Shown here: positions 1 through 64,000 of the stretch, in pieces | Layout: each line of letters starts with the position of its first letter | Position numbering within the stretch: the first letter of the stretch is position 1 | Sequence record: MK562502 | DNA length: 64,000 bases | Origin: Shigella phage KPS64 | Strand: one strand, 5' to 3' | The notes under the pieces: generated by a model | The model's input: only the letters and a program-made list of their open reading frames with translations | Told to the model about the DNA's origin: nothing | Database searches by the model: none | Translations under genes and position numbers: made by a program

Positions 1-717
1 TACGTAGTTTACTCAGGTACTGATGCTCACACTCTGAACAGTATCTACTTCAGCCTTAATGATGAGCAAGATATCTTGACTTGTCGTGCTACTCAGGATG
101 AGAATCTTCTTCATGAGATTAGCAAGGGACGTAAGAAAGCTAAGAATGGTATCTATGCCCTGTTGTTCGGTGCAGGGGATGAGAAGTTTGCCAAGACAAT
201 TAAAGCAGCAACTACTCAGGAAGGTGCATTGACTAAGCAGACTTACTTTGTGCGTTTGCCGAAGATTAAGAAACTGTTAGACAACTTGGAAGCTGATTTC
301 AAAGCAACTAAGAAAGCACTTGAAGAGGTGTTTGGTAAAACTGCTGCAATCTCTAAAGGTGGTTTTGTGAAGGTTGCTGGGGCTTGGCTGTGGTGTAAGT
401 CTCCACACAAACTCTTGAACTATTTGCTGATGGGTTCAGAAGCACAAGTTCAGAATGAAGCAATCAACCTTGCATGTCGTAGAGCCTATGATGAAGGGTT
501 GATGAAGCTGAATGGACGTAAGCCAGCTATTGGAGCTAGACTTCTTCTGGCATACCACGATGAAAATAGTTGGGAATGTCCAGAAAGTATGACTCAAGAG
601 GTTAAAGCTATCACTGACTGGATGTACGGGCAGGCTTCTAAAAACCTTGGTCTAAGAAAAGAAACTATGGTTACAGGTACTGGTAAGGTTGGTAAGAGCT
701 GGTTGGAAGTGCATTGA
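1..717 (+). CDS. DNA polymerase, family A (T7-like), C-terminal fragment; 5' end lies outside the window
   Basis: Frame-1 reading frame is open from base 1 to the stop at 717; motifs LLFGAGDEKFAK, SPHKLLNYLLMGSEA and C-terminal GKVGKSWLEVH resemble the C-terminal region of T7 gp5-type polymerases (from memory, not searched). Confidence 0.55.
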   Translation, partial: YVVYSGTDAHTLNSIYFSLNDEQDILTCRATQDENLLHEISKGRKKAKNGIYALLFGAGDEKFAKTIKAATTQEGALTKQTYFVRLPKIKKLLDNLEADFKATKKALEEVFGKTAAISKGGFVKVAGAWLWCKSPHKLLNYLLMGSEAQVQNEAINLACRRAYDEGLMKLNGRKPAIGARLLLAYHDENSWECPESMTQEVKAITDWMYGQASKNLGLRKETMVTGTGKVGKSWLEVH

Positions 718-727
718 TGGTGTTGAA

Positions 728-1240
728 ATGATTACAGAAATTCGTTTAAAGGAGCTTTTAGAGTACGACCCCGATACAGGGGTCTTTACTTGGAAATTTA
801 GAGAAGGTAATGCAAACTTTAACTCTAGATTTGGAGGTAAGAGGGCTGGAAACTATAGAACAAACACTGATGGTCACAAGTCTGTCCAATTGCTGATTGA
901 TGGAAGGAGTTACCAAGCAAATCGTTTAGTTATCTTGTATATGGATGGATACCTACCTGATAAAACCTTACAGGTTGACCACAAGAATTGTGATGGTTGG
1001 GATAATAGATATTTGAATTTGAGGGTTTGTACGGCTTCACAAAACTCTTGCAATCGGTCTAGAAAGTCCATATCAGGTTTACCAAAAGGTGTACAGAAGA
1101 TAGGGAAAAGGTTTAGGGCAGTGATTCGTTTACAAGGTAATAATTACCATCTTGGGATGTATGACACACCTGAAGAAGCCCACGAAGCTTACTGTGAAGC
1201 TGCTATAAAACTCCACGGAGATTTTGCAAAACTTAGTTGA
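728..1240 (+). CDS. HNH homing endonuclease with C-terminal AP2-like DNA-binding domain
   Basis: HNH signature QVDHKNCDGWDNRYLNLRVCTASQN plus AP2-like tail GVQKIGKRFRAVIRLQGNNYHLGMYDTPEEAHEAY; start moved to internal ATG at 728. Confidence 0.6.
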   Translation: MITEIRLKELLEYDPDTGVFTWKFREGNANFNSRFGGKRAGNYRTNTDGHKSVQLLIDGRSYQANRLVILYMDGYLPDKTLQVDHKNCDGWDNRYLNLRVCTASQNSCNRSRKSISGLPKGVQKIGKRFRAVIRLQGNNYHLGMYDTPEEAHEAYCEAAIKLHGDFAKLS

Positions 1241-1292
1241 CAAGGTGCTCATGGAAGAGTACCTTATACTATATATTGTATAGGAGACTTGT

Positions 1293-1493
1293 ATGACTAT
1301 TTCAGAAATTGAAGTTCAACTGCAATGTGCTGGATATTCTCAAAGTGAGATTGAGGCTATGTGCATCATCATTTGCAGTAGCCATAAGCACCTCAAGCTT
1401 TCTAATGAAAATCTTCGCAAGGTTGATATTTTTATTGCTGGAGGTAAGATTATCAAGGATAAGACAGGCTACCTTAAAGGTGAACATCTATGA
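1293..1493 (+). CDS. hypothetical small protein (66 aa)
   Basis: ORF in a tightly packed plus-strand gene series; no recognisable motif. Confidence 0.3.
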   Translation: MTISEIEVQLQCAGYSQSEIEAMCIIICSSHKHLKLSNENLRKVDIFIAGGKIIKDKTGYLKGEHL

Positions 1494-1699
1494 GTCACCG
1501 TGGAAGAACTCATCTCGCCATGATGCAAGGTGCTTCAAAAGAGACTATCAAGAATCGGAAGAAAACTCTTTTTGACAGAATGAATAGACTCATTGATAAT
1601 GCAAGCCTACCTAACTCTGAAAAGGTTTTCTTGAAAGGAAATATAAAGAGTATTGCACAGGAACTTATTGACATTGAATTTTGGAGACACCAAAAATGA
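1490..1699 (+). CDS. hypothetical small protein (69 aa)
   Basis: ORF with start overlapping the upstream stop; no recognisable motif. Confidence 0.3.
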   Translation: MSHRGRTHLAMMQGASKETIKNRKKTLFDRMNRLIDNASLPNSEKVFLKGNIKSIAQELIDIEFWRHQK

Positions 1700-1887
1700 C
1701 ATACGAAGAAGCTCTTGAAGCTATGAAACAGGGCAAGAAAGTTCGAAATGAAAATTTCACATCTGATGAGTTCTTTGAAATGAAAGATGGAAAGGTTGTA
1801 TGTGAAATGGGTTACCCAATGGCTGCATGGTACAAGGGGGAACCTTGGCAGAAAACTGGATGGAGTATCTTTAATGAAACTCTATAG
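1696..1887 (+). CDS. small phage protein, DUF2829-like (MTYEEALEAMKQGKKVR motif)
   Basis: ATG at 1696 preceded by GGAGA; N-terminal motif typical of a widespread small phage protein family (recalled, not searched). Confidence 0.45.
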   Translation: MTYEEALEAMKQGKKVRNENFTSDEFFEMKDGKVVCEMGYPMAAWYKGEPWQKTGWSIFNETL

Positions 1888-2017
1888 CATTTGGGGAAGA
1901 GTTGGTGAAGGTTATGACTGGACTCTTCTTAAAACAAATGTTAAAAGTAACGAGATAGCTTACTACAAAGTCTATTACCATAAAACTTTTAGAGAGGTAG
2001 AGTATCGTGAGCAATAA
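1874..2017 (+). CDS. hypothetical small protein (47 aa)
   Basis: Internal ATG of track ORF 1787..2017, just upstream of the preceding stop; weak. Confidence 0.2.
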   Translation: MKLYSIWGRVGEGYDWTLLKTNVKSNEIAYYKVYYHKTFREVEYREQ

Positions 2018-2258
2018 AGAGCAAGAATCTTTATCAATTTTCAAGAATGAAGACAAATCAATAGCTTTTGTCTCAGAGGCTTGGTGCAGAGATTTGGGAT
2101 ATGATTGGTATCTTTTCTTATGCGCTAAGAAAGATGTTAAACCAGTTGATGAAACCCGATTCAAAGAACTGTATAATATCTGCCAAGAGGGTTATGAAGA
2201 ACATTACGAAGGTTCTTTGAATCCTGTAAATTCAAAAGCTTCAGACTTATTTTATTGA
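2007..2258 (+). CDS. hypothetical protein (83 aa)
   Basis: ORF, no motif. Confidence 0.35.
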   Translation: MSNKEQESLSIFKNEDKSIAFVSEAWCRDLGYDWYLFLCAKKDVKPVDETRFKELYNICQEGYEEHYEGSLNPVNSKASDLFY

Positions 2259-2268
2259 GAGGTTTAAA

Positions 2269-2514
2269 ATGTTAAAATTATTGATACCAGCTTTAGTAGT
2301 CTTACTGGTGGGGTGCAACCCTTCTTATGAGAATAAGGATGCCTCTTACAGACTTCCTCCAGAAATGCAAGACTGCAAGATTTATAAGCTTAATGGTGAT
2401 GCCATTAGCAGGGATGTTATTGTAGTTCGCTGCCCAAATTCTCAGACTACAACTTCTTACAAGTATGGGAAGAATAGTCAGTCACACACCACAGTTTTTG
2501 ATGGAGGATATTGA
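2269..2514 (+). CDS. putative lipoprotein (81 aa)
   Basis: N-terminal hydrophobic stretch ending in lipobox-like LLVGC. Confidence 0.4.
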   Translation: MLKLLIPALVVLLVGCNPSYENKDASYRLPPEMQDCKIYKLNGDAISRDVIVVRCPNSQTTTSYKYGKNSQSHTTVFDGGY

Positions 2515-2515
2515 T

Positions 2516-2722
2516 ATGCAGGTTCTGGTAAATTTTATCTATAAGTATGACGTTGTTCACTCAACTACAACTGTAGCACAACGTAACCCAATAGTGCCAC
2601 GAGAAGGTGAATGGGTAAGGATTGATGGTTGGACTTACACTGTAGAGAATATCATTCATAAGTTTGATGTTTGTGGAGACACACAAGTTATTGATGTAGA
2701 AATTGGTGGGAAACGTAAATGA
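2516..2722 (+). CDS. hypothetical small protein (68 aa)
   Basis: ATG at 2516 preceded by GGAGGA; track ORF 2465..2722 trimmed to remove overlap. Confidence 0.35.
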   Translation: MQVLVNFIYKYDVVHSTTTVAQRNPIVPREGEWVRIDGWTYTVENIIHKFDVCGDTQVIDVEIGGKRK

Positions 2723-3819
2723 CAATTCTGTACAAACAAAATAAAGATGGTTCTTTCAACGTCTGGTCATGTGTTGCTGTAGGTGATAAAGTCGTCACAA
2801 CTTATGGTAAAGAAAATGGCAAGATGATGTTTGAAGAGTACACAGCAGAACCTAAGAACATCGGTAAAAAGAATGAGCGTAATGCTGAACAGCAAGCTCT
2901 CTTTGAAGTTGCTGCTAAGTACAAGAGGCAGGTTGACCGTAAAGGATATGCTTACACAAAATCTGAAGCAGAGAATGTTGAGAAGGTTGGTGTACAGCTT
3001 GCTCAGGATGCTTCCAAGATAAGTCACAAGAAGTATCTGGTATTCCCTGCCGATGCTCAACCTAAACTTGATGGTGTTCGTTGCAGGATTTCAAGAGATG
3101 TTGACTCAGAAAGTTTTACGGCATATTCTCGTGAGAACACGGTATACAACATTCCTGTAGAGTTGATTCCTGATGTTCTTCTTATGCTGAAACTGCACAA
3201 AGATGTTGAGGATTTCGACGGGGAGATTTATGCTCATGGTTGGGACTTGGAAGATATTGTATCTATGATTAAGAATGCTGACAATCCAGACCGTCACCTT
3301 CTTAAATTCTACTGGTATGATATCTGTGACAAGACTAAATCTTGGCCTGAGCGTCGTGAAGTTATTGATAATTCACCAATCGTTGAACTCGGTGATGCTT
3401 GCAGGGTTGTACCTGTTCAGACAATCCGTGTTAACTCTTGGGAAGAATTTGATAATGCTCATGACAACTGGGTTAAACTCAAGTTTGAAGGGGCAATGTA
3501 TCGGTCAATCTCACCAGATTCGTTCTATGAGTGTGGTCATCGCTCTTACTTCCTGATTAAGCACAAGAAGATGCACACACAGGAATTTAAAGTAACTGGT
3601 GTAAAGACTGATAAACGTGGTCATGGTAAGTTCGTTGTAGAGACTCTTCCTAACGTCTTTGTAGATGTTTCATGGAAAACTACACACGAGAAGAAAAAGT
3701 ATCTTGCTGAACATCCTGAAGAGTTTATCGGGAAGCCTTTAACGGTTCAGTTCCAGAAGATGACTCGTAAGGGGTCTTTACAGTTCCCTGTTGGGCTTGT
3801 TATACGAGATTATGAATAG
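2719..3819 (+). CDS. ATP-dependent DNA ligase
   Basis: Adenylation motif around PKLDGVRC (KxDG active-site lysine) and typical 366-aa length. Confidence 0.7.
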   Translation: MTILYKQNKDGSFNVWSCVAVGDKVVTTYGKENGKMMFEEYTAEPKNIGKKNERNAEQQALFEVAAKYKRQVDRKGYAYTKSEAENVEKVGVQLAQDASKISHKKYLVFPADAQPKLDGVRCRISRDVDSESFTAYSRENTVYNIPVELIPDVLLMLKLHKDVEDFDGEIYAHGWDLEDIVSMIKNADNPDRHLLKFYWYDICDKTKSWPERREVIDNSPIVELGDACRVVPVQTIRVNSWEEFDNAHDNWVKLKFEGAMYRSISPDSFYECGHRSYFLIKHKKMHTQEFKVTGVKTDKRGHGKFVVETLPNVFVDVSWKTTHEKKKYLAEHPEEFIGKPLTVQFQKMTRKGSLQFPVGLVIRDYE

Positions 3820-3982
3820 AGGTTAGCATGTTTAGCGCAATTATCCTGTTTGTTTTTGTTGTTTTATCATTATCTTACTTCATAAGTAAACTGTTAAGCA
3901 TAACATACAAATCAGCCTTAGCCCTTACTCTGTTATCATTTGTAGTAAATGCAGTAGTCAGAGAATTTTTAATATAAAGTTG

Positions 3983-4010
3983 TTGACATAGAAAATTTGG
4001 TGAGTATACT
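3983..4010 (+). promoter_or_regulatory. sigma70-like promoter (TTGACA, 16-nt spacer, TATACT)
   Basis: Near-consensus -35 and -10 hexamers read directly at 3983-3988 and 4005-4010. Confidence 0.5.
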
Positions 4011-4040
4011 GAGCAGCATAAACCAACGGGTACTCACCAG

Positions 4041-4079
4041 CATCACTTAAGAGTCTTTTAAGAGGGTTTTTAAGTGATG
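4041..4079. repeat. 39-bp palindromic element CATCACTTAAGAGTCTTTTAAGAGGGTTTTTAAGTGATG (copy 1)
   Basis: 10-bp perfect inverted repeat arms; second copy at 5600-5640. Confidence 0.6.
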
Positions 4080-4082
4080 CTC

Positions 4083-4154
4083 GGTAAGGTTCGGTTGGGT
4101 GTGGTATGGTCTGGTATGGCTGGGTTGGGTCTGGTCCGGTTTGGTGAGGGTAGT
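4083..4154 (+). repeat. pentameric (GGTNN)n tract 1, about 14 units
   Basis: Splitting into 5-mers gives ggtaa ggttc ggttg ggtgt ggtat ggtct ggtat ggctg ggttg ggtct ggtcc ggttt ggtga gggta. Confidence 0.7.
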
Positions 4155-4156
4155 TA

Positions 4157-4182
4157 GTCTCAGCTACATTAAAATGAGACTC
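4157..4182 (+). other. hairpin with conserved loop GCTACATTAAAA (family member 1)
   Basis: Stem agtctca/tgagact; loop shared with hairpins at 4292, 5572, 5705. Confidence 0.5.
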
Positions 4183-4229
4183 ACCTTTTTAAAAGGTCTT
4201 TAAAAGGGTCTTTTAATGAGGTTTCGCTA

Positions 4230-4299
4230 GGTAGGGTAGTGTCCGGTTGGGTCTGGTAAGGTCAGGTTAGGTAAAGTGAGGTAAGGGTGGATGGTAGTA
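4230..4299 (+). repeat. pentameric (GGTNN)n tract 2
   Basis: ggtag ggtag tgtcc ggttg ggtct ggtaa ggtca ggtta ggtaa agtga ggtaa gggtg. Confidence 0.65.
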
Positions 4300-4319
4300 G
4301 CCACGTTAAAAATCTACCA
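4292..4319 (+). other. hairpin with conserved loop TAGCCACGTTAAAAAT (family member 2)
   Basis: Stem tggtag/ctacca; covaries with tggcag/ctgcca in copy at 5705. Confidence 0.5.
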
Positions 4320-4376
4320 AGTTTCTAAAGAGTCTTCTGTTGAGGGTTCTTTATAAACAACTTAACAATAAACTAA

Positions 4377-4982
<606 letters not shown>

Positions 4983-4984
4983 TT

Positions 4985-5425
4985 ATGAATACAAAAGCAT
5001 TAGCAGCAAAGTTTAGTTACGGTGATACTGTATCACACTCTGAGATGGACACCTTCTTAGGTATTGTGAAGCCGACTTATCAAGGTGACATTGTTAAGTA
5101 CGAAGATGAAATGAAGGCTTACGCACTTACACGCCTAAATCGACTTGAGAAGTTTATTGAGAAGCTTCTTAAAGAAGAGAAGATTTATCTGGTTACTTCA
5201 ATGGGTGTTGGTTATCGTGTGGTGGAACCTAAACATCAAGCAACTATTGCAAAACGTAAAATGTCTAGTAAGATTGGTCGTGCTTTAAAACAAGCCACTC
5301 AAGCGATTGAGAATGTGAACACTATGGCACTTAGTCATCAAGAACGTTCACGACTGATTGAACAGCAAAACCATTTAGCTGCTATGAAAGCTAACATTAA
5401 CAAGCAACGTAGAAAACCTTTCTAA
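4985..5425 (+). CDS. hypothetical protein (146 aa)
   Basis: ORF followed by an intrinsic terminator. Confidence 0.45.
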   Translation: MNTKALAAKFSYGDTVSHSEMDTFLGIVKPTYQGDIVKYEDEMKAYALTRLNRLEKFIEKLLKEEKIYLVTSMGVGYRVVEPKHQATIAKRKMSSKIGRALKQATQAIENVNTMALSHQERSRLIEQQNHLAAMKANINKQRRKPF

Positions 5426-5434
5426 GTTGACTAG

Positions 5435-5460
5435 GCAGCCTCTTCGGAGGCTCCTTTTTA
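5435..5460 (+). terminator. rho-independent terminator
   Basis: agcctc-ttcg-gaggct hairpin followed by a T-run. Confidence 0.6.
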
Positions 5461-5499
5461 AAAGGTCTTCAAAGAGGGTCTTTTAATGAGGTCTGTCAT

Positions 5500-5570
5500 G
5501 GTGATGTTTGGTAGGGTTTGGCAAGGTTCAGTCAGGTAAAGTGTGGTCTAGTAAGGTAGGGTGTGGGTAG
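5500..5570 (+). repeat. pentameric (GGTNN)n tract 3
   Basis: ggtga tgttt ggtag ggttt ggcaa ggttc agtca ggtaa agtgt ggtct agtaa ggtag ggtgt gggta. Confidence 0.65.
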
Positions 5571-5571
5571 T

Positions 5572-5599
5572 TAATCGGAGCTACATAAAAATTCGATTA
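5572..5599 (+). other. hairpin with conserved loop GAGCTACATAAAAAT (family member 3)
   Basis: Stem taatcg/cgatta. Confidence 0.5.
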
Positions 5600-5640
5600 C
5601 ATCACTTAAGAGTCTTCTAAGAGGGTTTTTAAGTGATGTT
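5600..5640. repeat. 39-bp palindromic element (copy 2)
   Basis: ACATCACTTAAGAGTCTTCTAAGAGGGTTTTTAAGTGATGT, near-identical to 4041-4079. Confidence 0.6.
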
Positions 5641-5641
5641 T

Positions 5642-5709
5642 GGTGGTGGTTTGGTAATGTGAGGTAAGATGTGGTATAGTAAGGCGGGGTTTGGTATGGA
5701 AGGATGGCA
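5642..5709 (+). repeat. pentameric (GGTNN)n tract 4
   Basis: G/T-rich tract with GGT-type triplets at roughly 5-nt period. Confidence 0.55.
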
Positions 5710-5732
5710 GTAGCCTTATAAAAAATCTGCCA
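5705..5732 (+). other. hairpin with conserved loop TAGCCTTATAAAAAAT (family member 4)
   Basis: Stem tggcag/ctgcca. Confidence 0.5.
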
Positions 5733-5750
5733 AATAAGCTATAAAATCTG

Positions 5751-5785
5751 TTGACAAGTCAGGTGTTATAGCTTATTTTTATACT
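5751..5785 (+). promoter_or_regulatory. candidate sigma70-like promoter
   Basis: TTGACA at 5751-5756 with TATTTT (17-nt spacer) and TATACT further downstream; exact -10 unclear. Confidence 0.35.
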
Positions 5786-5819
5786 CAAATATATACAAAA
5801 TTTTATATAGGAGATAGTT

Positions 5820-6200
5820 ATGAAAAAGTTACTTGTTGGTGTCCTTGCTATTGGTATGAGTTTTAGTGCAGCAGCTATGAAGATGCCTGAAGCAAACTTT
5901 AATGGTGTCGCTTTAGAATCTTGTAAGATTGTACAGAAAATCGCTTCAAATGCTGGAGAGTTGACTAAACCGTTGTCTGCTCAGACTGTTCAAGAAATGA
6001 CTGATAAGATGGTTGACTACAACTACCATTTTATGGGAGATTACTATGACAGATTAGCAGATGAGATGGTTACTCAGAACGTTGACCTTCTTGATAGTAA
6101 AGGTATCGAAACTGTAGAAGATGTGAAAGATAATTTTATGCGTGAGTCTTTCAAAGGTGTTCAATACTTTATTGAAAATCGTCACTGCACGGGTTTATAA
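5820..6200 (+). CDS. putative secreted protein (126 aa)
   Basis: N-terminal signal-peptide-like MKKLLVGVLAIGMSFSAAA. Confidence 0.45.
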   Translation: MKKLLVGVLAIGMSFSAAAMKMPEANFNGVALESCKIVQKIASNAGELTKPLSAQTVQEMTDKMVDYNYHFMGDYYDRLADEMVTQNVDLLDSKGIETVEDVKDNFMRESFKGVQYFIENRHCTGL

Positions 6201-6202
6201 TC

Positions 6203-6406
6203 ATGAAGAAGAACATCTGTAGAACAGACTATGGTGAAGTAGTCAATGATGACGGAGTAGTTATTTACAGAGTTTGGGCAAGTGATTACTCAACCGTTGT
6301 AGAGTCTTTAGATAACTACATCAATGGGACTCGTGAAAACGTCAGAGCAACTAATCTTGATTCGTTAATAGACACTTCTCGAAAACGGAGAAAGAAAGAT
6401 GAATGA
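6203..6406 (+). CDS. hypothetical small protein (67 aa)
   Basis: ORF, no motif. Confidence 0.35.
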   Translation: MKKNICRTDYGEVVNDDGVVIYRVWASDYSTVVESLDNYINGTRENVRATNLDSLIDTSRKRRKKDE

Positions 6407-6698
6407 AGTCTTTGACCCTTATGCACCTCAAGATTCTTGGGAGGCTGATAGAGAGGCTGAAATGGAGAGTTATATCTGTCCAATGGATATAGAAGAGATG
6501 AAAGATTTTGTATCTTTCAGATTCTCTAAAGAGATTGAGAAGCTAAAACTTTCTCAGGCTCAAGTAGCAACTGTTTGTGAAATCTCACAGAGTCGTGTGT
6601 CAAATATCATTAACGACCCTCAAAAGATTTCTTTAGAGTACATGCTTAATGCTTGTACAAAACTTGGTGTAAATTTTAACTTAAGGCTGGCAGATTAA
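6399..6698 (+). CDS. putative helix-turn-helix DNA-binding protein (99 aa)
   Basis: LSQAQVATVCEISQSRVSNIIN resembles an HTH motif. Confidence 0.4.
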   Translation: MNEVFDPYAPQDSWEADREAEMESYICPMDIEEMKDFVSFRFSKEIEKLKLSQAQVATVCEISQSRVSNIINDPQKISLEYMLNACTKLGVNFNLRLAD

Positions 6699-6699
6699 T

Positions 6700-7059
6700 A
6701 TGAAACGTGAAAATGCAATCTTTAACGATAACTTTGCAATTGGCTTCTATGGTAAACCAACTCCAGCAGAGAAACTTTATGGTAATGCAATTCTGGAGAC
6801 CTTGAAAGAGGTTTACACAACTGGTGGTATGAAGCATACTGAAGCAAACCGTGTAAGAGGTTATATGGCAATTGGCTCTGCAATCTCTAACATCAAACTT
6901 GAAACTACAAGTGCTAAAAAGGTACGAGACCACTTCATCAAAGAGTTGTCAGAGAACCTAGATGGTGTTGATGTTAAGGCTGTCTGGTTAGATGTTGATG
7001 GTCACAACTACACAACTTTTGTGTTTAAAAATGAGGATATCAAATGTCTCTTCCCTTAA
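6700..7059 (+). CDS. hypothetical protein (119 aa)
   Basis: ORF, no motif. Confidence 0.4.
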   Translation: MKRENAIFNDNFAIGFYGKPTPAEKLYGNAILETLKEVYTTGGMKHTEANRVRGYMAIGSAISNIKLETTSAKKVRDHFIKELSENLDGVDVKAVWLDVDGHNYTTFVFKNEDIKCLFP

Positions 7060-7547
7060 AACTCGATTTATACTTTGGGTACAGTGTATTGCAAGGCAGC
7101 ATACTGTCACTACCAAAGTCAGATTATCGTTGTGATTTAGGTTCTGTGAAACGTGCATCACACTTTAACAACAACATCTTAGGCTTGCAGACACTTCACA
7201 GGTGGCTTGAGGAAGATGGACGGTTGAATGAATATCTTCACCAACTAGAACTAGCCAAAGAAGAAGGGCATATGGGTTGGAATTTACTACCCCATCTGTA
7301 CAAACCTGCAAGTCCTATGGAGATACGCTATAACGAACAAGCAATTGATAGCTATAACAAATATAATATAACTATTGGCTCAAGACCTTGGAAGGAGTAT
7401 GGAAAGCTCCGTGAAATCATTATACAGACCATTGGAAAGCGTGTAGCAAAAGGTATTGCTTATGATGAAAAGGTTGACTGGAATACACAAAAGTGTATAA
7501 AATTCTTCAAGTACGATAATGACAAAGATACTTTTGTAGAGGTTTAA
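7044..7547 (+). CDS. hypothetical protein (167 aa)
   Basis: ORF, no motif. Confidence 0.4.
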   Translation: MSLPLKLDLYFGYSVLQGSILSLPKSDYRCDLGSVKRASHFNNNILGLQTLHRWLEEDGRLNEYLHQLELAKEEGHMGWNLLPHLYKPASPMEIRYNEQAIDSYNKYNITIGSRPWKEYGKLREIIIQTIGKRVAKGIAYDEKVDWNTQKCIKFFKYDNDKDTFVEV

Positions 7548-7548
7548 C

Positions 7549-8064
7549 ATGAAAATTGGAATTACCCTTTGCCAGCCTGAAGCAGAGTTCTTGAAATCAA
7601 TGTTGTCTGAGCATATGAAGTCCACAAATCATACTGAGAAGACATTCTTGATTGACACTAACTATGATGCAGGAACTATTGAGTTCATTGATGAAGACAC
7701 TGCTGACTCTCTGTGTGTTCTTCCTGCTCACTTATTTACTCCAGAGCTACGGGATAGTCGTTCTATTGAAGTTAATCTGGAGCCAAGTATCGAACTGTAC
7801 TCAGATACACAGTATCCAAGAAGCTTTAAAGCATTGCTAAACATCTTTATAGCTGATATTGTAGAGATTGTTAAGCAGACTGAAGGTGGTCATGTAGTAA
7901 CTGCTGAGTGTGAACAAGGCACTATCAAACTGACAGGTGACTTTGGTTCTATGAGTTTCTTAGACTTTGTTCCAAAACACTTTGAAGATTTCCTGTCAAG
8001 TGAAGTTGATGACCTTGATTTCATACTAAAATTTGAACGCACTTTTAAGGTAAACAAAAAATGA
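7549..8064 (+). CDS. hypothetical protein (171 aa)
   Basis: ORF, no motif. Confidence 0.4.
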   Translation: MKIGITLCQPEAEFLKSMLSEHMKSTNHTEKTFLIDTNYDAGTIEFIDEDTADSLCVLPAHLFTPELRDSRSIEVNLEPSIELYSDTQYPRSFKALLNIFIADIVEIVKQTEGGHVVTAECEQGTIKLTGDFGSMSFLDFVPKHFEDFLSSEVDDLDFILKFERTFKVNKK

Positions 8065-8333
8065 AAATCTTAAGCGGAGTATCACAGTGTTACATGAATA
8101 ATGGTGAGCCAGTTAAATGCTGCCATTGTGGAGGTGAGAACTTCCAAGGTGAAGTTTCAGAGATTGTCTCTGGCAATATCGCTGAAGAGTACACCCGTTG
8201 CTGTGGATGTGGAAAGATTTTATCTTTTTGGGCTTATGGAAGTTATGAACCACAACCTCACCTTATTTACCATCCAAACAGGATTGTGAAGCGTGTTCTG
8301 AACTGGTTCATTATCAAAGGATTTACAAAATGA
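8061..8333 (+). CDS. Cys-rich putative zinc-binding small protein (90 aa)
   Basis: CCHCGG ... CCGCGK cysteine clusters. Confidence 0.35.
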   Translation: MKILSGVSQCYMNNGEPVKCCHCGGENFQGEVSEIVSGNIAEEYTRCCGCGKILSFWAYGSYEPQPHLIYHPNRIVKRVLNWFIIKGFTK

Positions 8334-8875
8334 TTAAGTTAATTTTTGCAAGTGGTATTAACGGGGAGTTTGGCACAGCTACTGGAATGCCTTGGCCTCG
8401 TAATAAACAAGATATGGCAGAGTTTAAGAAGCAGACTGTTAACCAGTTAGTCTTGATGGGTAGCGAAACTTGGAAGACTCTTGGGAGCAAGCCTTTGCCA
8501 AACCGTGAGAACCTTGTCTTGACAAACTCTCTTGACTTTTATGGTCTGGATTTTAAAGATGACTCTTATTGTAAAGCAAGAGTTAAGCCTGAAGCTTTTG
8601 GGGCTTTCCTGAAGTATATTGATAGCTCTATTGATGAAGATGTTTTAGTAATCGGTGGAGCCAATATCTTAATCTCAGCTTTGCCGTATGCTGACGTAGT
8701 TTTCCACAGTGTTATTAAGGAAGTTACTGAAGAGGCTACTGTCAAGCTACCTTATGAGGGTTTCTTCCAGTACTTGTATGACACAGAATTATTTGCTAAA
8801 GTACAGTCCAAACCCTCAGAAGATAAGTCTGTGGTTTTTGATACCTATGTTCCACAAGTAAGAGGACGTTTCTAA
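8330..8875 (+). CDS. folA: dihydrofolate reductase
   Basis: N-terminal IFA...GMPW and LVLMGSETW motifs; sits immediately upstream of thymidylate synthase. Confidence 0.7.
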   Translation: MIKLIFASGINGEFGTATGMPWPRNKQDMAEFKKQTVNQLVLMGSETWKTLGSKPLPNRENLVLTNSLDFYGLDFKDDSYCKARVKPEAFGAFLKYIDSSIDEDVLVIGGANILISALPYADVVFHSVIKEVTEEATVKLPYEGFFQYLYDTELFAKVQSKPSEDKSVVFDTYVPQVRGRF

Positions 8876-8876
8876 T

Positions 8877-9776
8877 ATGTCACAAGCAGATGTAAGCTAC
8901 AAAGCTATTTTAAACCATGTTTTATCAGTTGGTGAGTTGCGTAAAACCAGAACTGGCTCAGTGATTTCGACCTTTGCTCCACCTGAGTTCCGTTTTGATA
9001 TGCGTAGTGGATTTCCATTAATCACCTCAAAACAAACATTTATGCGTCAAGTCCTCGGTGAAGCATTATGGTTCATGAACGGTGAAAACCAACTAGGCCA
9101 TTTGCGTTACAGAACTTGGGGAGAGAACGACGGAGAGCGTTGGACTATCTGGACAGATGATTTTAAACGTTGGTTGAAAACAACCTATGCTACAGAGAAT
9201 GATTGGCTGGAGGACGCTGGAGGAAGAATCTATGGAGTCCAATGGAGAGCCTACGAAGGTCATGGTGGCGTTGTTGTAGACCAGTTGAGTAATCTTGTAG
9301 AGAAGATGAGAAAGTCTCCTACAGACCGTTACATGCTCGTTAACGCATGGAATGCAGCAGATATCTCAAGTAACTCTATGGCATTAGCACCTTGTCATGT
9401 ACTTTTTCAGATTTATATCTCGAACACTAATGAGGTGGATTTGAAATGGTATCAGCGCTCTTGTGATACATTCTTAGGGTTACCATTTAACATTGCTTCC
9501 TATGCCTTTATCTTGGAGGTGTTGTGTAAACTGACGGGATATACACCGCGATATCTGGTAGGGACTTATGGTGATACTCAAATCTATCAGAACCATATGT
9601 CGCAGGTTTTTCAGCTTCTTGGCAATGAAGAGTTTCCAGCACCTAAGTTTGAAATTCATCAAGATTTAAAGTCTCTTGAAGATTTGAGACATATGACAGC
9701 AGATGACTTCCTAGGTGGGTTGAAAGGGTATAAACATGCTGGTAAGATTGAAGCACCTTTATCAGTAGGTAAGTAG
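8877..9776 (+). CDS. thyA: thymidylate synthase
   Basis: Active-site region ALAPCHVLFQIY and LPFNIASYAFILEV. Confidence 0.8.
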   Translation: MSQADVSYKAILNHVLSVGELRKTRTGSVISTFAPPEFRFDMRSGFPLITSKQTFMRQVLGEALWFMNGENQLGHLRYRTWGENDGERWTIWTDDFKRWLKTTYATENDWLEDAGGRIYGVQWRAYEGHGGVVVDQLSNLVEKMRKSPTDRYMLVNAWNAADISSNSMALAPCHVLFQIYISNTNEVDLKWYQRSCDTFLGLPFNIASYAFILEVLCKLTGYTPRYLVGTYGDTQIYQNHMSQVFQLLGNEEFPAPKFEIHQDLKSLEDLRHMTADDFLGGLKGYKHAGKIEAPLSVGK

Positions 9777-9782
9777 AAACAA

Positions 9783-9810
9783 AAAAGGCTCCCGTAAAAA
9801 GGAGCCTTAG
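9783..9810. terminator. bidirectional intrinsic terminator between convergent genes
   Basis: A-run, aggctcc-loop-ggagcct hairpin, T/A run on both strands. Confidence 0.55.
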
Positions 9811-9812
9811 AA

Positions 9813-10187
9813 TTATTTCTTTTTAGTGCTTTGGGTATTTTGTTCTGTAATTGCTTGCAAAGCTGATACAGATTGTGCTAAGTTGTTAACACTGTCAGAG
9901 AACTTATCAAGGGTCTTAGTCAACTTAGCGTTTTCTCCCTTAACATTCTCTAGCTGAACTTTCTGGTTCTCCATCCCTAATTGTAGGAGCTTCATATCAG
10001 ATTGTAAGTCACGAATAGCTGAATAGTTACCTTTTGAGTAACCATCCAACTGCTGTAACTTATTTGTGATAGACACTTCCTGTTTACCATCAGAGACCTG
10101 CATTGTAGTGTACATACCAATTACACTGAAAATACCTACAACGATTGCACCAATATTATTCTTAAAAGCATCTTCAAGCCACTTCAT
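9813..10187 (-). CDS. membrane-anchored coiled-coil protein (124 aa)
   Basis: N-terminal hydrophobic segment IGAIVVGIFSVIGMY followed by heptad-like Q/L-rich region. Confidence 0.4.
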   Translation of the reverse strand: MKWLEDAFKNNIGAIVVGIFSVIGMYTTMQVSDGKQEVSITNKLQQLDGYSKGNYSAIRDLQSDMKLLQLGMENQKVQLENVKGENAKLTKTLDKFSDSVNNLAQSVSALQAITEQNTQSTKKK

Positions 10188-10381
10188 TATTTCTCACCTT
10201 TAAAAGCCTTTTCCAAGGTATCTACAAATTCATCATCAATAGGTGTATCTGTTTTACTCGCAAGGTATCTTGCAAGCTTAAAGAACACTTTTTCAATCAT
10301 GTATTCACTGAGAAGAGAAAAAAGAAGCTTCCAAAAGAATGCCCCAAGGTTTTTCATGAGGATTGCTAGAATGGTTGGCAT
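10187..10381 (-). CDS. small hydrophobic protein (64 aa)
   Basis: Hydrophobic N-terminus; function unknown. Confidence 0.3.
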   Translation of the reverse strand: MPTILAILMKNLGAFFWKLLFSLLSEYMIEKVFFKLARYLASKTDTPIDDEFVDTLEKAFKGEK

Positions 10382-10467
10382 TTAATCACCTTACTTCTTG
10401 AGCCAAGATGGTGAGAATACCTACTAAGAAATATTAACACCATCTTGACAGTTAGTCAACAAGGTAA

Positions 10468-12846
10468 TTATGCAGTTCTTACCCAAGCCATTAATTTAAT
10501 GTAAGTGTTAAGAACACTGAATGCTGCACCAGAACCAGTTGCACCAGTGTTACCACTGAATGTGTGGTTGTGAGCACCAATACCTACACCGTGACCGTGA
10601 GCACCTACCCAACTTGTTCTCCCTGTCCAAGTTCTTGATGCGTAGAAGTTGACAGGTGTACCATAAGTGAATTGTGAACCAGTATAACCCCTAGAGGCTT
10701 GTGAACCTGAGATAGCGAATGCCCCACTTGCTGTATAAAAGCTATTTGAGTCACTTCTGAAGAAACCAAAGTCACCAGAGATTTCCATGTTACCTCTGTC
10801 ATGGTCGTGAGCACCTTGAGCGTCTGTGTACTTAGTACCATAATCAAAGGTAGTGGTTGTTCCAGAGAAGCTGTGAGTGTGCGCAGGGATATGACCAACA
10901 CTTAATGCAACTGTATCAGCACCACCAAGCCCTTTCACATCGGAACCATTTGCAGAACCGATTCTAATAGTTCTGTTTGCACCCTCTGTCAAGTAAGTCC
11001 AAGTAGTGCCTGGGAAAGCTGTATTTGGGTTGACATTAGAAGCAAAGAACGTCACAATACCAACTGGATACACTTTCTTAAGGTCTGTAGAATCAGTTAC
11101 AGCGGAAGCAATACGTTGGTCTACTTCAGCCTTGGTGTAAGCACCAAGTTCAGAGGGTGTAGGTTTGTCTTGGTCTGTGTAGATTTTAGCCCAAACCTCT
11201 TCAAAACCAAATCCATCCCTTGCTGTTCTATAATAGATTCCAGTATTCTTGTAGTTAAATTTAAACTGTGCAGTCGGTGTAGATGTACCAACTCCAAGGT
11301 GCATTTGGTAAACTAAGTGAGTAGACCCACCAGTTGAATTTGTAACACTGTACAAACCTGTTTTTGCATTCCAAGCAATACCTGTTGCATCACCGACTTC
11401 GGTTCCAGTTCCAGATACACCAGACAACATATATCTTGAGTTTGCAGCAGACTGTGTGTAGTATCTTGAGTCAAAGTTTGACCAATCTGTAGGCTGAACC
11501 TGACCAGTTACTGATACGCTTCTGTTGAACATGAAAGTGTCAGCAATTTCTAACTGTACACCACCACTTGAATAGTTGTACAGGAACAGAGAATTTGGCC
11601 TACTGCCTTCACCGTTACCAATATACCAACGTCTGTTGCCGTCTGCATTAGCGCCAACAATATACAGTGATGAATTAGCTGTCCCACTTTGCAATGTGAA
11701 AGCAGCATCTGTAGTAACAATAGTTTGTGGGTTAGTAAAAACGTTTGCAGCATTAGTTCTTGCAAGCACGTTCGTTAAAGAGCTTGGAACATATCTTGTA
11801 TCAAAGTTTGCGAAGTCACTTGGTTTTACCTGACCAGATACATTAATAGCTTTGTTAAATGAAAACTCTGTAGCAATTTTCAAGTTAACATTTGTCATCT
11901 GGTTTGCTAAAACAATCTCAGACTGCGTACCATCTGGTTGACCCACATACCAAGCACCTGTCCCAGCACTGTTGTAACCACGCATAAATAATGCAGCATT
12001 CTCTGAAGCCGCTCTTAAGTTAAGTGCATTACTATCTGCAATAACATAAGTCTTCCCGTTGAAGTTGTTAACCCCAACAAAGTTATTACTTGCATTAAGT
12101 CTTGCAAATCTCTGGTCAGCAGCAGTCTGTGTAAAGAATCTTGCATCAAGGTTATTCCAGTTATTAGGCTGAACCTGACCATTGATTTCAAAGTTCTTAT
12201 CAACACTAACAGAGTTTGTACCAAGAGTCAACGTAGCACCTTTGCTGTTAACTAATGTAACATCAGTACCAGAAGTCAAGTTACCAACTGTGAATCTCAA
12301 AGCATTATTTGAGTCTCTTGCTTCAATATATGCTCCACCATCTGGTAAGATACTTTTAAGTGTTAAACCAACACCGTTGATATTAATGATTTGTCTTGCC
12401 AAGAAAGTATTTTCAGTTTCCTTCATAGCATATCTTGCATCATTTTCAGTGTTAGTTCTCATACCTAATTCATTAGGAGATGGTTTATTAAGTGTGTGAT
12501 AAACTGTTGCAGACCTTGTGGCATCATTTACAGTTAATCTTAAAGCACTTGCATTAATTCTAAAGGTCTTGGCAGTGTCACCGAGAATAACTTCAGAAGA
12601 ACCTGTTGGGTCTAATAAGTCTTTTCCACCGTATCTTAATTTAACGATGCCAAGATTCCCTGTCATATCCCCACCAGTTAGTTGTAAGAATCTTTCTAGT
12701 TTGAAAGAGGCAAGGAAATTTGCATAGGTCATTTTACGGTCTTCATCACCTAGCATATCAGACCTTTTGATAATTCTTAGGTGAAGTAAATCTTCTGAGC
12801 GAACTGTATCAATACTGTTTAGCTCACTTAGCTTATATTCAGCCAT
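10468..12846 (-). CDS. tail fiber protein (792 aa) with C-terminal HxH repeats
   Basis: Repetitive N/T/S-rich fiber-like sequence; C-terminal HTHSFSG, GAHDHD, GAHGHGVGIGAHNHTFSG motifs as in metal-binding fiber tips. Confidence 0.65.
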   Translation of the reverse strand: MAEYKLSELNSIDTVRSEDLLHLRIIKRSDMLGDEDRKMTYANFLASFKLERFLQLTGGDMTGNLGIVKLRYGGKDLLDPTGSSEVILGDTAKTFRINASALRLTVNDATRSATVYHTLNKPSPNELGMRTNTENDARYAMKETENTFLARQIININGVGLTLKSILPDGGAYIEARDSNNALRFTVGNLTSGTDVTLVNSKGATLTLGTNSVSVDKNFEINGQVQPNNWNNLDARFFTQTAADQRFARLNASNNFVGVNNFNGKTYVIADSNALNLRAASENAALFMRGYNSAGTGAWYVGQPDGTQSEIVLANQMTNVNLKIATEFSFNKAINVSGQVKPSDFANFDTRYVPSSLTNVLARTNAANVFTNPQTIVTTDAAFTLQSGTANSSLYIVGANADGNRRWYIGNGEGSRPNSLFLYNYSSGGVQLEIADTFMFNRSVSVTGQVQPTDWSNFDSRYYTQSAANSRYMLSGVSGTGTEVGDATGIAWNAKTGLYSVTNSTGGSTHLVYQMHLGVGTSTPTAQFKFNYKNTGIYYRTARDGFGFEEVWAKIYTDQDKPTPSELGAYTKAEVDQRIASAVTDSTDLKKVYPVGIVTFFASNVNPNTAFPGTTWTYLTEGANRTIRIGSANGSDVKGLGGADTVALSVGHIPAHTHSFSGTTTTFDYGTKYTDAQGAHDHDRGNMEISGDFGFFRSDSNSFYTASGAFAISGSQASRGYTGSQFTYGTPVNFYASRTWTGRTSWVGAHGHGVGIGAHNHTFSGNTGATGSGAAFSVLNTYIKLMAWVRTA

Positions 12847-12891
12847 TTATAAATCCTCTTTCTAGGGGCTGTGTAGCCCCTTATAAAATAA

Positions 12892-14067
12892 TTACGCAGT
12901 TCTCTTCCAAACATATACAACATAAGAAGGTTGCTCAATATTAAATGCTTGTCCAGCACCAAATGCACCAGTTGTACCTGAGTGAGTGTGCTCAGAAGAT
13001 TGAACTGTCACAGTACCTGAGTGTCCATGTGAACCAATTGCAACGCTGTGTCCATGTGCTCCGATATACACACTGTGAGAGTGGTTACCACCAACTGAAG
13101 AGTTAACATTGAAGGTATGTGTGTGAACCCCATCAAAGTCTGTATATGACGCATTCCCAACACCTGCATCAGCCGTTGCCGTAATAGCATTCACACCACC
13201 CCTGTCAGAACCCCTCAATGGAATCCTGTGGCTGTGACTACCAGCACTGCTTACAGAACCATTAACGTTATGAGCGTGGCTTCCAGATTCGTTTGTGGCC
13301 TTAGAACCGTAATCAAAACTTGATGTGCTCTTAGTCCCATAGTCAAAGCTAGAAATTACTACTGTTGCATTATGGGAGTGTCCACCACCAGTTAACAATA
13401 CAGAGTGTGTGTGGCTTGGAATGTTATTTTGTGTAAGTGTTACAGTAGCAGAACCAAATACTGATTCTACAGGTCTTGTATCTGTGTCATAACCGACAAG
13501 AGACCTTCCTTTAGAAACTAACTCCCAAGTACCACCACAAAGTAAATATGTAGATGGGTTTGCAGGGTTAACTGACAAATGAATAGTACCAATCGGATAG
13601 CTATTCTGGATAGCCCTGTATAAAGCATTCACAGCTTTTGCAGTAGCATACTTATCAGCATCTTCAGAGTAAGAGTTTGAATATGTCCAGTTTTGAATAT
13701 TAGACAAACCTACTTGAATCTTGTTAGTGTTGTGAGGGTTATTCTTGTCATTAATGTGATTCTGGATAAGAGCATTAACTTCATCACTTGATAGAATATT
13801 AAGGTTCTGCCTAGCCTCTTCAACACTAACCACGTCTGACAAGTTATTAGCAGCCACTAATTGGAGTGCGTTAACAACATTACCAAGTTCTACGTGAACC
13901 TTTGTAACACCGTGTGGGTTATTTCTTAAAGATGCGTGTGGAGCAAGTAATTGCTCAAGTGTGCATCGTTTATCCTCAATACCTTGCTTAAGGTGAAAGA
14001 TATCACTTAAATCAATAGGCAACGAGGCTTGAGGTAATGCACTAATTTGAATTTCACCGACTGGCAT
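12892..14067 (-). CDS. tail fiber protein (391 aa) with HxH repeats
   Basis: Multiple HTHS, GHSHN, SHAHN, HTHTF, NHSHS, AHGHS, SHGHS motifs. Confidence 0.6.
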   Translation of the reverse strand: MPVGEIQISALPQASLPIDLSDIFHLKQGIEDKRCTLEQLLAPHASLRNNPHGVTKVHVELGNVVNALQLVAANNLSDVVSVEEARQNLNILSSDEVNALIQNHINDKNNPHNTNKIQVGLSNIQNWTYSNSYSEDADKYATAKAVNALYRAIQNSYPIGTIHLSVNPANPSTYLLCGGTWELVSKGRSLVGYDTDTRPVESVFGSATVTLTQNNIPSHTHSVLLTGGGHSHNATVVISSFDYGTKSTSSFDYGSKATNESGSHAHNVNGSVSSAGSHSHRIPLRGSDRGGVNAITATADAGVGNASYTDFDGVHTHTFNVNSSVGGNHSHSVYIGAHGHSVAIGSHGHSGTVTVQSSEHTHSGTTGAFGAGQAFNIEQPSYVVYVWKRTA

Positions 14068-14069
14068 TA

Positions 14070-14369
14070 TTAGCTCCCTTTATATTCGTATGTGTAAAGG
14101 TTAGTCGTGCTAGTGGGTGCAGTTCCTGTTACTGTGTCAATTAATTCCCAACCATTGGAAACTAAATCAGGTTGCTCCATAGCAAATGAACGAACCTCTC
14201 CAACCGTACCATTTACTTTGTTAAGCAAATAGTTGATAATATAGTTAAACCACTGACGACCCATAGGCTCACCCCTTAATAGGCCAGTGGCTTGAATTTC
14301 TGGAGGTGGTAAAACTTTAAGCTGGTTACCATCAGCATCAACTGTATCTGTAGACCATGAAAGAGACAT
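14070..14369 (-). CDS. tail/baseplate-associated small protein (99 aa)
   Basis: Position between fiber and baseplate genes only. Confidence 0.3.
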
Positions 14370-15265
14370 TATGAACTTCCTTCTTGTTGAGATTTATCTT
14401 TTCTGCCTTTGACGATTTGGGCGACTTCTGCCATAATCCCATAATCACCACCTGCTACTGTTTCTTTACCAGCAATGAAATAGTCGTTGCTATTGTTTGT
14501 TTTGCTGACTTTTAAATAATCTTTACTGGTACTTCCACCAGTTTTATCCACTCTTACATAACCATCTCTTACACCTGCATCTGCAAAACTACCTAATTTA
14601 TTTGCTTCTAGAGAGCCACCTGTGTTGTTCGTAATAAGACCCTTGTTAGTGTTTGTTACAAACCAGTTATTGTTCTCATCAGTAATTGCCAGAGATGAAT
14701 CGGCAACCTCTACAGGAGTCCAAGCAGTACCATTTAAGGTAACATCTCTAAGGATAACTGCTGAACCAATAGTTGTTGCAGCAATCTTAGAAAGTGTGTA
14801 TGCTGTATCTAACACGTTATTACGAGTGTTTACACGGATAACAATTCCACCAGTCATTGGCGTAATGTGCTCAAAAATCTGACTGAATGATGCGTTGTAA
14901 AGGGTCATAACAGCCCTTTGTAAGAAGCTTGGTGTGGTGTCAGAACGTCTTAAGAAAATTTGAATGTAGAGGATAGCTCTGTAAGTGTCATCATCAGCAC
15001 CAATAGGTCTAGGGACTTTAATCAAAGCCCCGATGTTATCAAGTTGTGTGCCAACACCTACACGAATATTTCTTTCAGTATATAACTGATTACTGATATC
15101 CTCTAATAATTGTAACTCATCTGTGATAGATTTCAATAGACTCGTGTAAATAAACTTATCTTTGAATTGAGTTACAGTTCTTTCGTCCAATGTTTTCTCA
15201 TAAAAGTTTTCAATCTTTTTAAACATTGTTACTCCTTGGTAATTGTATACTGTGAGCTTTCCCAA
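14369..15265 (-). CDS. baseplate or fiber-attachment protein (298 aa)
   Basis: Position in baseplate module; product inferred from synteny. Confidence 0.4.
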
Positions 15266-16698
15266 ACAGTGTACTGGTCACCATCAATAGTGATTCTTGA
15301 GGTTGTGTACTGCCCCTCAGCAGGTGGAATTGCTTGGTTATTTGAAAGTGCAACCTTAATCTCATTAATCTCGATACCTTGAATCACATCATAGATATGT
15401 CCATAGATTCTGTTAGGGATTACATCGTTACCAACTTTCAAAGTTCTACCGTAGGCATTAATACCTTGAACAATTCTGTCATGAATATCCTGTTCAGGGA
15501 TGTTAAGAGTTTCTTCATCATAAAGAGAGTAAGTAACCTTGACAAAAACGTATTTAGGCATTGGCCTACTAAAGTAAACGTCGTGAGGGAGAGAACCTAA
15601 GTCATATGCAGTCCCAAAGATTGAACCATATGGGCGAATACCAGCAGGTTTCGTGTCCCAGATTGCCTGTGCAATATTATCATTCTGACCACCAACTACA
15701 ACAATCTTAAAAGACTTCGGAGGAAGACCATCAGAGTTTGTTGTCTCAGTATCATTTTCTACACCAGAAGCATCAGACACACCTTGAACTCTCTTGACAG
15801 CAGCTACAATAGCATCTAGAGTACCTACACCAGTAACAGCCAGAGATTCTAAGTAACGTTGTCTCAGTTCTGTGTCAGTTTCCTCATCACGACCTGTTGT
15901 CAAGTCATATCTGTTGAAAACACTATCGAGACCATCTACAGTTGTTTCAATCTCAATCAAGGTTCCTGCCAGAGTCTGGATGGCTCCAGTTTCATCTGCT
16001 ACAACGTCACTAATTGAAGTAATCTTTGTAAATGTTAAGAATGTCGTTGCGGTAACAACCATAGGGTTAGTTCTGGCAATGATATCTCCAGTGTCTTTAT
16101 AGATTCTCAGAACTGAACCATCATTAGTAACTTCAGCCTTTGCAATAATACCACCATTAATAGCATCTGCAAGTTTCTGTAGCAATGTTGTAATGGTATC
16201 AGAACTAGTCGGCTGATATGAATACTCAATGTTGTCAATGATAATAACATAGTTTGCATCTGTTCGTAAAGAGTTAACTTCTAAGTTTGCCTCTACACAG
16301 TAAGATGGAGTCAGTGTGAAAGTTGACACAGGGTAAAAGATATTACCTGCTGTGCTTCTTAATCTTGTAGTGGCTGGTACAGGAGCACCAGAATTACCAG
16401 TGAACTCAGCTTGGCCTCTTGTAGCCTGTGCCACATATCTGTATACAGCATTCAAAGCTGTTACATCATCTAAACTGAATCCTTCAGCTTTGTCAATAGT
16501 ACCACCGTCATAGATTTCTGACAAGATTTCATGAACGTCTGCAAGACCTCGGCAAACAGAAGCTAAGAATAACCCAAGTTCGCTATCTTCAGAAACATCA
16601 AGGTTTGGTGAGATATCTCTATACAGACTTGCTTTAACATCATCCAAGATTTCTTGATATCTTTTTGTTTGTAAACCTGTAGTTGTTAATCCAGCCAT
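15229..16698 (-). CDS. baseplate J-like protein (489 aa)
   Basis: Size and position upstream of a W/gp25-like gene; synteny inference. Confidence 0.45.
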
Positions 16699-17113
16699 TA
16701 AATATTTACCTCTGTATTAATTTCAACATCGTCAGCAGTTGTCGTTGCATTAAATCTTACTGACACTTTTCTCATTGCATTATCCATTGTTGAAGAGTAG
16801 TTGTAGATGTTTGTTACATCTCTCGTTTCAACAAGGTAACCTTTCATATAATTATCAAAAATAGAGGTCTTCTGCTTGAACTTAGCAAGCTGTAAATAAG
16901 GGAATCCAGCAGATGTATTAAAGAATACCTCTCCAGCCCTTAGAAGACACCTAATATGTAATCTTTGAGCTACCTGAGTAGCTTTATCGTCTTCTGGGAT
17001 AATTCTAATCTGATTACCCGTAATTTTTAAATCTCCGTGAGCAACGTATACAGAATCATTTCCTAATTTAGCTACGTAGTCACCACCAAGATTGATTGCA
17101 AAATCTGTTTTCA

Positions 17114-17114
<1 letters not shown>
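16698..17114 (-). CDS. baseplate protein, W/gp25-like (138 aa)
   Basis: Size and order typical of the P2 W / T4 gp25 family. Confidence 0.45.
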
Positions 17115-19875
<2,761 letters not shown>

Positions 19876-19876
<1 letters not shown>

Positions 19877-22113
19877 TATTCATCCTCTGGGTAGCTAGAG
19901 TTTAACAGAATATCTTCCTGACTCTTATCAGTGATATCCACCATCTTAGTAGCAATCTGCTTACCATCCAGATTAAAGGAAACGTGAAGCGTCTGCTTAG
20001 TTTGCAATGGTAGTCCAGAAGGAGTCATCATCATAGGTGTCTGGTTAAACTTGTTTGCAAAGTTATTTAGAGACTCAGACAGATTGTTCATGATAATATC
20101 CCAATTTGACAAACCATTATCAACTCTCTGAATATTTCCAGAAGTGTCTGTGGTATATTGTGCAAACTGAAGTTGTCCATTCTGGTCAAAGAACATTGGA
20201 CGTTTTGGATTAGTGATTCCTGAGATAGCTTCATTGAAAGGATTAGGTGTGTTAACCTCGTTAAATCTCTTTCCAGCATTCTTGTCAACTGAACCAGATA
20301 ACATTAATGCAGAACCACCTACACCAAGAGCCATTCTGGTTGCTGATACACCAGCCGTTGTAGCTGCTGTTTCTGCTGCTGTAGTTAATCCAAACTTCTG
20401 TGCAATCTTAGCTAAGATACCTTCTTCAAAGATACTCTTGACAAATGCTACAGTACCACCAAAGATTTTAGCGACTTTTGTAATAGCTGCAATTGAGACA
20501 CCAATAGCGGTGAACGTAGCAACTAACTCAGCAGAATCCTTGATTAGTTTCTGTTGACTAGCATCTAATTCCTTGAAATAACCCATTGAGGTGTAGTACA
20601 ATGAAGAAATGCGGTACATGATATCTGTCACGAAGTCTAGGAGGTTACTAGCACCTTTTAAAAGGTAACCAATACCTGTACCAAGCGCTTCAGATGTACC
20701 AAGGGAACCTTGCAAGAACATTGCAACTGAGTTAGAGAGTTGTGAAATACCTTCGCTAGAGTTGTTGAAGAGTGCTACAAGGGTGTTATCCCACATTGCC
20801 TTTGCTTGACCCATAGAGGTAGCTGTCTGCTTAGAAACTGCATTCATACCACCTGCTGCTTCAACAAGCTCTCTCATTTTTTCTGAGACTTTTGGTAGAA
20901 CGTCTTTTGCAAGAAGTTTACCATCTTTCATCAGCTTATCAAGTTCTTGTGGGGTTTTACCAATAGCATCAGAGAATAACTGAACAGCACCTGCCAAACG
21001 GTCACCTAACTGACCACGAAGTTCTTCAGCCTGAATCTTACCTTTAGATGCCATTTGCTGGAAAGCAACCATGATACCTTTCAAGTCTTCATCAGAAGCA
21101 CCACGAATACGTGAGAACATAGCAGCATTCTTATAGAACTCCTGAGTACCTTGGAAACCTAACTCTGGTTGAGCACCAGCAGCGAAGTTTGAGTACTGCT
21201 TCATAGTGTCTGTGTAGTTCTGACCAATCTGGTGAGAGAACGTAGCAGCGAACATTCTAGCTTGCTGTGTATCCCCTCCAAAGATAGCTGTTGAGGCTAA
21301 CTGTGCAGACTGTCTCTTTACACCTGCATCAATAGTCTTCTGAGCTAATTCCAGCATAGCATACGCTGAAACAAAACCACCTACAAGCTGTCTTAGTGAA
21401 GAGTTTGCTCTGTCTTGTAACCAAGCTGACTCTCTGACTGCCTTAAGTCTAGCATTTTCTGCAATAACCCAACGTTTGGTAGTGTCAATGAGTTTCTTGA
21501 CTTCCATCTCATACTCACCAACTTTACCACTACCTTTGTACTTATTATAGATTCCTTGTAAGCTTCCTCTGAAGGAAGTAGCCATTTGGTTACCTTGTCC
21601 ACCAATTGTTTCAAGACGACGAGTCAAACCAGAATAGAAGTTGTTATTAAACATTCTTTCCATTTGTCTTTGAGCAATATCAGGTCTAACTCTAGGTGAA
21701 CCACCACCTCCAACCGGAGGGATAGTATTACCACGGCCTCTACCAACTCCACCACGAACATTGACTTTACCTTCAACATTCATAGCTTGTCTTAGAGCCT
21801 TATTAATTTCTTTGGCTGTTTTCTTACCCTGTGTTTCTAATCTACGAAGTGATTTTACACCTTGTGAATCTAAATTCATAGCATTGTTTAGGGATTTATT
21901 GATTCTGCCTGAAGCAGTCTGAGCGTTTTTTACAAGTCTGTTTAGAGCGTCTTGTGAACTTCTATTAGGCTTCACATCAAAGGCTTTATTGATATTGCGT
22001 TCGATACGTTGAGCAGACTGCATAGCCATTTTCTCAACTCTTTGCAAACCCTTAACAACCTTTTCACTGAATCCAAGTTCAACAATAAAACTATCAACTG
22101 TATATTGTGCCAT
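19876..22113 (-). CDS. tail tape measure protein (745 aa)
   Basis: Long, helical, A/Q/K-rich protein downstream of two small chaperone-like ORFs and tube/sheath genes. Confidence 0.55.
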
Positions 22114-22340
22114 TAAATTTTACCTGCTTTTCTGAGTTCGTTGTAAGCCATTTCTTCTTTATATGACTTCTGGATTTCTAAATACTGACGTAGAGATAAT
22201 AAATCAACGAAGGTCATATCAAAAAGTTGGTTGAGTGTTTCTTTACACCCATCCATACCATAAATAGCAAGCACAAATTTCATCTCATCTGCTTCATCAT
22301 AAGTTGCCTTTACAGCCCCGTCAGTCAGCGGGGTCTGCAT
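22113..22340 (-). CDS. tail assembly chaperone-like small protein (75 aa)
   Basis: Position immediately upstream of tape measure. Confidence 0.35.
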   Translation of the reverse strand: MQTPLTDGAVKATYDEADEMKFVLAIYGMDGCKETLNQLFDMTFVDLLSLRQYLEIQKSYKEEMAYNELRKAGKI

Positions 22341-22348
22341 AGAATAAC

Positions 22349-22750
22349 TTAAGCTTCCTGCTGAGAAGTTAGGCTTTTGAAAATGCTTGCCTCGAAAAAA
22401 CTTCCGAAGTTTGCCTCCAAAGCAAAAGCTAAGAAGTCAATAAATTCACCGTAGTTCGCTTGGAAGTAACTATCAATTTTCAGTGGGAAGTCATTAACTG
22501 TTGCCCCCTGAAATAGTGTCTCTGCCATTGCATCAATATCTAGTTCATCAACCTTTTCAAAGCAAGCTTCAACGAGTTCTTTAAATGGGATTTTAGCTTC
22601 CCCATCTTTAGAGGTTAAACCAGAGAACATCTGTGCAAATGCTGGTACAACTGCTTTACCAAGTTTCATAGAGATACGAATACCATCTCTTGCTCCAAGA
22701 AGAATAATAGTTACCTTCTTGCCGTTAATCATTTTAGTTTCAGTCTTCAT
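22349..22750 (-). CDS. tail assembly chaperone-like protein (133 aa)
   Basis: Position between tube and tape measure genes. Confidence 0.4.
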   Translation of the reverse strand: MKTETKMINGKKVTIILLGARDGIRISMKLGKAVVPAFAQMFSGLTSKDGEAKIPFKELVEACFEKVDELDIDAMAETLFQGATVNDFPLKIDSYFQANYGEFIDFLAFALEANFGSFFEASIFKSLTSQQEA

Positions 22751-22826
22751 TGTGATTCCTTAAAAGTTATGCTATAAAAACACAAAAGGGGAAGACCTTT
22801 TACAGTCTCCCCCTTATTAGGATTTG

Positions 22827-23273
22827 TTAAACGCTTGACGCAGGGATTGTTGAAGTGTAGTCTAACTTCTCACAACCGAAAATCCAAGTTTTCGAGTTCT
22901 GGTCACGACCTAATTCAATCTGTGGAAGCTCTTGCAACCAAGCATTAATACCTGTTGCCAGAACTGAACCAGATGGGTCGTAAATTACAAAGTTAGATGA
23001 GATATCTTCTTCAAGTTCCATGTCATCTTGTTTAGCTTGAATTGCAGAAAGCATCTGGTTTGATAGAGAAGTCTGCATTAGCTCAATCTCAATCGTACCT
23101 GTCTTGTCTGCATTTCTTGTCAGAGCCACTTGACCACCTGCACCTACAACTTGCGTAACAAGTGGAGAGTTTCTCTGAAGACGCAAGAATGAGTCTGGTG
23201 CAAAACCTTCAATGGCAATGCCATTCCAGCTACAAACTACATCTTTAGGGGAATATTGCTGATACATAGCCAT
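22827..23273 (-). CDS. tail tube protein (148 aa)
   Basis: Small protein directly downstream of sheath gene. Confidence 0.5.
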   Translation of the reverse strand: MAMYQQYSPKDVVCSWNGIAIEGFAPDSFLRLQRNSPLVTQVVGAGGQVALTRNADKTGTIEIELMQTSLSNQMLSAIQAKQDDMELEEDISSNFVIYDPSGSVLATGINAWLQELPQIELGRDQNSKTWIFGCEKLDYTSTIPASSV

Positions 23274-23287
23274 TCCTAATTACTCCT

Positions 23288-24640
23288 TTATTCGTAAGCC
23301 ACTGTGCCTTTCAAGTCAACATCCAAGATAGCCCCTGCAAGAATACCGTGGAAGGTAATGTCTTTCAGGATACGTGCTTTCTTATCTGCCAATGCAACTT
23401 GTGAGGCTTTAGGAACAGTAACGGTGTAAGTTGACAAAAAGTTTCTGTTAACTGCTCGCTGAAGAGATGTTTCAATGACCTGACGAATACGGGTAATACC
23501 AGTATCATCATAAGTAATCTTACCACCCTTCTGATTAATTAGCAAGTCTCTCAGAGATGTTTTCAAATCAGATTCAAGCCAATCAACACCACGTACAATA
23601 TCAATCCATTCACCACCAGAAGTGATACCTCTGCGCACTACAGGAACCCCACCATCGAGGTCAATGAAGTTACAGCTACGGGTATCCAAAGCTGACTTCT
23701 GAATGCTTGTCAGTGGTCTCTGGTTAGCAGGTTGTAGGGATGCTGCAACACCAGTTAACTGAGCGTTACCCCAAGCAATTGAACCTGCATCGTATGGAGC
23801 ACCATATGCAATGTAAGCCATTTCTGGGTAGTCAAACTCGGCTGTGTGATGCCACAAGCAAACTGTACGAGTGTACTTGCTCTTAGCTAACTGTGCTGGA
23901 ACATCTGTTGCAGAGGTCAAATCAGTGCCTTGCAGAGCCTTAACGTCAGCATTAGCTGTGAAGAAAATCTTCTTACGAGCCTGAATCTCTGAAGCCATTG
24001 CTAAGACAAACTGTTGAGTTCTGTCTTCTGCTGAGATGAAGTACCAATCTGTTGAATATGTCTCAATGGATGCCAGAGCAGCGGAAGCCGTGTCAGCAGT
24101 TGTTGCTGCAATAGACGTTGTAGGTGTAATAGATGTTACTTTTACGAAGTCATTATCACCAGCTTTAGTAATAATCATCGTCGCAGAAGCACCAGTACCT
24201 GTTACACTAGCATTAACACCATCTTTAATTGTTGGGCTTGCTTCAATCTGTGATTTAAACTCATTCAAGACAATAAGTGCTGTGTCGCTTTCTTTTGCAG
24301 TGTATTGGAATGGCTGAGAAACACCACCACCGATAGCAACTGTCAATGAATATTCACTTCCTTCAGCCACTGTGTCAGGAATAGAAACAGTATATTGCAT
24401 AGTTCTTCTACCAATATACAGTTGAGTTACTTTTGGAGTTTGGCTCCATAGCTGTTTTGCAGCTTTATACGCAGCAGTACTTTCATCAAAGTCTTCAGCT
24501 ACTTCTGTTAATGAAGTATAACCACGGATTCTTTCTTCAAAGTTATCTGTTGAAGCAAGGAATAATGGTAAACCAAAACCTTCTCTTGTAGTTCCTGCTG
24601 TGTTCAATGTAATATCTACATTAACAATTGGATTCCACAT
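23288..24640 (-). CDS. contractile tail sheath protein (450 aa)
   Basis: Size and position upstream of tube gene in a baseplate-containing module. Confidence 0.55.
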   Translation of the reverse strand: MWNPIVNVDITLNTAGTTREGFGLPLFLASTDNFEERIRGYTSLTEVAEDFDESTAAYKAAKQLWSQTPKVTQLYIGRRTMQYTVSIPDTVAEGSEYSLTVAIGGGVSQPFQYTAKESDTALIVLNEFKSQIEASPTIKDGVNASVTGTGASATMIITKAGDNDFVKVTSITPTTSIAATTADTASAALASIETYSTDWYFISAEDRTQQFVLAMASEIQARKKIFFTANADVKALQGTDLTSATDVPAQLAKSKYTRTVCLWHHTAEFDYPEMAYIAYGAPYDAGSIAWGNAQLTGVAASLQPANQRPLTSIQKSALDTRSCNFIDLDGGVPVVRRGITSGGEWIDIVRGVDWLESDLKTSLRDLLINQKGGKITYDDTGITRIRQVIETSLQRAVNRNFLSTYTVTVPKASQVALADKKARILKDITFHGILAGAILDVDLKGTVAYE

Positions 24641-25240
24641 TTATTTTACCCCTTTGGAGTCTACATCTAGATGGATAGTATATTCTGGTGGCTCCTGTCC
24701 TTCCTCGTAAACCAATTCACCATCCACAATGATACGCTCGATAATACTTCCACGCTCATCTTTTAATACTGAATTTTTTACAAGGGTTACAACAAGAGGT
24801 GCAGAATTTTCAAAATCTGTGTTGAGATAAGTATAATCATTTGGGATAGCCCCTGTATCAAGTACTGAAGCACCTGTCATGTCAGCTAGATAATCTCTTG
24901 TAGTACTCATCTCTAATCTTTGTTTTAGCTCAAGCATAATACTGTGAGCACCTTTACCATTTACAGTAATCAGTACAGGAATCTGGAAAGCAATTCTGTA
25001 ACAAACTACATCATCTTCCACGAACTTATCAAGAACCCAACCATAAGGTGTGGTAGCATCTTGACAGTATACTGTAATAAAAGGCTGGTCTGGTTTTAGA
25101 CCTTTATCATTGGAATTATCTGAAGGGTAAGCCCTAATAACATTTGGTCTGTTATTCTTGTCTCTCGCTAAACGGTGACCAATAACATCAACCAAAACTC
25201 GGACAATACCTTTCTCAAGTTCTGCTGTTTCTAACTGCAT
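24641..25240 (-). CDS. head-tail joining/tail completion protein (199 aa)
   Basis: Position between capsid and sheath genes. Confidence 0.35.
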   Translation of the reverse strand: MQLETAELEKGIVRVLVDVIGHRLARDKNNRPNVIRAYPSDNSNDKGLKPDQPFITVYCQDATTPYGWVLDKFVEDDVVCYRIAFQIPVLITVNGKGAHSIMLELKQRLEMSTTRDYLADMTGASVLDTGAIPNDYTYLNTDFENSAPLVVTLVKNSVLKDERGSIIERIIVDGELVYEEGQEPPEYTIHLDVDSKGVK

Positions 25241-25616
25241 TCATCTTATCCCTTCTAATAATGATATACTCATAATGGGATGTGTGAGCTAATTGTTCAG
25301 ACCAATCCATTGTCATAAAGACTTCGTATTCGTGTCCCTTAATCATAACAATATCAGCTTCAGTCCAATCAACATCATCAGATGTTCTTAACTCAGCTAC
25401 AGTGAAAAGGATTCTTGTATCTGTCAGTCTGATACCTTCAGGTAAAACAATCTGTGTACCATTCTTTACAGAACCCTTAATATAAGGTTGAATATTACCT
25501 TTGCAGTTAATTGATACAACATCCTGTGAAGCTACCCAATCACCATCTTCATTGTAATGACCATCTTCAGATACCTTTCTTTTAACTACAAAGCTGTGTC
25601 TATTTAAGAGTCTCAT
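25215..25616 (-). CDS. head-tail joining protein (133 aa)
   Basis: Synteny. Confidence 0.35.
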   Translation of the reverse strand: MRLLNRHSFVVKRKVSEDGHYNEDGDWVASQDVVSINCKGNIQPYIKGSVKNGTQIVLPEGIRLTDTRILFTVAELRTSDDVDWTEADIVMIKGHEYEVFMTMDWSEQLAHTSHYEYIIIRRDKMNAVRNSRT

Positions 25617-26095
25617 TTTTTAATACCTTTCTTAGTAGAAATTTTATAAGCAAGGTTATCTCGTAAATCTCCAGTTTCTACAAGAGGGGCATTGAAGCCT
25701 TTCTTTTTAACTGTAGATGGAGCGTTAGGAGGCAATATAGCCGTATTACCAAAACCTCTTTTAATTGCTTTCTGAGCACTCTTTGCAAATGCTTCTAAAG
25801 TATCTGAGGGGTCAGTATTAAGACTGTTTAATTGCTTATAGAGATTCTTCTTAGTCTGCTCTAACAAGGTCTGTCTGTGTAACATCATAGTAATTTCAAA
25901 CAACCTACGATATACTTTACCTGAAGCTGCTGGTACACCAATAACTTCATGCAAGTACATTAAAGCAGAGTAAGAAAAACCAGAGCTATGTTGACCTTGT
26001 TCCTGAAAATACCCAACTTGAGCATTAGCCGTATGCAAGTTCTTCATAGCCCCGACTAATTTAGCTCTAGCGGGGTGAATAACCCTTTTAACCAT
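25613..26095 (-). CDS. head completion/neck protein (160 aa)
   Basis: Synteny. Confidence 0.35.
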   Translation of the reverse strand: MVKRVIHPARAKLVGAMKNLHTANAQVGYFQEQGQHSSGFSYSALMYLHEVIGVPAASGKVYRRLFEITMMLHRQTLLEQTKKNLYKQLNSLNTDPSDTLEAFAKSAQKAIKRGFGNTAILPPNAPSTVKKKGFNAPLVETGDLRDNLAYKISTKKGIKK

Positions 26096-26544
26096 TATTC
26101 ATCTCGCTCGATAATAAATACACCATTGACACGTTCACAGTAATCTCTACCGTAGTACCTAACAGCATCGCCATATTCAGTATATTTCTTGACAGAGCAA
26201 GGATTTTGACGACGCATGTCAATATCACACTGGTTAATACCACCCGCATAAGGGAGGCCACTAACAGAGCTTTTAACTAGGTCGTCATAGACAGCTTTCA
26301 GAGATTTGAATCTGGAAGAGTTTCGTAAATAAACACCACCAACTTTCTCATCTCCCATCTTGGCTACTTGAAAGAGTAAATATTTAAGAGCTTTGATGGC
26401 TGCTTTCTTTTCATCCTTTCCAGATTCTTGGTAGAACCACTCTAGCACCGATTGGTCAATGAGGATTTCATTGTTGTCAGTATCGGTGCAGAGGATTCGA
26501 ACTCTATCAAGAGGGTTATTAGCGGGGTCGCCTGTATAACACAT
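26095..26544 (-). CDS. head-tail connector protein (149 aa)
   Basis: Synteny. Confidence 0.35.
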   Translation of the reverse strand: MCYTGDPANNPLDRVRILCTDTDNNEILIDQSVLEWFYQESGKDEKKAAIKALKYLLFQVAKMGDEKVGGVYLRNSSRFKSLKAVYDDLVKSSVSGLPYAGGINQCDIDMRRQNPCSVKKYTEYGDAVRYYGRDYCERVNGVFIIERDE

Positions 26545-26566
26545 TTATAACCCTCCTTTCAAGTTA

Positions 26567-27670
26567 TTACTCAGCGTCTGAACGAACGTCAACAAGCAGT
26601 TGAGGACGTGTGCAGTATGGCAGCATGTAAGAGTGGGCTTCGAAGTCAATACCTTCGTCACGGTCTTTCTCATATTCGAACACATACAGTTCCTGACCCA
26701 GAGTGTTTGCATAACCCATCTTAGGACATGGAGCGTAAGCAACTTCGAAGATGTTGTTAGCTTCACCCAACATTGCTACGTTAGGGAATGCGTGACCTAC
26801 ACCAACATTAGTATCAGATACACCGTCAATGCTAACCAGAGTATGAGTCTTACCACGCTTGTCTTTGAACTTACCGTTGTACTGTACGAATACAACACCA
26901 CCGTAGTAGAAGCGGTTCATGTGAGCCTGAACACCGTCAGTACCACCAGTTCTCAGAGAACCAGTAATCTGTTGCCAAGCCAGCGGAGTCTGCTGTGCAA
27001 GGTATGCGTCACGAATCTTAGGATGCTTGATAAGCTTGCTGAAGAAAGTTCTGTCAACAACGATGTGAATTTCTTCACCGTTGATTACAGTGCCTGTCTT
27101 AGCTTCATCTTCCATGTGCATACGCAGGTCTTCAATGTGCGCATCGATATCAGAGTTCGGGTTGTCCAAGTCGAAGTAGATAGTCTTCTTAGTTACATCG
27201 AACTGCTTGTACAGGTCTGCGTACAGAACACCGTTAGCGTCGATAACTTTACCCTTCAGAGCTTGCATAAACAAGAACTCACGAGTAATATCAAACTTGG
27301 TACGAATCTTCATCAGCTTCTTAGCACGTACAACTGCTTCAGTAGTCAGTTCATTTGCAGTGCCTGGCTGACGAACACCCTGAATCTCATCAGGAGTGAT
27401 GCTTTCAACTTCCTTGAAGTACATCATCGGGAAGCTAATCTGACGAACACGCTCAGGAGCGCTAGTCTCAGCTTTACGGCTGGTACGGTCTACCGCATCC
27501 AGTAAGCTGATATCCCAATCAGTCAAGTCCATCAGGAAAGTAGTCTGTGTTTGTGGAGCAGAACGGAACAGTCCCAGACCAGAGATATATCCGTAAGTAT
27601 TTGGAATAGACTGGACTTCACCAGTTAAGTCAGCAAGGAAAAATCTGCTTTTTTCAGAATTAGTCAACAT
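26567..27670 (-). CDS. major capsid protein (367 aa)
   Basis: Size, strong codon usage (high-expression-like), position after protease and decoration genes. Confidence 0.6.
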   Translation of the reverse strand: MLTNSEKSRFFLADLTGEVQSIPNTYGYISGLGLFRSAPQTQTTFLMDLTDWDISLLDAVDRTSRKAETSAPERVRQISFPMMYFKEVESITPDEIQGVRQPGTANELTTEAVVRAKKLMKIRTKFDITREFLFMQALKGKVIDANGVLYADLYKQFDVTKKTIYFDLDNPNSDIDAHIEDLRMHMEDEAKTGTVINGEEIHIVVDRTFFSKLIKHPKIRDAYLAQQTPLAWQQITGSLRTGGTDGVQAHMNRFYYGGVVFVQYNGKFKDKRGKTHTLVSIDGVSDTNVGVGHAFPNVAMLGEANNIFEVAYAPCPKMGYANTLGQELYVFEYEKDRDEGIDFEAHSYMLPYCTRPQLLVDVRSDAE

Positions 27671-27701
27671 TGTAAAATTCTCCAGAATGTCTTATTATTA
27701 A

Positions 27702-28079
27702 TTACAGGCCAGTTGGGACGAAATCAATACCTTTCGCCTTAAGAGCAGACTTGACAGCAGCAGCATCAACGCCACTCTCTAGCTTCAGCAAGTCTTTCAG
27801 TTCAGCGTCACGGTAGATACCAACGACTTTTAACTGACCATGATAAGACAGTTGCAGGTCTGCATAGAAATTAACGATACATACAGAATCTGCCTGAGCT
27901 TCTTGACCAGCAGCTACTTTAGAGCCGTCAGCCTTCAGAACTTCACCAACACGGTATTCTGTGCTTGCTACTGGAGCGTACTCTTTACGAGAGTGACCAG
28001 TTGGGGTAATCTGTTCCCAAAGGATAATATCGTTAAGAGGTTCTCTTTCACCTAATTTAGTAAAACCTTGATATGCCAT
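27702..28079 (-). CDS. head decoration/scaffold-associated protein (125 aa)
   Basis: Small gene between protease and capsid genes. Confidence 0.4.
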   Translation of the reverse strand: MAYQGFTKLGEREPLNDIILWEQITPTGHSRKEYAPVASTEYRVGEVLKADGSKVAAGQEAQADSVCIVNFYADLQLSYHGQLKVVGIYRDAELKDLLKLESGVDAAAVKSALKAKGIDFVPTGL

Positions 28080-28091
28080 TATTTGTGTTCC

Positions 28092-29438
28092 TTATTTGAT
28101 AAGAGTTTTCAAAGCATTCTGGAGAGCCAGTTTGCGTTGGTCAGCGTTAGCATTAGCATTTGCTTCTGGAGCGGTATCTTTACCGTCATCCACTTCTGCT
28201 TCGCCGTCATTGCCAAGTTCTTCCATAGCGTTTGAGTGTTCCAGAACAGCACCAGCAGTTTCTTTCAGCTTAGTGATTTCAGAATCCTTCTCAGACATGG
28301 CAGAAGCGTGGGACGCGATAGTTTCATTAAGTTTCTGGTTAGCACCTTCCATAGCATTCATAAACAGAACACTTAGAGGGTTGTCAAGACCAGCACCTAA
28401 AATAGCTGTTGCAGCTTCTTTTGCATCAAACCCAAAAGCTTCAGCAGATGCAGAAATCTTACCAGTTAAATCTGTAAGAACTGTTTCCTGTTCCTTAGCT
28501 TTCATTTGAGCAACCTGAAGACGCAGAGCTTCTAGTTCTTGCTTTTCTTGTTCAGTCATTTCTTCACCTGAATTGTTTGTGTTTAAACTTACAGGAGCTT
28601 CTTCAGAACCTTGTAAGTAATTTAAGAAATCATCTTGAGACATGATAGAGTTAATTAAACCAAGTTCAAGAGCTTCCTGAGCAGAATAAACATTCGCCTC
28701 AGTATTCTTTACAGCTTCTTCAGAGATATTACGTGAGTCTGCAACAAAACTAGTAAAAGTCTTGTAAGTGTCATCAATTCTCTTTTGAAGTCTATTCTTG
28801 CTTTCTTCTGATAATGCTTGGAATGGGGAACCCATACCTTTAAATTCACCAGCTTTAATAACGTTAATAGTTACGCCATTCTTTTCAAATGCTTTAGTTA
28901 ATTCTTGGTGAACCATAATCACACCAATTGAACCAACATCTGCATCTGGTGATGCAATAATTTCTTCAGCGGAAGATGCAAGAGCATATGCAGCAGAGCA
29001 AGCAAACTCATCTACATAAGCAATAATTTTCTTTTGGCCTCTTGAAGCCATGATGTGACGTGCCAACTCAAAACAACCTGACGCTTCACCACCACCTGAA
29101 TCAACGTGCAGCACGATAGTCTTAATAGACTCATCTGCTAGGGCTTCGTCAAAGCCTCTGCGTAAACCTTCATAAGAACTTAGTCCACCAGTACACATTG
29201 CATCCATGAAGGTCATACGATGTGTTAGGCCACCCATAATAGGGATGATAGCAATGTCTTCTTTAACTTTTAAAAGACTTCTTGCTTCACCTTTTGGCTT
29301 ATCGAAGTTTACTGCTGCTTGTACCTCACCTAACAAGCGGTTATTAACATAAGTCGCTGCTGAGTGGGCTAATGATTCTGTAGCTAGTAAAGGTTGGTTG
29401 AATAATCTGTCAGCAAGTCTGAAGATATTCGAACTCAT
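28092..29438 (-). CDS. prohead protease (S49/SppA-ClpP-like) with C-terminal scaffold-like tail (448 aa)
   Basis: IKTIVLHVDSGGGEASG ... IIAYVDEFACSAAYALAS ... GSIGVI motifs; acidic/coiled C-terminal half. Confidence 0.6.
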   Translation of the reverse strand: MSSNIFRLADRLFNQPLLATESLAHSAATYVNNRLLGEVQAAVNFDKPKGEARSLLKVKEDIAIIPIMGGLTHRMTFMDAMCTGGLSSYEGLRRGFDEALADESIKTIVLHVDSGGGEASGCFELARHIMASRGQKKIIAYVDEFACSAAYALASSAEEIIASPDADVGSIGVIMVHQELTKAFEKNGVTINVIKAGEFKGMGSPFQALSEESKNRLQKRIDDTYKTFTSFVADSRNISEEAVKNTEANVYSAQEALELGLINSIMSQDDFLNYLQGSEEAPVSLNTNNSGEEMTEQEKQELEALRLQVAQMKAKEQETVLTDLTGKISASAEAFGFDAKEAATAILGAGLDNPLSVLFMNAMEGANQKLNETIASHASAMSEKDSEITKLKETAGAVLEHSNAMEELGNDGEAEVDDGKDTAPEANANANADQRKLALQNALKTLIK

Positions 29439-29449
29439 TTTTACTCACC

Positions 29450-29782
29450 CTATTTATTTAAGTCAATGGATACTGAAGAGATAACATAAATTCCTTCTTC
29501 AGCAAAGAACTGAGGGCTACTTAGAGCACCTGTTGCCACGCACTTAGAGTTGTCATCCCATAAACTAAAATGAGAAACTGTAGCAGAAGCCGGAACAGTA
29601 ATATTAACTGTGTCTTCTGAGGCAATTAATCCATTATTAGGTTCTGAGAAGAAGATAGCCACTGGCTGAGTAACCTTGTTTGCTGTAGGGTCTGCCGTTG
29701 GGTCTACATTGTGTAATACAATAGTTGTCGGGGTTAGTGTGGCTAGGATTTTATTCTTACCATCAATCGTTAATGTTCCCAT
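29450..29782 (-). CDS. hypothetical virion-module protein (110 aa)
   Basis: ORF between portal and protease. Confidence 0.35.
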   Translation of the reverse strand: MGTLTIDGKNKILATLTPTTIVLHNVDPTADPTANKVTQPVAIFFSEPNNGLIASEDTVNITVPASATVSHFSLWDDNSKCVATGALSSPQFFAEEGIYVISSVSIDLNK

Positions 29783-30282
29783 TAATTAAACCTTACTTTT
29801 TGTTTAAGGATTGTTGAATGGTTACCAGATTCATCTACCACATTTACAATCATATCATAAACTTTACCTTTGACAAGTACTTTGTAATCATTTTGTGAAA
29901 AAATGTACTCAAGTCTGTTAGACTCTTTATTTACTGTCATTGGAGATTGAAATGCTGTATCAATGGTAATGAATGCAGCTTCAACACTATTAACGTTAAC
30001 ACGTTTATTCTCACAGTTATATAACTTTACACCCAAAAGGCATGAACTGTCAAATGGAATTTTAACAATTTCGTTACAATTGTTTGAAATAAACTGTTTT
30101 CCGCTCATTGGAGCATCAAGTAACCTGCAAATAGTGAAAACGTCAGAGGTTCCACCATCACTAACATACCCTGAAAGGCTGACCCTTGAGCCAGCCTCTA
30201 CAGTTAATTCATCAGTGATAATTAAGACACCTCTATAAGAATGCACTCGCGTAGCATTGGAAATAGAGATAACTTCTGCCAT
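29782..30282 (-). CDS. hypothetical virion-module protein (166 aa)
   Basis: ORF between portal and protease. Confidence 0.35.
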   Translation of the reverse strand: MAEVISISNATRVHSYRGVLIITDELTVEAGSRVSLSGYVSDGGTSDVFTICRLLDAPMSGKQFISNNCNEIVKIPFDSSCLLGVKLYNCENKRVNVNSVEAAFITIDTAFQSPMTVNKESNRLEYIFSQNDYKVLVKGKVYDMIVNVVDESGNHSTILKQKVRFN

Positions 30283-31748
30283 TATTTGTTTGCCTTATTA
30301 GCTGTGCTTGGGTCTCTAGCTGAAGGAGTATTAGCAGTCCCTTCTCCAGCAGTTTGATAACCATCACCAGAACGACTTTGAGTGTTTGGAGATAGTTTCT
30401 CAGATACTGGTTTAGACTCATCAGCAGGTTCAAGGTCAAGATATTCTCTAAGCTTGTCAGACAATGGCTTATCAACTTCCAGAGCACCAACTGCAACTGT
30501 CTTCTGAATGAATGATGCAATAGCTTCAAGGTCTGGTGTCTCAATATCATCATACACAATTTCTACGTGTTCTTCATCATCCCACATATTTAGTGCATAA
30601 GTCTGAGCAACCAAATCACGGTTAATTACATTCTTCACTTGCTTCAGAAGAATATCAACTGACATTGCCAGTAAGCTTGTCTTAGAATCTGCCAGAGAGA
30701 ATGAGCCATACTTTGACTGTCCCATAGCAAGAACATCAGACATAAACGCCATCATAATTTGCTTAGAGTATCTATCAATGATAGAACCTGTATCATAAGC
30801 TTTAGCACCCTGTCGAGAAACTAATGAGAACTCAAAGATATCTTCTTTAGTTTCTGGGTCGATAAATCTAGGCCAAATTAAACCTGCTCTGTCATTAGCA
30901 ATTAAATCATTTACTACTTCTTGGCAGTATTTAACAAAAGCTTTCTTTTCAGGTTCTGCATCTTCACCTAAGTAATCAGGTGGAAGACCAATCTTTGGCA
31001 TACCTACTAAGTCTCTGGAAACACCAACTGCTTCAAACTCTTCAATTTGAACTTTGTATTTCCAAGGAACATAAGCATTAAGTAATGGTGAACGTCCCTC
31101 TGGGTTACCGTATTCATCGTCATACTTGAACAATAAGAATTTACTTCTAGGAAGCTTTCTTGTCAATGGTTGTTCACCAAGATTAATTGCTCCTGCAATA
31201 TGGGAAACATTACGCAGGTTCTGTCTAACACCAATAACTTTTCTATAGTCAGAGTCAAAGTACCATTTATCTAATGTAGTCTGATTACGGATTGGTAATT
31301 TAGCCCAACCAATTAAACCATCATTATATTTTGAAGGGTACTTACCTTTCTTACCTTGACGTTTCTTATAAACTTTCTCGTTTACACAGAAACCGTAAGT
31401 ACAGAATGACATTACAGAGTTAATAAAGTCAGCCCAATCGTGCTCCATGTCATTCATTAGTGAGTTAAAGAAATTAGCCCTTTCAATCATTTTGGCATCT
31501 TTCTCTTTTCCCTTCGGTGGTACGAATCTCCAGTTAACCTTTCTGACAAACATCTTAATAATATTTACAGAGGCTGCTACTGAAGGGTCTCTCATCATAA
31601 GTTGGAAAGTCTTAATACTTTCTGGGAATCTTAAAGCCTGTCTAGGTTCTTCATAGATTCTTCCTGAGCGAACTTTAAGGCCAAGACTCCCAACCTCACC
31701 CATCCTGAATGGAGGAAGGCTTTCTTGTGTTTCTGTGATATCTGCCAT
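30282..31748 (-). CDS. portal protein (488 aa)
   Basis: Size and position directly downstream of large terminase. Confidence 0.55.
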   Translation of the reverse strand: MADITETQESLPPFRMGEVGSLGLKVRSGRIYEEPRQALRFPESIKTFQLMMRDPSVAASVNIIKMFVRKVNWRFVPPKGKEKDAKMIERANFFNSLMNDMEHDWADFINSVMSFCTYGFCVNEKVYKKRQGKKGKYPSKYNDGLIGWAKLPIRNQTTLDKWYFDSDYRKVIGVRQNLRNVSHIAGAINLGEQPLTRKLPRSKFLLFKYDDEYGNPEGRSPLLNAYVPWKYKVQIEEFEAVGVSRDLVGMPKIGLPPDYLGEDAEPEKKAFVKYCQEVVNDLIANDRAGLIWPRFIDPETKEDIFEFSLVSRQGAKAYDTGSIIDRYSKQIMMAFMSDVLAMGQSKYGSFSLADSKTSLLAMSVDILLKQVKNVINRDLVAQTYALNMWDDEEHVEIVYDDIETPDLEAIASFIQKTVAVGALEVDKPLSDKLREYLDLEPADESKPVSEKLSPNTQSRSGDGYQTAGEGTANTPSARDPSTANKANK

Positions 31749-31760
31749 TCTTTCTACCTA

Positions 31761-33377
31761 TTAGCGTCTTAGCCCCTGATATGGATTACTCTTCATAATA
31801 TCTGTATGAGCACCCATTGAAGGTGGCTTGAATAGTTTAACTTCGTTTAGACTGTTGAAAGCATCACTGGTAGCATCCACTTGGTCATCCTTAGTACGAC
31901 CATCACCACAAAAACCTTCTAGTTCTTGGAAATATGCTTCATTCCAAGAGCCTCTAACAATTTTGACAAGTCCTGCCTCAGAAGCAGCAGAGAAACCCGC
32001 AAAACGGGTGACTTTATCTTTATTTGTTGGTTTAGCTCTTGCTCGGAAACCTTTCTCAGCAAGTTTTCTAATAAGGGAGGTTGCGTAGGATTTACCAGCA
32101 GCGCCGGGGTCTTGAGGGATAAAAATACCTGTGCGCTTACCATCACCTTCAGCAGTTTGGTTAATTTGTGTTTCAACTCCAGAAGGTCTATCTCTAAATC
32201 TTACTACGTTAATCACATAATAGCAACCATCTTTTTTAGATTTACCCATTTTAACACCTGCTGTCCAGTCAGGGTTAGGGTTAACCTCAGAAGGTAATGT
32301 TGCTGCTAAGTCCCATGCTCTTACGTCAAATACATCTGCTGGAACACTATCAACAATTTCACACCATTGTCTTTGCCAGTAGTTTGAACCTTCAGCACGA
32401 GCTTTCCAGTTACCAAAACGTAAACGTGCAACGTTAACTGGTGTGTTGTTTTCTAATTTACCACGATACTTAGGTTCAAGGAAGTCTAGAATAGGGTTGT
32501 CATCAATTGTACCGGAAATAAAAGTATATGTTTGAGGAATCTCAAGAGGGAACATTTCAAGAATTTTATCTCTATCCCAATCAGAAACCATGACACCATC
32601 ATTCATAACATACCAACGAATCCTACCGCACTTCTCTGGGTCTGGATATCCAGCATCATCTAGGAAAGGTTCTACCCAATCATAAATAAAGTGGTCTCTA
32701 TCTGGGTTCATTGAGATTTTCATATATGAGTCACCTTCAGCACCAGAACGTAAACGTGTCTGAAGATATGAAATCTGTGAAGCCGAGAAGTGTGTACCTT
32801 CGTCGAAATAAATAGCTGAGTATTCGATACCTTGGTGACCTTCTGAGTGTTTCTCAAGTTCCAAATAAGTAAACTTGATAGTTGCTCCAGAAGGGAAAGT
32901 AATAGTCATTTTCTGTTCATGTGGAACTCCACCAAACTTACCAAATAACTTCTTAGCCGCAGGCCACAGACCACCTTGTAACTGTGTTGTATTTCGACGG
33001 AAATAAACAGCGTTATAGTTTGGGTCTTCAATAAACCTTAGTGAGTCCATTAAAAGGGCAGCAGTCTTACCAGCACCAGCAGCACCACCATATAGTACCA
33101 AGTCAGCATTAGTGTTCAAGAATACCTCTTGAGAGCCAGGCTGTGGAGCTACATAGTTCTTGTCAGTCATCAATTTAAAGATGAGTCTTACTTGGTCTGG
33201 GGTGTATCTTAATAAAGTCAGAATTTGAGTTGGAAGGAATTTAGAGGGGTCTTTACCAAAGGATTTGATAATATCTTTTACTTCTTCAGAAAGCCCCAAC
33301 TCACCTGCTAGGACTTTCCTTACATCTTCCACTCGCTTCTGCTTAATAACATTTAAGTCCATTAAGCACCTCTGCAA
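31761..33377 (-). CDS. terminase large subunit (538 aa)
   Basis: Walker A LYGGAAGAGKTAAL near N-terminus; nuclease-like C-terminal half. Confidence 0.7.
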   Translation of the reverse strand: MQRCLMDLNVIKQKRVEDVRKVLAGELGLSEEVKDIIKSFGKDPSKFLPTQILTLLRYTPDQVRLIFKLMTDKNYVAPQPGSQEVFLNTNADLVLYGGAAGAGKTAALLMDSLRFIEDPNYNAVYFRRNTTQLQGGLWPAAKKLFGKFGGVPHEQKMTITFPSGATIKFTYLELEKHSEGHQGIEYSAIYFDEGTHFSASQISYLQTRLRSGAEGDSYMKISMNPDRDHFIYDWVEPFLDDAGYPDPEKCGRIRWYVMNDGVMVSDWDRDKILEMFPLEIPQTYTFISGTIDDNPILDFLEPKYRGKLENNTPVNVARLRFGNWKARAEGSNYWQRQWCEIVDSVPADVFDVRAWDLAATLPSEVNPNPDWTAGVKMGKSKKDGCYYVINVVRFRDRPSGVETQINQTAEGDGKRTGIFIPQDPGAAGKSYATSLIRKLAEKGFRARAKPTNKDKVTRFAGFSAASEAGLVKIVRGSWNEAYFQELEGFCGDGRTKDDQVDATSDAFNSLNEVKLFKPPSMGAHTDIMKSNPYQGLRR

Positions 33378-33383
33378 ATAGAA

Positions 33384-33590
33384 TTATTCAGAAACTTCTT
33401 CAGATTCCTGTTTAGGTTCTACACCAAACTTTTCATCTACTAAATTAAGAAGTTTATCCATCGTTGCTTCTTGTGGGTTAATACCAGTTGCAACAATTAA
33501 ACGTTCAGCCACAGCCATTACAGTTGCCTGAAGCATCTGAGCCTGTTTCTGAGTTTCATATAGTTCTTTGTAAACATTAGTCTCGTTCAT
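33384..33590 (-). CDS. hypothetical small protein (68 aa)
   Basis: Immediately upstream of large terminase; small terminase not excluded. Confidence 0.3.
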   Translation of the reverse strand: MNETNVYKELYETQKQAQMLQATVMAVAERLIVATGINPQEATMDKLLNLVDEKFGVEPKQESEEVSE

Positions 33591-33808
33591 TGTATTTCTC
33601 CAAAATTAAAGTTATAGTGATTCTCCTGAAAAAAGACGGTGCAGAGACCGTCAAGGAGAAACCACAATGTATGCCAGAGACATACTGTATAGGTCTTCCT
33701 ATAAAGTATAACTCTATAAAAAAGCCCTGTCTAAAAATACTCTCCGGTAGCGAAAGGGAGAATACTCATAGCAGGGCATAATAACTTTGAGAGAGATATT
33801 AATATAAA

Positions 33809-33884
33809 TTGGAGTATCGGAAGGGACTCGAACCCTCATAAGCCTGTTTTGCAGACAGGAACATAACCATTTCTGACACCGACA
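33809..33884 (-). tRNA. tRNA-Cys (anticodon GCA)
   Basis: T-arm aaggg-ACTCGAA-ccctc, 7-bp acceptor, anticodon loop CTGCAAA, encoded CCA. Confidence 0.7.
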
Positions 33885-33890
33885 CATAAT

Positions 33891-33983
33891 TTGGAGGAAG
33901 ATACCAGACTTGAACTGGTACGCCGATTTCTCGGTTACTGGCAGTTTAGCAAACTGCTCCCTTACCTTTTAGGGTTAATCTTC
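33891..33983 (-). tRNA. tRNA-Ser (anticodon GCT), long variable arm
   Basis: Perfect acceptor ggaagat/atcttcc, T-arm accag/ctggt, anticodon loop TTGCTAA. Confidence 0.7.
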
Positions 33984-33985
33984 CA

Positions 33986-34783
33986 TTATTTGTTCAGAGC
34001 TTCTTTCATCTCTGGAGTTGCGATAGTATCAATCACACCAGTTTTACATGAATCATCAAACCAGCTTGGTAGAACATTCGCAAGGAAACCATTAATATTT
34101 GTTTTCAGGTATTCTGCAATCAGTGCTGCTTCATCTGCAATCATCTGAGTTACTTCATTAGCATATGCAGTAATCTTTGCAATACCATCATTAATCGCTG
34201 TAACGGCCTGTGTAGCGAGTTCAGAGATTGTATCTAGTCCTTGGTCGATTGCATCTTGCAAATCGCTTAGAACGCTATTTACAGCGTCTATGGAGGTATT
34301 AATCAAATCCATCGCTTTGTTACCGTACTCGGTAGCTACGCCCATGATACCACTAAACGGTGTACATCCAACCTGTTCACCTGCTGCTCCCATAACGTTA
34401 GAGTAACCTTTAGCTACTTGCATACGTTGTGAAAACTCATCTACAGACTTTTGTCCATACTCAGTAAGTGTACTTGTCGTTGAAGTTGTACTTCCAAGGC
34501 TTGTTGTGAAGCTTCCTAATAAGGCTGTTGTCAGTCCAGCAGCAACTAAAATCTGTTGTGTAGCTGGGTCTGTTACAGAACTAATCGAGTTAACTAATGA
34601 TTGAGAGGCAGCTACAGTACCACCAAGAACTGCTGCACCAGTAATAAGAGGGTTTGAGAAACCATTACCAGTTTTAAGGAGATTAAAAATCTCTTTACTT
34701 TGTTCTGTCATCTCTTTCATTATGCACCTATAAAGTTGGTAGCCCATCGGGATTTGAACCCTGTTCTCATGTTTTTCAGACAC
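33986..34783 (-). CDS. hypothetical A/T/S-rich protein (265 aa) embedded in the tRNA array
   Basis: ORF flanked on both sides by tRNA genes. Confidence 0.45.
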   Translation of the reverse strand: MSEKHENRVQIPMGYQLYRCIMKEMTEQSKEIFNLLKTGNGFSNPLITGAAVLGGTVAASQSLVNSISSVTDPATQQILVAAGLTTALLGSFTTSLGSTTSTTSTLTEYGQKSVDEFSQRMQVAKGYSNVMGAAGEQVGCTPFSGIMGVATEYGNKAMDLINTSIDAVNSVLSDLQDAIDQGLDTISELATQAVTAINDGIAKITAYANEVTQMIADEAALIAEYLKTNINGFLANVLPSWFDDSCKTGVIDTIATPEMKEALNK

Positions 34784-34813
34784 GCGCTTTAACCATATAA
34801 GCTAATTGAGCTA
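34737..34813 (-). tRNA. tRNA-like gene, probable tRNA-Phe (anticodon GAA), weak T-stem
   Basis: Anticodon arm cgtgt-CTGAAAA-acatg and CCA end are clean, but the T-stem has only 3 GC pairs and the D-arm is irregular. Confidence 0.4.
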
Positions 34814-34819
34814 TTAAAT

Positions 34820-34895
34820 TGGGGTGACCTACGGGAATCGAACCCGTATAGACCATGTTCACAGCATGGGTCATTATCCATTTATGATAAGGCCA
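34820..34895 (-). tRNA. tRNA-His (anticodon GTG)
   Basis: Acceptor, D-stem tcat/atga, anticodon stem ccatg/catgg, loop CTGTGAA, T-arm acggg/cccgt. Confidence 0.7.
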
Positions 34896-34927
34896 CATTT
34901 AAGGACTCTCGTAAGAACCCTTAGAAG

Positions 34928-35003
34928 TGGCAGCAGTATAAGGATTTGAACCTTAATCTTTCAGCTTCAGAGGCTGGAGCATTGCCAGTTATGCTATACT
35001 GCT
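34928..35003 (-). tRNA. tRNA-Gln (anticodon CTG)
   Basis: Perfect acceptor, D-stem gcat/atgc, loop CTCTGAA. Confidence 0.6.
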
Positions 35004-35009
35004 AATATT

Positions 35010-35088
35010 TGGTACTCCATATCGGATTCGAACCGATACATAACACAGATTTTAAATCTGGCCTCTCTGCCAATTGGAGTAATGGAGC
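35010..35088 (-). tRNA. tRNA, anticodon reads TAA (Leu?) but short variable arm
   Basis: Clean T-arm atcgg-ATTCGAA-ccgat and acceptor; anticodon register uncertain. Confidence 0.45.
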
Positions 35089-35090
35089 AT

Positions 35091-35166
35091 TGGCGGGGGA
35101 TGATGGAGTTGAACCATCTTCTTCGATTTCAAAGACCGAGGTTTTAACCGTGTAAACTAATCCCCT
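35091..35166 (-). tRNA. tRNA-Gln (anticodon TTG)
   Basis: T-arm gatgg/ccatc, D-stem gttt/aaac, loop CTTTGAA. Confidence 0.6.
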
Positions 35167-35392
35167 AACGAACTCTTGAAAGAATATATGCGTTATTACA
35201 TGTATCCTTGTTTTCTGGTAACATTGTTTCAAAGATAACTTGCTTTAGTTCTAATCCAGCAAAATTGTAGACAACTTTTCTGACTTCTAGAGGGTCAGCT
35301 TTCCAACCAACTCTGATAAAGAAAGTATCTCCAAATCTCCCTGTTTCAAGTTTGTCATCTTCTGGGTGTTTTTCAACTATAAGTCTAAACAT
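35165..35392 (-). CDS. hypothetical small protein (75 aa) within tRNA array
   Basis: ORF between tRNA genes. Confidence 0.35.
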   Translation of the reverse strand: MFRLIVEKHPEDDKLETGRFGDTFFIRVGWKADPLEVRKVVYNFAGLELKQVIFETMLPENKDTCNNAYILSRVR

Positions 35393-35410
35393 AACTCACC
35401 CCTTTAAATT

Positions 35411-35487
35411 TGGTGCAGAATAGAGGATTCGAACCCCTAACTAACAACTTCGTAGGTTGCTGCTCTGTCCATTTGAACTAATTCTGC
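35411..35487 (-). tRNA. tRNA-Arg (anticodon ACG)
   Basis: Perfect acceptor gcagaat/attctgc, loop CTACGAA. Confidence 0.65.
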
Positions 35488-35649
35488 AATATCCTTTTGA
35501 GATTCCTGTCTAGCTCTCTTCTTATCTCTTCTGAGAAAGCGTTTACGATGGTCTGTACGCCATTTGTAATAATCTTCTTCACCATCATGTGCTGCACAGC
35601 AGCCACAACTTGCAATTTCAACTTTACCATGTCTACCATAAGGCTTCAT
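35437..35649 (-). CDS. hypothetical basic Cys-rich small protein (70 aa)
   Basis: ORF whose 3' end overlaps tRNA-Arg; real start/stop uncertain. Confidence 0.25.
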   Translation of the reverse strand: MKPYGRHGKVEIASCGCCAAHDGEEDYYKWRTDHRKRFLRRDKKRARQESQKDIAELVQMDRAATYEVVS

Positions 35650-35665
35650 AGGAATCTCCTAAAAT

Positions 35666-35743
35666 TGGTGTTCCAAGACGGATTCGAACCGTCACTAATA
35701 CAAGGTTTGAGCTTGCATCCTCTGCCAATTGGGATACTGGAAC
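35666..35743 (-). tRNA. tRNA, anticodon reads CAA (Leu?) but short variable arm
   Basis: T-arm gacgg/ccgtc and acceptor clean; D-arm paralogous to the tRNA at 35010. Confidence 0.45.
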
Positions 35744-35744
35744 T

Positions 35745-35819
35745 TGGTACTCGCTGAAGGACTTGAACCTTCTTCACCAACTTGTAAGGATGGGGCTTTA
35801 CCATATAAACTAAGCGAGC
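35745..35819 (-). tRNA. tRNA-Val (anticodon TAC)
   Basis: T-arm gaagg/ccttc, loop CTTACAA. Confidence 0.6.
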
Positions 35820-35914
35820 TTTGAAGAGGTCTGAAGCTGTGCCGCTAACTCAACTCCGTGGAATTTGTTACGGTCTTCAGTTGACTCAAGCGGTCTTTCA
35901 CTTGACCTCAAAAT

Positions 35915-35991
35915 TGGTGCTGCTCACAGGACTCGAACCTGCATCTCCATCCTTACAAGGGATGTGCAATAGCCAATTATACGAAAGCAGC
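35915..35991 (-). tRNA. tRNA-Thr (anticodon TGT)
   Basis: Anticodon stem catcc/ggatg, loop CTTGTAA. Confidence 0.6.
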
Positions 35992-35997
35992 ATTATT

Positions 35998-36072
35998 TGG
36001 AGCATCCAGAGGGAATCGAACCCTCAACCTCAGTTTGGAAGACTGTAATTTTCCCATTTAAACTATGGATGC
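35998..36072 (-). tRNA. tRNA-Gly (anticodon TCC)
   Basis: Perfect acceptor gcatcca/tggatgc, loop CTTCCAA. Confidence 0.65.
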
Positions 36073-36078
36073 ACTAAT

Positions 36079-36154
36079 TGGTGGAGAAGCAGGGAATTGA
36101 ACCCTGTACTTAAGTTTGCAAAACTTACGTTTTAACCATGTAAACTACATCCCC
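36079..36154 (-). tRNA. tRNA-Ala (anticodon TGC)
   Basis: D-stem gttt/aaac, anticodon stem taagt/actta, loop TTTGCAA. Confidence 0.65.
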
Positions 36155-36160
36155 ATTGTT

Positions 36161-36236
36161 TGGTACAGGTGGAGGGAATTGAACCCATCGTCTTACTGAT
36201 TAAGAGTCAGCCGCATAACCATTTTGCTACACCTGC
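36161..36236 (-). tRNA. tRNA-Lys (anticodon CTT), weak T-stem
   Basis: Loop CTCTTAA; T-arm gggTTCAATTccc with 3 GC pairs, paralogous to the tRNA at 37640. Confidence 0.5.
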
Positions 36237-36243
36237 ATTAATT

Positions 36244-36321
36244 TGGTAGGAGACAAGGGATTCGAACCCTCAAACACCAACTTCTAAGGATGGTAGGTTT
36301 ACCAATTACCGTCAATCTCCC
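36244..36321 (-). tRNA. tRNA, anticodon reads TAG (Leu?) but short variable arm
   Basis: T-arm and CCA end clear; anticodon register uncertain. Confidence 0.4.
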
Positions 36322-36576
36322 ATTAAATCTTTGTAGAGAACTGCTAAGACGCCAAAGCAACAATGGTATCAAATGCCTTAACAATTCTCTAAAAAGACCT
36401 ATTGGCCTCTGCATAGTCTTGCTTAATCCGGTGACTAGAACCTTTGGAGAGCTTGATACTATCTCTTCTCCGTGACACCTACTAGGTGCTTTACCAGTGC
36501 CGTGTACGCCAATACACGAAGAGGAAACCTGAAACACTTGCTCGAACAAATAGTCTCAGCTTTAAATCTTATTAGG

Positions 36577-36664
36577 CGGTAGATAAAGGAGTCGAACCCT
36601 CACCGTATCTCTACAATGGCAATAGTTTTCAAGACTATTTGGCTTCCATTAGCCGCTACCTACC
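36577..36664 (-). tRNA. tRNA-Ser (anticodon TGA), long variable arm
   Basis: Acceptor ggtaggt/atctacc, anticodon stem atagt/actat, loop CTTGAAA, about 20-nt variable arm. Confidence 0.6.
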
Positions 36665-36677
36665 CCTAATAAGACTT

Positions 36678-36760
36678 TGGCATGGGACGGAGGATTCGAA
36701 CCCCTTTGAGTAAGTTTTGGAGGCTTACGCACATGCCTTAGTGTCTTAACATCGTCCCAT
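36678..36760 (-). tRNA. tRNA, possibly Trp (anticodon CCA); about 4 nt longer than standard
   Basis: Perfect acceptor atgggac/gtcccat; loop CTCCAAA candidate; extra length unexplained. Confidence 0.45.
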
Positions 36761-36925
36761 ACTATATTTCGAAGCTTACCCTGTTATCTCAACACTGTCA
36801 AGCTTCTTCTCAGATTATTTACATGTTCTGGAAAACATGAGATACAGACCACCTCCTTATGAGATTGACTCTTTCAAGTCAATGCGGAGACCCATAAAGG
36901 TCGTCATAGTAATCTGCTAACTAAT

Positions 36926-37045
36926 TGGCAGTCAAGGTAGGAGTCGAACCTACTTACTCTTGAGGGAGCTACCCTCGGCAACTTTCCGACTTTCGTTTAT
37001 CTCTTAACGCGTATCTAAGATAACTTACTCGTGTTGTCTTGACCA
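36926..37045 (-). ncRNA. 120-nt tRNA-like RNA (117 nt without CCA): terminal stem plus canonical T-arm, extra internal hairpins
   Basis: CCA end, T-arm gtagg-AGTCGAA-cctac and 7-bp terminal stem agtcaag/cttgacc are present, but about 40 nt too long for a tRNA. Confidence 0.4.
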
Positions 37046-37052
37046 TTAAAAT

Positions 37053-37128
37053 TGGCACTCCGTATAGGACTCGAACCTATATATGAACTGTTTAGAAGAC
37101 AGTTGCCTATCCTTTAGACTAACGGAGC
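37053..37128 (-). tRNA. tRNA-Arg (anticodon TCT)
   Basis: Anticodon stem actgt/acagt, loop CTTCTAA. Confidence 0.65.
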
Positions 37129-37404
37129 ATTAATATTTTAAAGAGCACTCATTGCATTTAAGCCAAGCCCCTTAAGGGATGCTCTTTAGAATATTGCCCA
37201 CTTTATTAATCATACCGTGGGCTAGTACGCCAAATTCTTTAACAGGGGGTTGGAAGACCCTGCTGGTGTTTAGCCTATTAAGCTACTGCCAGAAAAACAT
37301 TATCGTTTGCATTTATTTTTAAGTTTTTAAAATAGACGCTACGCTAACGAAAACTAAGGTTATCTTAAAGTGGTCACATCTGAATGTCAACAACTTTATG
37401 AAAT

Positions 37405-37479
37405 TGGTTGTAGGTGAGGGTATCGAACCCTCTTCTAACGGTTATCAGCCGTTTGCATTACCATTTATGCTAACCCACA
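37405..37479 (-). tRNA. tRNA-Ile (anticodon GAT)
   Basis: D-stem gcat/atgc, anticodon stem aacgg/ccgtt, loop CTGATAA. Confidence 0.7.
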
Positions 37480-37481
37480 AT

Positions 37482-37558
37482 TGGAGGTTCAGATGGGAAT
37501 CGAACCCACATTCATAGGGCTTATGAAACCCTTGCATTACCTTATCTGCGACTGAACC
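37482..37558 (-). tRNA. tRNA-Met (anticodon CAT)
   Basis: Perfect acceptor ggttcag/ctgaacc, loop TTCATAA. Confidence 0.6.
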
Positions 37559-37639
37559 ATTATAAGTTGCCCCTTTGTAGAGAACTGATTGAGTGGGTGT
37601 TTCCAGCCGCGCATGTGTTCTTCAGTTAAGGGGCGAATT

Positions 37640-37715
37640 TGGTAGAAGTGGAGGGATTCGAACCCGTCGCCTGTCAGATTAAAAGTCTGCCGCATCACCA
37701 TTCTGCTACACTTCC
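37640..37715 (-). tRNA. tRNA-Lys (anticodon TTT), weak T-stem
   Basis: Loop CTTTTAA; T-arm gggTTCGAATccc. Confidence 0.5.
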
Positions 37716-37909
37716 ATTAAATCATCTTTGCAGTAACCTACGCAAACCTTGCTAAAGGGTTTGTAGAGTCATCTCTTATAAGCTAATCTAGAATCATGCT
37801 CAAGAGACTCTTCGGCACTCATGGGACGACTGGTTAGCTCCATAAGTCACTGCAAAGAGGATTACCAGACCGTATTTATCTTAAGTGCTCCCATTACACC
37901 AACACGCCG

Positions 37910-37990
37910 TAACGTGTGAAGGAATCGAACCTTCGCCTTTTCTTTACCAGAGAAATAGATTGTTTATTGTTTGCTGTAAACGGTCTTCTG
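37910..37990 (-). pseudogene. tRNA-like remnant: T-arm and anticodon-arm (loop CTGGTAA, anticodon GGT) without a pairing acceptor stem
   Basis: T-arm gaagg-AATCGAA-ccttc and stem tttct/agaaa found; no 5' acceptor partner. Confidence 0.3.
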
Positions 37991-38139
37991 TAAAATTGTT
38001 GGAACCAGACCAAGTTTTAAATTTTTCAAATTAAATTGGCTTGAAATATTAAAATTGCTTGCTGTATTTGGTCTTCTGCTCCTTTAAAGAATACTCGTAA
38101 GAACTCTTTAAGGGAGGGGCTAAAAAGCCCTCTCAAATT

Positions 38140-38216
38140 TGGCGGTTACGAAGGGATTCGAACCCTCATCATCCTCCGTGACAGGGAGGTATTTTGACCA
38201 GTTAAACTACATAACC
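38140..38216 (-). tRNA. tRNA-Asp (anticodon GTC)
   Basis: Anticodon stem cctcc/ggagg, loop CTGTCAC. Confidence 0.65.
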
Positions 38217-38222
38217 TTTATT

Positions 38223-38307
38223 TGGTGCGCCCATCTGGACTCGAACCAGAAACCTCGAAAGGGACAGTTTTACAGACTGCTGCATTGACCATCTCTGCCA
38301 TGAACGC
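38223..38307 (-). tRNA. tRNA-Tyr (anticodon GTA), long variable arm
   Basis: 85 nt; loop CTGTAAA; variable hairpin. Confidence 0.6.
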
Positions 38308-38316
38308 ATTTAAAAT

Positions 38317-38393
38317 TGGCGGTTAGTCAGGGATTCGAACCCTGTACCATTCGGTTAACAGCCGACCGCACATGCCTTATGTGCTTCCTAACC
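38317..38393 (-). tRNA. tRNA-Asn (anticodon GTT)
   Basis: T-arm caggg/ccctg, loop CTGTTAA. Confidence 0.6.
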
Positions 38394-38476
38394 ATATTAG
38401 TATTACCAGACCGTATCTTTTCATTTTTTCCTATAAAAAATTTTAAGTGTTTGCTGTAAACGGTCTTCTGTAAATT

Positions 38477-38553
38477 TGGAGGCGGGTGTAGGAGTCGAAC
38501 CTACCGATAACATGCTAATGAGACATGTGAGACACCCTTTCTCTATACCCGCA
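38477..38553 (-). tRNA. tRNA with anticodon CAT (Met, fMet or lysidine-Ile)
   Basis: D-stem gaga/tctc, anticodon stem catgt/gcatg, loop CTCATTA. Confidence 0.55.
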
Positions 38554-38640
38554 ATTCTTAATGACCAGACCAAATCTTTTTTGGATTTCTATGCGCGAAA
38601 TTGAAAAGTTTGTTTGCTGTAATTGGTCTTCTGTCAAAAC

Positions 38641-38718
38641 TGGCATTCCCGAAGGGACTTGAACCCTCAAACCACACCTTGAAAGGGTGTTGACTTTACC
38701 TAATTTGTCTACGGGAAT
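38641..38718 (-). tRNA. tRNA-Glu (anticodon TTC)
   Basis: Perfect acceptor attcccg/cgggaat, anticodon stem acacc/ggtgt, loop CTTTCAA. Confidence 0.65.
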
Positions 38719-38724
38719 ATAATT

Positions 38725-38801
38725 TGGTCTCCATTGAAGGACTTGAACCTTCGGCCTTACCGCCCCAAACGGAACGCTCTACCAAGCTGAGCTAAATGGA
38801 G
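38725..38801 (-). tRNA. tRNA-Pro (anticodon TGG)
   Basis: Perfect acceptor, D-stem gctc/gagc, loop TTTGGGG. Confidence 0.65.
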
Positions 38802-38966
38802 ATAATCTTTTTAACAACCTATGTAACAACTATAACACTATTTTTTAGTGTCTGTCAAGAGGTTTTTTAAAATAATTTGATTTATTTCAGAAAACTTCTT
38901 TTTCGTTTCTATGTAGAACATATTAAAGGGTATTAAACACTTTGTCAATACCCTTTTTAAAACTTT

Positions 38967-40382
38967 TTACCAATCGTAGCGTTCAACCATTACTGCTTTG
39001 AGCATTACGCTGATAGGGTCAAACTTCTCACCACCAAGCAAAGCTTTTAAAGTGGCTGGAGAGAAACCAGATACCATCGCTACACCGTTATCCTTTACAG
39101 ACACTTCGCAAGTACCGTTACGGTTTGCTAAGTACCAGAATACCAGTTGTGGCATCTCATATCCAGCTTTCTTGTACTTTTCTTGAATTGCTTCAAAGTT
39201 AGTACGACCATCTGCTCCATCAACCTGATTAAACTGCATATCAGAGAAGATGATAAGCTTACTAGGCATCTCTTTCTGAGTCAAGTTGTTTTTAACACCA
39301 ATCTCAAGGATTCTTGCAAAAGCAGCTTGTAGGTCAGTTGAACCATACTCTACATGACTCTTCACTTGACGTAAGCGAGTCTGCAAATCACCACTCAATG
39401 TGATGAAGTGAGGTCTGCTAGAGTAAACCATCAATTCATCTTTAAAGCAACCTGTGTTACGTTCTGAAACGTACAGGGCTAAAGATACACCAATGTCTAG
39501 CGCTGTAACAGAACCATGTCGCTCCCAAGTCATAGAGGAAGATACATCTGCCATGCACAGAATGTTTTCACCATCTTTCATCCAGTTTGGTAAAGCTTTC
39601 CACTGTTCATTTGCAACGGTTGCATTACCGTAACCAACTGACTTTGTAATGTCATAAGGGTAGACTGCACCAGCATTAATCTTTGTCTCACCTTTAGTCA
39701 GTGCTGCAACGTATGCTGCATAACGCTCACCATCTTTACGACTGAAGAGTTTTTGATAACGTGCAGCAGCCAGTGAAGGAAGCTTGCTGTAATCAATCTC
39801 TCCAAACTCGTTTGCTGAAATCTTTTGTTCAACAGTGTCGGACAGTGCTGACAGAAGAACTCGATACTGCTTCTCTGAAAGATTTGCAAACTTACAGAAA
39901 CGACGAACAAAACGCATATGTCGTGATTTTACTCGTGGTAACCACTTTGCTGCCAGAGCCGATGTTGCAGGGTCTAACAGTGCCGATTCTAAATGCTTGA
40001 AAGCATCTGTTTCATAACGTGTACCAACAAAGATTTTAAAGTCATCATAACGACCTAAATCAGAAATCTTGTCCATGATACGTAACACTTGGAACTCATC
40101 AAGAATCCCGTCAGAGATTGCTTTAGTAAGAGTATAACGGAACGCTTTACGCTCACCCATACCTTCTCGTGCATCTCGCATATGTAACAGGATTCGAACT
40201 GCTACATCAATATCTTCTCGCATTGCCTTGTAAAACAAGTTTGGAAGAACTTCTACATTTGTTCTGCTTGAACCAGCAGCTTTGTAGAAATCTACCAGTG
40301 CAGACATTGAAGAGGTGTGGTTAACAGCACCGTTTTCAGTTAAACCTGCATGTAAATGCGAGTGCTTAAATAATTCGCTCAT
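38967..40382 (-). CDS. vWA-domain protein with MIDAS motif; possibly TROVE/Ro60-like (471 aa)
   Basis: CMADVSSSMTW matches a DxSxS MIDAS motif at about residue 280; helical N-terminal half; adjacent to tRNA array. Confidence 0.45.
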   Translation of the reverse strand: MSELFKHSHLHAGLTENGAVNHTSSMSALVDFYKAAGSSRTNVEVLPNLFYKAMREDIDVAVRILLHMRDAREGMGERKAFRYTLTKAISDGILDEFQVLRIMDKISDLGRYDDFKIFVGTRYETDAFKHLESALLDPATSALAAKWLPRVKSRHMRFVRRFCKFANLSEKQYRVLLSALSDTVEQKISANEFGEIDYSKLPSLAAARYQKLFSRKDGERYAAYVAALTKGETKINAGAVYPYDITKSVGYGNATVANEQWKALPNWMKDGENILCMADVSSSMTWERHGSVTALDIGVSLALYVSERNTGCFKDELMVYSSRPHFITLSGDLQTRLRQVKSHVEYGSTDLQAAFARILEIGVKNNLTQKEMPSKLIIFSDMQFNQVDGADGRTNFEAIQEKYKKAGYEMPQLVFWYLANRNGTCEVSVKDNGVAMVSGFSPATLKALLGGEKFDPISVMLKAVMVERYDW

Positions 40383-40458
40383 ATTAATTCTCTCTCGTTA
40401 GAATGTTTTGGTGAGACAGACTCTAACGTTTGATTTAGAACCTGTCAACACCTTTTTA

Positions 40459-40830
40459 TTATTTTTTCAGAGTTGCTACAGCAGAGAACGTTGGTTTGTT
40501 CTCCTGTGCTCCCTGTCCTCCATTTTCAGAAGGTTTTTTACTATCTGCTGCAATTGCTTTCATCTCACCTGCTGAGTGAGTCATGATGGTTTTACCAGCT
40601 TCCATCATTGACTTCAGGTTTACGTTATCAACCGTCAAACCAAACTCTGCAAGTTTTACAGGGTCTCTGGTAACAACTGCCTCAAACAGCTTTGCAGCAT
40701 ACTCTGCTGAGTTATCAATAGTCAACTGTGCCTTGACCAGTGAACTCTTGTTACGTGAGCCTTTAGGTCTACCTGATGGGTTACCAGATTGACCTTTCTT
40801 GAATTGGCCTTTGTTTGTTCGTTTCGTCAT
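40459..40830 (-). CDS. hypothetical protein with KKGQSGNPSGRPKGS motif (123 aa)
   Basis: Basic GNPSGRPKG motif common in small phage DNA-binding proteins (recalled). Confidence 0.4.
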   Translation of the reverse strand: MTKRTNKGQFKKGQSGNPSGRPKGSRNKSSLVKAQLTIDNSAEYAAKLFEAVVTRDPVKLAEFGLTVDNVNLKSMMEAGKTIMTHSAGEMKAIAADSKKPSENGGQGAQENKPTFSAVATLKK

Positions 40831-41220
40831 TCTTCACCTCTTTTAAGACCTCTTAAAAGGCTTTTAAGATAAGAGATAGATATCCAGAAAGATATCTGTT
40901 TAAATAGCCTTTTTAGAAGAGTCTTTTAAGTAATCTTCTAAGTATTTATTAGGCTACACGTTGTCAAGAGGAATGTCAAGTAAATTTTTTAGTTGCAATA
41001 CTTCTTGACTTGTTGTATGGATTACTGTACCATCTTACTAAAGCTGTAGGTCTGCCTTTATCTACAAAGGAGACTTAATGAGAAACAATTCAAAATTGAA
41101 GACAGGTAATAATACCAATCACTGTAAGGAATCAAAGCGGGTAGAATTACTCTATTACAAATCCTCTGAAATTGGTTTGTACCTATACTTTCAAAATTAT
41201 AGACGACAAGAGGATTATTT

Positions 41221-41454
41221 ATGTGTAGCTCCCAACTAGAAATCACAGATATTATTGATTTATACCAAACTGCAAAGAGTCATGGGTATATCACTTCAAT
41301 TGGAAAGAATAAGCACTATGATGCACTAACTGGTATGTATTTCAGAGCAATAGCTCAATCTAGTGAACAGGTTCTAATGGTTTCTTCCAGTGAATTTGCT
41401 TCATTTCTCTATTGCAGCAAGATTATCAATCGTAGGAGAACTGATAAATGTTAA
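41221..41454 (+). CDS. hypothetical small protein (77 aa)
   Basis: ORF, no motif. Confidence 0.3.
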   Translation: MCSSQLEITDIIDLYQTAKSHGYITSIGKNKHYDALTGMYFRAIAQSSEQVLMVSSSEFASFLYCSKIINRRRTDKC

Positions 41455-42038
41455 ACGTGAGTTTTAATTATAATGGTGATGGGTCTGTATCAATCACTTC
41501 ACCATATTCTGATGACCTTCTTAAAGAGTTGGTTAATCAATGTGAAAGAGGTATGCACTATGTACCTAATTCATTTAAACAGAAAACAATTGCAAATAAC
41601 TTGATGCGTGTTACTGTTCAGTCCATGAACCCAGATTATAGCATTGATGGTGAAAGTCCATATTCACTCATGGCTCTAGGTGCTAATAGTGAATTTAAAC
41701 TGGTATGTCATGATTCAGAAACATTCTTCAAAGTATTCTCAAATCTTATCCACAATGCTAAATACAGTTATGTGGCTGGTTCAACATCGTTCTCTCCAGC
41801 AAACTACACATGTGTTGTGATTGATAACCTCAGAGAGTCTGAAGAGGCATCCACAGAGATTTCTTTCGATGTGAACACCTCTCCAGAGTCCACTCCAAGT
41901 AATGACTTTGACATGAACTATGCGTTATCTCTGAGTAAGAAATCTGATTTCATTGAATACGTCAATGGATTTGGATTTAAGTTGGATGAGACAATGAATC
42001 TCAAAAAACTTAAAAACATGCTTAAGACTATGGCTTAA
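41448..42038 (+). CDS. hypothetical protein (196 aa)
   Basis: ORF followed by terminator. Confidence 0.4.
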   Translation: MLNVSFNYNGDGSVSITSPYSDDLLKELVNQCERGMHYVPNSFKQKTIANNLMRVTVQSMNPDYSIDGESPYSLMALGANSEFKLVCHDSETFFKVFSNLIHNAKYSYVAGSTSFSPANYTCVVIDNLRESEEASTEISFDVNTSPESTPSNDFDMNYALSLSKKSDFIEYVNGFGFKLDETMNLKKLKNMLKTMA

Positions 42039-42044
42039 GTTTTA

Positions 42045-42070
42045 TGGGGCGAAAGCCCCTTTTATTTGTT
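42045..42070 (+). terminator. rho-independent terminator
   Basis: ggggc-gaaa-gcccc hairpin then TTTTATTTG. Confidence 0.6.
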
Positions 42071-42081
42071 AAGGATAGATA

Positions 42082-42450
42082 ATGAAGGCAAAGAGTGGAA
42101 AAGACTTTTATTGCTTCCTACAATCTTATGTCCAAAGTGTTCAAGAAGGTGACAGGTATAATCTTGATGATGTACTTCCGACACCCTTAACATGGCGTGA
42201 TAGTAAATGGCCTGAAAAGGATATCAACCCTACCGAAACATACTTCGAATACACACCTAAAATTCCTCTACCCGATACTGAAGAACTTCTTTACCCGATG
42301 TTTCATATCGTCGGTCTTGGTACATTTTTGATGGATATTCAATATGTGATGGGTAAAGGCTATAAGATTGACGGAGTTGTTGTAGGTGACGTTTCACCGC
42401 AACACAAAGGTTATTTTAGACTAAACGCAAGATTAGAGGCTAAGAAATGA
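42082..42450 (+). CDS. hypothetical protein (122 aa), paralog of N-terminal domain of next gene
   Basis: Shares KxYxDFxxFVxxxVxxGKRYD ... FxMDLQY motifs with 42447..43331. Confidence 0.4.
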   Translation: MKAKSGKDFYCFLQSYVQSVQEGDRYNLDDVLPTPLTWRDSKWPEKDINPTETYFEYTPKIPLPDTEELLYPMFHIVGLGTFLMDIQYVMGKGYKIDGVVVGDVSPQHKGYFRLNARLEAKK

Positions 42451-43331
42451 TTAAAGCAAAGACATATCCAGATTTTAAAGAGTTCGTTAAAGACTTTGTA
42501 GCGAATGTTAAAGCTGGCAAAAGATACGACTTCAGAAAGTATCAAGAGGCCGTTCTGCCTCTGACATATAGCTCACCGTGGCCTGAGTCTGATATTCCAG
42601 AAGTTACTGACTTCAATTACACACCAGACTACACAGTTCCATTTAGTGAAGAACTTTTATATTCAGTTGGTGCTCAGATGAGGACTGCTGATTTCTTCAT
42701 GGACTTGCAGTATGCAATCATCAATGGAAAGGATGTTGACACAGTTTATTGTGAATGGTTGGCAAGGGTTAAACCTTTCTCCATGCTTAATGCAAAGTTG
42801 AAGGATGCAATCACACCTCCAGTTATTACACAGCAGCCAACTGACCAAACTGTTAACGAGGGTGGAACACTTACACTTTCAGTTGTTGCTACTGGTGCAA
42901 CTGGTTATCAGTGGAAGAAAGGTGCATCAAACATCTCTGGAGCAACCTCTGCAACATATACTAAGAATGGCGTAGTACCTACTGATGCTGGCGCATACAC
43001 CTGTGTAGTTTCTGGTGAAGGTGGCTCAAGTGTTAATTCCAACGCTGCCACAGTAACTGTGAATGCACTGCCTGTGATTACACAGCAACCTACTAACCAA
43101 GAGATTACAGAGGGAGATACACTCACCCTTAGCATCGTAGCCACTGGTGCAACTGGTTATCAGTGGAAGAAAGATGATGTAGATATCCCTTCAGCAACAT
43201 CTGCAACATATGAAAAGACACCGACTTCTAAAGCTGATGATGAAGGTACTTACTCTTGTGTTGTAACTGGTGTAGGTGGCTCAATCACATCCCAATCTGC
43301 CAAGGTGGTTATTAACGCAGTAGGAGGTTGA
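42447..43331 (+). CDS. protein with two tandem Ig-like repeats (294 aa)
   Basis: Two about 80-aa repeats PVITQQPT(D/N)Q...TLTLS(V/I)VATGATGYQWKK...TSATY...Y(T/S)CVV(S/T)G(E/V)GGS. Confidence 0.5.
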   Translation: MIKAKTYPDFKEFVKDFVANVKAGKRYDFRKYQEAVLPLTYSSPWPESDIPEVTDFNYTPDYTVPFSEELLYSVGAQMRTADFFMDLQYAIINGKDVDTVYCEWLARVKPFSMLNAKLKDAITPPVITQQPTDQTVNEGGTLTLSVVATGATGYQWKKGASNISGATSATYTKNGVVPTDAGAYTCVVSGEGGSSVNSNAATVTVNALPVITQQPTNQEITEGDTLTLSIVATGATGYQWKKDDVDIPSATSATYEKTPTSKADDEGTYSCVVTGVGGSITSQSAKVVINAVGG

Positions 43332-43798
43332 TAATGCAACTCTCAAGTAAAGGCTTAGAAGCCATTAAGTTCTTTGAAGGGCTTCGTTTAGAAGCCTATA
43401 AAGACTCTGCTGGAATCCCTACAATTGGTTATGGAACAATCCGTATCAACGGAAGACCTGTTACGATGGGGATGAAGATTACTGCCGAGCAAGCTGAACA
43501 ATATCTCCTTGCAGATGTTGAGAACTATGTAGGTGCAGTAAACAAAGCAATCAAGGTTCCAACTACTCAGAATGAGTTTGATGCACTTGTTGTAGAGACT
43601 TACAACATTGGTATCAATGCTATGCAGGATTCAACTTTTATCAAGCGTCACAATGCTGGTAACAAAGCTGGTTGTGCAGAAGCTATGCAGTGGTGGAACA
43701 AGATTACAGTGAATGGTCAAAAAGTAACTTCCAAGGGTCTACAAAATAGACGTAGTTTGGAAGCCAAGATTTACCTTGACGCTGTTTATCCAAAATAG
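43328..43798 (+). CDS. endolysin, T4-type lysozyme (glycoside hydrolase family 24)
   Basis: LEAIKFFEGLRLEAYKDSAGIPTIGYG catalytic-region motif. Confidence 0.75.
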   Translation: MIMQLSSKGLEAIKFFEGLRLEAYKDSAGIPTIGYGTIRINGRPVTMGMKITAEQAEQYLLADVENYVGAVNKAIKVPTTQNEFDALVVETYNIGINAMQDSTFIKRHNAGNKAGCAEAMQWWNKITVNGQKVTSKGLQNRRSLEAKIYLDAVYPK

Positions 43799-43807
43799 TA
43801 GATTAAG

Positions 43808-43836
43808 AGGCTCCTTCGGGAGCCTTTTTTATTTCT
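43808..43836 (+). terminator. rho-independent terminator
   Basis: aggctcc-ttcg-ggagcct hairpin then TTTTTTATTT. Confidence 0.6.
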
Positions 43837-44247
43837 ATGGAGAAAACTATGAAGCTTTGGGCAGATGATAATGGTACTTTCAAGTACACAAGAAGTGGTA
43901 TGAAGGTTCGTATTGCAGGAACCAAGTTGATAACGATGGGTGACAAGGTGTTCACAAAGTTTGTTATTGAGGTCATTGAACGTTCACCTATCACAATGGC
44001 TAACAAAGGTTTCTTTGCTGGTGAACTGTACAACGTTGATGACAATGGCATGTTCTCACCTTTAGGTGAAAGTTCTCTTGATATTATTTCAGAGCACCCC
44101 TTGACAAGAGAGCAGTTATCAGGTTACTATAAATTTCTACTTGAGCAGAAGAAGAAGTTACACCAGAGTGAGGCTACATACCATAACAATGAGTGTATTA
44201 AACTTCTGGATAAAATTGAGAAAGCTGAGAGAGGTTATTATGAATAA
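43837..44247 (+). CDS. hypothetical protein (136 aa)
   Basis: ORF, no motif. Confidence 0.4.
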   Translation: MEKTMKLWADDNGTFKYTRSGMKVRIAGTKLITMGDKVFTKFVIEVIERSPITMANKGFFAGELYNVDDNGMFSPLGESSLDIISEHPLTREQLSGYYKFLLEQKKKLHQSEATYHNNECIKLLDKIEKAERGYYE

Positions 44248-44620
44248 GATTGATGTATTGGTTGACACTTCAGGTCACGATGATAACGATTGCCGCGATT
44301 TTGCAAAAGCAATTATTTTCCAAGACAATGGGAAACTGAAGTTACAGTTTGAATCAGGTAGCACATTAGACCACCGAGGGGATGATGCAGATGGTTGTCC
44401 AATTTTTGGATGGTTTGACCTGAACTTTAACAAATATGCCTACCACTACCCAGATGGTCAGGAAGATTGGACTACACAGGCTATCTTTGATGAACTGAAT
44501 GGTGTACCTCTGGAAGATGAGGTTTCAGAACCAACCCTTCTAACTTTCACCTTCATCAAAGAAGAAAAAGTAGGTGATATCTCCATAACAGAAGCATTGC
44601 AAGTTACACAGGTAGTTTGA
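44240..44620 (+). CDS. hypothetical protein (126 aa)
   Basis: ATG at 44240 overlapping upstream stop (ATGAATAA). Confidence 0.35.
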   Translation: MNKIDVLVDTSGHDDNDCRDFAKAIIFQDNGKLKLQFESGSTLDHRGDDADGCPIFGWFDLNFNKYAYHYPDGQEDWTTQAIFDELNGVPLEDEVSEPTLLTFTFIKEEKVGDISITEALQVTQVV

Positions 44621-44621
44621 T

Positions 44622-44915
44622 ATGAGTAAAGTACAGGTTATCTTTCCAATTAATGACTTCAGCTATGAAGCCGAGTTTGACCTGTACGAAGAACTCACTG
44701 ATGATGTTATCTGGAGCGTGGTATCAAAGGCCATTAAGAAACTTTATGGTGGCCTTTTAAACCCTAATAACCCAAAAGTGTCAACAAAGCAAGTTTCCGA
44801 GCCATACACTAGCTATGATGCTGAAAAGAGTAAGTTCGAAATTACTTGCTATGACCTTCTGGTATCTGATAACAAAATCAACTACTTCTTCGTCAGAGAA
44901 TATGCAGATGCTTAA
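44622..44915 (+). CDS. hypothetical protein (97 aa)
   Basis: ORF, no motif. Confidence 0.4.
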   Translation: MSKVQVIFPINDFSYEAEFDLYEELTDDVIWSVVSKAIKKLYGGLLNPNNPKVSTKQVSEPYTSYDAEKSKFEITCYDLLVSDNKINYFFVREYADA

Positions 44916-45252
44916 GCTCCACATCGTTGTTTATAAGAATTTCGCAGATATACAAGAAGCCCTGTCATCAAGGCTGGACAAATGTCAGCAAAGACTATTT
45001 CTGATGTTTGATATGCTTGACTATAAACAACCTGATAAGCTTGTGTATAAGGATGGTACAGTAATCTTTAAAAGGGAAGATTCAGTGACCATTTTTGTTA
45101 AGCATGATATGCCAGCTAAAAATATAGGGATGCTTGAGTTCTACATCTACCAATCCACAGGTATGCGTGGTGAGGGCATCAAAATAGATTCGATTGAGGT
45201 CTTTGAAAAACCGAAGACACCACTTAAAAAGTATTTAGTGAGGAAGTTATAG
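44902..45252 (+). CDS. hypothetical protein (116 aa)
   Basis: Internal ATG at 44902 overlapping upstream stop. Confidence 0.35.
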   Translation: MQMLKLHIVVYKNFADIQEALSSRLDKCQQRLFLMFDMLDYKQPDKLVYKDGTVIFKREDSVTIFVKHDMPAKNIGMLEFYIYQSTGMRGEGIKIDSIEVFEKPKTPLKKYLVRKL

Positions 45253-45253
45253 T

Positions 45254-45847
45254 ATGAGTGTACACATTAAAGAAAAGGGTGGAGTTGATTCTCCACAAGT
45301 TGCATTAGTCCAACACTACGGTAATGTTCAGGGTGTGCTTGCTGCGTTCCAGCCAAACATTAACTCACCAGCAAAAGTTGCCAAATTGACTATGGATGTG
45401 AACAATATCTCTGCATGTGTCATTGAAGATGTGCAGTACTTTAAGTTCTCATCTAAAGAAGTTGATGAAGCACTTCTGAAGTATCGTTTAGACCTTGAGA
45501 AAGACATTAACCACCAAGAGGTTGTGAAACTGTTTGGTGACCTACATGATATGCTTGATAAAGTCCACAAGCGTACATATTACATGAATGGTGGTTCAGT
45601 TATCACTACGTACACTTCCCCATTCACTAAAGAGGTCATCTTAACCGATGATGAGCAGTTCTTTGTTATGACTGCTTCAAGCTCAGATTGGTGGATGAAG
45701 AACACAGGAATGAAGACGATTATTGAAGCTATTCGTCAGCATATCCCAAACTTCAGCCCTTGGAAGGGTGCTTCTGATGACTTCATAGCTATCCTTGAAG
45801 ATGTTCGAAGCAGAAAAAGTAAATTACTGCCTAGAAAATATACTTGA
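45254..45847 (+). CDS. hypothetical protein (197 aa)
   Basis: ORF, no motif. Confidence 0.4.
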   Translation: MSVHIKEKGGVDSPQVALVQHYGNVQGVLAAFQPNINSPAKVAKLTMDVNNISACVIEDVQYFKFSSKEVDEALLKYRLDLEKDINHQEVVKLFGDLHDMLDKVHKRTYYMNGGSVITTYTSPFTKEVILTDDEQFFVMTASSSDWWMKNTGMKTIIEAIRQHIPNFSPWKGASDDFIAILEDVRSRKSKLLPRKYT

Positions 45848-45873
45848 CAGTAATATCTAGAATTTTGTATGAT
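45844..45873 (+). promoter_or_regulatory. candidate sigma70-like promoter (TTGACA, about 18 nt, TATGAT)
   Basis: Hexamers read directly upstream of gene at 45918. Confidence 0.4.
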
Positions 45874-45917
45874 GGGAGCTATCGAAAGGTGGTTCCCTTT
45901 TTTATTGGAGAGATAAA

Positions 45918-46658
45918 ATGGTTAAAGTTAAAGAGACAGACACAATTTACATTTATGTAAAGGCTTCACCAGCCCAAAGAACTAAGGCATTTGTTACGTA
46001 TGTGTCTGATAGCGGGGTTGTGTACTTCCGACCTATGAAGACATTACATTTCAAGATTTATCCAGCAACATCACTTGGTCCAGAAGCACACTTATGGGCT
46101 GGTAAAGTCTATTCGACCACTGATATTGAAAACTTAACCTTTACAGGAAGCTTCAGAAAGCTTCTGGGTATTTCTTTACAAGATACTGTGGTAGGGGATG
46201 AAGAAGAAACTGAAAAGGCAACTTTTGAGGCAACTCCGACTCTGAAGAAAGAGGCAACTCCAAAGGTTAGAACGATTGATGTTACTATAGAGGCTCCTAC
46301 ACACAGACTCACAGATGTACCTGAGCAAGAGTCTCGATACCAAACTAAAGAAGATGGTCATCAAACTCTGGTTGTAGATAACGTCAGAGATTACTTCAAG
46401 TATTTCTGTGATGCAAATCCACATAGTCATGCTTGGACTACACCACAAAAGAAATTTAACTCCATGTTGACCAGCGCTTGTGAAGATGCTAAAAAGAATG
46501 TGGAAGAGTTAAAAGAAGCAATCAGTGTCACAGACCATGTGGTTAATAAGAATGACATTGAGTACACAGTAAGAATGATGTTAAAAGCTGGTTTCACACC
46601 TTATCAGATTGCTGAAGAGATTCAAAGGCAATTCTACAACGCAATGGTGAAAGAATGA
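45918..46658 (+). CDS. hypothetical protein (246 aa)
   Basis: ORF, no motif. Confidence 0.4.
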   Translation: MVKVKETDTIYIYVKASPAQRTKAFVTYVSDSGVVYFRPMKTLHFKIYPATSLGPEAHLWAGKVYSTTDIENLTFTGSFRKLLGISLQDTVVGDEEETEKATFEATPTLKKEATPKVRTIDVTIEAPTHRLTDVPEQESRYQTKEDGHQTLVVDNVRDYFKYFCDANPHSHAWTTPQKKFNSMLTSACEDAKKNVEELKEAISVTDHVVNKNDIEYTVRMMLKAGFTPYQIAEEIQRQFYNAMVKE

Positions 46659-46873
46659 AAAAGTTTACAACTTTAGGTGAATACTGGAAGCTCTCTGTTT
46701 CTGAGCAGTACAGACGAGCTAAGAAGACTAAACAGTGTTATGGCAAAATTGCCAGAGGTGATATCTTAGTATGTACTGAAGAATCACTTAAGAACGTTAC
46801 TCCCAGAGGTAAGACATTCCAGAGAATGATTGACAGAGAGTGGAATGCACGATTAAAGAGGATTGAACAATGA
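46655..46873 (+). CDS. hypothetical small protein (72 aa)
   Basis: ORF, no motif. Confidence 0.35.
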   Translation: MKKFTTLGEYWKLSVSEQYRRAKKTKQCYGKIARGDILVCTEESLKNVTPRGKTFQRMIDREWNARLKRIEQ

Positions 46874-47376
46874 TTTACGAAGATTCAAGAGACCAGATTT
46901 CTTATGAGCAATCTAAGCACCATGTATCTTTCAAGATTGTGAAAGCAAACGGTGACGCAGGAACTATTTCACACTTCGGAGGTGAAAATTGGTTTGGTAC
47001 AGGATGCTTTGAAGGTTACAGCAGAGAGTACTTGAAAGCTTTCTACAGAGACTTCTCAGCAGACTACAACGAACTTATCAATCTGGAAAATAAGCGTAGA
47101 AATGCTGAGTATAACACCAGAGGATGGGCAGGGATAGCAATTATGTTATCTGTAGTTCTTGCTATGATTTGTATCATCTCTTTTGGAAGTGTGTACATGC
47201 AAGACTTAACGTTTAACCAAGCTGAGAAGAAAATTTCTGAGATTTGGTTCTTGTATGTGATTCCAATAGTTGGTATCATCCTATCATGTTTGAGAATGAC
47301 GACTTACAAGAAGAAGATTGTAGAGTTTGAGAGTAAGTTTGAAGAGGTAAGTAAAGAATGCAACCTAAAATTTTAG
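46870..47376 (+). CDS. membrane protein, two predicted TM helices (168 aa)
   Basis: Hydrophobic segments WAGIAIMLSVVLAMICIISFGSVYM and IWFLYVIPIVGIILSCL. Confidence 0.4.
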   Translation: MIYEDSRDQISYEQSKHHVSFKIVKANGDAGTISHFGGENWFGTGCFEGYSREYLKAFYRDFSADYNELINLENKRRNAEYNTRGWAGIAIMLSVVLAMICIISFGSVYMQDLTFNQAEKKISEIWFLYVIPIVGIILSCLRMTTYKKKIVEFESKFEEVSKECNLKF

Positions 47377-47446
47377 TAATTTGTATCCGCTATGCTATTG
47401 CGGAAATGATTAACCAGAAAATCTTAAAAGATATCTCGGAGGGTAA

Positions 47447-47656
47447 ATGATTAGAACACCTGTCAAGCCTTTTGGCTTTAACACTCTGGAAGAGTTCAAA
47501 GAGTACCTTGAGAAAGGTTTCTACAACGAACAACCAGTAACAGTGATTAAGTCTGACTTAGCACAGCTTGTTGACATTGCTATTGCAGCAACTGAGCCTA
47601 AGAAGAAAGAGAAAAAGGCTTCTTCAAAGAAAGATAAAGAATCTGTTGAAGAGTAA
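47447..47656 (+). CDS. hypothetical small protein (69 aa)
   Basis: ORF, lysine-rich tail. Confidence 0.35.
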   Translation: MIRTPVKPFGFNTLEEFKEYLEKGFYNEQPVTVIKSDLAQLVDIAIAATEPKKKEKKASSKKDKESVEE

Positions 47657-47697
47657 TCTGTCAAGGGGTGTAAAAGCCCCTGTTTAGAGGAAAATCT

Positions 47698-47994
47698 ATG
47701 ACTCCACAATCCAGAGGTGTTAAAGGTATCCATCCTCCAAAGGGTGGTTGGAAAGATAACACTTTCTACATCGTTGAAGTTGCTTACAAGCCACTTAACA
47801 TGATTCATAAAGCAATGTTCTACACAGGGTTCTGCGATGATAATGGTGTACCTGCTGGTTACAACTGGCTTATGAATGGTGGTTATGAAGAACTTTGCAA
47901 TATTCAAGAAGCTTATTACTTGAAAGCTATTGCAGAGTTACCTGACGAGTTTCAAATTGAGAGAGATGAGGATTGGAAAGATGAAGAATGTTAA
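47698..47994 (+). CDS. hypothetical protein (98 aa)
   Basis: ORF, no motif. Confidence 0.4.
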   Translation: MTPQSRGVKGIHPPKGGWKDNTFYIVEVAYKPLNMIHKAMFYTGFCDDNGVPAGYNWLMNGGYEELCNIQEAYYLKAIAELPDEFQIERDEDWKDEEC

Positions 47995-48415
47995 AGATAT
48001 AGTGCGTAAAGCTTTGCTTAACAACGGAACTAAAGATGATATGTACAAAGATATCGTTGCAGAATTTGGTTGTTCAAGACATGCTGCAAAGGTTCTTCTT
48101 CATAGCTTTATCTGGGAGTGTTCAGAAGCTTACATGCAATCTGTAATAACTGAAGGGCTTGATATGTCTCTACCTGAACGCTTCAAAGAAGAGACTAAGG
48201 CTAGTTCCATAAAGCTAAACACACTCTATATTGTAGAAACCGTTGATACAGGTGAACCAGTAGGCACAATACATATTGAAAGTATGTGTGATGGTAAGTT
48301 CCTTGGTTATGGTGAAGCAAACGCATATAGTGCATTCTCAACCGCACACTGGATAGTTGAAAATGATGGGTATATTCAGGTCAATGGTAAAAACACTTTC
48401 AAACTTAAGATGTGA
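47981..48415 (+). CDS. hypothetical protein (144 aa)
   Basis: ATG at 47981 overlapping upstream stop. Confidence 0.35.
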   Translation: MKNVKDIVRKALLNNGTKDDMYKDIVAEFGCSRHAAKVLLHSFIWECSEAYMQSVITEGLDMSLPERFKEETKASSIKLNTLYIVETVDTGEPVGTIHIESMCDGKFLGYGEANAYSAFSTAHWIVENDGYIQVNGKNTFKLKM

Positions 48416-49083
48416 TTATGGGACACCTTCTGAAGAAGAGTTGGAAGAACTTAATAGATATGGTTCCCCATCTGAAGAGGAAGAGAAAGAACTCCGAGGA
48501 ATGGGAAGCAATTACTAAGAAATGTTTTAAGGATTTGATAGAGATGAAAAAGTTTGAACTTGAAAGAAAGTATCTGGTACTTAGCCTAGATGATATCAAC
48601 ACACATCTTGACGAAAGTGAGAAGTGGTCTTTAGACTTACTTGTTAATCGACTTAAGATGGAACGAGAAGATTCAGGTAAAGAGCCACTTGAAGGTGTCT
48701 TTGTCAAGAAGTCTTATCCGTTCTTTGAAGATACTTTGAAGAAACTTGAGATGTATGTTAAGCAGCAGAACCGTAAAGAGTTCTCTATGATTTCTCTTGG
48801 TGGACAACAAATGCTGGTTATGGAAGATATAAACCCTAAGAGAACCAACAAAGGTGTTTGTATCAAGGTCACAGGTAAAGAAGAATTTATTGATATTGGA
48901 CATTTTAAACATGTCAGTGAAGGTGGCTCCATTTCACTCAATGGCAACCATTATTACATACGAACATACCCGATTAAGGGTTCACAGATTATGATTACAG
49001 TCATGGATGATAGTACTGGATTCACACACTTCTTCCAAACTACAAAGCAAGCTATACAAGCAATCATTGAAGAATTGTGTTGA
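48412..49083 (+). CDS. hypothetical protein (223 aa; start may be the ATG at 48544)
   Basis: Last plus-strand ORF before terminator. Confidence 0.35.
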   Translation: MIMGHLLKKSWKNLIDMVPHLKRKRKNSEEWEAITKKCFKDLIEMKKFELERKYLVLSLDDINTHLDESEKWSLDLLVNRLKMEREDSGKEPLEGVFVKKSYPFFEDTLKKLEMYVKQQNRKEFSMISLGGQQMLVMEDINPKRTNKGVCIKVTGKEEFIDIGHFKHVSEGGSISLNGNHYYIRTYPIKGSQIMITVMDDSTGFTHFFQTTKQAIQAIIEELC

Positions 49084-49090
49084 TTAATAT

Positions 49091-49142
49091 TTAGCCCCTT
49101 AAAATGGATTCGATAGAATCTATCTCATAGGGGCTTTTTATT
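49091..49142 (+). terminator. rho-independent terminator with palindromic element in its loop
   Basis: agcccct ... aggggct stem enclosing GATAGAATCTATC, followed by TTTTTATT. Confidence 0.5.
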
Positions 49143-50719
49143 GAGTAAAATTTACGAAATTTATAATTTTTATAAAATTTGGGACTCACTCCGTTCATCT
49201 TGGGTCACCATGATATGTGATAAAATATCTATACCCTTCTAAACACCCTCTCTAAGCATCATCTCTATATAGTATTATATAGTATCTATATAGCCTCTTA
49301 GTCCCTAAATAGTGCTCTCTATATAGCCCTCTATAAAGCCTTCTAAGCCTACCATTAATCAACCCTATACAATCACCTTCCTAACCTCTTCCTAGCCCCT
49401 TAGAAGCCCCTATACTCATCTTAATCTCTAGGTTATCTGTGTTACTTAACAGTAACCCATTAGGTAAACGATAGTACCCTATATAGCAGAATCACTAGGT
49501 ATTACTAAGCCTCTATATAGACTGTTATATAACACTAAACAGGTATTCCCTGTAAAGGCTTATCCTACAAGGTCTAACACGGTACTAACAAGGTATCTTA
49601 TAAGCCTGTTAATTCCTGTTTTATATAAGATAGTGTATAGATAGTTATTCAGTTCTATAAAATTTTTATAAAATAGACTAGGTAGTGTTTGTTTAGGAGT
49701 CTTTGGAGAATCTGAAAAATATCTACAGAGGGTGTATATCTGCTTGGTAGCCCTTAACAGCCCTGTAACATCCCCTTTGCAAAATCTTAAAATATCATTA
49801 ACAATCTCTTAACAACTCTATCAAGCTCTTAACATCTCTTCAAAGTTCTTAACAGTCTCTTAACAGAACTAACAAGAGCTTAACAAGTCTGTAACATTAC
49901 TAACAAGAGTCTAACAAGTTGCTTATAAGTTGCTAAATAGTTAAATCTTAAGAGTTATTTTGTTAAGATAATTAACAAGGTGCTAACAAGTTCTAAACCT
50001 TTTTAACAAGCTATTAACATGGTCACTATCTCTTGGTCTATAGTTCCCTTCCCTTCTTAGTGATTCTCTTAAAAGCCCTCTTAAAAGCTCTCTATAGCTC
50101 TGTATAGCCTCTTCTAAGCTTCTCCCTAGTAACTACACCCCAACTACCTGTATAGCTCTTTGTAGGGCTTTCTAGGGGCTTATACAGGGACTTCAAAGTG
50201 TCTAACAAGCTCTTAACATACATCTAACAAGGATTTAACAAGGGGCTAACAAGTCTCTAATAAGCATAACTATGTTGCATTTGTTAAGATTTTGTTAAGA
50301 GAATGTAAAGGGGGCTAACTTTTACGTTACTTTTAAGCATCTTTTACGTTACTTTGAAGACTCCATAGCATACTTTAAAGTAACTAACAAGCCCCTGTTT
50401 AACTATTCACAAGATTCTATCCAGCTTATAAGCTTATACCCTTATAAGATTCTTTTAAGGCTCTAGAAAGCTCTATAAAGGGCTTTTAAGAAGTGGTTAA
50501 TATGATTGCTTAAGATGAGATGATAAGCCCGTATAGAGCGTTATAGAGCGTTTTAGGGATTGCCCTTCCCTTTCGGGTTATGGGCTTATATTTAAGTTGA
50601 TTTGATAAGAGGATATAGAGTAAGCTATAGAGTTATTGCTCTGAAGGTATGAGATAGATTCTATTGAATCAATGATATGAATCTTTATATAGGATTCGAT
50701 AGAGGACTATCTCATAGAC
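49143..50719. other. 1.6-kb gene-free, pyrimidine-skewed, repeat-dense region
   Basis: No ORF of 60 aa or more in any frame; clusters of CTATATAG palindromes, CT(T)AACA(A/G) heptamers and CTCTTAAAAG repeats. Confidence 0.6.
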
Positions 50720-50745
50720 GTAAAAAAGCCCCATCTAAGGGGCTG
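50720..50745 (-). terminator. rho-independent terminator ending the minus-strand small-gene array
   Basis: On minus strand agcccc-ttagat-ggggct hairpin followed by TTTTTT. Confidence 0.55.
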
Positions 50746-50785
50746 TAAAGGTGTCTGGGGCTATTTGCCCCGTTGCGGCGACTTG

Positions 50786-51037
50786 TTAGTTAATCACACC
50801 GAATTTTTGGTAGTAAAGCGTGATAAGAGAATCACCCCAATAGTAATAAGATACACCATCCTTTAAGACTTCCTGTTTAGTTTCTTTCCAGAATGTTTCC
50901 GATGGGTTATAGTCCTGAATAGTTGCTTTCAGACACATTTCAACCATACCGAAAGCATCACCAGTTCCAACCATATCAAATTTAACATCTAATACGTGGA
51001 AGCCAAAATTGTTAACAGTTGCGCGGATAGTAGCCAT
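50786..51037 (-). CDS. small protein (83 aa) of cassette-punctuated array
   Basis: ORF preceded by conserved hairpin plus CCTAAACTGGAGAATCT cassette. Confidence 0.45.
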   Translation of the reverse strand: MATIRATVNNFGFHVLDVKFDMVGTGDAFGMVEMCLKATIQDYNPSETFWKETKQEVLKDGVSYYYWGDSLITLYYQKFGVIN

Positions 51038-51103
51038 TTTCAGATTCTCCAGTTTAGGAATTTTGTTTTAGTGGGGAAGTCTCCCTCCCCGTTGAAAGTA
51101 ATA

Positions 51104-51367
51104 TTAATTCATTGCTGCATAAGTTGCAAGTCTTTTTTCATTGTATTTTGTAAGAATCTCACAAGATAAAACGTCATACTTTGCAACGGCTTCAGATTTA
51201 GTTAAACCAAAATGGCTTACAATTTCACCATTCATGAATCCGACTACTTCATAAGATTCTGCGATGATTTCACCGTTGAACCAATCACTTTCAATACGTT
51301 TGCAAAGTTGGATATCTTCTTTGTCAGTACCGATTTGTAACAGGATAGTGATTTCTTGATTATTCAT
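51104..51367 (-). CDS. small protein (87 aa) of array
   Basis: ORF preceded by cassette. Confidence 0.45.
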   Translation of the reverse strand: MNNQEITILLQIGTDKEDIQLCKRIESDWFNGEIIAESYEVVGFMNGEIVSHFGLTKSEAVAKYDVLSCEILTKYNEKRLATYAAMN

Positions 51368-51427
51368 TTTCTAGTCTCCAGTTTAGGATTGTTGGGGAAG
51401 GTCATTCCCTTCCCGTTGATAAGTACT

Positions 51428-51955
51428 TTACAGATTTATGATGATTTCGTCAAGGGAATTTTCTAAGTTTTTTAAAGATTGTTCGTAAAGCCTAATTCCC
51501 CTACTTAATGCTTCCCCTAACGTAATTTTAAAACTAGTTGTTGGGTAGTCACTTGTAAAGATGTTTTCCACTTCATAGAGTGGGTATTGTTGGTTACCCG
51601 TTCCCATAGCATACATGCCTGTATAGTGGATTGCAATAAAAAGATTATGGGACTTAATAGAGCGCTCATAAGCCATTTTAAAGCGGTTTAACTCGTTTTT
51701 AGTTGCCTTAATAGCCATTTCGTGAATTTCTGCGACTATAGCCATATAATCATTCAGAATAAGAGAAATAGCCCCCATAAAGTTGTTGGCTGTTACCGCT
51801 TTTACATTTGGTCGGTGTACATAAAACTTCTTATCTTCCCCTTTTGTGATAACCGCAAAAACTTTGCTCTTTAAGGTAAATTCCCAAGTATCTTTACAAG
51901 GCTTGCTCATCACTTCACGGCTACGGATTGCATTAACAGCATTAAACTTATTCAT
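51428..51955 (-). CDS. protein (175 aa) of array
   Basis: ORF preceded by cassette. Confidence 0.45.
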   Translation of the reverse strand: MNKFNAVNAIRSREVMSKPCKDTWEFTLKSKVFAVITKGEDKKFYVHRPNVKAVTANNFMGAISLILNDYMAIVAEIHEMAIKATKNELNRFKMAYERSIKSHNLFIAIHYTGMYAMGTGNQQYPLYEVENIFTSDYPTTSFKITLGEALSRGIRLYEQSLKNLENSLDEIIINL

Positions 51956-51958
51956 TCT

Positions 51959-52212
51959 AGATTCTCCAGTTTAGGAATTTTGTTTTAGTGGGGAAGTCTC
52001 CCTCCCCGTTGATGAATACTTTACTTGTTTTGATTCTGTATTGCAAGTAGTTTTTTATCAAAAAGTTTATCTGAGATTTCACCAAAGATTCTCCAGTTTA
52101 GGAATTTTGTTTTAGTGGGGAAGTCTCCCTCCCCGTTGATGAATACTTTACTTGTTTTGATTCTGTATTGCAAGTAGTTTTTTATCAAAAAGTTTATCTG
52201 AGATTTCACCAA
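51959..52212. repeat. 127-bp perfect tandem duplication (2 copies)
   Basis: 51959-52085 and 52086-52212 are identical: cassette plus 3' end of a small membrane-protein gene. Confidence 0.7.
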
Positions 52213-52280
52213 TGATGAGCATTGCTAATGGCAACACAACAGAAACAATCATACCGCAAAGGATAGGGTTTTTAATGATA
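52148..52280 (-). CDS. small membrane protein (46 aa), C-terminus ...LLAIQNQNK
   Basis: ATG at 52280 nine nt after GGAG; below the 60-aa track cutoff; paralogous C-terminus to gene 55326..55673. Confidence 0.35.
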
Positions 52281-52484
52281 TCTAACATTTAGTGATTCTC
52301 CAGTTTAGGAAGTTGCCTTTTGAAGATACTATATAGATATGATTAAACCTTTGCAAGTACTTTTTACGCTTATCTATAAAGAATCTATAAAGTTAATCCC
52401 TTTTAGATAAACCCCCTCGAACAAAGTTACACTTGTCAAGGGGCATTGTCAATAGTTTTTCAAAAGATTTTTATAAGTTGTTGA

Positions 52485-52826
52485 TTAGCTTATAAAGATT
52501 TTTTCTGGCTTAACATAGGTTAATGACTGTTTTTTAAGCAAATCAGACCAAATGAGCGCGGCAATGTGACTATATCCCTTTTCTCTTAACTCCTGCATAG
52601 CTGATTTGCGAGTTTCAAAACGTGTAGCATAGTATTCAGTGTTAAGGGTAGTTTTATTCCCTTCATTGTCAACATGTACAATCTGCATCACTTGAAAGGG
52701 GCTTACATCTTCTCCCCTGTTCCATTGCTCAAAGTACTTGAGACACTGCATAGGTTTCATTTTGTCGTTAACTTGGGTAGACCATGACGAATTTTCTTTA
52801 TCGGTGATAATTGTTACATAGGCCAT
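52485..52826 (-). CDS. protein (113 aa) of array
   Basis: ORF preceded by cassette. Confidence 0.45.
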   Translation of the reverse strand: MAYVTIITDKENSSWSTQVNDKMKPMQCLKYFEQWNRGEDVSPFQVMQIVHVDNEGNKTTLNTEYYATRFETRKSAMQELREKGYSHIAALIWSDLLKKQSLTYVKPEKIFIS

Positions 52827-52918
52827 TTTTAGATTCTCCAGTTTAGGATTGTTGGTAAAGCTCTTTATCTGGGGCTTATCTTATCTAATTATAAACCCCA
52901 TGTAAAGCACTTTATTAG

Positions 52919-53140
52919 TTATTTGTAGTAATAATATGTAAACTCATTTATCAGGCTTCCATCCTCATTATTATACTGCTTATGACTAGCCAGATAACCG
53001 CCATTAGCTAGAATTTCATCAATCAACTTTTTAGCGTCATCGTTGGGAATCCTAACAGGGTTATTAAATGGTTGTAAATAGGTACGACGAACATTTGAGA
53101 ATTTAAAATCAATGGTTTTTACGTTAAGAACTTGCAACAT
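52919..53140 (-). CDS. small protein (73 aa) of array
   Basis: ORF preceded by cassette. Confidence 0.4.
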   Translation of the reverse strand: MLQVLNVKTIDFKFSNVRRTYLQPFNNPVRIPNDDAKKLIDEILANGGYLASHKQYNNEDGSLINEFTYYYYK

Positions 53141-53225
53141 TTTTTGAATCTCCAGTTTAGGATTGTTGGGGCTTCTAACTTGCCCCGTTGATGAGTACTC
53201 TACTGGTTTGCGTTTTCAGTGTCAA

Positions 53226-53456
53226 CTACTTTTCTATAAGAATTTCATAATCACCATTCACACTATCAAAATAAATCCCGTATTCATCTTCTGATTTATA
53301 GTAACATTGGATATCATCTGATGCAGGGTAATCTTGTCTTGCTATCTGACAGGCAACAATAGCATTATTTTCGCTACCTGTAAACTCTTCTAAACCTTTA
53401 AAGTCACATTGTGAACCATTGCAGATAGATAGAATAAGATAGATTGTTGTAAGCAT
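53226..53456 (-). CDS. small Cys-containing protein (76 aa), putative signal peptide
   Basis: ORF; upstream has hairpin but no cassette. Confidence 0.4.
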   Translation of the reverse strand: MLTTIYLILSICNGSQCDFKGLEEFTGSENNAIVACQIARQDYPASDDIQCYYKSEDEYGIYFDSVNGDYEILIEK

Positions 53457-53519
53457 CTTTTAAGCCTCTTGTAAGCCCCTATGCGGGGCTTTTCTAGTGA
53501 ACTGGTATGATTCTATCGT

Positions 53520-54077
53520 TTATGCTGTCAAGTCGTTTATAGCCGTTTCTGTTACGTTACATTGCATTGTGTCAAAGATATCACAATATACATTGCTCAT
53601 CTCATCACTACGTTGGACTATTGCCGCAATGTTGCGTAATTCATCCGGTATATAACCCAAGTTCCTATTATTCAGGTTAGGGACAAAGAAAGGCGCATAC
53701 ATAGCATTAAATTCAGTTGTGTAAACCTTTTTAATCCATTCTTTATCGAAATACTCTGTAAAGCTTGCTACGTCGCTCATGTTCTCACAGCTCCAGTCAT
53801 CTTGTAATTCATCTTCTGGAATATCAAGTTCCAAGATAACAAGTTTTTGTGACTTCATTTGATAGGCTGCTGTAATGCTTGCACTGTCAAGCGCGTTTTT
53901 AATACCTTCATCTATGATTTGTTCGTCATCCAGATTTTCTACATCATAGAACTTGCTAACAGGGTAGACATAAAAACATCCATCCATATCAGAGCAATTC
54001 CAGACTCCTGATGGTTTATCACCGCCATTCATAAGGTTTACAAAGTTTTCTTGTGTAGTACCATGAAAGCATTTCAT
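53520..54077 (-). CDS. protein (185 aa) of array
   Basis: ORF preceded by cassette. Confidence 0.45.
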   Translation of the reverse strand: MKCFHGTTQENFVNLMNGGDKPSGVWNCSDMDGCFYVYPVSKFYDVENLDDEQIIDEGIKNALDSASITAAYQMKSQKLVILELDIPEDELQDDWSCENMSDVASFTEYFDKEWIKKVYTTEFNAMYAPFFVPNLNNRNLGYIPDELRNIAAIVQRSDEMSNVYCDIFDTMQCNVTETAINDLTA

Positions 54078-54161
54078 TTTAGATTCTCCAGTTTAGGATT
54101 GTTGGTAAAGCTCTTTATCTGGGGCTTATCTTATCTAATTATAAACCCCATGTAAAGCACT

Positions 54162-54410
54162 TTATTTAGTTTTCTTTGTAAAGATTAGTTTAACGGCAAC
54201 AGTTGGTAACTCTTCAATACTTGTGAACAAAGTCACTTTTTGAGTCTTGACATTATAGCCATACTTTGAACCATAAGCCGTAAAACGGTTTACAATGTAA
54301 CTGTAAGTTTTTGCAGTGTTATCTGGCATATGATATAAAAACGGCTTGCCAAGGTTATCAAGTTGTGTTAATAGTCGGCAGGTATCAGGGATATTCAACA
54401 TATTAAACAT
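54162..54410 (-). CDS. small protein (82 aa) of array
   Basis: ORF preceded by cassette. Confidence 0.45.
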   Translation of the reverse strand: MFNMLNIPDTCRLLTQLDNLGKPFLYHMPDNTAKTYSYIVNRFTAYGSKYGYNVKTQKVTLFTSIEELPTVAVKLIFTKKTK

Positions 54411-54495
54411 TTTCAGATTCTCCAGTTTAGGATTTTTGGGGCTTCTAACTTGCCCCGTTGGTGAGTACTCTACTACTATGCTTTTGCAATGTCAA

Positions 54496-54903
54496 TCAAA
54501 TCTCTGAATAAATCGCATCGCAGATTTCACGGAAAACTTCAACCGGTAAGTTACGCTGTAACCATGTTGCAAAGAAATCAGCAATTGCAAAGTTTGCATC
54601 AAAATCAACACATAGCCACACTTTAACAGCAAATCTAAACATTTTCAAGTCAAGTTCTTTATTCATTACTTTTGACTTTGACAGCATTTCCTTCATCTCA
54701 TATTGAGCACCGTCAATTATAGCCCCTGCTGCTACATCTTGCAATGATTCTTTAAGCTGTTTTGTGTCTACTACTACGCCCTGAATTTTACCGATGATAT
54801 TATGCAGTGTTTCGTCTGGCGCTGCTGATGTTACAATGTTGATGCGGTTAATGGTCAAACGTGCTTTCAAAATTGCAACTTCTTTGTGATTAACATTAGT
54901 CAT
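54496..54903 (-). CDS. protein (135 aa) of array
   Basis: ORF preceded by variant cassette. Confidence 0.45.
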   Translation of the reverse strand: MTNVNHKEVAILKARLTINRINIVTSAAPDETLHNIIGKIQGVVVDTKQLKESLQDVAAGAIIDGAQYEMKEMLSKSKVMNKELDLKMFRFAVKVWLCVDFDANFAIADFFATWLQRNLPVEVFREICDAIYSEI

Positions 54904-54993
54904 TTTTGATACTCCAGTTTAGGTTAGTTTTAGATAAATCTCTTTATCTGGGGCTTATCTTATCTAACTATAAACCCCATGTAAAGCAATTTA

Positions 54994-55266
54994 TTAGACT
55001 AAATACAATTTTTTACCGCTAACAATAATATAACTTACACCGCTATTACTATAAACATCTTGATAAATTCTGCGTAACTTTCCAAGGTATCGAACTTTCC
55101 AAGATGTAGGAATTTTCTTTCCATATCCTGTGGCGGTTTTTTGTAAACCTGCTACTTGCCAATCTAATAGGTGCTGTTCTGCTCTTAACTCTTCAAAGTT
55201 TAATACACCGTCTATATAGTGTTTTAAAGTTACGTTCAAAGTTCGACCGTCATTAGTAGTATACAT
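54994..55266 (-). CDS. small protein (90 aa) of array
   Basis: ORF preceded by cassette. Confidence 0.45.
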   Translation of the reverse strand: MYTTNDGRTLNVTLKHYIDGVLNFEELRAEQHLLDWQVAGLQKTATGYGKKIPTSWKVRYLGKLRRIYQDVYSNSGVSYIIVSGKKLYLV

Positions 55267-55325
55267 TTTCAGATTCTCCAGTTTAGGATTGTTGGGGCTT
55301 CTATCTTGCCCCGTTGATGAATACT

Positions 55326-55673
55326 TTACTTGTTTTGATTCTGCATTGCAAGCTCTTTTTTATTAATTTCTTGCGCTATCAAGATATAATAATCTTTCAG
55401 GTTTATATCTTGAATTGACTCAAGAAGTATGTCATAATCACTGATTAATTTAAAATCACCGTCTAGGATGTTATCAATCCGGTATGTTTCTGCTTTGAAT
55501 CGAAAGCTCATCTCTAAGCGTTTCAATTGTTCTAAGCTCAAACGCTCTAAAAAGCCCCGTACAAGATTTATTTTTAAATCCCTTGTAAGTGCCTTATTAG
55601 CTATACTGTGCGCTTGTAAGGCTTTATAGAGCGCCACAATAGAGATAAAAATTGCAACGTATGTGATTAACAT
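55326..55673 (-). CDS. small membrane protein (115 aa), C-terminus ...ELAMQNQNK
   Basis: N-terminal TM helix; start overlaps upstream stop (ATGTTAA). Confidence 0.45.
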   Translation of the reverse strand: MLITYVAIFISIVALYKALQAHSIANKALTRDLKINLVRGFLERLSLEQLKRLEMSFRFKAETYRIDNILDGDFKLISDYDILLESIQDINLKDYYILIAQEINKKELAMQNQNK

Positions 55674-55963
55674 TTGTTTTTACCTTTGTGGAATAGTTTA
55701 CCAGTGTGACTAATTTCATATGAATCAACCATATCTCTAGTGGTCTTAATCGATGACTTATTAGTGTTATCATAGATATCAACCTGAAGCAATGGTTTTT
55801 TGTATTCTTTACAAAAGTTCCATACACAAATTATTACTTCCTTTTTGTTAATCTTTCCATGATACCACTCTACGGCTTCAGATGTACGGCGCATAGATTC
55901 AATGAATTGAATATTACTTAATAGCTGGCTTAATTTAGTTCTAACGTTTGCGGCAATAAACAT
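55667..55963 (-). CDS. small protein (98 aa) of array
   Basis: ORF preceded by cassette. Confidence 0.45.
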   Translation of the reverse strand: MFIAANVRTKLSQLLSNIQFIESMRRTSEAVEWYHGKINKKEVIICVWNFCKEYKKPLLQVDIYDNTNKSSIKTTRDMVDSYEISHTGKLFHKGKNKC

Positions 55964-56047
55964 TTTAGATTCTCCAGTTTAGGATTGTTGGTAAAGCTCT
56001 TTATCTGGGGCTATCTTATCAACTTGATAACCCCATGTAAAGCACTT

Positions 56048-56560
56048 TTAGATATTAAAGATATTCATAACAGAATCTTTCAAGGCTTCTAAACGTTCCA
56101 TTACTTCAGATTCTCCATCGGAGTTCGACACTTCCTCTTCTAATCGTGAATCTAAATCTTCCCCGTCAAGATAACACCAATCGAAACCATAAGCAAGTGA
56201 AAAGCTATTTAATACCGTATTACCTTCTTTATCTTCTACCTTTGCAAATAGCACATAGCTGTTAGCTTCTAAATCTCTTTGTAATTCATCTTGTAAGCTC
56301 TTGTAAGCCTCTATAGATGGATTTTCGCGGCCTTGTTTAGCATAATCACTCATCAATTGTGAAAGGCTGTAATGCTGTGGAATTGCATATTTGTACCCGT
56401 TACGCTCTGGATTTTTAAGTTTGATTGTAACCCCGCCTTTGTGCTCATCTGTAAACTTCCAATTTTCCACACAATGGGATGCTTCACAAATATTAACAGC
56501 TTCATAGATGATAGTGAATTTTTCTTTTTGAACTTCAAAGGTAGCTTCAACGTATGACAT
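56048..56560 (-). CDS. protein (170 aa) of array
   Basis: ORF preceded by cassette. Confidence 0.45.
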   Translation of the reverse strand: MSYVEATFEVQKEKFTIIYEAVNICEASHCVENWKFTDEHKGGVTIKLKNPERNGYKYAIPQHYSLSQLMSDYAKQGRENPSIEAYKSLQDELQRDLEANSYVLFAKVEDKEGNTVLNSFSLAYGFDWCYLDGEDLDSRLEEEVSNSDGESEVMERLEALKDSVMNIFNI

Positions 56561-56652
56561 ATTAAGATTCTCCAGTTTAGGACTATTGGTTAGTAAAGCT
56601 CTTTATCTGGGGCTTATACTAGCAACTTATAAACCCCATGTAAAGCACTTTA

Positions 56653-56910
56653 TCAGATTAAATTGTCAGTTAATGATAAGTGCATTTTATAACCTTTCTT
56701 CGTGTAGACGTTAGTTCTACCGATTGCTTTTACACCTTTGAAAAGGTCATAGGAACTACGTTTTAAAGTAATTTCCTTATCACATTTTACGCCCCATCTT
56801 ACAGCAGATTCTTTTCCGTTGTCAACCACTTTACCATTTAATTTTTTAGCAGTTGCGCGAGCGTCATCACGAGACTTTGCAGATACAATGATGTTTTTGA
56901 TAGTAGCCAT
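56653..56910 (-). CDS. small basic protein (85 aa) of array
   Basis: ORF preceded by variant cassette. Confidence 0.45.
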   Translation of the reverse strand: MATIKNIIVSAKSRDDARATAKKLNGKVVDNGKESAVRWGVKCDKEITLKRSSYDLFKGVKAIGRTNVYTKKGYKMHLSLTDNLI

Positions 56911-57002
56911 TTTTGATACTCCAGTTTAGGTTATTGGTTTGGTAAAGCTCTTTATCTGGGGCTTATCTTATCTAATTATAAACCCCATGTAAAGGACTTT
57001 AT

Positions 57003-57383
57003 TTAGTTAATTTTGAAAACTGTAACGTAGCCGTCACTACCAATAGTTTGAGATACTCCAGCTTTCTCTACATCATACCCCATTTTATCAAGATGGTACA
57101 TTGCATCTTCATACCCATATTTACCGCCTTGATAGCGTCTTTTTTCGCATCGTATCACAGTTTTACCACGTCCTGCAATAGCATTTATGATAGCTTTTTC
57201 ACCGGATAATGTACCGTCAAGCATAGTAGCTTTGTAGTGGTTAATACGGTTACCATTAACATCATACTTAAAATTGTAAGCGTGAACAACAATTATTTTT
57301 CCTTTGAAGTTTTCTTTCATAGTTTCCTCTAAGATACTACGAAAGTTTTCTTTGTTGATAAATTTAGGCGCACGATATTTCAT
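57003..57383 (-). CDS. protein (126 aa) of array
   Basis: ORF preceded by cassette. Confidence 0.45.
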   Translation of the reverse strand: MKYRAPKFINKENFRSILEETMKENFKGKIIVVHAYNFKYDVNGNRINHYKATMLDGTLSGEKAIINAIAGRGKTVIRCEKRRYQGGKYGYEDAMYHLDKMGYDVEKAGVSQTIGSDGYVTVFKIN

Positions 57384-57467
57384 TTTAGATTCTCCAGTTT
57401 AGGATTGTTGGTAAAGCTCTTTATCTGGGGCTTAATATACTAGCTTTTAAACCCCATGTAAAGCACT

Positions 57468-57674
57468 TTAAACGTTATAATAATAAATTGCTGTATGCCT
57501 TGTAAACTGTCTTGTATGATTTGTCAAGTAACAATCTGACCTGATTGACGTATTAACATATTTATCAAAATCTTTTTCTGAGATACGTTGCCAAACATCA
57601 CAAATTAGCATATAGAAACGACGTTTATTTGTTTTGTTGTTGTCAACAATCATTAACTCACGTTGATATAACAT
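57468..57674 (-). CDS. small protein (68 aa), first gene of array
   Basis: ORF preceded by cassette and upstream promoter. Confidence 0.4.
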   Translation of the reverse strand: MLYQRELMIVDNNKTNKRRFYMLICDVWQRISEKDFDKYVNTSIRSDCYLTNHTRQFTRHTAIYYYNV

Positions 57675-57723
57675 TTTCAGATTCTCCAGTTTAGGATTGT
57701 TGGGATGTTTCCCGTTGATGCAA

Positions 57724-57752
57724 ATACTATAAGACTGGATTTATGAAGTCAA
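57724..57752 (-). promoter_or_regulatory. sigma70-like promoter for the small-gene array (TTGACT, 16-17 nt, TATAGT)
   Basis: Read on minus strand: attttgTTGACTtcataaatccagtctTATAGTat. Confidence 0.45.
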
Positions 57753-57925
57753 CAAAATTTTTAAAAATATTTTTGATGTTTCGTGAATAGAACGCACGTA
57801 TGCGGATACACTAAAACAGGAATCTAGTCAAGAATTATTTTTGAGTTCTCTACAAATTTTTATCTTGACTTTTGGGAGGAAGGGGAGTAAGAGGGGATGG
57901 TGGGGCTGGTTTCCTACAGCTACCT

Positions 57926-58118
57926 ACCTGCACAAACTGAAAATGAATTTTCCCTTTGGAGTCCAACTGCATCTGCACAGATTGAAAATGAAAAACCCCT
58001 TTGGAGTCTAAACCTGCACGTTTTGAAAATGAATTTTCCCTTTGGAGTCCAGCTAAAGAAATCTGTCCAGAGTTCTATGCAACTATACCTGCACAAATTT
58101 GAAATGAAAAAGCCCTCC
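57926..58118. repeat. about four tandem copies of a 40-42-bp unit (CCTGCACA..TGAAAATGAA..CCCTTTGGAGTC)
   Basis: Direct repeats read at 57926, 57968, 58012, 58087. Confidence 0.6.
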
Positions 58119-58178
58119 TTACCTGAGATTTAAAACTCAAACTTTGGAGGGCTTGTCTATGTCTATCTAGGTGACTTA

Positions 58179-58973
58179 TTAGTTACGTGCTTCAACATAG
58201 TTTACGTTTTCATGTGTGATATAATCTTCTGCAAACTCTTCTGTAGTCGCATTTATATATACACTTGCATCATCGCCAAACGTTACCGCTCTGTGGTGGT
58301 GGCCTTGTAACGGGTGGGTAACTTGAGCGTTACTTCGATTGTACTTCTCAACCGGAGGGTAACTGGTGTGTACCTTGCCATTACGCTTCACCTTGAGGGT
58401 AACTTTATCCTTGCCTACCACAGCAACACCATCAAAGTATTGAGGCTCACTGAAGTTCTCCCAACCAGTAACAGGGCTAGTCAACTGACTGTACATCTTA
58501 TCTTCATAGACATACATATATACGTCAACATCTTTCATGGTCTGGTTAATAATGGACAGCACAGCCATGCTATCAAGACCACCAATCCCTGCACCAATCA
58601 TCGGAAGTCCAACCTTCTTAAGTTGGTTAACTTTACAGTAGTTGTTAAGACGCTGTAAAGCTGCTTCTAAGGCGTTGTATCGTGCATCTTTGCCAGTGAT
58701 AACCTGAGTGTAAAGGTTAGCAATTCGACCCTGCTTCAAACGTGCTACAGAGATGTTACCAAGCATTAGATGCTTAGGGTTATGGTTTTCACCACCTACT
58801 GTAGCATAAACTTCAGCGTCAGTTTCATAAGCTTTTGGGTAGCGTTTAGCAATTGTTGCTGCGATACCTGCACCCATCAAGTTCATGCAGTTACAACCGT
58901 GACCAATGATATCAAACTTCTTACCATCAAAGTCTTTAAAGATATCACCTTTAATAATTTTTACGATACCCAT
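58179..58973 (-). CDS. macro-domain protein (ADP-ribose binding/processing) with C-terminal extension (264 aa)
   Basis: IIKGDIFKDFDG...IIGHGCNCMNLMGAGIAATIAKRYP and VGLPMIGAGIGGLD macro-domain motifs; start set to ATG at 58973 after GGGAG. Confidence 0.55.
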   Translation of the reverse strand: MGIVKIIKGDIFKDFDGKKFDIIGHGCNCMNLMGAGIAATIAKRYPKAYETDAEVYATVGGENHNPKHLMLGNISVARLKQGRIANLYTQVITGKDARYNALEAALQRLNNYCKVNQLKKVGLPMIGAGIGGLDSMAVLSIINQTMKDVDVYMYVYEDKMYSQLTSPVTGWENFSEPQYFDGVAVVGKDKVTLKVKRNGKVHTSYPPVEKYNRSNAQVTHPLQGHHHRAVTFGDDASVYINATTEEFAEDYITHENVNYVEARN

Positions 58974-58974
58974 A

Positions 58975-59175
58975 TTAGTAATGCTCCCAACGTTCGTTAT
59001 CTTCAGATGGTTTAACTCGGTTACCTTCATGGTCTACCCATAAAGCACCGCAACCTTCACAGATTACTGGCATTGCTGAACCAGCTTCAAATTCTGCCTT
59101 TGTAAAGAGACCTTTTAAGTCTCCTGTATCTTTTCCAAACATCTCAACAGAACACTTAGTGCAGAAATCAGCCAT
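58975..59175 (-). CDS. small zinc-ribbon protein (66 aa)
   Basis: CTKCS ... CEGCG cysteine pairs; stop 1 nt before macro-domain start. Confidence 0.4.
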   Translation of the reverse strand: MADFCTKCSVEMFGKDTGDLKGLFTKAEFEAGSAMPVICEGCGALWVDHEGNRVKPSEDNERWEHY

Positions 59176-59404
59176 TTGATATTACCTCTTGGAAGTATGT
59201 ATCACCTTCATAAGAGTAATTACACTTAAACTCTTCTAAGCTTAATCTTGTAAGCAGAGGATTCAGGTAGTGTTTAAAATCCCCTATCTTGAAGTTGTAG
59301 TGAATCAAGGGGTTCATGAATGGTATTACCTCATCCCGTCCAACAAATATAGCCCCTACTAACACTTGACGTGTAACTTTACTTCTTACCAGAATTGCTT
59401 TCAT
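59168..59404 (-). CDS. hypothetical small protein (78 aa)
   Basis: ORF, no motif. Confidence 0.35.
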   Translation of the reverse strand: MKAILVRSKVTRQVLVGAIFVGRDEVIPFMNPLIHYNFKIGDFKHYLNPLLTRLSLEEFKCNYSYEGDTYFQEVISNG

Positions 59405-59708
59405 ACATCACCTTTTCAGTTAGCTCAAACAGGTCAACATGTTCGATGCTTTCAATATGGATACCAACTTTTGCATAGCGTTCTTTAACATTCTCTGCAT
59501 TAAGCCATATCAGACACCAATGATTCTCTATGGATTCTTCAAGCTTGTCAACACAATCTTTAAAAGATTTCATATCTCCACGAGTACCAATGAATGCAAC
59601 AACCCCATAGAGAAACTCTTTACCACTGTGACAGACTTGTGCTGTACCAATTTCTTTCTCACCGTCTGAAAAGACGGCTACATAATTCTTACCATCTAGT
59701 TGCATCAC
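59379..59708 (-). CDS. hypothetical protein (109 aa)
   Basis: ORF, no motif. Confidence 0.35.
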   Translation of the reverse strand: MMQLDGKNYVAVFSDGEKEIGTAQVCHSGKEFLYGVVAFIGTRGDMKSFKDCVDKLEESIENHWCLIWLNAENVKERYAKVGIHIESIEHVDLFELTEKVMYESNSGKK

Positions 59709-59714
59709 TAAACC

Positions 59715-60167
59715 TCACTGGATAACTTCTTTGATTTGTTGGAGTAAGGCTATTGAGGCTTCTTCCCAGAGTGTTAAACCCTCTACAGAACCTACACAAC
59801 TTTCTCCAGCTTCATTGTAACGAGAATCACCATACTCTTCAATCAGTTTAAGCAATTCTTGCTTTTTATCAGTATGTGTTTCTGGTGAAATTTCACAGTT
59901 AGGTAACTCACCATGTTCTGCGAAGTATTGAAGGTAAGGTAGTAGCTCTTTTACCTGAGCTTGGTTCAGGTTCATACGTTGATTACCTACAAAATCCTTA
60001 CCTGTCAATGCGGGTATATCCAGTTCTTTCCAACCATTGCTCAGATACTTTACTGAGACTTCTTTTGCACCAAGCCAAATACGAGGCTCAAATGATGAGC
60101 TTCTTTGTAATGTGCAGATTTCACCTTTAGAATCTTTAAACTCAGTATAATATGGTTGAACTTTCAT
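59715..60167 (-). CDS. hypothetical protein (150 aa)
   Basis: ORF, no motif. Confidence 0.4.
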   Translation of the reverse strand: MKVQPYYTEFKDSKGEICTLQRSSSFEPRIWLGAKEVSVKYLSNGWKELDIPALTGKDFVGNQRMNLNQAQVKELLPYLQYFAEHGELPNCEISPETHTDKKQELLKLIEEYGDSRYNEAGESCVGSVEGLTLWEEASIALLQQIKEVIQ

Positions 60168-60170
60168 ACT

Positions 60171-60440
60171 TTATTTCCTCGTTTTAAGGACTGCATAGAT
60201 TTCTTTAGAATCTTCCCCGAACCATGTGTAGTGATTCTCGTTGATTTCAGGATGGTTGTCAACACGTATTTTGCAATCTCTTCCAACATGCTTAAGTTGT
60301 GCAGAAACACCCTGCATAAAGATGTGACAAGTTACATCATCCATAACCGTTGGCATAATGTCAAATCTCATGTAAGTGTTACTTGGTCTTGGTAACAGAA
60401 GATAACCTTCCACAAAAAATGTTTCATTCTTCTCTGTCAT
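60171..60440 (-). CDS. hypothetical small protein (89 aa)
   Basis: ORF, no motif. Confidence 0.35.
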   Translation of the reverse strand: MTEKNETFFVEGYLLLPRPSNTYMRFDIMPTVMDDVTCHIFMQGVSAQLKHVGRDCKIRVDNHPEINENHYTWFGEDSKEIYAVLKTRK

Positions 60441-60706
60441 TGCTGCTTATTCCCTAACAAAATCATATCAATTAAATTGTTTGCCTTAATAGTACATTCA
60501 TAGTAACCATCACGATAAAACTCAAGAGCACTTGCAAGGTCTTCACCTTTAGTGCCTTTAACCTCATATCGTGCTTCTTCTTGAGTGTACTTGTCACTCT
60601 CACTTACTTGGGAGTTTTTGAAGGTACTGTTCACTTTGTTCGTTGAACACCCTGACATAAGGCTCAGTAGCACAATCATTAATAAAGACTGTCTTAGTTT
60701 TTTCAT
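60437..60706 (-). CDS. lipoprotein, o-spanin-like (89 aa)
   Basis: Signal peptide with lipobox LMSGC; start lies inside the 3' end of the upstream TM-protein gene in another frame. Confidence 0.4.
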   Translation of the reverse strand: MKKLRQSLLMIVLLSLMSGCSTNKVNSTFKNSQVSESDKYTQEEARYEVKGTKGEDLASALEFYRDGYYECTIKANNLIDMILLGNKQQ

Positions 60707-60947
60707 AGTTCAATACCTCTTTGGTGTGTTTGTTTTTAGCAAGCACATCTTTCAAATCATTTTTGTAATTGGAGCTAAGATTTGATAAACCTTCTTGATA
60801 AGCATCTTTAGCAACACTTACAAGTCTCTGGTTAGTTAACTCCTTTTCATTAACTTGACTGGTCTTGTAAGTGTAACCTCCCCAAGCACCAACACCTATT
60901 AAGAAAATGATTACAAAAGCTGCTTGACAAAATTCTTTAAACGTCAT
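60600..60947 (-). CDS. N-terminal TM protein, i-spanin-like (115 aa)
   Basis: TM helix FVIIFLIGVGAWGGY then charged periplasmic-type region; overlaps lipoprotein gene. Confidence 0.35.
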   Translation of the reverse strand: MTFKEFCQAAFVIIFLIGVGAWGGYTYKTSQVNEKELTNQRLVSVAKDAYQEGLSNLSSNYKNDLKDVLAKNKHTKEVLNYEKTKTVFINDCATEPYVRVFNEQSEQYLQKLPSK

Positions 60948-60963
60948 TTAACTTCTCCTAGAA

Positions 60964-60990
60964 ATGAAAAAGGCTCCCGAAGGAGCCTCT
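60964..60990 (-). terminator. rho-independent terminator (minus strand)
   Basis: aggctcc-ttcg-ggagcct hairpin followed by TTTTT on minus strand. Confidence 0.55.
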
Positions 60991-60999
60991 ATAATAACT

Positions 61000-61464
61000 T
61001 TAACCAAGAACTTTCGCAAGGACATTTGCTGCCATTGTTGAGGCTTTTGAAGCAGCAGCTACGCCAGCCTTAATGGTATTGTCCTTAATCGCAGAAACCG
61101 TTGCAGTATCTGTGAAGAGGTAAGTGGTAGTTTGAGAACCACTTGTAAAGGAAAGCATAAGAGCAGTTTCCAGATTGAAAGAACGGTAAGGAGCACCGGA
61201 TTGTACAATCCCTTTTGCACCTAACTCTGAAGCCATACCCATATCATAGATAGTCATCAGATTTTCTTTATGAGCAGTAGTTGAACCAACACCCTTAACG
61301 TGTTTTGTGACATTCAACATTGCACGATACTCACGAATGTTACCATCAGCTTTCACGTTTACTGCACGAAAGATTTTACCATCGAAATTACTTTTGATAA
61401 TCTCACGAACTACCTGTGATTTGTTACCGGAAGCATCGATAGCTACTGTAATAATGTTTTGCAT
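61000..61464 (-). CDS. hypothetical protein (154 aa)
   Basis: ORF, no motif. Confidence 0.4.
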   Translation of the reverse strand: MQNIITVAIDASGNKSQVVREIIKSNFDGKIFRAVNVKADGNIREYRAMLNVTKHVKGVGSTTAHKENLMTIYDMGMASELGAKGIVQSGAPYRSFNLETALMLSFTSGSQTTTYLFTDTATVSAIKDNTIKAGVAAASKASTMAANVLAKVLG

Positions 61465-61475
61465 GGTTTACTCTC

Positions 61476-62171
61476 TCAGTTTTTAACAAGCATTGTTTTG
61501 ATGTGTGGTAAGATTCTTTCAACCTTTGCCACGTTCTTCACTGTATCTTCTATAAAGCATACTACATCATAGTAAGGTAGAATGCAAGACTGAAGCATAC
61601 GAACTTTCAAACTTTCTGCACTAATCTCATTGTCACCAAATCCACGCATAAACAGTAGGAAATCACTGTCTACATTCTCATTCAGGAAAAGATGTGTGAC
61701 AACTCTTTGTGATTCACCACGAGCAGTTAAGAATCCTATATCAGCATTTCTTGATATACCACACAGGATGTTAAAAACATATGTTGGCTTAGCTCTGCGA
61801 GAGTCTACCAAGTTAGTATACTGTGAGTAAGTACCGTCATCTAACAGAGTTGCATTAAGTTTCTTGTCAAAGCTTGTAAGAACACCATCAATGTCTGCTA
61901 AGACCATTTTACGTTTTTCTTCCAAGTTCTTTGCAACCAAGATAAGGCTGTTACGACCAACATATACAGTTTTACCTGTTAGCAAATCCTGACAAGGAAT
62001 CTGTGTCTTTGTTGAGTGGAAGTCTTCAAAGCTACACACAACATTTCTTGCTGTATCTGCAAAGTCAGCTTTAGCAATATCTGACCAACTTGCAGAACTG
62101 ATATCTAAATCAAGTGGCTTGATATCATAAGCATGACACAGAACCATGTCAAATTGTTTTGATTCGCTCAT
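61476..62171 (-). CDS. HAD-superfamily phosphatase/nucleotidase-like protein (231 aa)
   Basis: Motif I-like VLADIDGVLTSF (DxDGxL). Confidence 0.45.
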   Translation of the reverse strand: MSESKQFDMVLCHAYDIKPLDLDISSASWSDIAKADFADTARNVVCSFEDFHSTKTQIPCQDLLTGKTVYVGRNSLILVAKNLEEKRKMVLADIDGVLTSFDKKLNATLLDDGTYSQYTNLVDSRRAKPTYVFNILCGISRNADIGFLTARGESQRVVTHLFLNENVDSDFLLFMRGFGDNEISAESLKVRMLQSCILPYYDVVCFIEDTVKNVAKVERILPHIKTMLVKN

Positions 62172-62697
62172 ATTTTACCTTTTTAATGTTTGTTGCAAAC
62201 TCACATTGAGCCAGCAGTTTCATGTTATTGTACACATCTTGAGAGTATTGTCTAGCCTTTGGAATCTTGTATTTGTAACCAGCATTATAAGAAGCTAGGA
62301 CACGCTTCATAGAGTACTTTCCATCTGGGTTACCATGAACCTTAGTCCAGAATAATAGCTCCTTATGAGCCTCTTTCGCTGAATAATGGAAGTCACTTAC
62401 TAGCTTCTTCTTAGCAACCTTTGGAGATACCTTGTTACGCTTTACAACAGTCTTCAAGTGATTCTGGAAAACACCATAATCATGAGTCTTTTTATTTTCT
62501 AACATGACACCTAATTGTGACTCTTGTAAGGCTATAGCTGCTAAAGGGATTCCCCAACCTTTTCCCATCTGCCCTTCGCCATAGTTATATGCTTTTAACA
62601 TATTAACTTTCTGGCTGATTGTAAGCTCTGGACAGTCAGATGCTGTAGCTAAATGTGCTGTAAAGAATAAGCACAAACCTAAAACAAATTTCTTCAT
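62149..62697 (-). CDS. secreted lytic transglycosylase-like protein (about 182 aa)
   Basis: Signal peptide MKKFVLGLCLFFTAHLATA; AIALQESQLG ... YGVFQ resembles SLT-domain ES...GxxQ motif; start set to internal ATG at 62697. Confidence 0.4.
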   Translation of the reverse strand: MKKFVLGLCLFFTAHLATASDCPELTISQKVNMLKAYNYGEGQMGKGWGIPLAAIALQESQLGVMLENKKTHDYGVFQNHLKTVVKRNKVSPKVAKKKLVSDFHYSAKEAHKELLFWTKVHGNPDGKYSMKRVLASYNAGYKYKIPKARQYSQDVYNNMKLLAQCEFATNIKKVKYERIKTI

Positions 62698-62755
62698 TTG
62701 CACTCCTATTTTGTTAAACATGCAGACAATTATACACTAACCTGCACATTTTTCA

Positions 62756-62782
62756 AATAAAAAAGGCTGCCGAAGCAGCCCC
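62756..62782 (-). terminator. rho-independent terminator (minus strand)
   Basis: ggctgc-ttcg-gcagcc hairpin followed by TTTTTTATT on minus strand. Confidence 0.55.
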
Positions 62783-62798
62783 TTTAGGAATTTACTTA

Positions 62799-63920
62799 TT
62801 AAACTTCACGTTTACGCTGAGAAATCAGTTCACCAGCAGTGCCCACAACTACGTGAAGTGCTTCTGAACCATCCCACTCTTTGATGATTTCACGGCGACT
62901 ATTTACAATCGCTGCAACTTCATAACGGGAAGCTCGCATTTTCATGTCGTTGTAGTCAGTTGGTACTGAAACAACATCACGAGGATGAACACGAACTTTC
63001 AGGATAGTGTCACCAGAGAAGCTAGTTACATAATCCCAAGCACCAACGTGCAGACCCTGAGAGCAGGTTACATGACGGTTATTATCAACCATCCAACGTG
63101 GCATCTCTACAATGTTACCCAAATCATTTGGAACTTTGCAGGTGCGAGAGTCAAACAGTTTACCACCACGAGTTGTGACTTTCTTCCAGCCGATGATATA
63201 ACCTTCTTCATCAATTTCAACATCGAGGTGTGATACGAAGCCCCAAAGTTGTTCTACAGAGTCTTTTGATGGGTTTTCCATCAGTTTTTCAAAGAATGCA
63301 ATCAGTCGAACAAAACCATTATCACCTTTCTTCATCATATCCAGAATACGGTCTACCAGAGTTGAGCGCATCTGAACAGCACCGTAATACAGGTTGTCAC
63401 CTTTGATGGTTACAGCACCTTGAGTGAAGTTCTCAATAGACTTGCGAATGTTCATCAGTTCAAAAGCTTTCTTGTACTCACCTGAAACAACAGCCATTAC
63501 AATATCAGTGTAGTTAGGGTGAGTTGACTCAACAATCTCAGACTCTGCACCGAAAGTCATGATAACAGAATCACCAGTAATCATGTATTCAATCTGGCTG
63601 TTATTCTGCATTGCTTCATGCAGAGCATTTACAGGTTCTGCTTTGACTGCTTCTTTAACAGCTTTTGCAACAGGTTTCTGCTTAGATACCTTCTTGGTCG
63701 CTTTAACTTTCTTAGCACTCTTTGCAATATCTTTCAGAGTCTTTGCAGGTTTTGCTTTGGTTTTCCCTGACAGCAGCGTTGCTTCATGGCGCTCTACAGC
63801 ACGACCTACCGAACGGGTTGAAGTGTTATACTTCAGAGCGATTGCAGTTTTGGTCAGTTTACCTTCTTTAACCAGTGCATAGATTTCTGCGTCGATTTGT
63901 GCTTTAGTCTTAGTAGTCAT
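62799..63920 (-). CDS. hypothetical protein with N-terminal HTH-like region and lysine-rich linker (373 aa)
   Basis: KYNTSTRSVGRAVERH HTH-like segment; K/A-rich segment; conserved-looking C-terminal domain. Confidence 0.4.
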   Translation of the reverse strand: MTTKTKAQIDAEIYALVKEGKLTKTAIALKYNTSTRSVGRAVERHEATLLSGKTKAKPAKTLKDIAKSAKKVKATKKVSKQKPVAKAVKEAVKAEPVNALHEAMQNNSQIEYMITGDSVIMTFGAESEIVESTHPNYTDIVMAVVSGEYKKAFELMNIRKSIENFTQGAVTIKGDNLYYGAVQMRSTLVDRILDMMKKGDNGFVRLIAFFEKLMENPSKDSVEQLWGFVSHLDVEIDEEGYIIGWKKVTTRGGKLFDSRTCKVPNDLGNIVEMPRWMVDNNRHVTCSQGLHVGAWDYVTSFSGDTILKVRVHPRDVVSVPTDYNDMKMRASRYEVAAIVNSRREIIKEWDGSEALHVVVGTAGELISQRKREV

Positions 63921-64000
63921 TTCAATATCTCTCTTTGTTGTTTAAAGTTACTTAGTGGTTCGTATTCTAAGGGGCTTTTCAGCCCCTGTCAAACTATTTT

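Follow-up and report, generated by a model that had tools for sequence, protein, structure and literature searches.

Three leucine tRNA genes without the long variable arm in the tRNA cluster of Shigella phage KPS64

Three genes in the tRNA cluster of Shigella phage KPS64 (MK562502) are, judged from their sequence, leucine tRNA genes by every criterion except the long variable arm. They most probably give rise to working type I-like tRNA-Leu, which the host LeuRS would charge and which would decode UUA, UUG and CUA, the arm having been lost as LeuRS has no need of it. Identical copies of the genes already bear a tRNA-Leu annotation in many public genomes of phages (hundreds in GenBank). Short-armed Leu tRNAs are ordinary for phages and little remarked on.

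Results

Gene calls and layout

The window, that is, the whole 64-kb stretch of DNA analysed, belongs to a FelixO1-like (Mooglevirus-type) phage. ARAGORN places 26 tRNAs in it, all within one minus-strand cluster flanked by genes for terminase, DUF proteins and small conserved ORFs. Nearly all 26 carry an encoded CCA. The cluster and the three genes are located as follows:

33810-38801, minus strand: cluster of 26 tRNA genes (ARAGORN; Rfam; per-tRNA segment table; syntenic annotated clusters in FelixO1 and BSwM KMM2)
35010-35088, minus strand: tRNA-Leu(UAA) (ARAGORN; Rfam, 46.9 bits, and alignment; segment table against E. coli tRNA-Leu)
35666-35743, minus strand: tRNA-Leu(CAA) (ARAGORN; Rfam, 44.0 bits; segment table)
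36244-36321, minus strand: tRNA-Leu(UAG) (ARAGORN; Rfam, 40.0 bits; segment table)

The initial annotation had placed tRNAs with anticodons UAA, CAA and UAG at exactly these coordinates, and the Rfam scores agree, all three lying above the gathering score of 29 for the tRNA family RF00005. With the encoded CCA, the Leu(UAA), Leu(CAA) and Leu(UAG) genes measure 79, 78 and 78 nt (ARAGORN), leaving bodies of 76, 75 and 75 nt. The earlier description of tRNAs of 75-79 nt without a long variable arm is borne out by the cloverleaf segmentation, in which the variable regions span 7, 6 and 5 nt (UAA, CAA and UAG), compared with 13-15 nt in E. coli. None reaches the stem-loop of more than 10 nt that marks a type II arm, so the three are not type II tRNAs. 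Each has a Leu anticodon in a Leu-type body whose variable region is short and unpaired, the combination of a type I tRNA-Leu. In the same cluster, two type II tRNA-Ser (93 and 90 nt, variable regions of 19-21 nt) and a tRNA-Tyr (85 nt, 13 nt) retain their long arms in the per-tRNA segment table.

The initial annotation had found no type II Leu gene and had named a canonical copy elsewhere in the genome as one finding that would count against it. ARAGORN detects none in the 64-kb window. Citrobacter phage BSwM KMM2, the closest relative (97.7% identical over the tRNA cluster), has none in its complete genome either. That genome holds 25 tRNAs, including three Leu species of 78-79 nt each, with none in the other 39.5 kb. 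A tblastn search with E. coli LeuRS gives no match at E <= 10 in either the window or the BSwM KMM2 genome.

Leucine identity features and the anticodon register

tRNA-Leu(UAA) has a G1.U72 pair, A73, a 3-bp D-stem (CUC/GAG) and an 11-nt D-loop, CAAUUGGCAGA. Its anticodon loop UUUAAAA is the same as that of E. coli leuZ, and its variable region GUUAUGU ends in U48. tRNA-Leu(CAA), with G1-C72, A73 and a 3-bp D-stem of UCC/GGA, has the 11-nt D-loop CAAUUGGCAGA in common with the UAA species, together with the anticodon loop CUCAAAC and a variable region, AUUAGU, that again ends in U48. tRNA-Leu(UAG) has G1.U72, A73, the anticodon loop CUUAGAA above a stem with a U30.U40 mismatch, and a variable region, UGUUU, ending in U48. 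Its D-arm is 1 nt longer than the E. coli/T5 form: together with position 26 it spans 19 nt with an ambiguous stem register, versus 18 nt in the UAA and CAA species, BF23 Leu(UAG) and the four E. coli tRNA-Leu (3-bp stem, 11-nt loop xAAUUGGyAxA). The nucleotides of the tertiary core, U8/A14, A15/U48, G18G19 and the A after position 20, occur in all three and would pair in three dimensions. The identity elements that the initial annotation had singled out for checking, A73 and the D-loop, are thus present, with the longer D-arm of the UAG species as the one qualification.

The E. coli tRNAs leuZ (UAA), leuX (CAA), leuW (UAG) and leuQPV (CAG) offer a direct comparison, sharing with the phage set the same anticodons, A73 and U48, with the UAA and CAA species the 3-bp D-stem and an 11-nt D-loop (AAUYGGUAGA), and in leuZ also G1.U72. 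The host variable arm is 13-15 nt in all four, whereas the phage region is 5-7 nt. The T-loop carries A59 in the phage and G59 in the host, the phage stems are AU-rich, and the UAG species has A37 where leuW has G37.

The initial annotation had left open whether these are compact Leu tRNAs or whether the anticodon register is off, in which case they would simply be type I tRNAs that belong to another isotype. Their type I length would suit a wrong register, and in the near-identical phage Sf14 the tRNAscan-SE isotype scores of the UAG species are nearly tied (Leu 67.4, Ile2 65.7, Lys 63.4) (PMC12482277). The highest isotype score nevertheless goes to Leu in each of the three Sf14 homologues (UAG 67.4, CAA 49.1, UAA 60.2) (PMC12482277). 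ARAGORN draws a cloverleaf for each window tRNA, in which an anticodon loop of 7 nt, containing U33 and A37 and reading NAA or NAG, lies between paired stems. Rfam adopts the same register, its residue-level alignment putting UAA at the anticodon position of tRNA-Leu(UAA). The bodies add the A15/U48 pair and, in the UAA and CAA species, a Leu-specific D-arm (3-bp stem, 11-nt loop). The same D-arm recurs in short tRNAs of unrelated phages, retrieved with a pattern of a Leu-type D-loop at a short distance from the T-loop that contains no anticodon information, and among the matches listed ~85-90% of these tRNAs have Leu anticodons. The structure calls and the 7-nt loops effectively rule out a wrong register, while the anticodon loops, the predictors and the Leu-type body support compact Leu tRNAs.

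tRNA-Leu(UAG) has several weak points of its own, namely the irregular D-arm, the U.U mismatch, the lowest Rfam score of the three and the near-tied isotype score. The minimum-energy fold of its single sequence is not a cloverleaf (z = -0.78) and is uninformative for this species. A T5-like homologue is entered as 'tRNA-Pseudo-TAG' in one GenBank record.

Relatives among FelixO1-like and T5-like phages

The three genes are 95-100% conserved in ~260-350 phage records. Genes annotated as tRNA-Leu match tRNA-Leu(UAA) at 100% identity in Shigella phage Sf13 and in Mordin, a Citrobacter phage, and match tRNA-Leu(CAA) at 100% identity in wV8, Moogle, Michonne and FelixO1. Across FelixO1, wV8, Moogle, Michonne, Mordin, Sf13-Sf19 and BSwM KMM2 the genes are 95-100% identical, syntenic and annotated as tRNA-Leu (TAG, CAA, TAA), with no sequence difference that sets them apart from those of the window. 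The anticodon stem of Leu(UAG) is fully rewritten relative to FelixO1 with pairing kept (TCTCG/CGAGA against CCATC/GTTGG). In FelixO1 the tRNAscan-SE Cove scores are 52.2, 46.2 and 57.9 (TAG, CAA, TAA), and the FelixO1 genome paper lists the genes as Leu, not as pseudogenes; the missing long arm goes unmentioned there and in the Sf14 tRNA paper (PMC12482277).

tRNA-Leu(UAG) is also ~84% identical to BF23 tRNAL1 and T5 tRNA-Leu(UAG). The T5-like genes (BF23 tRNAL1; T5 Leu UAG and UAA) resemble those of the window in their length of 77 nt, 5-nt variable region, A73 and Leu-type D-arm, and in being the only Leu genes of their tRNA region. They differ in that the T5/BF23 D-arm has the E. coli 18-nt form whereas the UAG species of the window has one nucleotide more, and in number, two Leu genes versus three. 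The BF23 GenBank record describes effective amber suppression by the 77-nt Leu(UAG) homologue once its anticodon is changed to CUA, and leaves the inserted amino acid unstated. As background that carries no weight in the present argument, a T5-coded tRNA accepts leucine.

Short-armed Leu tRNAs as a phage class

Scans with the D-loop pattern return at least 120 loci in each of two collections, counts that indicate presence and not frequency. When 134 diverse Leu tRNAs of the short-armed class, from phages and less than 80% identical to one another, are aligned, the comparison shows A14, A15, G18 and U48 to be invariant and U8, G19 and A73 at least 90% conserved, with U48 and A73 lying outside the search pattern used for the class. 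A35 and the encoded CCA are conserved as well. The aligned tRNAs have a cloverleaf consensus whose D-stem is 3 bp long, and double compensatory changes occur in all 20 pairs and all four helices; 95.9% of the cells are paired, versus 57.1% in shuffles (0/500) and 37-47% with partners slid. The modal variable region is 5 nt, those of the UAA (7 nt) and CAA (6 nt) species being longer.

Generic T-loop probes applied to viral contigs retrieve genes of 80 nt or less for 43 of 114 unique Leu tRNAs, 4 of 84 Ser tRNAs and 1 of 41 Tyr tRNAs (Fisher p = 2e-11). When tRNAs sharing a probe T-loop are removed, short forms make up 16/58 for Leu and 3/63 for Ser and Tyr together (p = 8e-4). The short-armed share thus amounts to ~28-38% of sampled phage tRNA-Leu genes versus 2-5% of Ser and Tyr, and 62-72% of the Leu tRNAs retain the arm. 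The word 'unusual' in the initial annotation stands against cellular tRNAs and fails among phages, where about one third of the sampled tRNA-Leu genes are short-armed. Paired short and long Leu tRNAs show 84-88% identity once the variable region is set aside. An early estimate of 20/27 compact phage Leu tRNAs was discarded as too high, having come from only 16 loci with a probe whose T-loop is that of the Leu tRNAs in the window. No description of short-armed tRNA-Leu as a phage feature was found in the literature searched.

Codon use and gene integrity

In the window ORFs, TTA, CTT and CTG account for 26.5%, 27.1% and 16.8% of Leu codons, at a phage G+C content of 39%. UUA, UUG and CUA codons are common in the phage and served by minor host tRNAs, and codon usage fits the three anticodons, in the window ORFs as in the literature (PMC12482277).

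This fit counts against a reading of the genes as decayed or non-translational tRNA-like elements, such as pseudogenes or decoys for host enzymes that target tRNAs. Such a reading could draw on the 'tRNA-Pseudo-TAG' label, on the weak thermodynamic fold and stem mismatch of the UAG species, and on the proposal that tRNA arrays are anti-defence elements (PMC12803027). It is nonetheless improbable, given the conservation across phage records, the compensatory changes in every helix of the class, the retained pairing in the rewritten UAG anticodon stem, the conserved CCA and identity nucleotides, and the amber suppressor activity of the BF23 homologue.

Proposed charging and decoding

If the three genes are working tRNA-Leu, the cluster of 26 tRNAs would be transcribed together and processed by host enzymes. 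From sequence and the published E. coli identity rules, host LeuRS is predicted to charge the three tRNAs through A73 and the core that the D-loop, the T-loop and the variable region form (U8:A14, A15:U48, G18G19 and the A that follows position 20) rather than through the arm. On the ribosome, the UAA species would decode UUA/UUG, the CAA species UUG and the UAG species CUA, plus wobble partners.

In E. coli, neither the anticodon nor the long arm has a crucial role in leucine identity, and truncated arm-less tRNA-Leu is still active as long as neither A73 nor the tertiary interactions of the D/T-loops are disrupted (PMC9976931). SerRS and TyrRS, by contrast, check the long arm (PMC3561953). 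The arm would thus be dispensable in Leu and not in Ser or Tyr because bacterial LeuRS has no need of it while the other two enzymes use it, and arm loss in phages would therefore be repeated and concentrated in Leu. Against charging by the host enzyme stand the contacts of the EcLeuRS C-terminal domain with arm nucleotides 47f-47i (PMC6614811) and the reported importance of the arm for M. tuberculosis LeuRS (PMC3561953). A 2019 study states that E. coli LeuRS charges type II tRNA-Leu only.

A short-armed cellular counterpart is the Streptomyces coelicolor tRNA-Leu(CAA), a type I tRNA, which has a 5-nt variable loop, the D-arm motif CAAUUGGCAGA and A73, alongside a bacterial-type LeuRS (PMC6614811). 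The same features recur in short tRNA-Leu(UAA) genes that stand alone in the genomes of other Actinobacteria, among the matches listed in a genome scan. These genes differ from the phage set in being chromosomal and G+C-rich. The S. coelicolor LeuRS requires a particular leucine-specific domain for the type I tRNA and does not use A73, and EcLeuRS does not charge this tRNA in vitro (PMC6614811).

That failure of EcLeuRS on a natural type I tRNA-Leu, together with the near-tied isotype scores of the UAG species, would suit a reading in which the tRNAs carry real Leu anticodons and are charged by another host synthetase, so that Leu codons are partly misread. This is hardly probable, since the whole of the E. 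coli Leu identity set apart from the arm is present and conserved, and mistranslating ~50% of the phage's own Leu codons would be strongly deleterious. Recognition by SerRS is unlikely without a long arm, and with A35 conserved there is no U35 for TyrRS.

Discussion

Charging by host LeuRS is compatible with a further view, in which the function is the same and the loss of the arm is adaptive and not merely tolerated. Arms would then have been shed repeatedly under selection, either to keep SerRS from mistaking a fast-evolving Leu tRNA for tRNA-Ser or to remain invisible to toxins and nucleases that recognise long arms, and the coliphage cases would imply that enterobacterial LeuRS routinely charges natural type I tRNA-Leu. 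This is a tentative and rather unlikely proposal. The Ser and Tyr tRNAs of the same phage retain their arms, as do most sampled phage Leu tRNAs, and relaxed constraint alone accounts for the pattern; to our knowledge, no enterobacterial factor targets tRNA-Leu through its arm. Selection would nevertheless agree with the recurrence and Leu specificity of the loss, with the need of MenT3 for the tRNA-Ser variable loop (PMC11541572), with the cleavage of type II tRNAs by SLFN11 (PMC13191261), with the proposal that phage tRNAs evade anticodon nucleases (PMC10264068), and with the difference of two of the three anticodon loops from those of the host (PMC12482277).

A gap separates textbook statements from phage genomes, as common coliphages of the FelixO1 and T5 groups have short-armed Leu tRNAs only. 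If host LeuRS charges the phage tRNAs, these would be natural minimal substrates for studies of leucine identity, and routine charging of natural type I species, if true, would contradict the published restriction of E. coli LeuRS to type II. Annotation pipelines and tRNA surveys should not count a short phage Leu tRNA as a pseudogene or an error.

Animal mitochondrial tRNA-Leu is likewise built as type I, its identity elements including A73 and A14 (PMC9976931). In the mitochondrial molecules the D- and T-loops are degenerate, and a dedicated LeuRS serves them, whereas the phage tRNAs keep the canonical G18G19 and UUCGAAU loops.

A compact tRNA-Leu set in the tRNA cluster

ARAGORN resolves a cluster of 26 tRNA genes at 33810-38801 (minus strand) in the window. 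Three of them bear leucine anticodons but lack the long variable arm of type II tRNAs, at coordinates identical to those of the initial annotation. Their ARAGORN lengths count the encoded CCA, and the gathering score of the Rfam tRNA model is 29 bits.

35010-35088, minus strand: tRNA-Leu(taa), 79 nt; body without CCA 76 nt; Rfam 46.9 bits
35666-35743, minus strand: tRNA-Leu(caa), 78 nt; body without CCA 75 nt; Rfam 44.0 bits
36244-36321, minus strand: tRNA-Leu(tag), 78 nt; body without CCA 75 nt; Rfam 40.0 bits

The cloverleaves called by ARAGORN are clean, with anticodon loops of 7 nt, and the residue-level Rfam alignment of the first gene sets UAA at the anticodon position, refuting the earlier alternative that the anticodon register is off.

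Across the tRNA region the window shares 92-98% identity with FelixO1-like myoviruses of the Moogle group, the closest being Citrobacter phage BSwM KMM2 (97.7% identity over the tRNA region), with Shigella phages Sf13-Sf19 and Citrobacter phages Michonne, Mordin and Moogle as other matches. All of these relatives are annotated with 'tRNA-Leu (x3)' in this region, and annotated tRNA-Leu in about 260-350 phage records match each window gene at 95-100% identity. The complete genome of BSwM KMM2 holds 25 tRNAs, all in a single cluster and three of them short Leu genes, which bears out the initial observation that a type II Leu gene is absent. In the FelixO1 genome paper, Leu TAG, CAA and TAA have Cove scores of 52.2, 46.2 and 57.9, without a pseudogene flag or comment on their shape (PMC3185647). 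None of the window Leu genes is new; all have been annotated before.

The FelixO1 homologues of the window tRNA-Tyr (38223-38307, minus strand) and tRNA-His (34820-34896, minus strand) are pseudo-tRNAs according to tRNAscan-SE (FelixO1 record; PMC3185647). ARAGORN calls both window genes; of the two, Rfam recovers only the Tyr (53.3 bits) at its gathering threshold.

Comparison with E. coli tRNA-Leu

The cloverleaf segments of the phage Leu tRNAs are compared with those of leuZ (UAA), leuX (CAA) and leuW (UAG) from E. coli K-12, together with leuQPV (CAG), which every one of the 5,426 E. coli genomes carries at 100% identity. The variable region measures 7, 6 and 5 nt in the window UAA, CAA and UAG species, whereas it spans 13-15 nt in E. 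coli. The D-arm with position 26 occupies 18 nt in the window UAA and CAA species, in the UAG species of phage BF23 and in the four E. coli tRNAs, but 19 nt in the window UAG species. The 18-nt forms have a 3-bp D-stem with an 11-nt loop (xAAUUGGyAxA in the phages). Both groups have the discriminator A73 and a U as the last variable nucleotide (U48, partner of A15). Leu(UAA) and leuZ have identical anticodon loops, and G1.U72 occurs in two window Leu tRNAs (35010-35088 and 36244-36321), as in leuZ. The Ser and Tyr tRNAs of the cluster keep their arms (two Ser, 19-21 nt; Tyr, 13 nt).

Short-armed tRNA-Leu as a class in phages

T5-like phages carry homologues of the window Leu(UAG) with about 84% identity. 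The BF23 'tRNAL1' is 77 nt long, as are the UAA and UAG genes that make up the Leu set of a T5-like genome. Public viral and bacterial/archaeal genome collections were scanned for a Leu-type D-loop 29-32 nt before the T-loop, a pattern that excludes type II tRNAs and contains no anticodon information. It matches at least 120 loci in the viral and at least 120 in the bacterial/archaeal collection; among the matches listed, about 85-90% of the pattern-carrying tRNAs, 73-80 nt long, have Leu anticodons (ARAGORN).

An alignment was built from 129 short Leu tRNAs of the listed viral matches, less than 80% mutually identical, and those of the window (three), BF23 and FelixO1. A14, A15, G18 and U48 are invariant, and conservation is at least 90% at U8, G19 and A73; two of these seven positions, U48 and A73, lie outside the search pattern. 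The RNAalifold consensus is a cloverleaf whose D-stem has 3 bp, with double compensatory changes at 20/20 pairs. Paired cells reach 95.9%, versus 57.1% after shuffling (0/500 reach the observed value) and 37-47% with partners slid by 1-3 columns, and the covariation score is 1.00, versus 0.24 for shuffles and at most 0.21 for slid partners. Short-armed Leu tRNAs form a class rather than an oddity. In 57/134 of the aligned tRNAs the terminal acceptor-stem pair (columns 2 and 81) is a G1.U72 wobble.

Between its tRNAs the BF23 record also lists several genes for 'tRNA-like RNA with unknown functions' and 'stable RNA with unknown functions', at 5262-5335, 6129-6253 and 8574-8934 of the BF23 locus L001.

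Frequency and specificity of arm loss

Three generic T-loop probes yield a viral sample of 328 loci (2.8 Mb, 1,325 tRNAs), in which unique genes of at most 80 nt are counted as short. Short genes make up 43/114 (38%) of Leu, 4/84 of Ser and 1/41 of Tyr; without tRNAs having a probe T-loop, the counts are 16/58 (28%), 2/42 and 1/21. Leu differs from Ser and Tyr combined in the full (Fisher p = 2e-11) and filtered (p = 8e-4) samples. An earlier estimate of 20/27 Leu at or below 80 nt, from one generic T-loop probe, is too high, resting on 16 loci only. The short Ser-anticodon tRNAs are 72-74 nt long; these and the short Tyr (viral loci L246-L365 and L370 onward) may be arm-less tRNAs or mis-calls.

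Variable-region lengths are bimodal: one peak lies at 5 nt, and the other lengths fall mostly within 11-17 nt. The long arm has been lost from phage Leu tRNAs repeatedly, since some pairs of a short and a long Leu tRNA agree at 84-88% identity once the variable region is set aside; in one such pair, L024 and L064, the acceptor and anticodon arms are shared and the variable regions are GTTTT versus TGCTCCTGTGAGCGT.

Proposed charging, decoding and function

In E. coli, A73 is crucial for leucine identity and the anticodon and long arm are not; A15-U48, G18G19 and A20a are essential, and truncated tRNA-Leu without anticodon and variable arms retains activity given A73 and undisturbed D/T-loop interactions (PMC9976931). 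All nucleotides named in that set are present in the window Leu tRNAs, including A73 and the D-loop elements singled out for comparison in the initial annotation. Host LeuRS would charge the three tRNAs with leucine through the A73 and D/T-loop core, without needing the arm; a tblastn search with E. coli LeuRS found no phage-encoded homologue in the window or in the BSwM KMM2 genome. The arm is checked by SerRS and TyrRS (PMC3561953), which would explain its loss in Leu and almost never in Ser or Tyr. Gene structure, conservation, covariation, distribution and codon usage are direct observations; leucine charging by the host enzyme and the cause of arm loss are inferred from them and from the literature.

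According to the BF23 GenBank record, the short Leu(UAG) given a CUA anticodon is an effective amber suppressor; this close homologue is therefore charged and works on E. coli ribosomes, with the inserted amino acid unnamed in the record. The type I tRNA-Leu(CAA) of Streptomyces coelicolor is uncharged by E. coli LeuRS in vitro, the authors describe that enzyme as charging only type II, and the enzyme's C-terminal domain touches nucleotides 47f-47i of the arm (PMC6614811). Leucylation of the window tRNAs by host LeuRS is likely, and is placed no higher because of this failure, these arm contacts and the missing amino acid in the BF23 record.

Leu codons in the long ORFs of the window include TTA at 26.5%, TTG at 15.8% and CTA at 8.6%, with CTG at only 16.8%. 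In the study of phage Sf14, TTA and CTA are significantly commoner in phage than in host, and tRNAscan-SE ranks Leu first among isotypes for each of the three homologues (PMC12482277).

Animal mitochondria and Streptomyces are known to have short-armed tRNA-Leu, and a literature search for a paper on it as a common phage feature found none. The observation is genuine, has an explanation and is nothing unusual among phages; the gap between textbook statements and phage genomes is its sole mildly surprising element.

The irregular Leu(UAG)

Leu(UAG) (36244-36321, minus strand) is the least regular of the three, with one extra D-arm nucleotide that leaves the stem register ambiguous, a U30.U40 mismatch in the anticodon stem, and A37 where leuW has G37. 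G37 is the site of m1G37, which protects against frameshifts at codons beginning with C. The minimum-energy fold of Leu(UAG) is something other than a cloverleaf (z = -0.78); for Leu(UAA) and Leu(CAA) the fold includes the acceptor, anticodon and T arms (z about -2.2). The anticodon stem is fully rewritten between phages with pairing kept (window CCATC/GTTGG, FelixO1 TCTCG/CGAGA, BF23 CCGTC/GTCGG), a sequence pattern that argues for function. The U30.U40 mismatch is common to BF23 and a metagenomic relative and is repaired in FelixO1.

Bacterial settings and neighbouring genes

The short-armed architecture has two bacterial settings: tRNA arrays, and tRNA-Leu(UAA) genes standing alone, most of them in Actinobacteria. 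Among the matches listed, about 60 are stand-alone (at most 2 tRNAs per locus; L197-L227 and others, e.g. L200, L202 and L211), mainly from Actinobacteria such as Nocardia, Mycobacterium, Arthrobacter and Gordonia, and a further 59 short Leu genes lie in arrays (at least 5 tRNAs per 8 kb). Type I tRNA-Leu on chromosomes may extend far beyond the one example investigated, in Streptomyces.

Directly upstream of the window cluster, a 471-aa gene (38967-40382, minus strand) matches Pfam DUF2828 (9e-27), DUF7788 (6e-44) and phrog_850 'RNA-binding protein' (7e-178), the name also used in FelixO1; this predicted RNA-binding protein, kept beside the tRNA array, might act on tRNAs. Small conserved ORFs lie among the tRNAs at 35165-35392 (minus strand, 75 aa, phrog_14202) and 35437-35649 (minus strand, 70 aa, phrog_10765), the latter overlapping tRNA-Arg(ACG) at 35411-35487 by about 50 nt.

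What the first reader, a model, noticed from the sequence alone, without database searches (positions are those of the whole stretch)
36926..37045. 120-nt tRNA-like RNA (117 nt without the encoded CCA) with extra internal hairpins, a possible Y-RNA-like partner of the vWA protein
The element has a CCA end, a canonical T-arm and a 7-bp terminal stem, but carries about 40 extra nt including a long bulged hairpin and a separate 5-bp hairpin. This is too long for a tRNA and too short for a group I intron. Bacterial Y-RNA-like RNAs (YrlA) are about this size, combine a terminal stem with a tRNA-like module, and are encoded near Ro60 orthologs; a vWA/MIDAS protein with possible TROVE architecture sits 2 kb away on the same strand.
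Basis: partly seen in the sequence, partly recalled or inferred. Interest (0 to 1): 0.65.

Follow-up and report, generated by a model that had tools for sequence, protein, structure and literature searches.

The report
Non-decoding tRNA-like RNA in phage
A 119-base gene inside a phage's tRNA cluster encodes a conserved, tRNA-shaped RNA that cannot read codons; the nearby protein really is Ro60-like, but its likelier partner RNAs are four other hairpin RNAs about 1 kb away.

Summary
The window is a Mooglevirus-type (Ounavirinae) phage with 26 tRNA genes on the minus strand. The element is real. It has a 7-bp acceptor stem, a canonical T arm and an encoded GCCA end, directly after tRNA-Arg(UCU).

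No tRNA or Rfam model accepts it. The anticodon arm is replaced by a stem with a UAGCU pentaloop closed by a covarying pair. There is no D stem-loop, and about 45 extra nt form a covarying hairpin followed by an invariant 17-mer.

It occurs in only 24 phage records (Mooglevirus and Suspvirus), plus a diverged copy in Yersinia phage P778. It is an optional cassette: Sf13 lacks it and Sf16 has an HNH gene in the same slot.

The 471-aa protein is Ro60-like by fold. However, the protein is far more widespread than the element. It co-occurs instead with a different RNA family, a terminal stem followed by ACAGCAA. The window has four copies of that family, and one has a YrlA-type permuted tRNA-like core.

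Verdict: this is a new tRNA-like small RNA, analogous to T4 RNA C/D. It is probably not the Y RNA partner.

The parts
36926..37044 (-). whole tRNA-like RNA, 119 nt including the encoded CCA (the U at 37045 is assigned to the leader)
   Evidence: the covariance model R1 scores 140 bits here and 148-153 bits in relatives
37045..37052 (-). 8-nt spacer/leader AAUUUUAA+U between the CCA of tRNA-Arg(UCU) and G1; it has the ..UUAAU leader shared by the cluster's tRNAs
37038..37044 (-). acceptor stem 5' strand GGUCAAG (pairs with 36930-36936)
   Evidence: 7/7 pairs in all 8 sequences; three compensatory pairs in the P778 copy
37029..37037 (-). 9-nt single-stranded ACAACAC(G/U)A in place of tRNA positions 8-9
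   Evidence: invariant except for one position
36978..37028 (-). long arm occupying the D-arm position, closed by GUAA (37028-37025) / UUGC (36981-36978)
   Evidence: closing stem kept, with U.G to U-A in two sequences; R1 aligns this stem to the D stem of ordinary tRNAs
36998..37022 (-). inner hairpin A' (UAUCU ... AGAUA)
   Evidence: U-A to C-G compensatory change and U-A to U.G; the rival MFE pairing breaks in relatives
36980..36996 (-). invariant 17-mer ACGAAAGUCGGAAAGUU, which contains CGAA and a D-loop-like AGUCGG
   Evidence: identical in all 9 sequences aligned; not conserved in P778
36962..36976 (-). hairpin B in the anticodon-arm position: 5-bp stem (6 bp in relatives) and a UAGCU pentaloop
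   Evidence: the loop-closing pair covaries U-A/G-C; the window copy has lost one base on each side of the stem; GGGUAGCUCCC is kept in P778 with two compensatory stem pairs
36954..36961 (-). 8-nt linker AAGAGUAA (variable-region position)
36937..36953 (-). T arm GUAGG-UUCGACU-CCUAC
   Evidence: aligns to Rfam tRNA positions 47-63; found by the T-arm scan
36926..36936 (-). acceptor 3' strand CUUGACU, discriminator G, encoded CCA
   Evidence: 25 of 26 tRNAs of the cluster also encode CCA

Best explanation
The element is an accessory, tRNA-derived but non-decoding small RNA gene carried in the phage's tRNA operon.

Inferred maturation and shape:
- It is transcribed with the neighbouring tRNAs.
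- RNase P releases it at G1 (37044), and 3' trimming stops at the encoded GCCA, exactly as for the flanking tRNAs.
- It folds into a four-way junction: an acceptor/T-arm minihelix, a closed UAGCU-pentaloop hairpin where the anticodon arm would be, and a 51-nt arm where the D arm would be. The invariant AGUCGG in that arm may play the D-loop role against the T loop.

It has no anticodon loop, so it cannot decode. It most likely acts as a stable tRNA mimic that binds (titrates or recruits) a factor recognising the acceptor/T-arm/CCA end. It would belong to the same class as the T4 small stable RNAs C and D, which sit at the same place, just 3' of tRNA-Arg(UCU).

Shown: the gene, its conserved structure, its distribution, and its non-membership of the tRNA and YrlA models.
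Inferred: its expression, its processing, its L-shape and its mode of action.
For: 1. tRNA-gene context and signals.
- It lies 8 nt after tRNA-Arg, like the 1-9-nt spacers elsewhere in the cluster.
- It has the shared ..UUAAU leader and an encoded CCA, as do 25 of 26 tRNAs.

2. The structure is conserved by selection.
- All 26 proposed pairs are standard in all 8 distinct sequences. Six pairs vary and none breaks; two of them are double changes.
- The P778 copy keeps the acceptor stem, hairpin B and the T arm through five compensatory pairs (global alignment z = 3-5.6).
- The window copy shortened hairpin B by one base on each side.

3. tRNA ancestry.
- The covariance model built from the element aligns acceptor stem, closing stem, hairpin B and T arm onto acceptor, D stem, anticodon arm and T arm of ordinary tRNAs at 22-32 bits.
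- ARAGORN at a 70% threshold reads the 3' 77 nt as a tRNA with anticodon AGC.

4. It is not a decoder.
- The pair closing the UAGCU loop covaries (U-A/G-C), so the loop is 5 nt.
- There is no D arm.
- ARAGORN (default and intron mode) and Rfam tRNA are silent.

5. It is an accessory cassette.
- It is found in 24 of 50,697 phage records, all Mooglevirus or Suspvirus, and is unannotated in all of them.
- It is precisely absent in Sf13 and replaced by an HNH gene in Sf16.

6. There is a precedent. T4 has tRNA-Arg followed directly by rnaD (119 nt) and rnaC (139 nt, with a T arm). Their roles are unknown (PMC3014915).
Against: - There is no expression or processing data.
- Sequence identity to Suspvirus copies (85-89%) is no higher than that of the flanking non-coding DNA (86-91%), so purifying selection shows only in the pattern of changes.
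- Fold energy is ordinary (z = -1.1).
- Canonical tertiary partners (U8, a 15-48 Levitt pair) are absent, so the L-shape is uncertain.
- The P778 copy encodes no CCA and does not keep the 17-mer.
- The binding partner is unknown.
- T4 RNA C and D show no significant sequence similarity to the element (z < 2), so that parallel is positional only.
Confidence: 0.55

Rival explanations
1. The element is a Y-RNA-like ligand of the phage Ro60-like protein, built in tRNA topology: an open acceptor stem with CCA, and a hairpin followed by a CGAA-containing loop as the Ro-binding module.
For: - The protein has a Ro60 fold and its best structural match is phage phiRo60, 9KOP. That protein binds phage Y-like RNAs picked out by a CGAA motif and also binds host PNPase (PMC12135203).
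- The element is on the same strand and within 2 kb. The criterion of Chen et al. 2014 is within 4 kb on the same strand.
- It has the size of a Y RNA and a tRNA-like module.
- The invariant 17-mer holds CGAA directly 3' of a covarying hairpin.
- Other phages carry CCA-ended, tRNA-topology versions of their Y-like RNAs, for example L023 12568-12681 and L171 at about 7585-7715.
Against: - There is no hit to Rfam YrlA, even in a 171-nt search at E up to 10.
- It lacks the ACNGCAA motif that marks the RNA family co-occurring with this protein family.
- It shows no sequence similarity to the window's four such modules (z about 0).
- The protein family is far more widespread (2474 of the 8000 candidates scored matched) and occurs without the element in close relatives.
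- CGAA and the 17-mer are not kept in P778.
- A 4-mer is expected by chance about 0.5 times in 119 nt, and AGUCGG is a typical D-loop sequence.
Confidence: 0.17
2. The element is a decaying relic: a former tRNA gene disrupted by insertions, with no present function, kept only because it is young and sits between conserved flanks.
For: - It is no more conserved than the flanking non-coding DNA.
- It shows presence/absence polymorphism within one genus.
- It has no anticodon loop or D arm.
- The P778 copy lacks CCA.
- Its distribution is narrow.
Against: - All six variable stem pairs keep pairing and two are double changes.
- Five compensatory pairs separate the Moogle and P778 copies, in phages whose Ro-like proteins are only 51% identical.
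- The shortening of hairpin B removed one base on each side.
- The 17-mer is invariant amid variable neighbours.
- The leader and CCA are intact.
Confidence: 0.15
3. The element is an unusual decoding tRNA: a 7-nt loop N-U-AGC-U-N with anticodon AGC (Ala), or an intron-containing or class II tRNA.
For: - ARAGORN at a 70% score threshold calls a tRNA-Ala(agc) on the 3' 77 nt.
- U33 is present.
- The acceptor stem, T arm and CCA are canonical.
Against: - There is no call at default thresholds or with introns allowed.
- Rfam tRNA matches only the T arm, at 11.6 bits.
- Positions 32 and 38 covary as a Watson-Crick pair.
- Position 37 is U.
- There is no G3.U70 alanine identity pair (3:70 is U-A or U.G).
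- There is no D arm.
- The phage already has tRNA-Ala(UGC).
Confidence: 0.03
4. The element acts at the DNA level. It may supply a -35 box for a downstream promoter, or it may be a cassette linked to homing-endonuclease traffic at this slot.
For: - TTGACT (the acceptor 3' strand), 18 nt, then TACTAT at 36935-36906 is a 9/12 promoter-like site. The -35 part is missing in Sf13.
- An HNH gene occupies the same slot in Sf16.
- T4 has segB next to tRNA-Arg.
Against: - Promoter-like sites are no more frequent than in shuffled sequence (16 found against 15.1 expected).
- A DNA-level role does not explain the compensatory RNA-stem changes.
Confidence: 0.05

Closest known systems
Phage T4 small stable RNAs D and C (species 2 and 1; rnaD 119 nt, rnaC 139 nt)
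   Same: - They are encoded in the phage tRNA cluster immediately 3' of tRNA-Arg(UCU), on the tRNA strand, and are of similar size.
- rnaC has a canonical T arm.
- A homing endonuclease gene lies next door.
- Their function is unknown.
   Different: - There is no significant sequence similarity (z < 2).
- The element's covariance model does not hit rnaC or rnaD.
- The phage families are unrelated.
- Homology is therefore not shown; the likeness is in position and kind.
YrlA, the bacterial Y-RNA-like RNA (Rfam RF02553; Chen et al. 2014, PMC4201824)
   Same: - It is about 115-120 nt.
- It combines a tRNA-like module having a T arm with an extra stem and a CGAA-type motif.
- It is encoded within 4 kb of a Ro60-type protein gene and on the same strand.
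   Different: - YrlA is circularly permuted: its RNA ends lie at the anticodon-stem position, and a closed acceptor-like hairpin sits between the T and D arms.
- YrlA has a D arm and a GNCGAAN0-1G motif near the 5' end.
- The element has tRNA topology with CCA and no D arm, and it gets no YrlA score.
Stem + ACAGCAA RNAs next to phage DUF2828 Ro60-like genes (found here; long form YrlA-like; motif shared with Dictyostelium Class I RNAs, RF01414)
   Same: - They lie in the same operon and on the same strand.
- Some members in other phages have tRNA topology with a CCA end, and an order of parts like the element's: acceptor, hairpin, 7-nt motif, small hairpin, T arm, acceptor, GCCA.
   Different: - The element has ACAACAC and ACGAAAG where the family has the near-invariant ACNGCAA.
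- There is no sequence similarity.
- The element is not co-distributed with the protein.
Canonical tRNA (RF00005), including class II and intron-containing tRNAs
   Same: 7-bp acceptor stem, discriminator plus CCA, a T arm with GUUCGA, the leader context of the cluster, and a four-way junction.
   Different: There is no 7-nt anticodon loop and no D stem-loop. It has 9 nt instead of 2 between the acceptor and the next stem. About 45 nt are extra. It fails both detectors.

Membership tests
tRNA (RF00005 / ARAGORN) | Score at or above the model threshold (Rfam gathering score 29 bits; ARAGORN default) | tested here: not met
   No hit at gathering score or at E up to 10 apart from the T arm at 11.6 bits. 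ARAGORN is silent at default settings and with introns allowed.
tRNA (RF00005 / ARAGORN) | Seven-nucleotide anticodon loop with unpaired positions 32 and 38 and a purine at 37 | tested here: not met
   The loop-closing pair covaries U-A/G-C, leaving a UAGCU pentaloop. The position-37 equivalent is U.
tRNA (RF00005 / ARAGORN) | 7-bp acceptor stem, T arm with GUUCRA, and a 3' CCA | tested here: met
tRNA (RF00005 / ARAGORN) | D stem-loop two nucleotides after the acceptor stem | tested here: not met
   Nine nt are followed by a 51-nt arm. Only a D-loop-like AGUCGG is present.
YrlA (RF02553) | Covariance-model score (gathering score 69 bits) | tested here: not met
   No YrlA match to the element at E up to 10, even in a 171-nt search. 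For contrast, the core of a phage Y-like RNA in L168 scores 39.2 bits, E 1.7e-7.
YrlA (RF02553) | Permuted topology: T arm, then a closed acceptor-like stem-loop, then a D arm, with the RNA ends forming the Ro-binding stem | tested here: not met
   The element has an open acceptor stem with CCA and no D arm. The definition is from PMC4201824.
YrlA (RF02553) | GNCGAAN0-1G motif near the 5' end | tested here: inconclusive
   (A/U)ACGAAAG is invariant in Moogle-/Susp-viruses, but it is internal, it lacks the first G in register, and it is absent from the P778 copy.
YrlA (RF02553) | Encoded within 4 kb of a Ro60 orthologue and on the same strand | tested here: met
   A gene for a Ro60-fold protein lies at 38967-40382 (-), 1.9 kb upstream. 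However, Pfam TROVE itself is not matched; the protein is DUF2828 + DUF7788.
YrlA (RF02553) | Physical binding to the Ro60 protein | not testable with these tools
   Needs a pull-down or EMSA.
Phage stem + ACAGCAA RNAs (this report) / Dictyostelium Class I RNA architecture (RF01414) | Terminal stem whose 5' strand is followed within 1-4 nt by ACNGCAA, and whose 3' strand is followed by G | tested here: not met
   The element has GGUCAAG-ACAACAC and lacks the invariant G and the final A. There are no Rfam RF01414 hits on it, the regex scan finds only modules A-D in the cluster, and local alignment z is about 0.
Phage stem + ACAGCAA RNAs (this report) / Dictyostelium Class I RNA architecture (RF01414) | Co-occurrence with the DUF2828 Ro60-like gene across lineages | tested here: not met
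   Loci L146-L150 (protein 84% identical) carry four modules each but no element. None of the 80 viral loci carries the element.
T4-type small stable RNAs of tRNA clusters (RNA C/D) | Non-tRNA gene of about 120-140 nt within the tRNA cluster, on the tRNA strand, 3' of tRNA-Arg | tested here: met
T4-type small stable RNAs of tRNA clusters (RNA C/D) | Sequence or structure homology to rnaC or rnaD | tested here: not met
   Alignment z < 2. There is no R1 hit on rnaC or rnaD.
T4-type small stable RNAs of tRNA clusters (RNA C/D) | Accumulates as a stable processed RNA in infected cells | not testable with these tools
   No expression data are available.

The most novel reading that the evidence does not exclude
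The element is a second, tRNA-topology class of Y-like RNA. Its hairpin plus invariant CGAA loop would dock on a Ro60-type ring, and its acceptor/T-arm/CCA end would engage tRNA-handling enzymes or PNPase.

The ring could be the phage's own DUF2828 protein or, in hosts such as Salmonella or Citrobacter, the host Rsr, whose YrlA uses a GNCGAA motif. In either case a subset of phages would gain an extra way to redirect host RNA decay.
Probability: 0.15. Interest if true: 0.75.

Novelty: new variant of a known kind. Interest (0 to 1): 0.55.

Why it matters
Phage tRNA clusters have been known for fifty years to hold small stable RNAs of unknown role (T4 RNA C and D). This is an unannotated RNA of that kind in an unrelated phage group, at the same position, with a well-defined covarying structure and natural presence/absence variants (Sf13, Sf16). 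That makes its role testable by simple genetics.

Following it also exposed something larger:
- The widespread phage DUF2828/DUF7788 protein has a Ro60 fold.
- Its gene is often at or inside the tRNA cluster.
- It is flanked in most lineages by a conserved stem + ACAGCAA RNA.
- The long form of that RNA has the YrlA permuted-tRNA architecture.
- Its motif and layout match the Dictyostelium Class I RNAs, which were thought unique to social amoebae.

If that link is real, it suggests a protein partner and a Y-RNA-like mode of action for Class I RNAs.

Tried and rejected
- **Rfam families.** Rfam was searched at gathering and permissive thresholds over the window, the cluster and the element alone. 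No family matches the element.
- **Single-sequence MFE pairing of the long arm.** Rejected, because 4 of its 5 variable pairs break in relatives.
- **RNAalifold's pairing of AGUCGGA with the T loop.** Both sides are invariant and Moogle breaks one pair. I kept the canonical T arm.
- **Homology to T4 rnaC/rnaD.** Shared 7-mers (GAGUAAG, GCGUUAA) looked suggestive, but alignment z < 2.
- **Visual similarity between the element's long arm and the 3' tails of modules B and D.** Local alignment z is about 0.
- **More distant homologues.** Four scans were run:
  - An exact 17-mer in IMG/VR found only the same phages plus chance hits.
  - Two hairpin-B/T-arm patterns in IMG/VR were screened with the covariance model and gave only tRNAs.
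  - E. coli genomes gave no match.
- **Sequence searches of the protein against the PDB.** Nothing was found; only fold comparison shows Ro60.
- **Foldseek against afdb50,** to ask whether Dictyostelium has a DUF2828 protein. The library was unavailable.
- **Literature on DUF2828.** No functional paper was found.

Full report
**Context.** The window is a Felix-O1-like phage of the subfamily Ounavirinae, genus Mooglevirus. The 801 bases around the finding are 98.3% identical to Citrobacter phage BSwM KMM2. ARAGORN finds 26 tRNA genes, all on the minus strand, between 33810 and 38801. They cover every amino acid except Trp. The finding lies in a 388-nt gap between tRNA-Arg(UCU) (37128-37053) and tRNA-Ser(UGA) (36664-36575).

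**The observation.** Read on the minus strand, the RNA is:

GGUCAAG-ACAACACGA-GUAA-G-[UUAUCUUAGAUACGCGUUAAGAGAUAA]-ACGAAAGUCGGAAAG-UUGC-C-[GAGGG-UAGCU-CCCUC]-AAGAGUAA-[GUAGG-UUCGACU-CCUAC]-CUUGACU-G-CCA

- The acceptor stem, T arm, CCA end, the 5-bp hairpin and the extra arm are all present.
- Of the 26 tRNAs in the cluster, 25 encode CCA, and almost all are preceded by a leader ending ..UUAAU or ..AUAAU.
- The element reads AAUUUUAAU|GGUCAAG, 8 nt after the CCA of tRNA-Arg.
- I therefore place the mature 5' end at G 37044, giving 119 nt.
- No tool calls it a tRNA: ARAGORN at default or with introns and Rfam at gathering score or at E up to 10. In a 171-nt search, only the T arm matches Rfam tRNA, at 11.6 bits.
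- No other Rfam family matches, YrlA included.

**Relatives and structure.** BLASTN finds the element in 24 of 50,697 phage records, all Mooglevirus or Suspvirus, at 85-97% identity. It is annotated in none of them. I tested a structure on eight distinct sequences: the acceptor stem, a 4-bp closing stem GUAA/UUGC, an inner hairpin A', hairpin B and the T arm.

- Every cell forms a standard pair.
- Six pairs vary and none breaks.
- Two pairs change on both sides: U-A to C-G in hairpin A', and A-U to G-C in hairpin B.
- The pair that closes the UAGCU loop also covaries, U-A/G-C.
- The window's own copy has lost one base from each side of hairpin B.
- The alternative inner pairing of the single-sequence MFE fold is broken by 4 of its 5 variable pairs.
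- The 17-mer ACGAAAGUCGGAAAGUU is invariant.

A covariance model of the element (R1) scores 140-153 bits on these copies. It aligns ordinary tRNAs at 22-32 bits in a consistent register: acceptor on acceptor, closing stem on D stem, hairpin B on the anticodon arm, T arm on T arm. The RNA is therefore a tRNA derivative with these changes:

- The anticodon loop has become a closed pentaloop.
- The D arm is replaced by a 51-nt arm.
- Nine nucleotides replace positions 8-9.

AGUCGG inside the 17-mer is a typical D-loop sequence.

Yersinia phage vB_YenM_P778 has a 118-nt diverged copy, again directly after tRNA-Arg(UCU).

- Its Ro-like protein is 51% identical to the window's.
- It shares the same 5' UGGUC, the GGGUAGCUCCC hairpin and the T arm.
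- Five compensatory pairs lie in the acceptor stem and hairpin B.
- It does not keep the 17-mer and encodes no CCA (global alignment z = 3-5.6, while the central domain alone gives z = 0.8).

**Distribution.** The element is an optional cassette.

- In Shigella phage Sf13, the CCA of tRNA-Arg is followed directly by GTTAGTTAGCAG, the sequence that follows the element here.
- In Sf16, the same slot holds an HNH homing endonuclease gene.
- Felixounavirus-type contigs lack the element.
- Its identity to Suspvirus copies (85-89%) equals that of the flanking non-coding DNA. Selection is therefore visible in the pattern of changes, not in their rate.

**The protein.** ORF 38967-40382 (minus strand, 471 aa) is Pfam DUF2828 + DUF7788 and PHROG 850 'RNA-binding protein'.

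- It has 2474 matches among the 8000 candidates scored, and an invariant DxSxS MIDAS motif.
- Sequence searches of the PDB find nothing.
- An AlphaFold model (pLDDT 87.9, pTM 0.88) has full-length Ro60/TROVE proteins as its nine best PDB matches (E 1e-7 to 3e-6, TM up to 0.59).
- The best match is 9KOP. After the nine come only isolated vWA domains.
- 9KOP is phiRo60 of Thermus phage phiLo. It binds two phage Y-like RNAs chosen by a CGAA motif, and it binds host PNPase and attenuates it (PMC12135203).

**Is the element its partner RNA?** I examined the surroundings of the protein's homologues.

- In six loci from diverse lineages, the gene lies at or inside a tRNA cluster on the same strand.
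- Among 80 further viral loci, 38 have tRNAs within 8 kb, nearly all on the gene's strand.
- All 90 T-arm motifs lying outside called tRNAs are on the gene's strand.

Reading these extra T arms showed a different, recurrent RNA. It has a terminal stem of 7 bp or more. The 5' strand is followed after 1-4 nt by ACAGCAA (variants NCAGCAA, NCCGCAA, ACUGCAA). The interior is variable, and the 3' strand is followed by G.

- The short form is 55-70 nt.
- The long form (100-130 nt) has as its interior a variable region, a T arm, a closed acceptor-like hairpin and a D arm. This is the permuted tRNA-like architecture that defines YrlA (PMC4201824).
- On 16 long forms, RNAalifold predicts the terminal stem, the T arm and the acceptor-like hairpin, with compensatory changes in 18 of 20 pairs.
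- The core of one long form (L168) matches Rfam YrlA at 39.2 bits, E 1.7e-7, which is below the gathering score.
- A stem + motif module lies within 700 nt of the gene on its strand in 64 of 86 loci, against 12 of 86 on the other strand.
- The bare 7-mer occurs at 0.74 per kb near the gene on its strand, against 0.05-0.11 per kb elsewhere.

This window has four copies on the minus strand. Three are short: A 38629-38567, B 38466-38408 and C 38074-38007. One is long: D 37986-37867. Felixounavirus-type loci that lack the element have the same four.

The element itself does not fit this family.

- It has ACAACAC after its terminal stem and ACGAAAG after hairpin A', not ACNGCAA.
- It shows no sequence similarity to modules A-D (z about 0).

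The co-distribution argument thus points to modules A-D as the Ro partner RNAs, not to the element. Two other phages have CCA-ended, tRNA-topology versions of the ACAGCAA RNA (L023 12568-12681 and L171), with the same order of parts as the element. In addition, the element's invariant loop contains CGAA. I give that reading about 0.15-0.2.

**Mechanism.** The best-supported account is this.

- It is a tRNA-derived, non-decoding RNA made and trimmed like the neighbouring tRNAs. This is inferred from the leader, the spacing, the 7-bp acceptor stem and the encoded CCA.
- It folds as a four-way junction.
- It acts as a stable tRNA mimic.

It is the same kind of thing, in the same place, as T4 RNA D and RNA C, which directly follow T4 tRNA-Arg and whose roles are still unknown (PMC3014915; PMC12685909). 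Homology to them is not shown.

The rivals are a Y-like ligand, a decaying relic, an odd decoder and a DNA-level role. They are weighed in the fields above.

**Side observation on the motif.** The Rfam consensus for Dictyostelium Class I RNAs (RF01414) is GaUcuC-CUUACAGCAAU...GagAuC-UG. That is the same layout and the same motif as the phage modules.

- The modules give repeated sub-threshold hits to this one family out of 4227: B 25.7 bits, A 21.3 bits, D 17.5 bits and L168 15.7 bits.
- Class I RNAs are 42-65 nt, with a short terminal stem, an 11-nt motif next to the 5' strand and a variable remainder. They are reported as unique to Dictyostelia (PMC7919456).
- DUF2828 proteins occur in eukaryotes and giant viruses as well as phages. 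One search reports mimivirus-like DUF2828 homologues, and one search lists papers on plants that mention DUF2828.
- Whether Dictyostelium has such a protein could not be checked here.

Noticed in passing
window 38629-38567, 38466-38408, 38074-38007, 37986-37867 (all minus strand); also L146-L150, L021-L023, L144, L145, L152-L225: A conserved RNA family flanks the Ro60-like gene. It has a terminal stem, then ACAGCAA 1-4 nt after the 5' strand, a variable interior, and a 3' strand followed by G. Short forms are about 60 nt. Long forms (window copy D) contain a T arm, a closed acceptor-like hairpin and a D arm, which is the YrlA architecture. A module lies within 700 nt of the gene in 64 of 86 loci on the gene strand against 12 of 86 on the opposite strand, and 18 of 20 predicted pairs covary. 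It is not in Rfam at gathering score.
   Followed up: yes
window 38407-38465, 38566-38628, 37866-37985 (minus strand); L168 7720-7767: These modules give repeated sub-threshold hits (15.7-25.7 bits) to Rfam Dicty_Class_I_RNA (RF01414). Its consensus (stem-CUUACAGCAAU...stem-UG) has the same layout and motif. Class I RNAs were reported as unique to Dictyostelia (PMC7919456). This may link Class I RNAs to DUF2828 Ro-like proteins.
   Followed up: partly
window 38967-40382 (minus strand): The 471-aa DUF2828 + DUF7788 protein has a Ro60 (TROVE ring + vWA/MIDAS) fold, and its best match is phage phiRo60, 9KOP. Its gene heads the tRNA cluster here. In several lineages it lies at or inside a tRNA cluster: 38 of 80 further viral loci have tRNAs within 8 kb, nearly all on the same strand.
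   Followed up: yes
window 36676-36762 (minus strand): A second unannotated tRNA-like RNA of about 84 nt. It has the acceptor stem AUGGGAC/GUCCCAU, a T arm (A)GGGG-UUCGAAU-CCUC(C), G + CCA, an oversized anticodon-like loop and a long variable region. ARAGORN and Rfam miss it. It is 86-100% conserved in most relatives and is preceded by a TTGACA-17-TAAGCT promoter-like site.
   Followed up: partly
window 37129-37404 (minus strand): A 276-nt gap between tRNA-Ile and tRNA-Arg with no gene called. It has a promoter-like site at 37390-37362 (TTGACA-17-TAAGAT), several stable hairpins, and sub-threshold Rfam hits to tmRNA models (34.7 and 20.8 bits). It is 87-98% conserved in relatives.
   Followed up: no
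L017 (Sf13) 620-660; L018 (Sf16) 622-969: The slot 3' of tRNA-Arg is a swap site. It is empty in Sf13, holds the tRNA-like RNA in 24 phages, and holds an HNH homing endonuclease gene in Sf16. T4 has segB beside its tRNA-Arg.
   Followed up: yes
window 37053-37128 and 37405-37479 (minus strand) compared with L001-L008: tRNA-Arg(UCU) and tRNA-Ile(GAU) are only 56-73% identical between phages whose flanking DNA is 86-99% identical, whereas tRNA-Met is 99% identical. Whole tRNA genes appear to have been replaced by alleles.
   Followed up: no
L023 12568-12681 and 17880-17982; L171 about 7585-7715: Other phages carry long CCA-ended tRNA-like genes. Two have the anticodon arm replaced by a stem + ACAGCA(A/U) module, making them tRNA-topology Y-like RNAs. 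One is a 103-nt class-II-like tRNA with anticodon UAU and a long variable arm, which ARAGORN misses.
   Followed up: partly
L172, L191, L193, L196, L198, L202, L216, L219, L223, L225 (positions listed): Several kb downstream of the Ro-like gene, many marine-type contigs have a T arm followed by ..CUCCAC, preceded by AGAAU..AAGAC. This resembles the 3' end of tmRNA.
   Followed up: no
window 33986-34783 (minus strand): A 265-aa ORF (Pfam DUF7217, PHROG 2114) sits inside the tRNA cluster between tRNA-Ser and tRNA-Phe. The same domain is found at the end of the cluster in L021 and L022.
   Followed up: no
L145 5817-5891 and 7231-7305: In a 148-kb phage contig, ARAGORN calls a tRNA with a 2-base anticodon and a tRNA with anticodon CUA (an amber suppressor, labelled Pyl) just upstream of the Ro-like gene.
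   Followed up: no

Follow-up and report, generated by a model that had tools for sequence, protein, structure and literature searches.

A tmRNA-like RNA conserved in phages of Enterobacterales has a 5' domain antisense to the host tmRNA

Trans-translation by tmRNA and SmpB occurs in all bacteria and serves as a target for antibiotics. Certain phages depend on this system and, to our knowledge, little has been established about how phages manipulate it. Among phages, a 2014 survey found ssrA only in Bacillus phage G and in mycobacteriophages, and in no enterobacterial phage. The tmRNA database deliberately excludes forms that have no CCA end.

Described systems that come close are the standard tmRNA (RF00023), the two-piece (permuted) tmRNAs (RF04321 and RF01849-51), the TLD-only ('no CDS') tmRNA of mycobacteriophage DS6A and the prophage anti-sRNAs AgvB and AsxR (RF02702 and RF02703). 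The phage RNA described here is either a derivative or a mimic of tmRNA's mRNA-like domain and pseudoknot body, and its 5' end is antisense to nt ~85-108 of the host tmRNA. Like the standard tmRNA, it has U and A at positions -5 and -4, a GCA resume codon, a stop codon inside a helix-5-like hairpin, a 10-codon tag that starts with AND and closes with small hydrophobic residues and Ala, as well as a structured element 5' of the resume codon and H-type pseudoknots farther 3'. Unlike the standard tmRNA, it measures ~160 nt rather than ~360, bears a hairpin in place of PK1, has two rather than three pseudoknots, stays under the Rfam gathering thresholds, carries an extra 5' arm antisense to the host tmRNA, and is without an acceptor stem, G3:U70, T-arm and CCA. 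Because its core is missing these four elements, the RNA itself is not expected to be alanylated.

In two-piece tmRNAs the template is also borne by a separate chain, which must base-pair with another RNA that bears the aminoacylated end, and these families give the best Rfam matches to the phage RNA. However, genuine coding pieces begin with the 5' strand of the acceptor and use the acceptor and P2 helices to bind an acceptor piece that is encoded just upstream (for example, in the phage permuted tmRNA L085), whereas the phage RNA has neither a GGGG-type acceptor strand nor an acceptor piece upstream and has its complement within a complete host tmRNA, in the template region. The DS6A form is likewise a partial tmRNA encoded by a phage, and interference with host trans-translation has been reported for this form. 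The RNA described here is its mirror image: DS6A kept the tRNA-like domain and is missing the template, while our RNA kept the template and pseudoknots and is missing the tRNA-like domain. AgvB and AsxR share with it a location in the post-PR' 'moron' region of lambdoid prophages and a variable 5' end that pairs with a host non-coding RNA. They are Hfq-bound mRNA-target mimics of 51-60 nt that sponge GcvB or FnrS; the phage RNA is larger and pseudoknotted, is aimed at tmRNA and has a translatable-looking tag frame, and neither RF02702 nor RF02703 gave an Rfam match in the loci tested. The phage RNA is probably derived from the template half of tmRNA.

Locus, distribution and extent of the RNA

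The window (the whole stretch of 64,000 nt that was analyzed) comes from a Felix-O1-like myovirus, with Citrobacter phage BSwM KMM2 as its best match (97.9% over 1.9 kb). ARAGORN predicts 26 tRNA genes in the window (33810-38801), every one on the minus strand. A 276-nt gap (37129-37404) separates tRNA-Ile(GAU) at 37405-37479, the upstream neighbor in the transcript, from tRNA-Arg(UCU) at 37053-37128, and the same spacer is 100% identical in Citrobacter phage vB_CbrM_HP1. Because the flanking tRNA genes are all on the minus strand, the spacer is to be read on that strand.

The preliminary description of this DNA had called the spacer free of tRNAs and ORFs and had proposed it as a candidate small RNA or protein-binding site. 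Neither ARAGORN nor Rfam (including RF00005) found a tRNA in 37129-37404. One ORF of 47 aa is present on the plus strand (37179-37322). This ORF, the only one in the spacer, is unconserved; antisense-strand ORFs in the homologues range from 0 to 72 aa. We ruled out both the 47-aa ORF and an AUG-frame mini-ORF (MQTIMFFWQ) as genes, neither being conserved. The small-RNA proposal was borne out: on its minus strand the spacer encodes a non-coding RNA that is conserved and structured and comes with a predicted promoter.

A sigma-70-like promoter lies at 37362-37390 on the minus strand (-35 box TTGACA at 37390-37385, 17-nt spacer, -10 box TAAGAT at 37367-37362; 10 of 12 positions match). The predicted transcription start at about 37355 would place AGUUUUCGU at the extreme 5' end of the RNA. 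TTGACA and -10 boxes occur at equal distance 5' of GUUUUCG in an Erwinia phage, in siphoviruses and in other Felix-like phages. Conservation across phage families starts immediately after the promoter-like -10 box and stops before the hairpin with the 8-bp stem. The stretch common to other phage families forms a core of ~160 nt (37356-37195, minus strand; BLAST query 49-210). The predicted whole RNA, from the putative start to the presumed RNase P site at tRNA-Arg, would span ~227 nt (37129-37355, minus strand). We infer its 3' boundary from the hairpin and tRNA junction in the window, and from a terminator in a Providencia copy.

Conservation, which had been put forward as a check on the spacer, extends far beyond its closest relatives. 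A sensitive BLAST search with the spacer as query matched its core in 585 phage records. The carriers belong to phage families that have no other DNA in common: Ounavirinae (Felix-O1-like myoviruses, including Erwinia Kolesnikvirus), Ackermannviridae (Vi01, bering and Klebsiella T751), several siphovirus groups of ~46-60 kb (Klebsiella BUCT541, Roufvirus pYD38-A, Salmonella Akira, E. coli Bas77, Cronobacter CS01 and one member of the Drexlerviridae) and lambdoid prophages. A pattern scan of IMG/VR gave at least 120 loci. A single variant is present in 137 of 5,426 complete E. coli genomes, where it is always chromosomal and always unannotated. These E. coli copies sit in a ~1-kb non-coding late leader between the Q antiterminator and holin genes of lambdoid prophages, and the siphovirus copies adjoin structural or terminase genes. 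Applied to the GTDB species representatives, a strict pattern returned eight species, every one belonging to the Enterobacterales, and by the BLAST and GTDB searches combined the host range of the carriers covers Enterobacterales only. As far as is known, the Enterobacterales have the tag ANDENYALAA in common.

Throughout the carriers, the core region is either without annotation or overlain by doubtful 'hypothetical proteins'. Hundreds of sequenced phages, including therapeutic-type Felix-O1-like and Kuttervirus phages, as well as prophages of Shiga-toxin-producing E. coli, therefore hold the RNA unannotated in regions dismissed as spacers. A full-text search of the literature, including the commonest tag strings, found no earlier description of it. 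Rfam has no family for the core, and 13 homologous loci give equally weak tmRNA matches and nothing else.

The neighbors of the core differ among its members. Upstream there may be tRNA-Ile, tRNA-Arg, a promoter, a terminator or a hairpin; tRNAs or tRNA-like elements very often lie 3' of the core, and these partner elements vary by lineage. In Cronobacter CS01 the core is followed by protein-coding genes, with an upstream hairpin only and no downstream tRNA or tRNA-like element. In a Providencia prophage an intrinsic terminator directly 3' of pseudoknot b separates the core from the downstream tRNA. These two contexts indicate that the core by itself is the unit.

A resume signal, a tag frame and a folded body

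A tmRNA-type resume signal and tag frame occupy 37278-37315 on the minus strand, with UAAAU at 37315-37311, the resume codon GCA at 37310-37308 and the stop codon UAA at 37280-37278. The U at -5 and the A at -4 of the phage GCA are the equivalents of U85 and A86 in E. coli tmRNA. Between resume codon and stop, ten codons (37310-37281; GCA AAC GAU AAU GUU UUU CUG GCA GUA GCU) encode the tag ANDNVFLAVA. An Rfam scan, in line with the Infernal scan that the preliminary description had recommended, did find tmRNA families on the minus strand, all of them below their gathering thresholds. By E-value, three families match, each on AAAAAUAAAUGCAAACGAUAAUGU...GCUUAA in the resume and tag region: RF04321 (tmRNA_permuted; 34.7 bits, E = 2.3e-5 on 601 nt, gathering threshold 47), RF01849 (alpha_tmRNA; 20.8 bits, threshold 50) and RF00023 (tmRNA; 15.2 bits, threshold 47). 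At a relaxed threshold ARAGORN calls a 'permuted tmRNA' here whose tag is precisely ANDNVFLAVA.

The tag frame is conserved in the manner of a coding sequence. It has exactly 10 codons in all 32 distinct ORFs, all of them intact; the commonest tags among the loci listed are ANDDVVLMAA, ANEEMYLAVA, ANDEQFLAVA, ANDNVFLAVA and ANDDLMLMAA. The stop codon occupies the same position in each of these 32 ORFs, although its identity varies (TAA in 29, TAG in 2 and TGA in 1). Likewise, the last Ala is encoded by GCC, GCT, GCG or GCA, and Leu7 by CUG or UUG. Third codon positions are the most variable (summed entropies of 6.1, 5.0 and 9.9 for the three positions), and pN/pS is 0.56 in the tag frame as compared with 1.85 and 0.96 in the other two frames. 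By eye, neither an in-frame AUG nor a Shine-Dalgarno sequence was seen in the window or the consensus, and the consensus has an in-frame UAG seven codons upstream. The frame would thus be readable only by resume-type entry.

To assess the fold, 60 representatives were aligned. The 30 pairs of the core alignment are 94.8% paired, as compared with ~45% when the partners are slid. Double-sided changes occur in 13 pairs, and none of 500 shuffles reached the observed values. Just 5' of the resume signal, where tmRNA has PK1, lies an AU-rich hairpin (UAUUUUAA...UUAAAAAUA; 37314-37334, minus strand) that is kept in all homologues with differing sequences (CUUUG/CAAAG, UUAUG/CAUAA and UAUUUU/AAAAUA). 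Downstream, the stop codon falls in the loop of a P5-like hairpin (37263-37292, minus strand; outer stem CUGG/CCAG, inner stem UAGC/GCUA). This hairpin is 96.9% paired, with double-sided changes in all four pairs (CUGG/CCAG, CUGA/UCAG, AAAGC/GCUUU and UGCAA/UUGCA). The RNA therefore combines a resume codon in conserved context with a short ORF that ends inside a helix-5-like hairpin, as in tmRNA.

The hairpin is followed by two H-type pseudoknots, both supported by covariation, which give the RNA a pseudoknot-rich body of the tmRNA kind. In pseudoknot a (37230-37262, minus strand), stem 1 is formed by CAGGG (37262-37258) and CCCUG (37247-37243), and stem 2 by the loop CCAA (37253-37250) and UUGG (37233-37230). 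Stem 1 is 99.6% paired with three covarying pairs; stem 2 (CCRR:YYGG) is 100% paired and covaries as CCGA:UCGG, CCAA:UUGG and CCAG:CUGG. In pseudoknot b (37196-37229, minus strand), stem 1 pairs CGUACU (37229-37224) with GGUAUG (37216-37211), and stem 2 pairs GCCCAC (37222-37217) with GUGGGC (37201-37196). Stem 1 (CGCACU/GGUGUG in the family) is 100% paired with three covarying pairs, and stem 2 exists in 12 different complementary variants of 3-8 bp. Loop 3 is conserved and A/U-rich, reading AUUAAUAAA in the window (37210-37202) and UGAUUAAUAA as the family form. Two short stems pointed out in the preliminary description turn out to be parts of this body: caggg (37243-37247) with ccctg (37258-37262) is stem 1 of pseudoknot a, and ctgg (37263-37266) with ccag (37289-37292) is the hairpin of the stop codon. 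Scored over 57 distinct homologues, both are 97-100% paired, with many double-sided changes. The resume signal with its tag frame, the two pseudoknots and the antisense 5' end had gone unnoticed there.

Pairing of the 5' domain with the host tmRNA

The first nucleotides of the RNA form a domain, UAGUUUUCGUUAGCGUAGCGUCUA (37333-37356, minus strand), that is a near reverse complement of E. coli tmRNA nt 85-108, i.e., of the resume codon and tag codons 1-6. Its seed UAGUUUUCGU (37356-37347) is a perfect complement of tmRNA nt 97-106 (ACGAAAACUA, tag codons 3-6), and the remainder matches nt 85-96 (the -1 triplet and resume codon) in part. As target sequence we used the annotated ssrA of E. coli E2865 (363 nt), a genome that has both a prophage copy of the RNA and the target gene, and the complementarity statistics refer to E. 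coli tmRNA. Nucleotides 85-108 of this tmRNA read UAGUCGCAAACGACGAAAACUACG, with the reverse complement CGUAGUUUUCGUCGUUUGCGACUA, and the phage 5' domains equal that reverse complement with small central indels. Examples are CGAUAGUUUUCGUCAGAGUUGGCGACU and AGUUUUCGUCACGUUAGCGACU in lambdoid prophages, UAGUUUUCGUAAGCGACU in a siphovirus and CGUAGUUUUCGU in the Erwinia phage, which has a 12-nt perfect match to tmRNA. Conserved GUUUUCGU had been considered as a mimic of the tmRNA D-loop (GGUUUCGAC), an idea we dropped because the whole 5' domain is the reverse complement of tmRNA nt 85-108.

The predicted pairing favors the host tmRNA over the RNA itself. Over the 5' domains, duplexes with host nt 80-113 have a mean energy of -21.0 kcal/mol and those with the RNA's own equivalent region one of -11.0 kcal/mol, and the host pairing is better in 44 of 44 cases. 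Contiguous Watson-Crick runs reach a mean maximum length of 9.6 nt with the host (mode 10) and of 4.5 nt with the RNA itself. On the 363-nt tmRNA the RNAduplex optimum begins at nt 80-92 for 26 of 35 distinct 5' domains, as compared with 2 of 350 shuffled domains. For the window the energies are -20.7 kcal/mol (host) and -10.3 kcal/mol (self), with modest z-scores for duplexes of single sequences, an imperfect second antisense arm (GCGUC vs GCGAC) and, when four extra 5' nucleotides are added to the domain, a global RNAduplex optimum elsewhere on tmRNA. The family as a whole has a perfect 5'-terminal seed of 9-12 nt and a second arm against tmRNA nt 85-108, as is typical of a trans-acting antisense RNA, and the seed always lies 0-5 nt from the predicted RNA 5' end, as set by a promoter or processing site. 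The phage frames depart from the host frame exactly at the seed target (the -1 triplet reads AAU where the host has GUC, and codons 4-6 are not the same). The RNA is therefore antisense to the host template and yet 'immune' itself.

We also looked for targets other than the common one. The L072-type 5' domain is accounted for by a 3-nt bulge against the ordinary target, and a search for an ssrA that matches this type found none. A search for an antisense-plus-tag module against ANDDNY-type tmRNAs gave only true tmRNAs among the matches listed, and no host clade with a divergent tag was found in which the antisense arm could co-vary.

Taken together, a seed against the host template and a template of its own suggest that the RNA docks on the host tmRNA, covers the tag template there and presents its own in exchange, a reading to which we give a probability of roughly 0.45 on the strength of the sequence comparisons. 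That the seed and an intact coding-type frame are both kept throughout favors such a template swap over inhibition alone. In this phage the RNA would be transcribed from its own promoter inside the tRNA operon, and in lambdoid prophages as part of the Q-dependent late transcript; its 3' end would be set by the terminal hairpin together with RNase P cleavage at tRNA-Arg, and the hairpin probably protects the end left by that cut. The 5' seed would then anneal to the single-stranded tag template of the host tmRNA, masking A86 and the -1 triplet along with the resume codon and codons 2-6. The adjacent hairpin, which starts at the last paired base, could lead the chain back to the junction, and UAAAU|GCA and the phage tag frame would thereby come to lie where the host's would be. 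The host tmRNA would contribute Ala, the tRNA-like domain and SmpB, and the phage RNA the template, the P5-like hairpin and the pseudoknots, so that rescued proteins would be tagged (A)ANDNVFLAVA in place of (A)ANDENYALAA. Expression is expected to be late, because the leader in lambdoid prophages is Q-dependent and the siphovirus neighbors are structural or terminase genes. More tentatively still, and going by the same comparisons, phages of Enterobacterales may encode a 'template-swap' RNA that late in infection reprograms ribosome rescue and, with it, what becomes of rescued proteins and possibly of non-stop mRNAs.

If confirmed, antisense docking would be a categorically new mechanism. It would be the first example of tmRNA being hijacked in trans by another RNA, a third way to split tmRNA function between molecules and a new phage counter-strategy against host protein quality control. 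It would also supply a natural trans-acting tmRNA template usable for engineering programmable tagging, and the predicted tags would be specific peptides detectable by mass spectrometry. On a minimal reading, the RNA represents a family of conserved structured RNAs that is new and has a defined RNA target in the host.

Some points count against the template swap. The tag ends LAVA and LMAA still resemble degrons, which makes the benefit of exchanging tags less evident, and a duplex of ~20 bp as the sole tether to tmRNA could simply block trans-translation. The latter leads to the main competing explanation, which we consider less likely though by no means negligible, namely that the RNA is purely an inhibitor or decoy that pairs with the tag template and dampens or shuts down trans-translation late in infection, its own frame never being translated. 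In addition, S1, SmpB or RNase R might be titrated by the tmRNA-like body. Of the functional features of the RNA, the antisense arm has the strongest support, no route for loading a template in trans is known, and the TLD-only tmRNA of DS6A, a form shown to inhibit tmRNA, provides a phage precedent. Inhibition, however, does not explain a coding-type frame that always has 10 codons, with three stop codons, four Ala codons and a pN/pS of 0.56 as compared with 0.96-1.85, nor a conserved resume context and an intact ORF in 32 of 32 variants. Moreover, a plain antisense RNA needs neither a P5-like hairpin nor two pseudoknots.

The missing tRNA-like domain and other explanations

ARAGORN found no tmRNA in the window or in ~110 homologues, and manual inspection of both flanks found no tRNA-like domain. 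Depending on the lineage, a TTGACA/-10 pair (as in the window), a tRNA-like hairpin ending in UCCA or a terminator lies 0-12 nt 5' of GUUUUCG, which leaves no room for an acceptor strand. The relaxed ARAGORN and Rfam permuted matches were rejected as true tmRNAs because their T-arms are borrowed from genuine tRNAs (tRNA-Lys for ARAGORN and tRNA-Ile for Rfam). Other candidate acceptors were rejected as well. The terminal hairpin as an acceptor/T minihelix has no CCA, no G:U here and a variable apex. Pseudoknot b was considered in the role of a plant-virus-like pseudoknotted acceptor, but it offers no 3' end, and not every member has its G:U. 'Module C', a tRNA-like element at lambdoid and siphovirus loci, is missing from the window and has U3-A70, and G3:U70 is present in neither of two unannotated tRNA-like elements beside tRNA-Arg.

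These results bear on the proposal that the RNA is a stand-alone coding piece that works independently of the host tmRNA with another acceptor, either a phage tRNA-like hairpin or tRNA-Arg(UCU) still in its precursor. We consider this improbable, because no acceptor 5' strand and no G3:U70 helix occur anywhere near. Two-piece tmRNAs do show that template and acceptor can be separate chains, and AT-rich viral contigs have an orphan coding piece that is equipped with an acceptor strand. The frequent presence of tRNAs or tRNA-like elements 3' of the core would also suit a separate acceptor, but these partners differ by lineage, there is none downstream in Cronobacter CS01, and in Providencia a terminator stands between the core and the tRNA. 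The conserved complementarity to the host tmRNA would be left unexplained.

It is less probable again that the RNA is an evolutionary relic: a piece of a tmRNA gene, once captured and now in decay, that lies passively in a tRNA-operon spacer and hitch-hikes with mobile tRNA cassettes. Such fragments are common by-products of island integration, and the lambdoid region is a known insertion hot spot; however, integration fragments contain the 3' end of ssrA and not the template, and the antisense arm belongs to no tmRNA. Phage families without other shared DNA keep the frame intact and show compensatory changes in every helix, which also speaks against decay.

The nested-palindrome hairpin, which the preliminary description had made the main feature of the spacer, lies at the 3' end of the predicted RNA (37132-37195, minus strand). 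It consists of AAUAUU-CU-AAAGAGCA, a 32-nt apex with CCCUUAAGGGG and a second UUAAAUGCAA motif, and UGCUCUUU-AA-AAUAUU, and tRNA-Arg(UCU) begins 3 nt on, at 37128. The 8-bp stem reported earlier (aaagagca at 37140-37147 and tgctcttt at 37180-37187, plus strand) is its inner stem, and the 10-bp palindrome CCCTTAAGGG is present at 37169-37178 on the plus strand. The hairpin is real, with compensatory changes in relatives in both the inner stem (AAAGAGCA/UGCUCUUU to AAAGGGUA/UACCCUUU) and the outer stem (AAUAUU/AAUAUU to AACAUU/AAUGUU), but it is variable, 3'-terminal and outside the cross-family core. Taken alone it departs only modestly from expectation, folding at -18.9 kcal/mol (z = -2.1; 7 of 200 shuffles are as stable). 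The suggestion of a protein-binding site did not hold, since the palindrome is unconserved (CCCTTATGGGG in relatives) while the RNA pairings covary. As an intrinsic terminator the hairpin was rejected because it has no U-tract, UUUAAAAUAUUAAU coming next, and the scan gave no terminator on the minus strand at this place. That the spacer is nothing but a processing, punctuation or terminator structure of the tRNA operon, or a protein-binding palindrome, is the least probable explanation of all: the hairpin abuts tRNA-Arg and has counterparts in the cluster and the lambda late leader, but with no U-tract terminator on the minus strand and no conservation of the palindrome this could account for 37132-37195 only and not for the 160-nt conserved core. 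Hairpins like the terminal one recur elsewhere in the tRNA cluster; its apex recurs in hairpins of lambdoid prophages, and the base of its stem in the late leader of phage lambda.

tRNA-like sequences within the tRNA cluster

Three tRNA-like sequences were found on the minus strand of the window. Directly 3' of the tRNA-Arg gene lies an unannotated RNA of 118 nt (36926-37043), called by neither ARAGORN nor Rfam. Its acceptor stem is 6-7 bp long, the discriminator is G, CCA is encoded and the T-arm (GUAGG-UUCGACU-CCUAC) is canonical; an irregular insert of ~70 nt stands in place of the D and anticodon arms. The element at 36676-36761 (86 nt) escapes ARAGORN unless the threshold is relaxed; it is then listed as tRNA-??? 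with an anticodon of 4 bases. Its acceptor strands (AUGGGAC/GUCCCAU) are followed by G and CCA, its T-arm-like hairpin reads GGGG-UUCGAAU-CCUC, and its anticodon-like arm carries a 9-nt loop (CCUCCAAAA). For the third sequence, at 37910-37984, the Rfam tRNA score of 28.8 bits falls slightly below the gathering score of 29; the T-arm is clean (GAAGG-UUCGAUU-CCUUC) and the remaining arms are poor.

Hairpins between tRNA genes

The next tRNA-free spacer contains two hairpins side by side (38081-38134, minus strand). The second (CCUUAAAGAGUUCUUACGAGUAUUCUUUAAAGG) is like the terminal hairpin that Erwinia phage Hena2 has 3' of its homologue of the RNA encoded at 37129-37404. This likeness suggests that a punctuation hairpin of the AAAGAG...CUCUUU type is recurrent in these tRNA clusters.

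Tag-bearing RNAs in other phages and viral contigs

Five further loci (L072, L215, L223, L224 and L233) form a divergent sub-family of the tmRNA-like RNA encoded in the spacer at 37129-37404, in which the tag is ANDSEMRVAA and the 5' domain (GUAGUUUUCUGAGUCUUACGAC...) is longer. The additional UGA in this domain could be a bulge, or it could correspond to an additional Ser codon in the tmRNA of a host; a search of viral contigs found no ssrA with an extra Ser codon that matches it.

A positive control for the appearance of a phage-borne tmRNA that has the tRNA-like domain is provided by a complete permuted (two-piece) tmRNA gene on a 42-kb viral contig (L085, 2297-2659), the tag of which is ANDNDFASEFRLAA. 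Around the pattern match in two AT-rich IMG/VR contigs (L062 and L124) we identified a tmRNA coding piece. Its acceptor 5' strand is GGGGGUG, its D-loop is GGUUUCGAC and its tag is ANDEVFALAA; a single hairpin or pseudoknot is also present. The coding piece is followed by a protein gene, and no acceptor piece occurs near it. Possibly it is an orphan and takes its acceptor from the two-piece tmRNA of a host.

The late leader of phage lambda

Downstream of tR', at 44787-44939 of phage lambda (locus L133, 988-1140), the late leader has the same long-hairpin base as the terminal hairpin at 37132-37195 of the window, GCACAACAGGUAAGAGCAUUG...CAGUGCUCUUUCCGUUGUG, followed by a further module with the closing pair GUUGUGCUG/CAGCACAAC. 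Its counterpart in other phages, GUUGUGGUG...CACCACAAC, includes a D-arm-like hairpin and a T-arm that is either canonical or degenerate. This tRNA-like scaffold is common to lambdoid, siphovirus and Ackermannviridae genomes.
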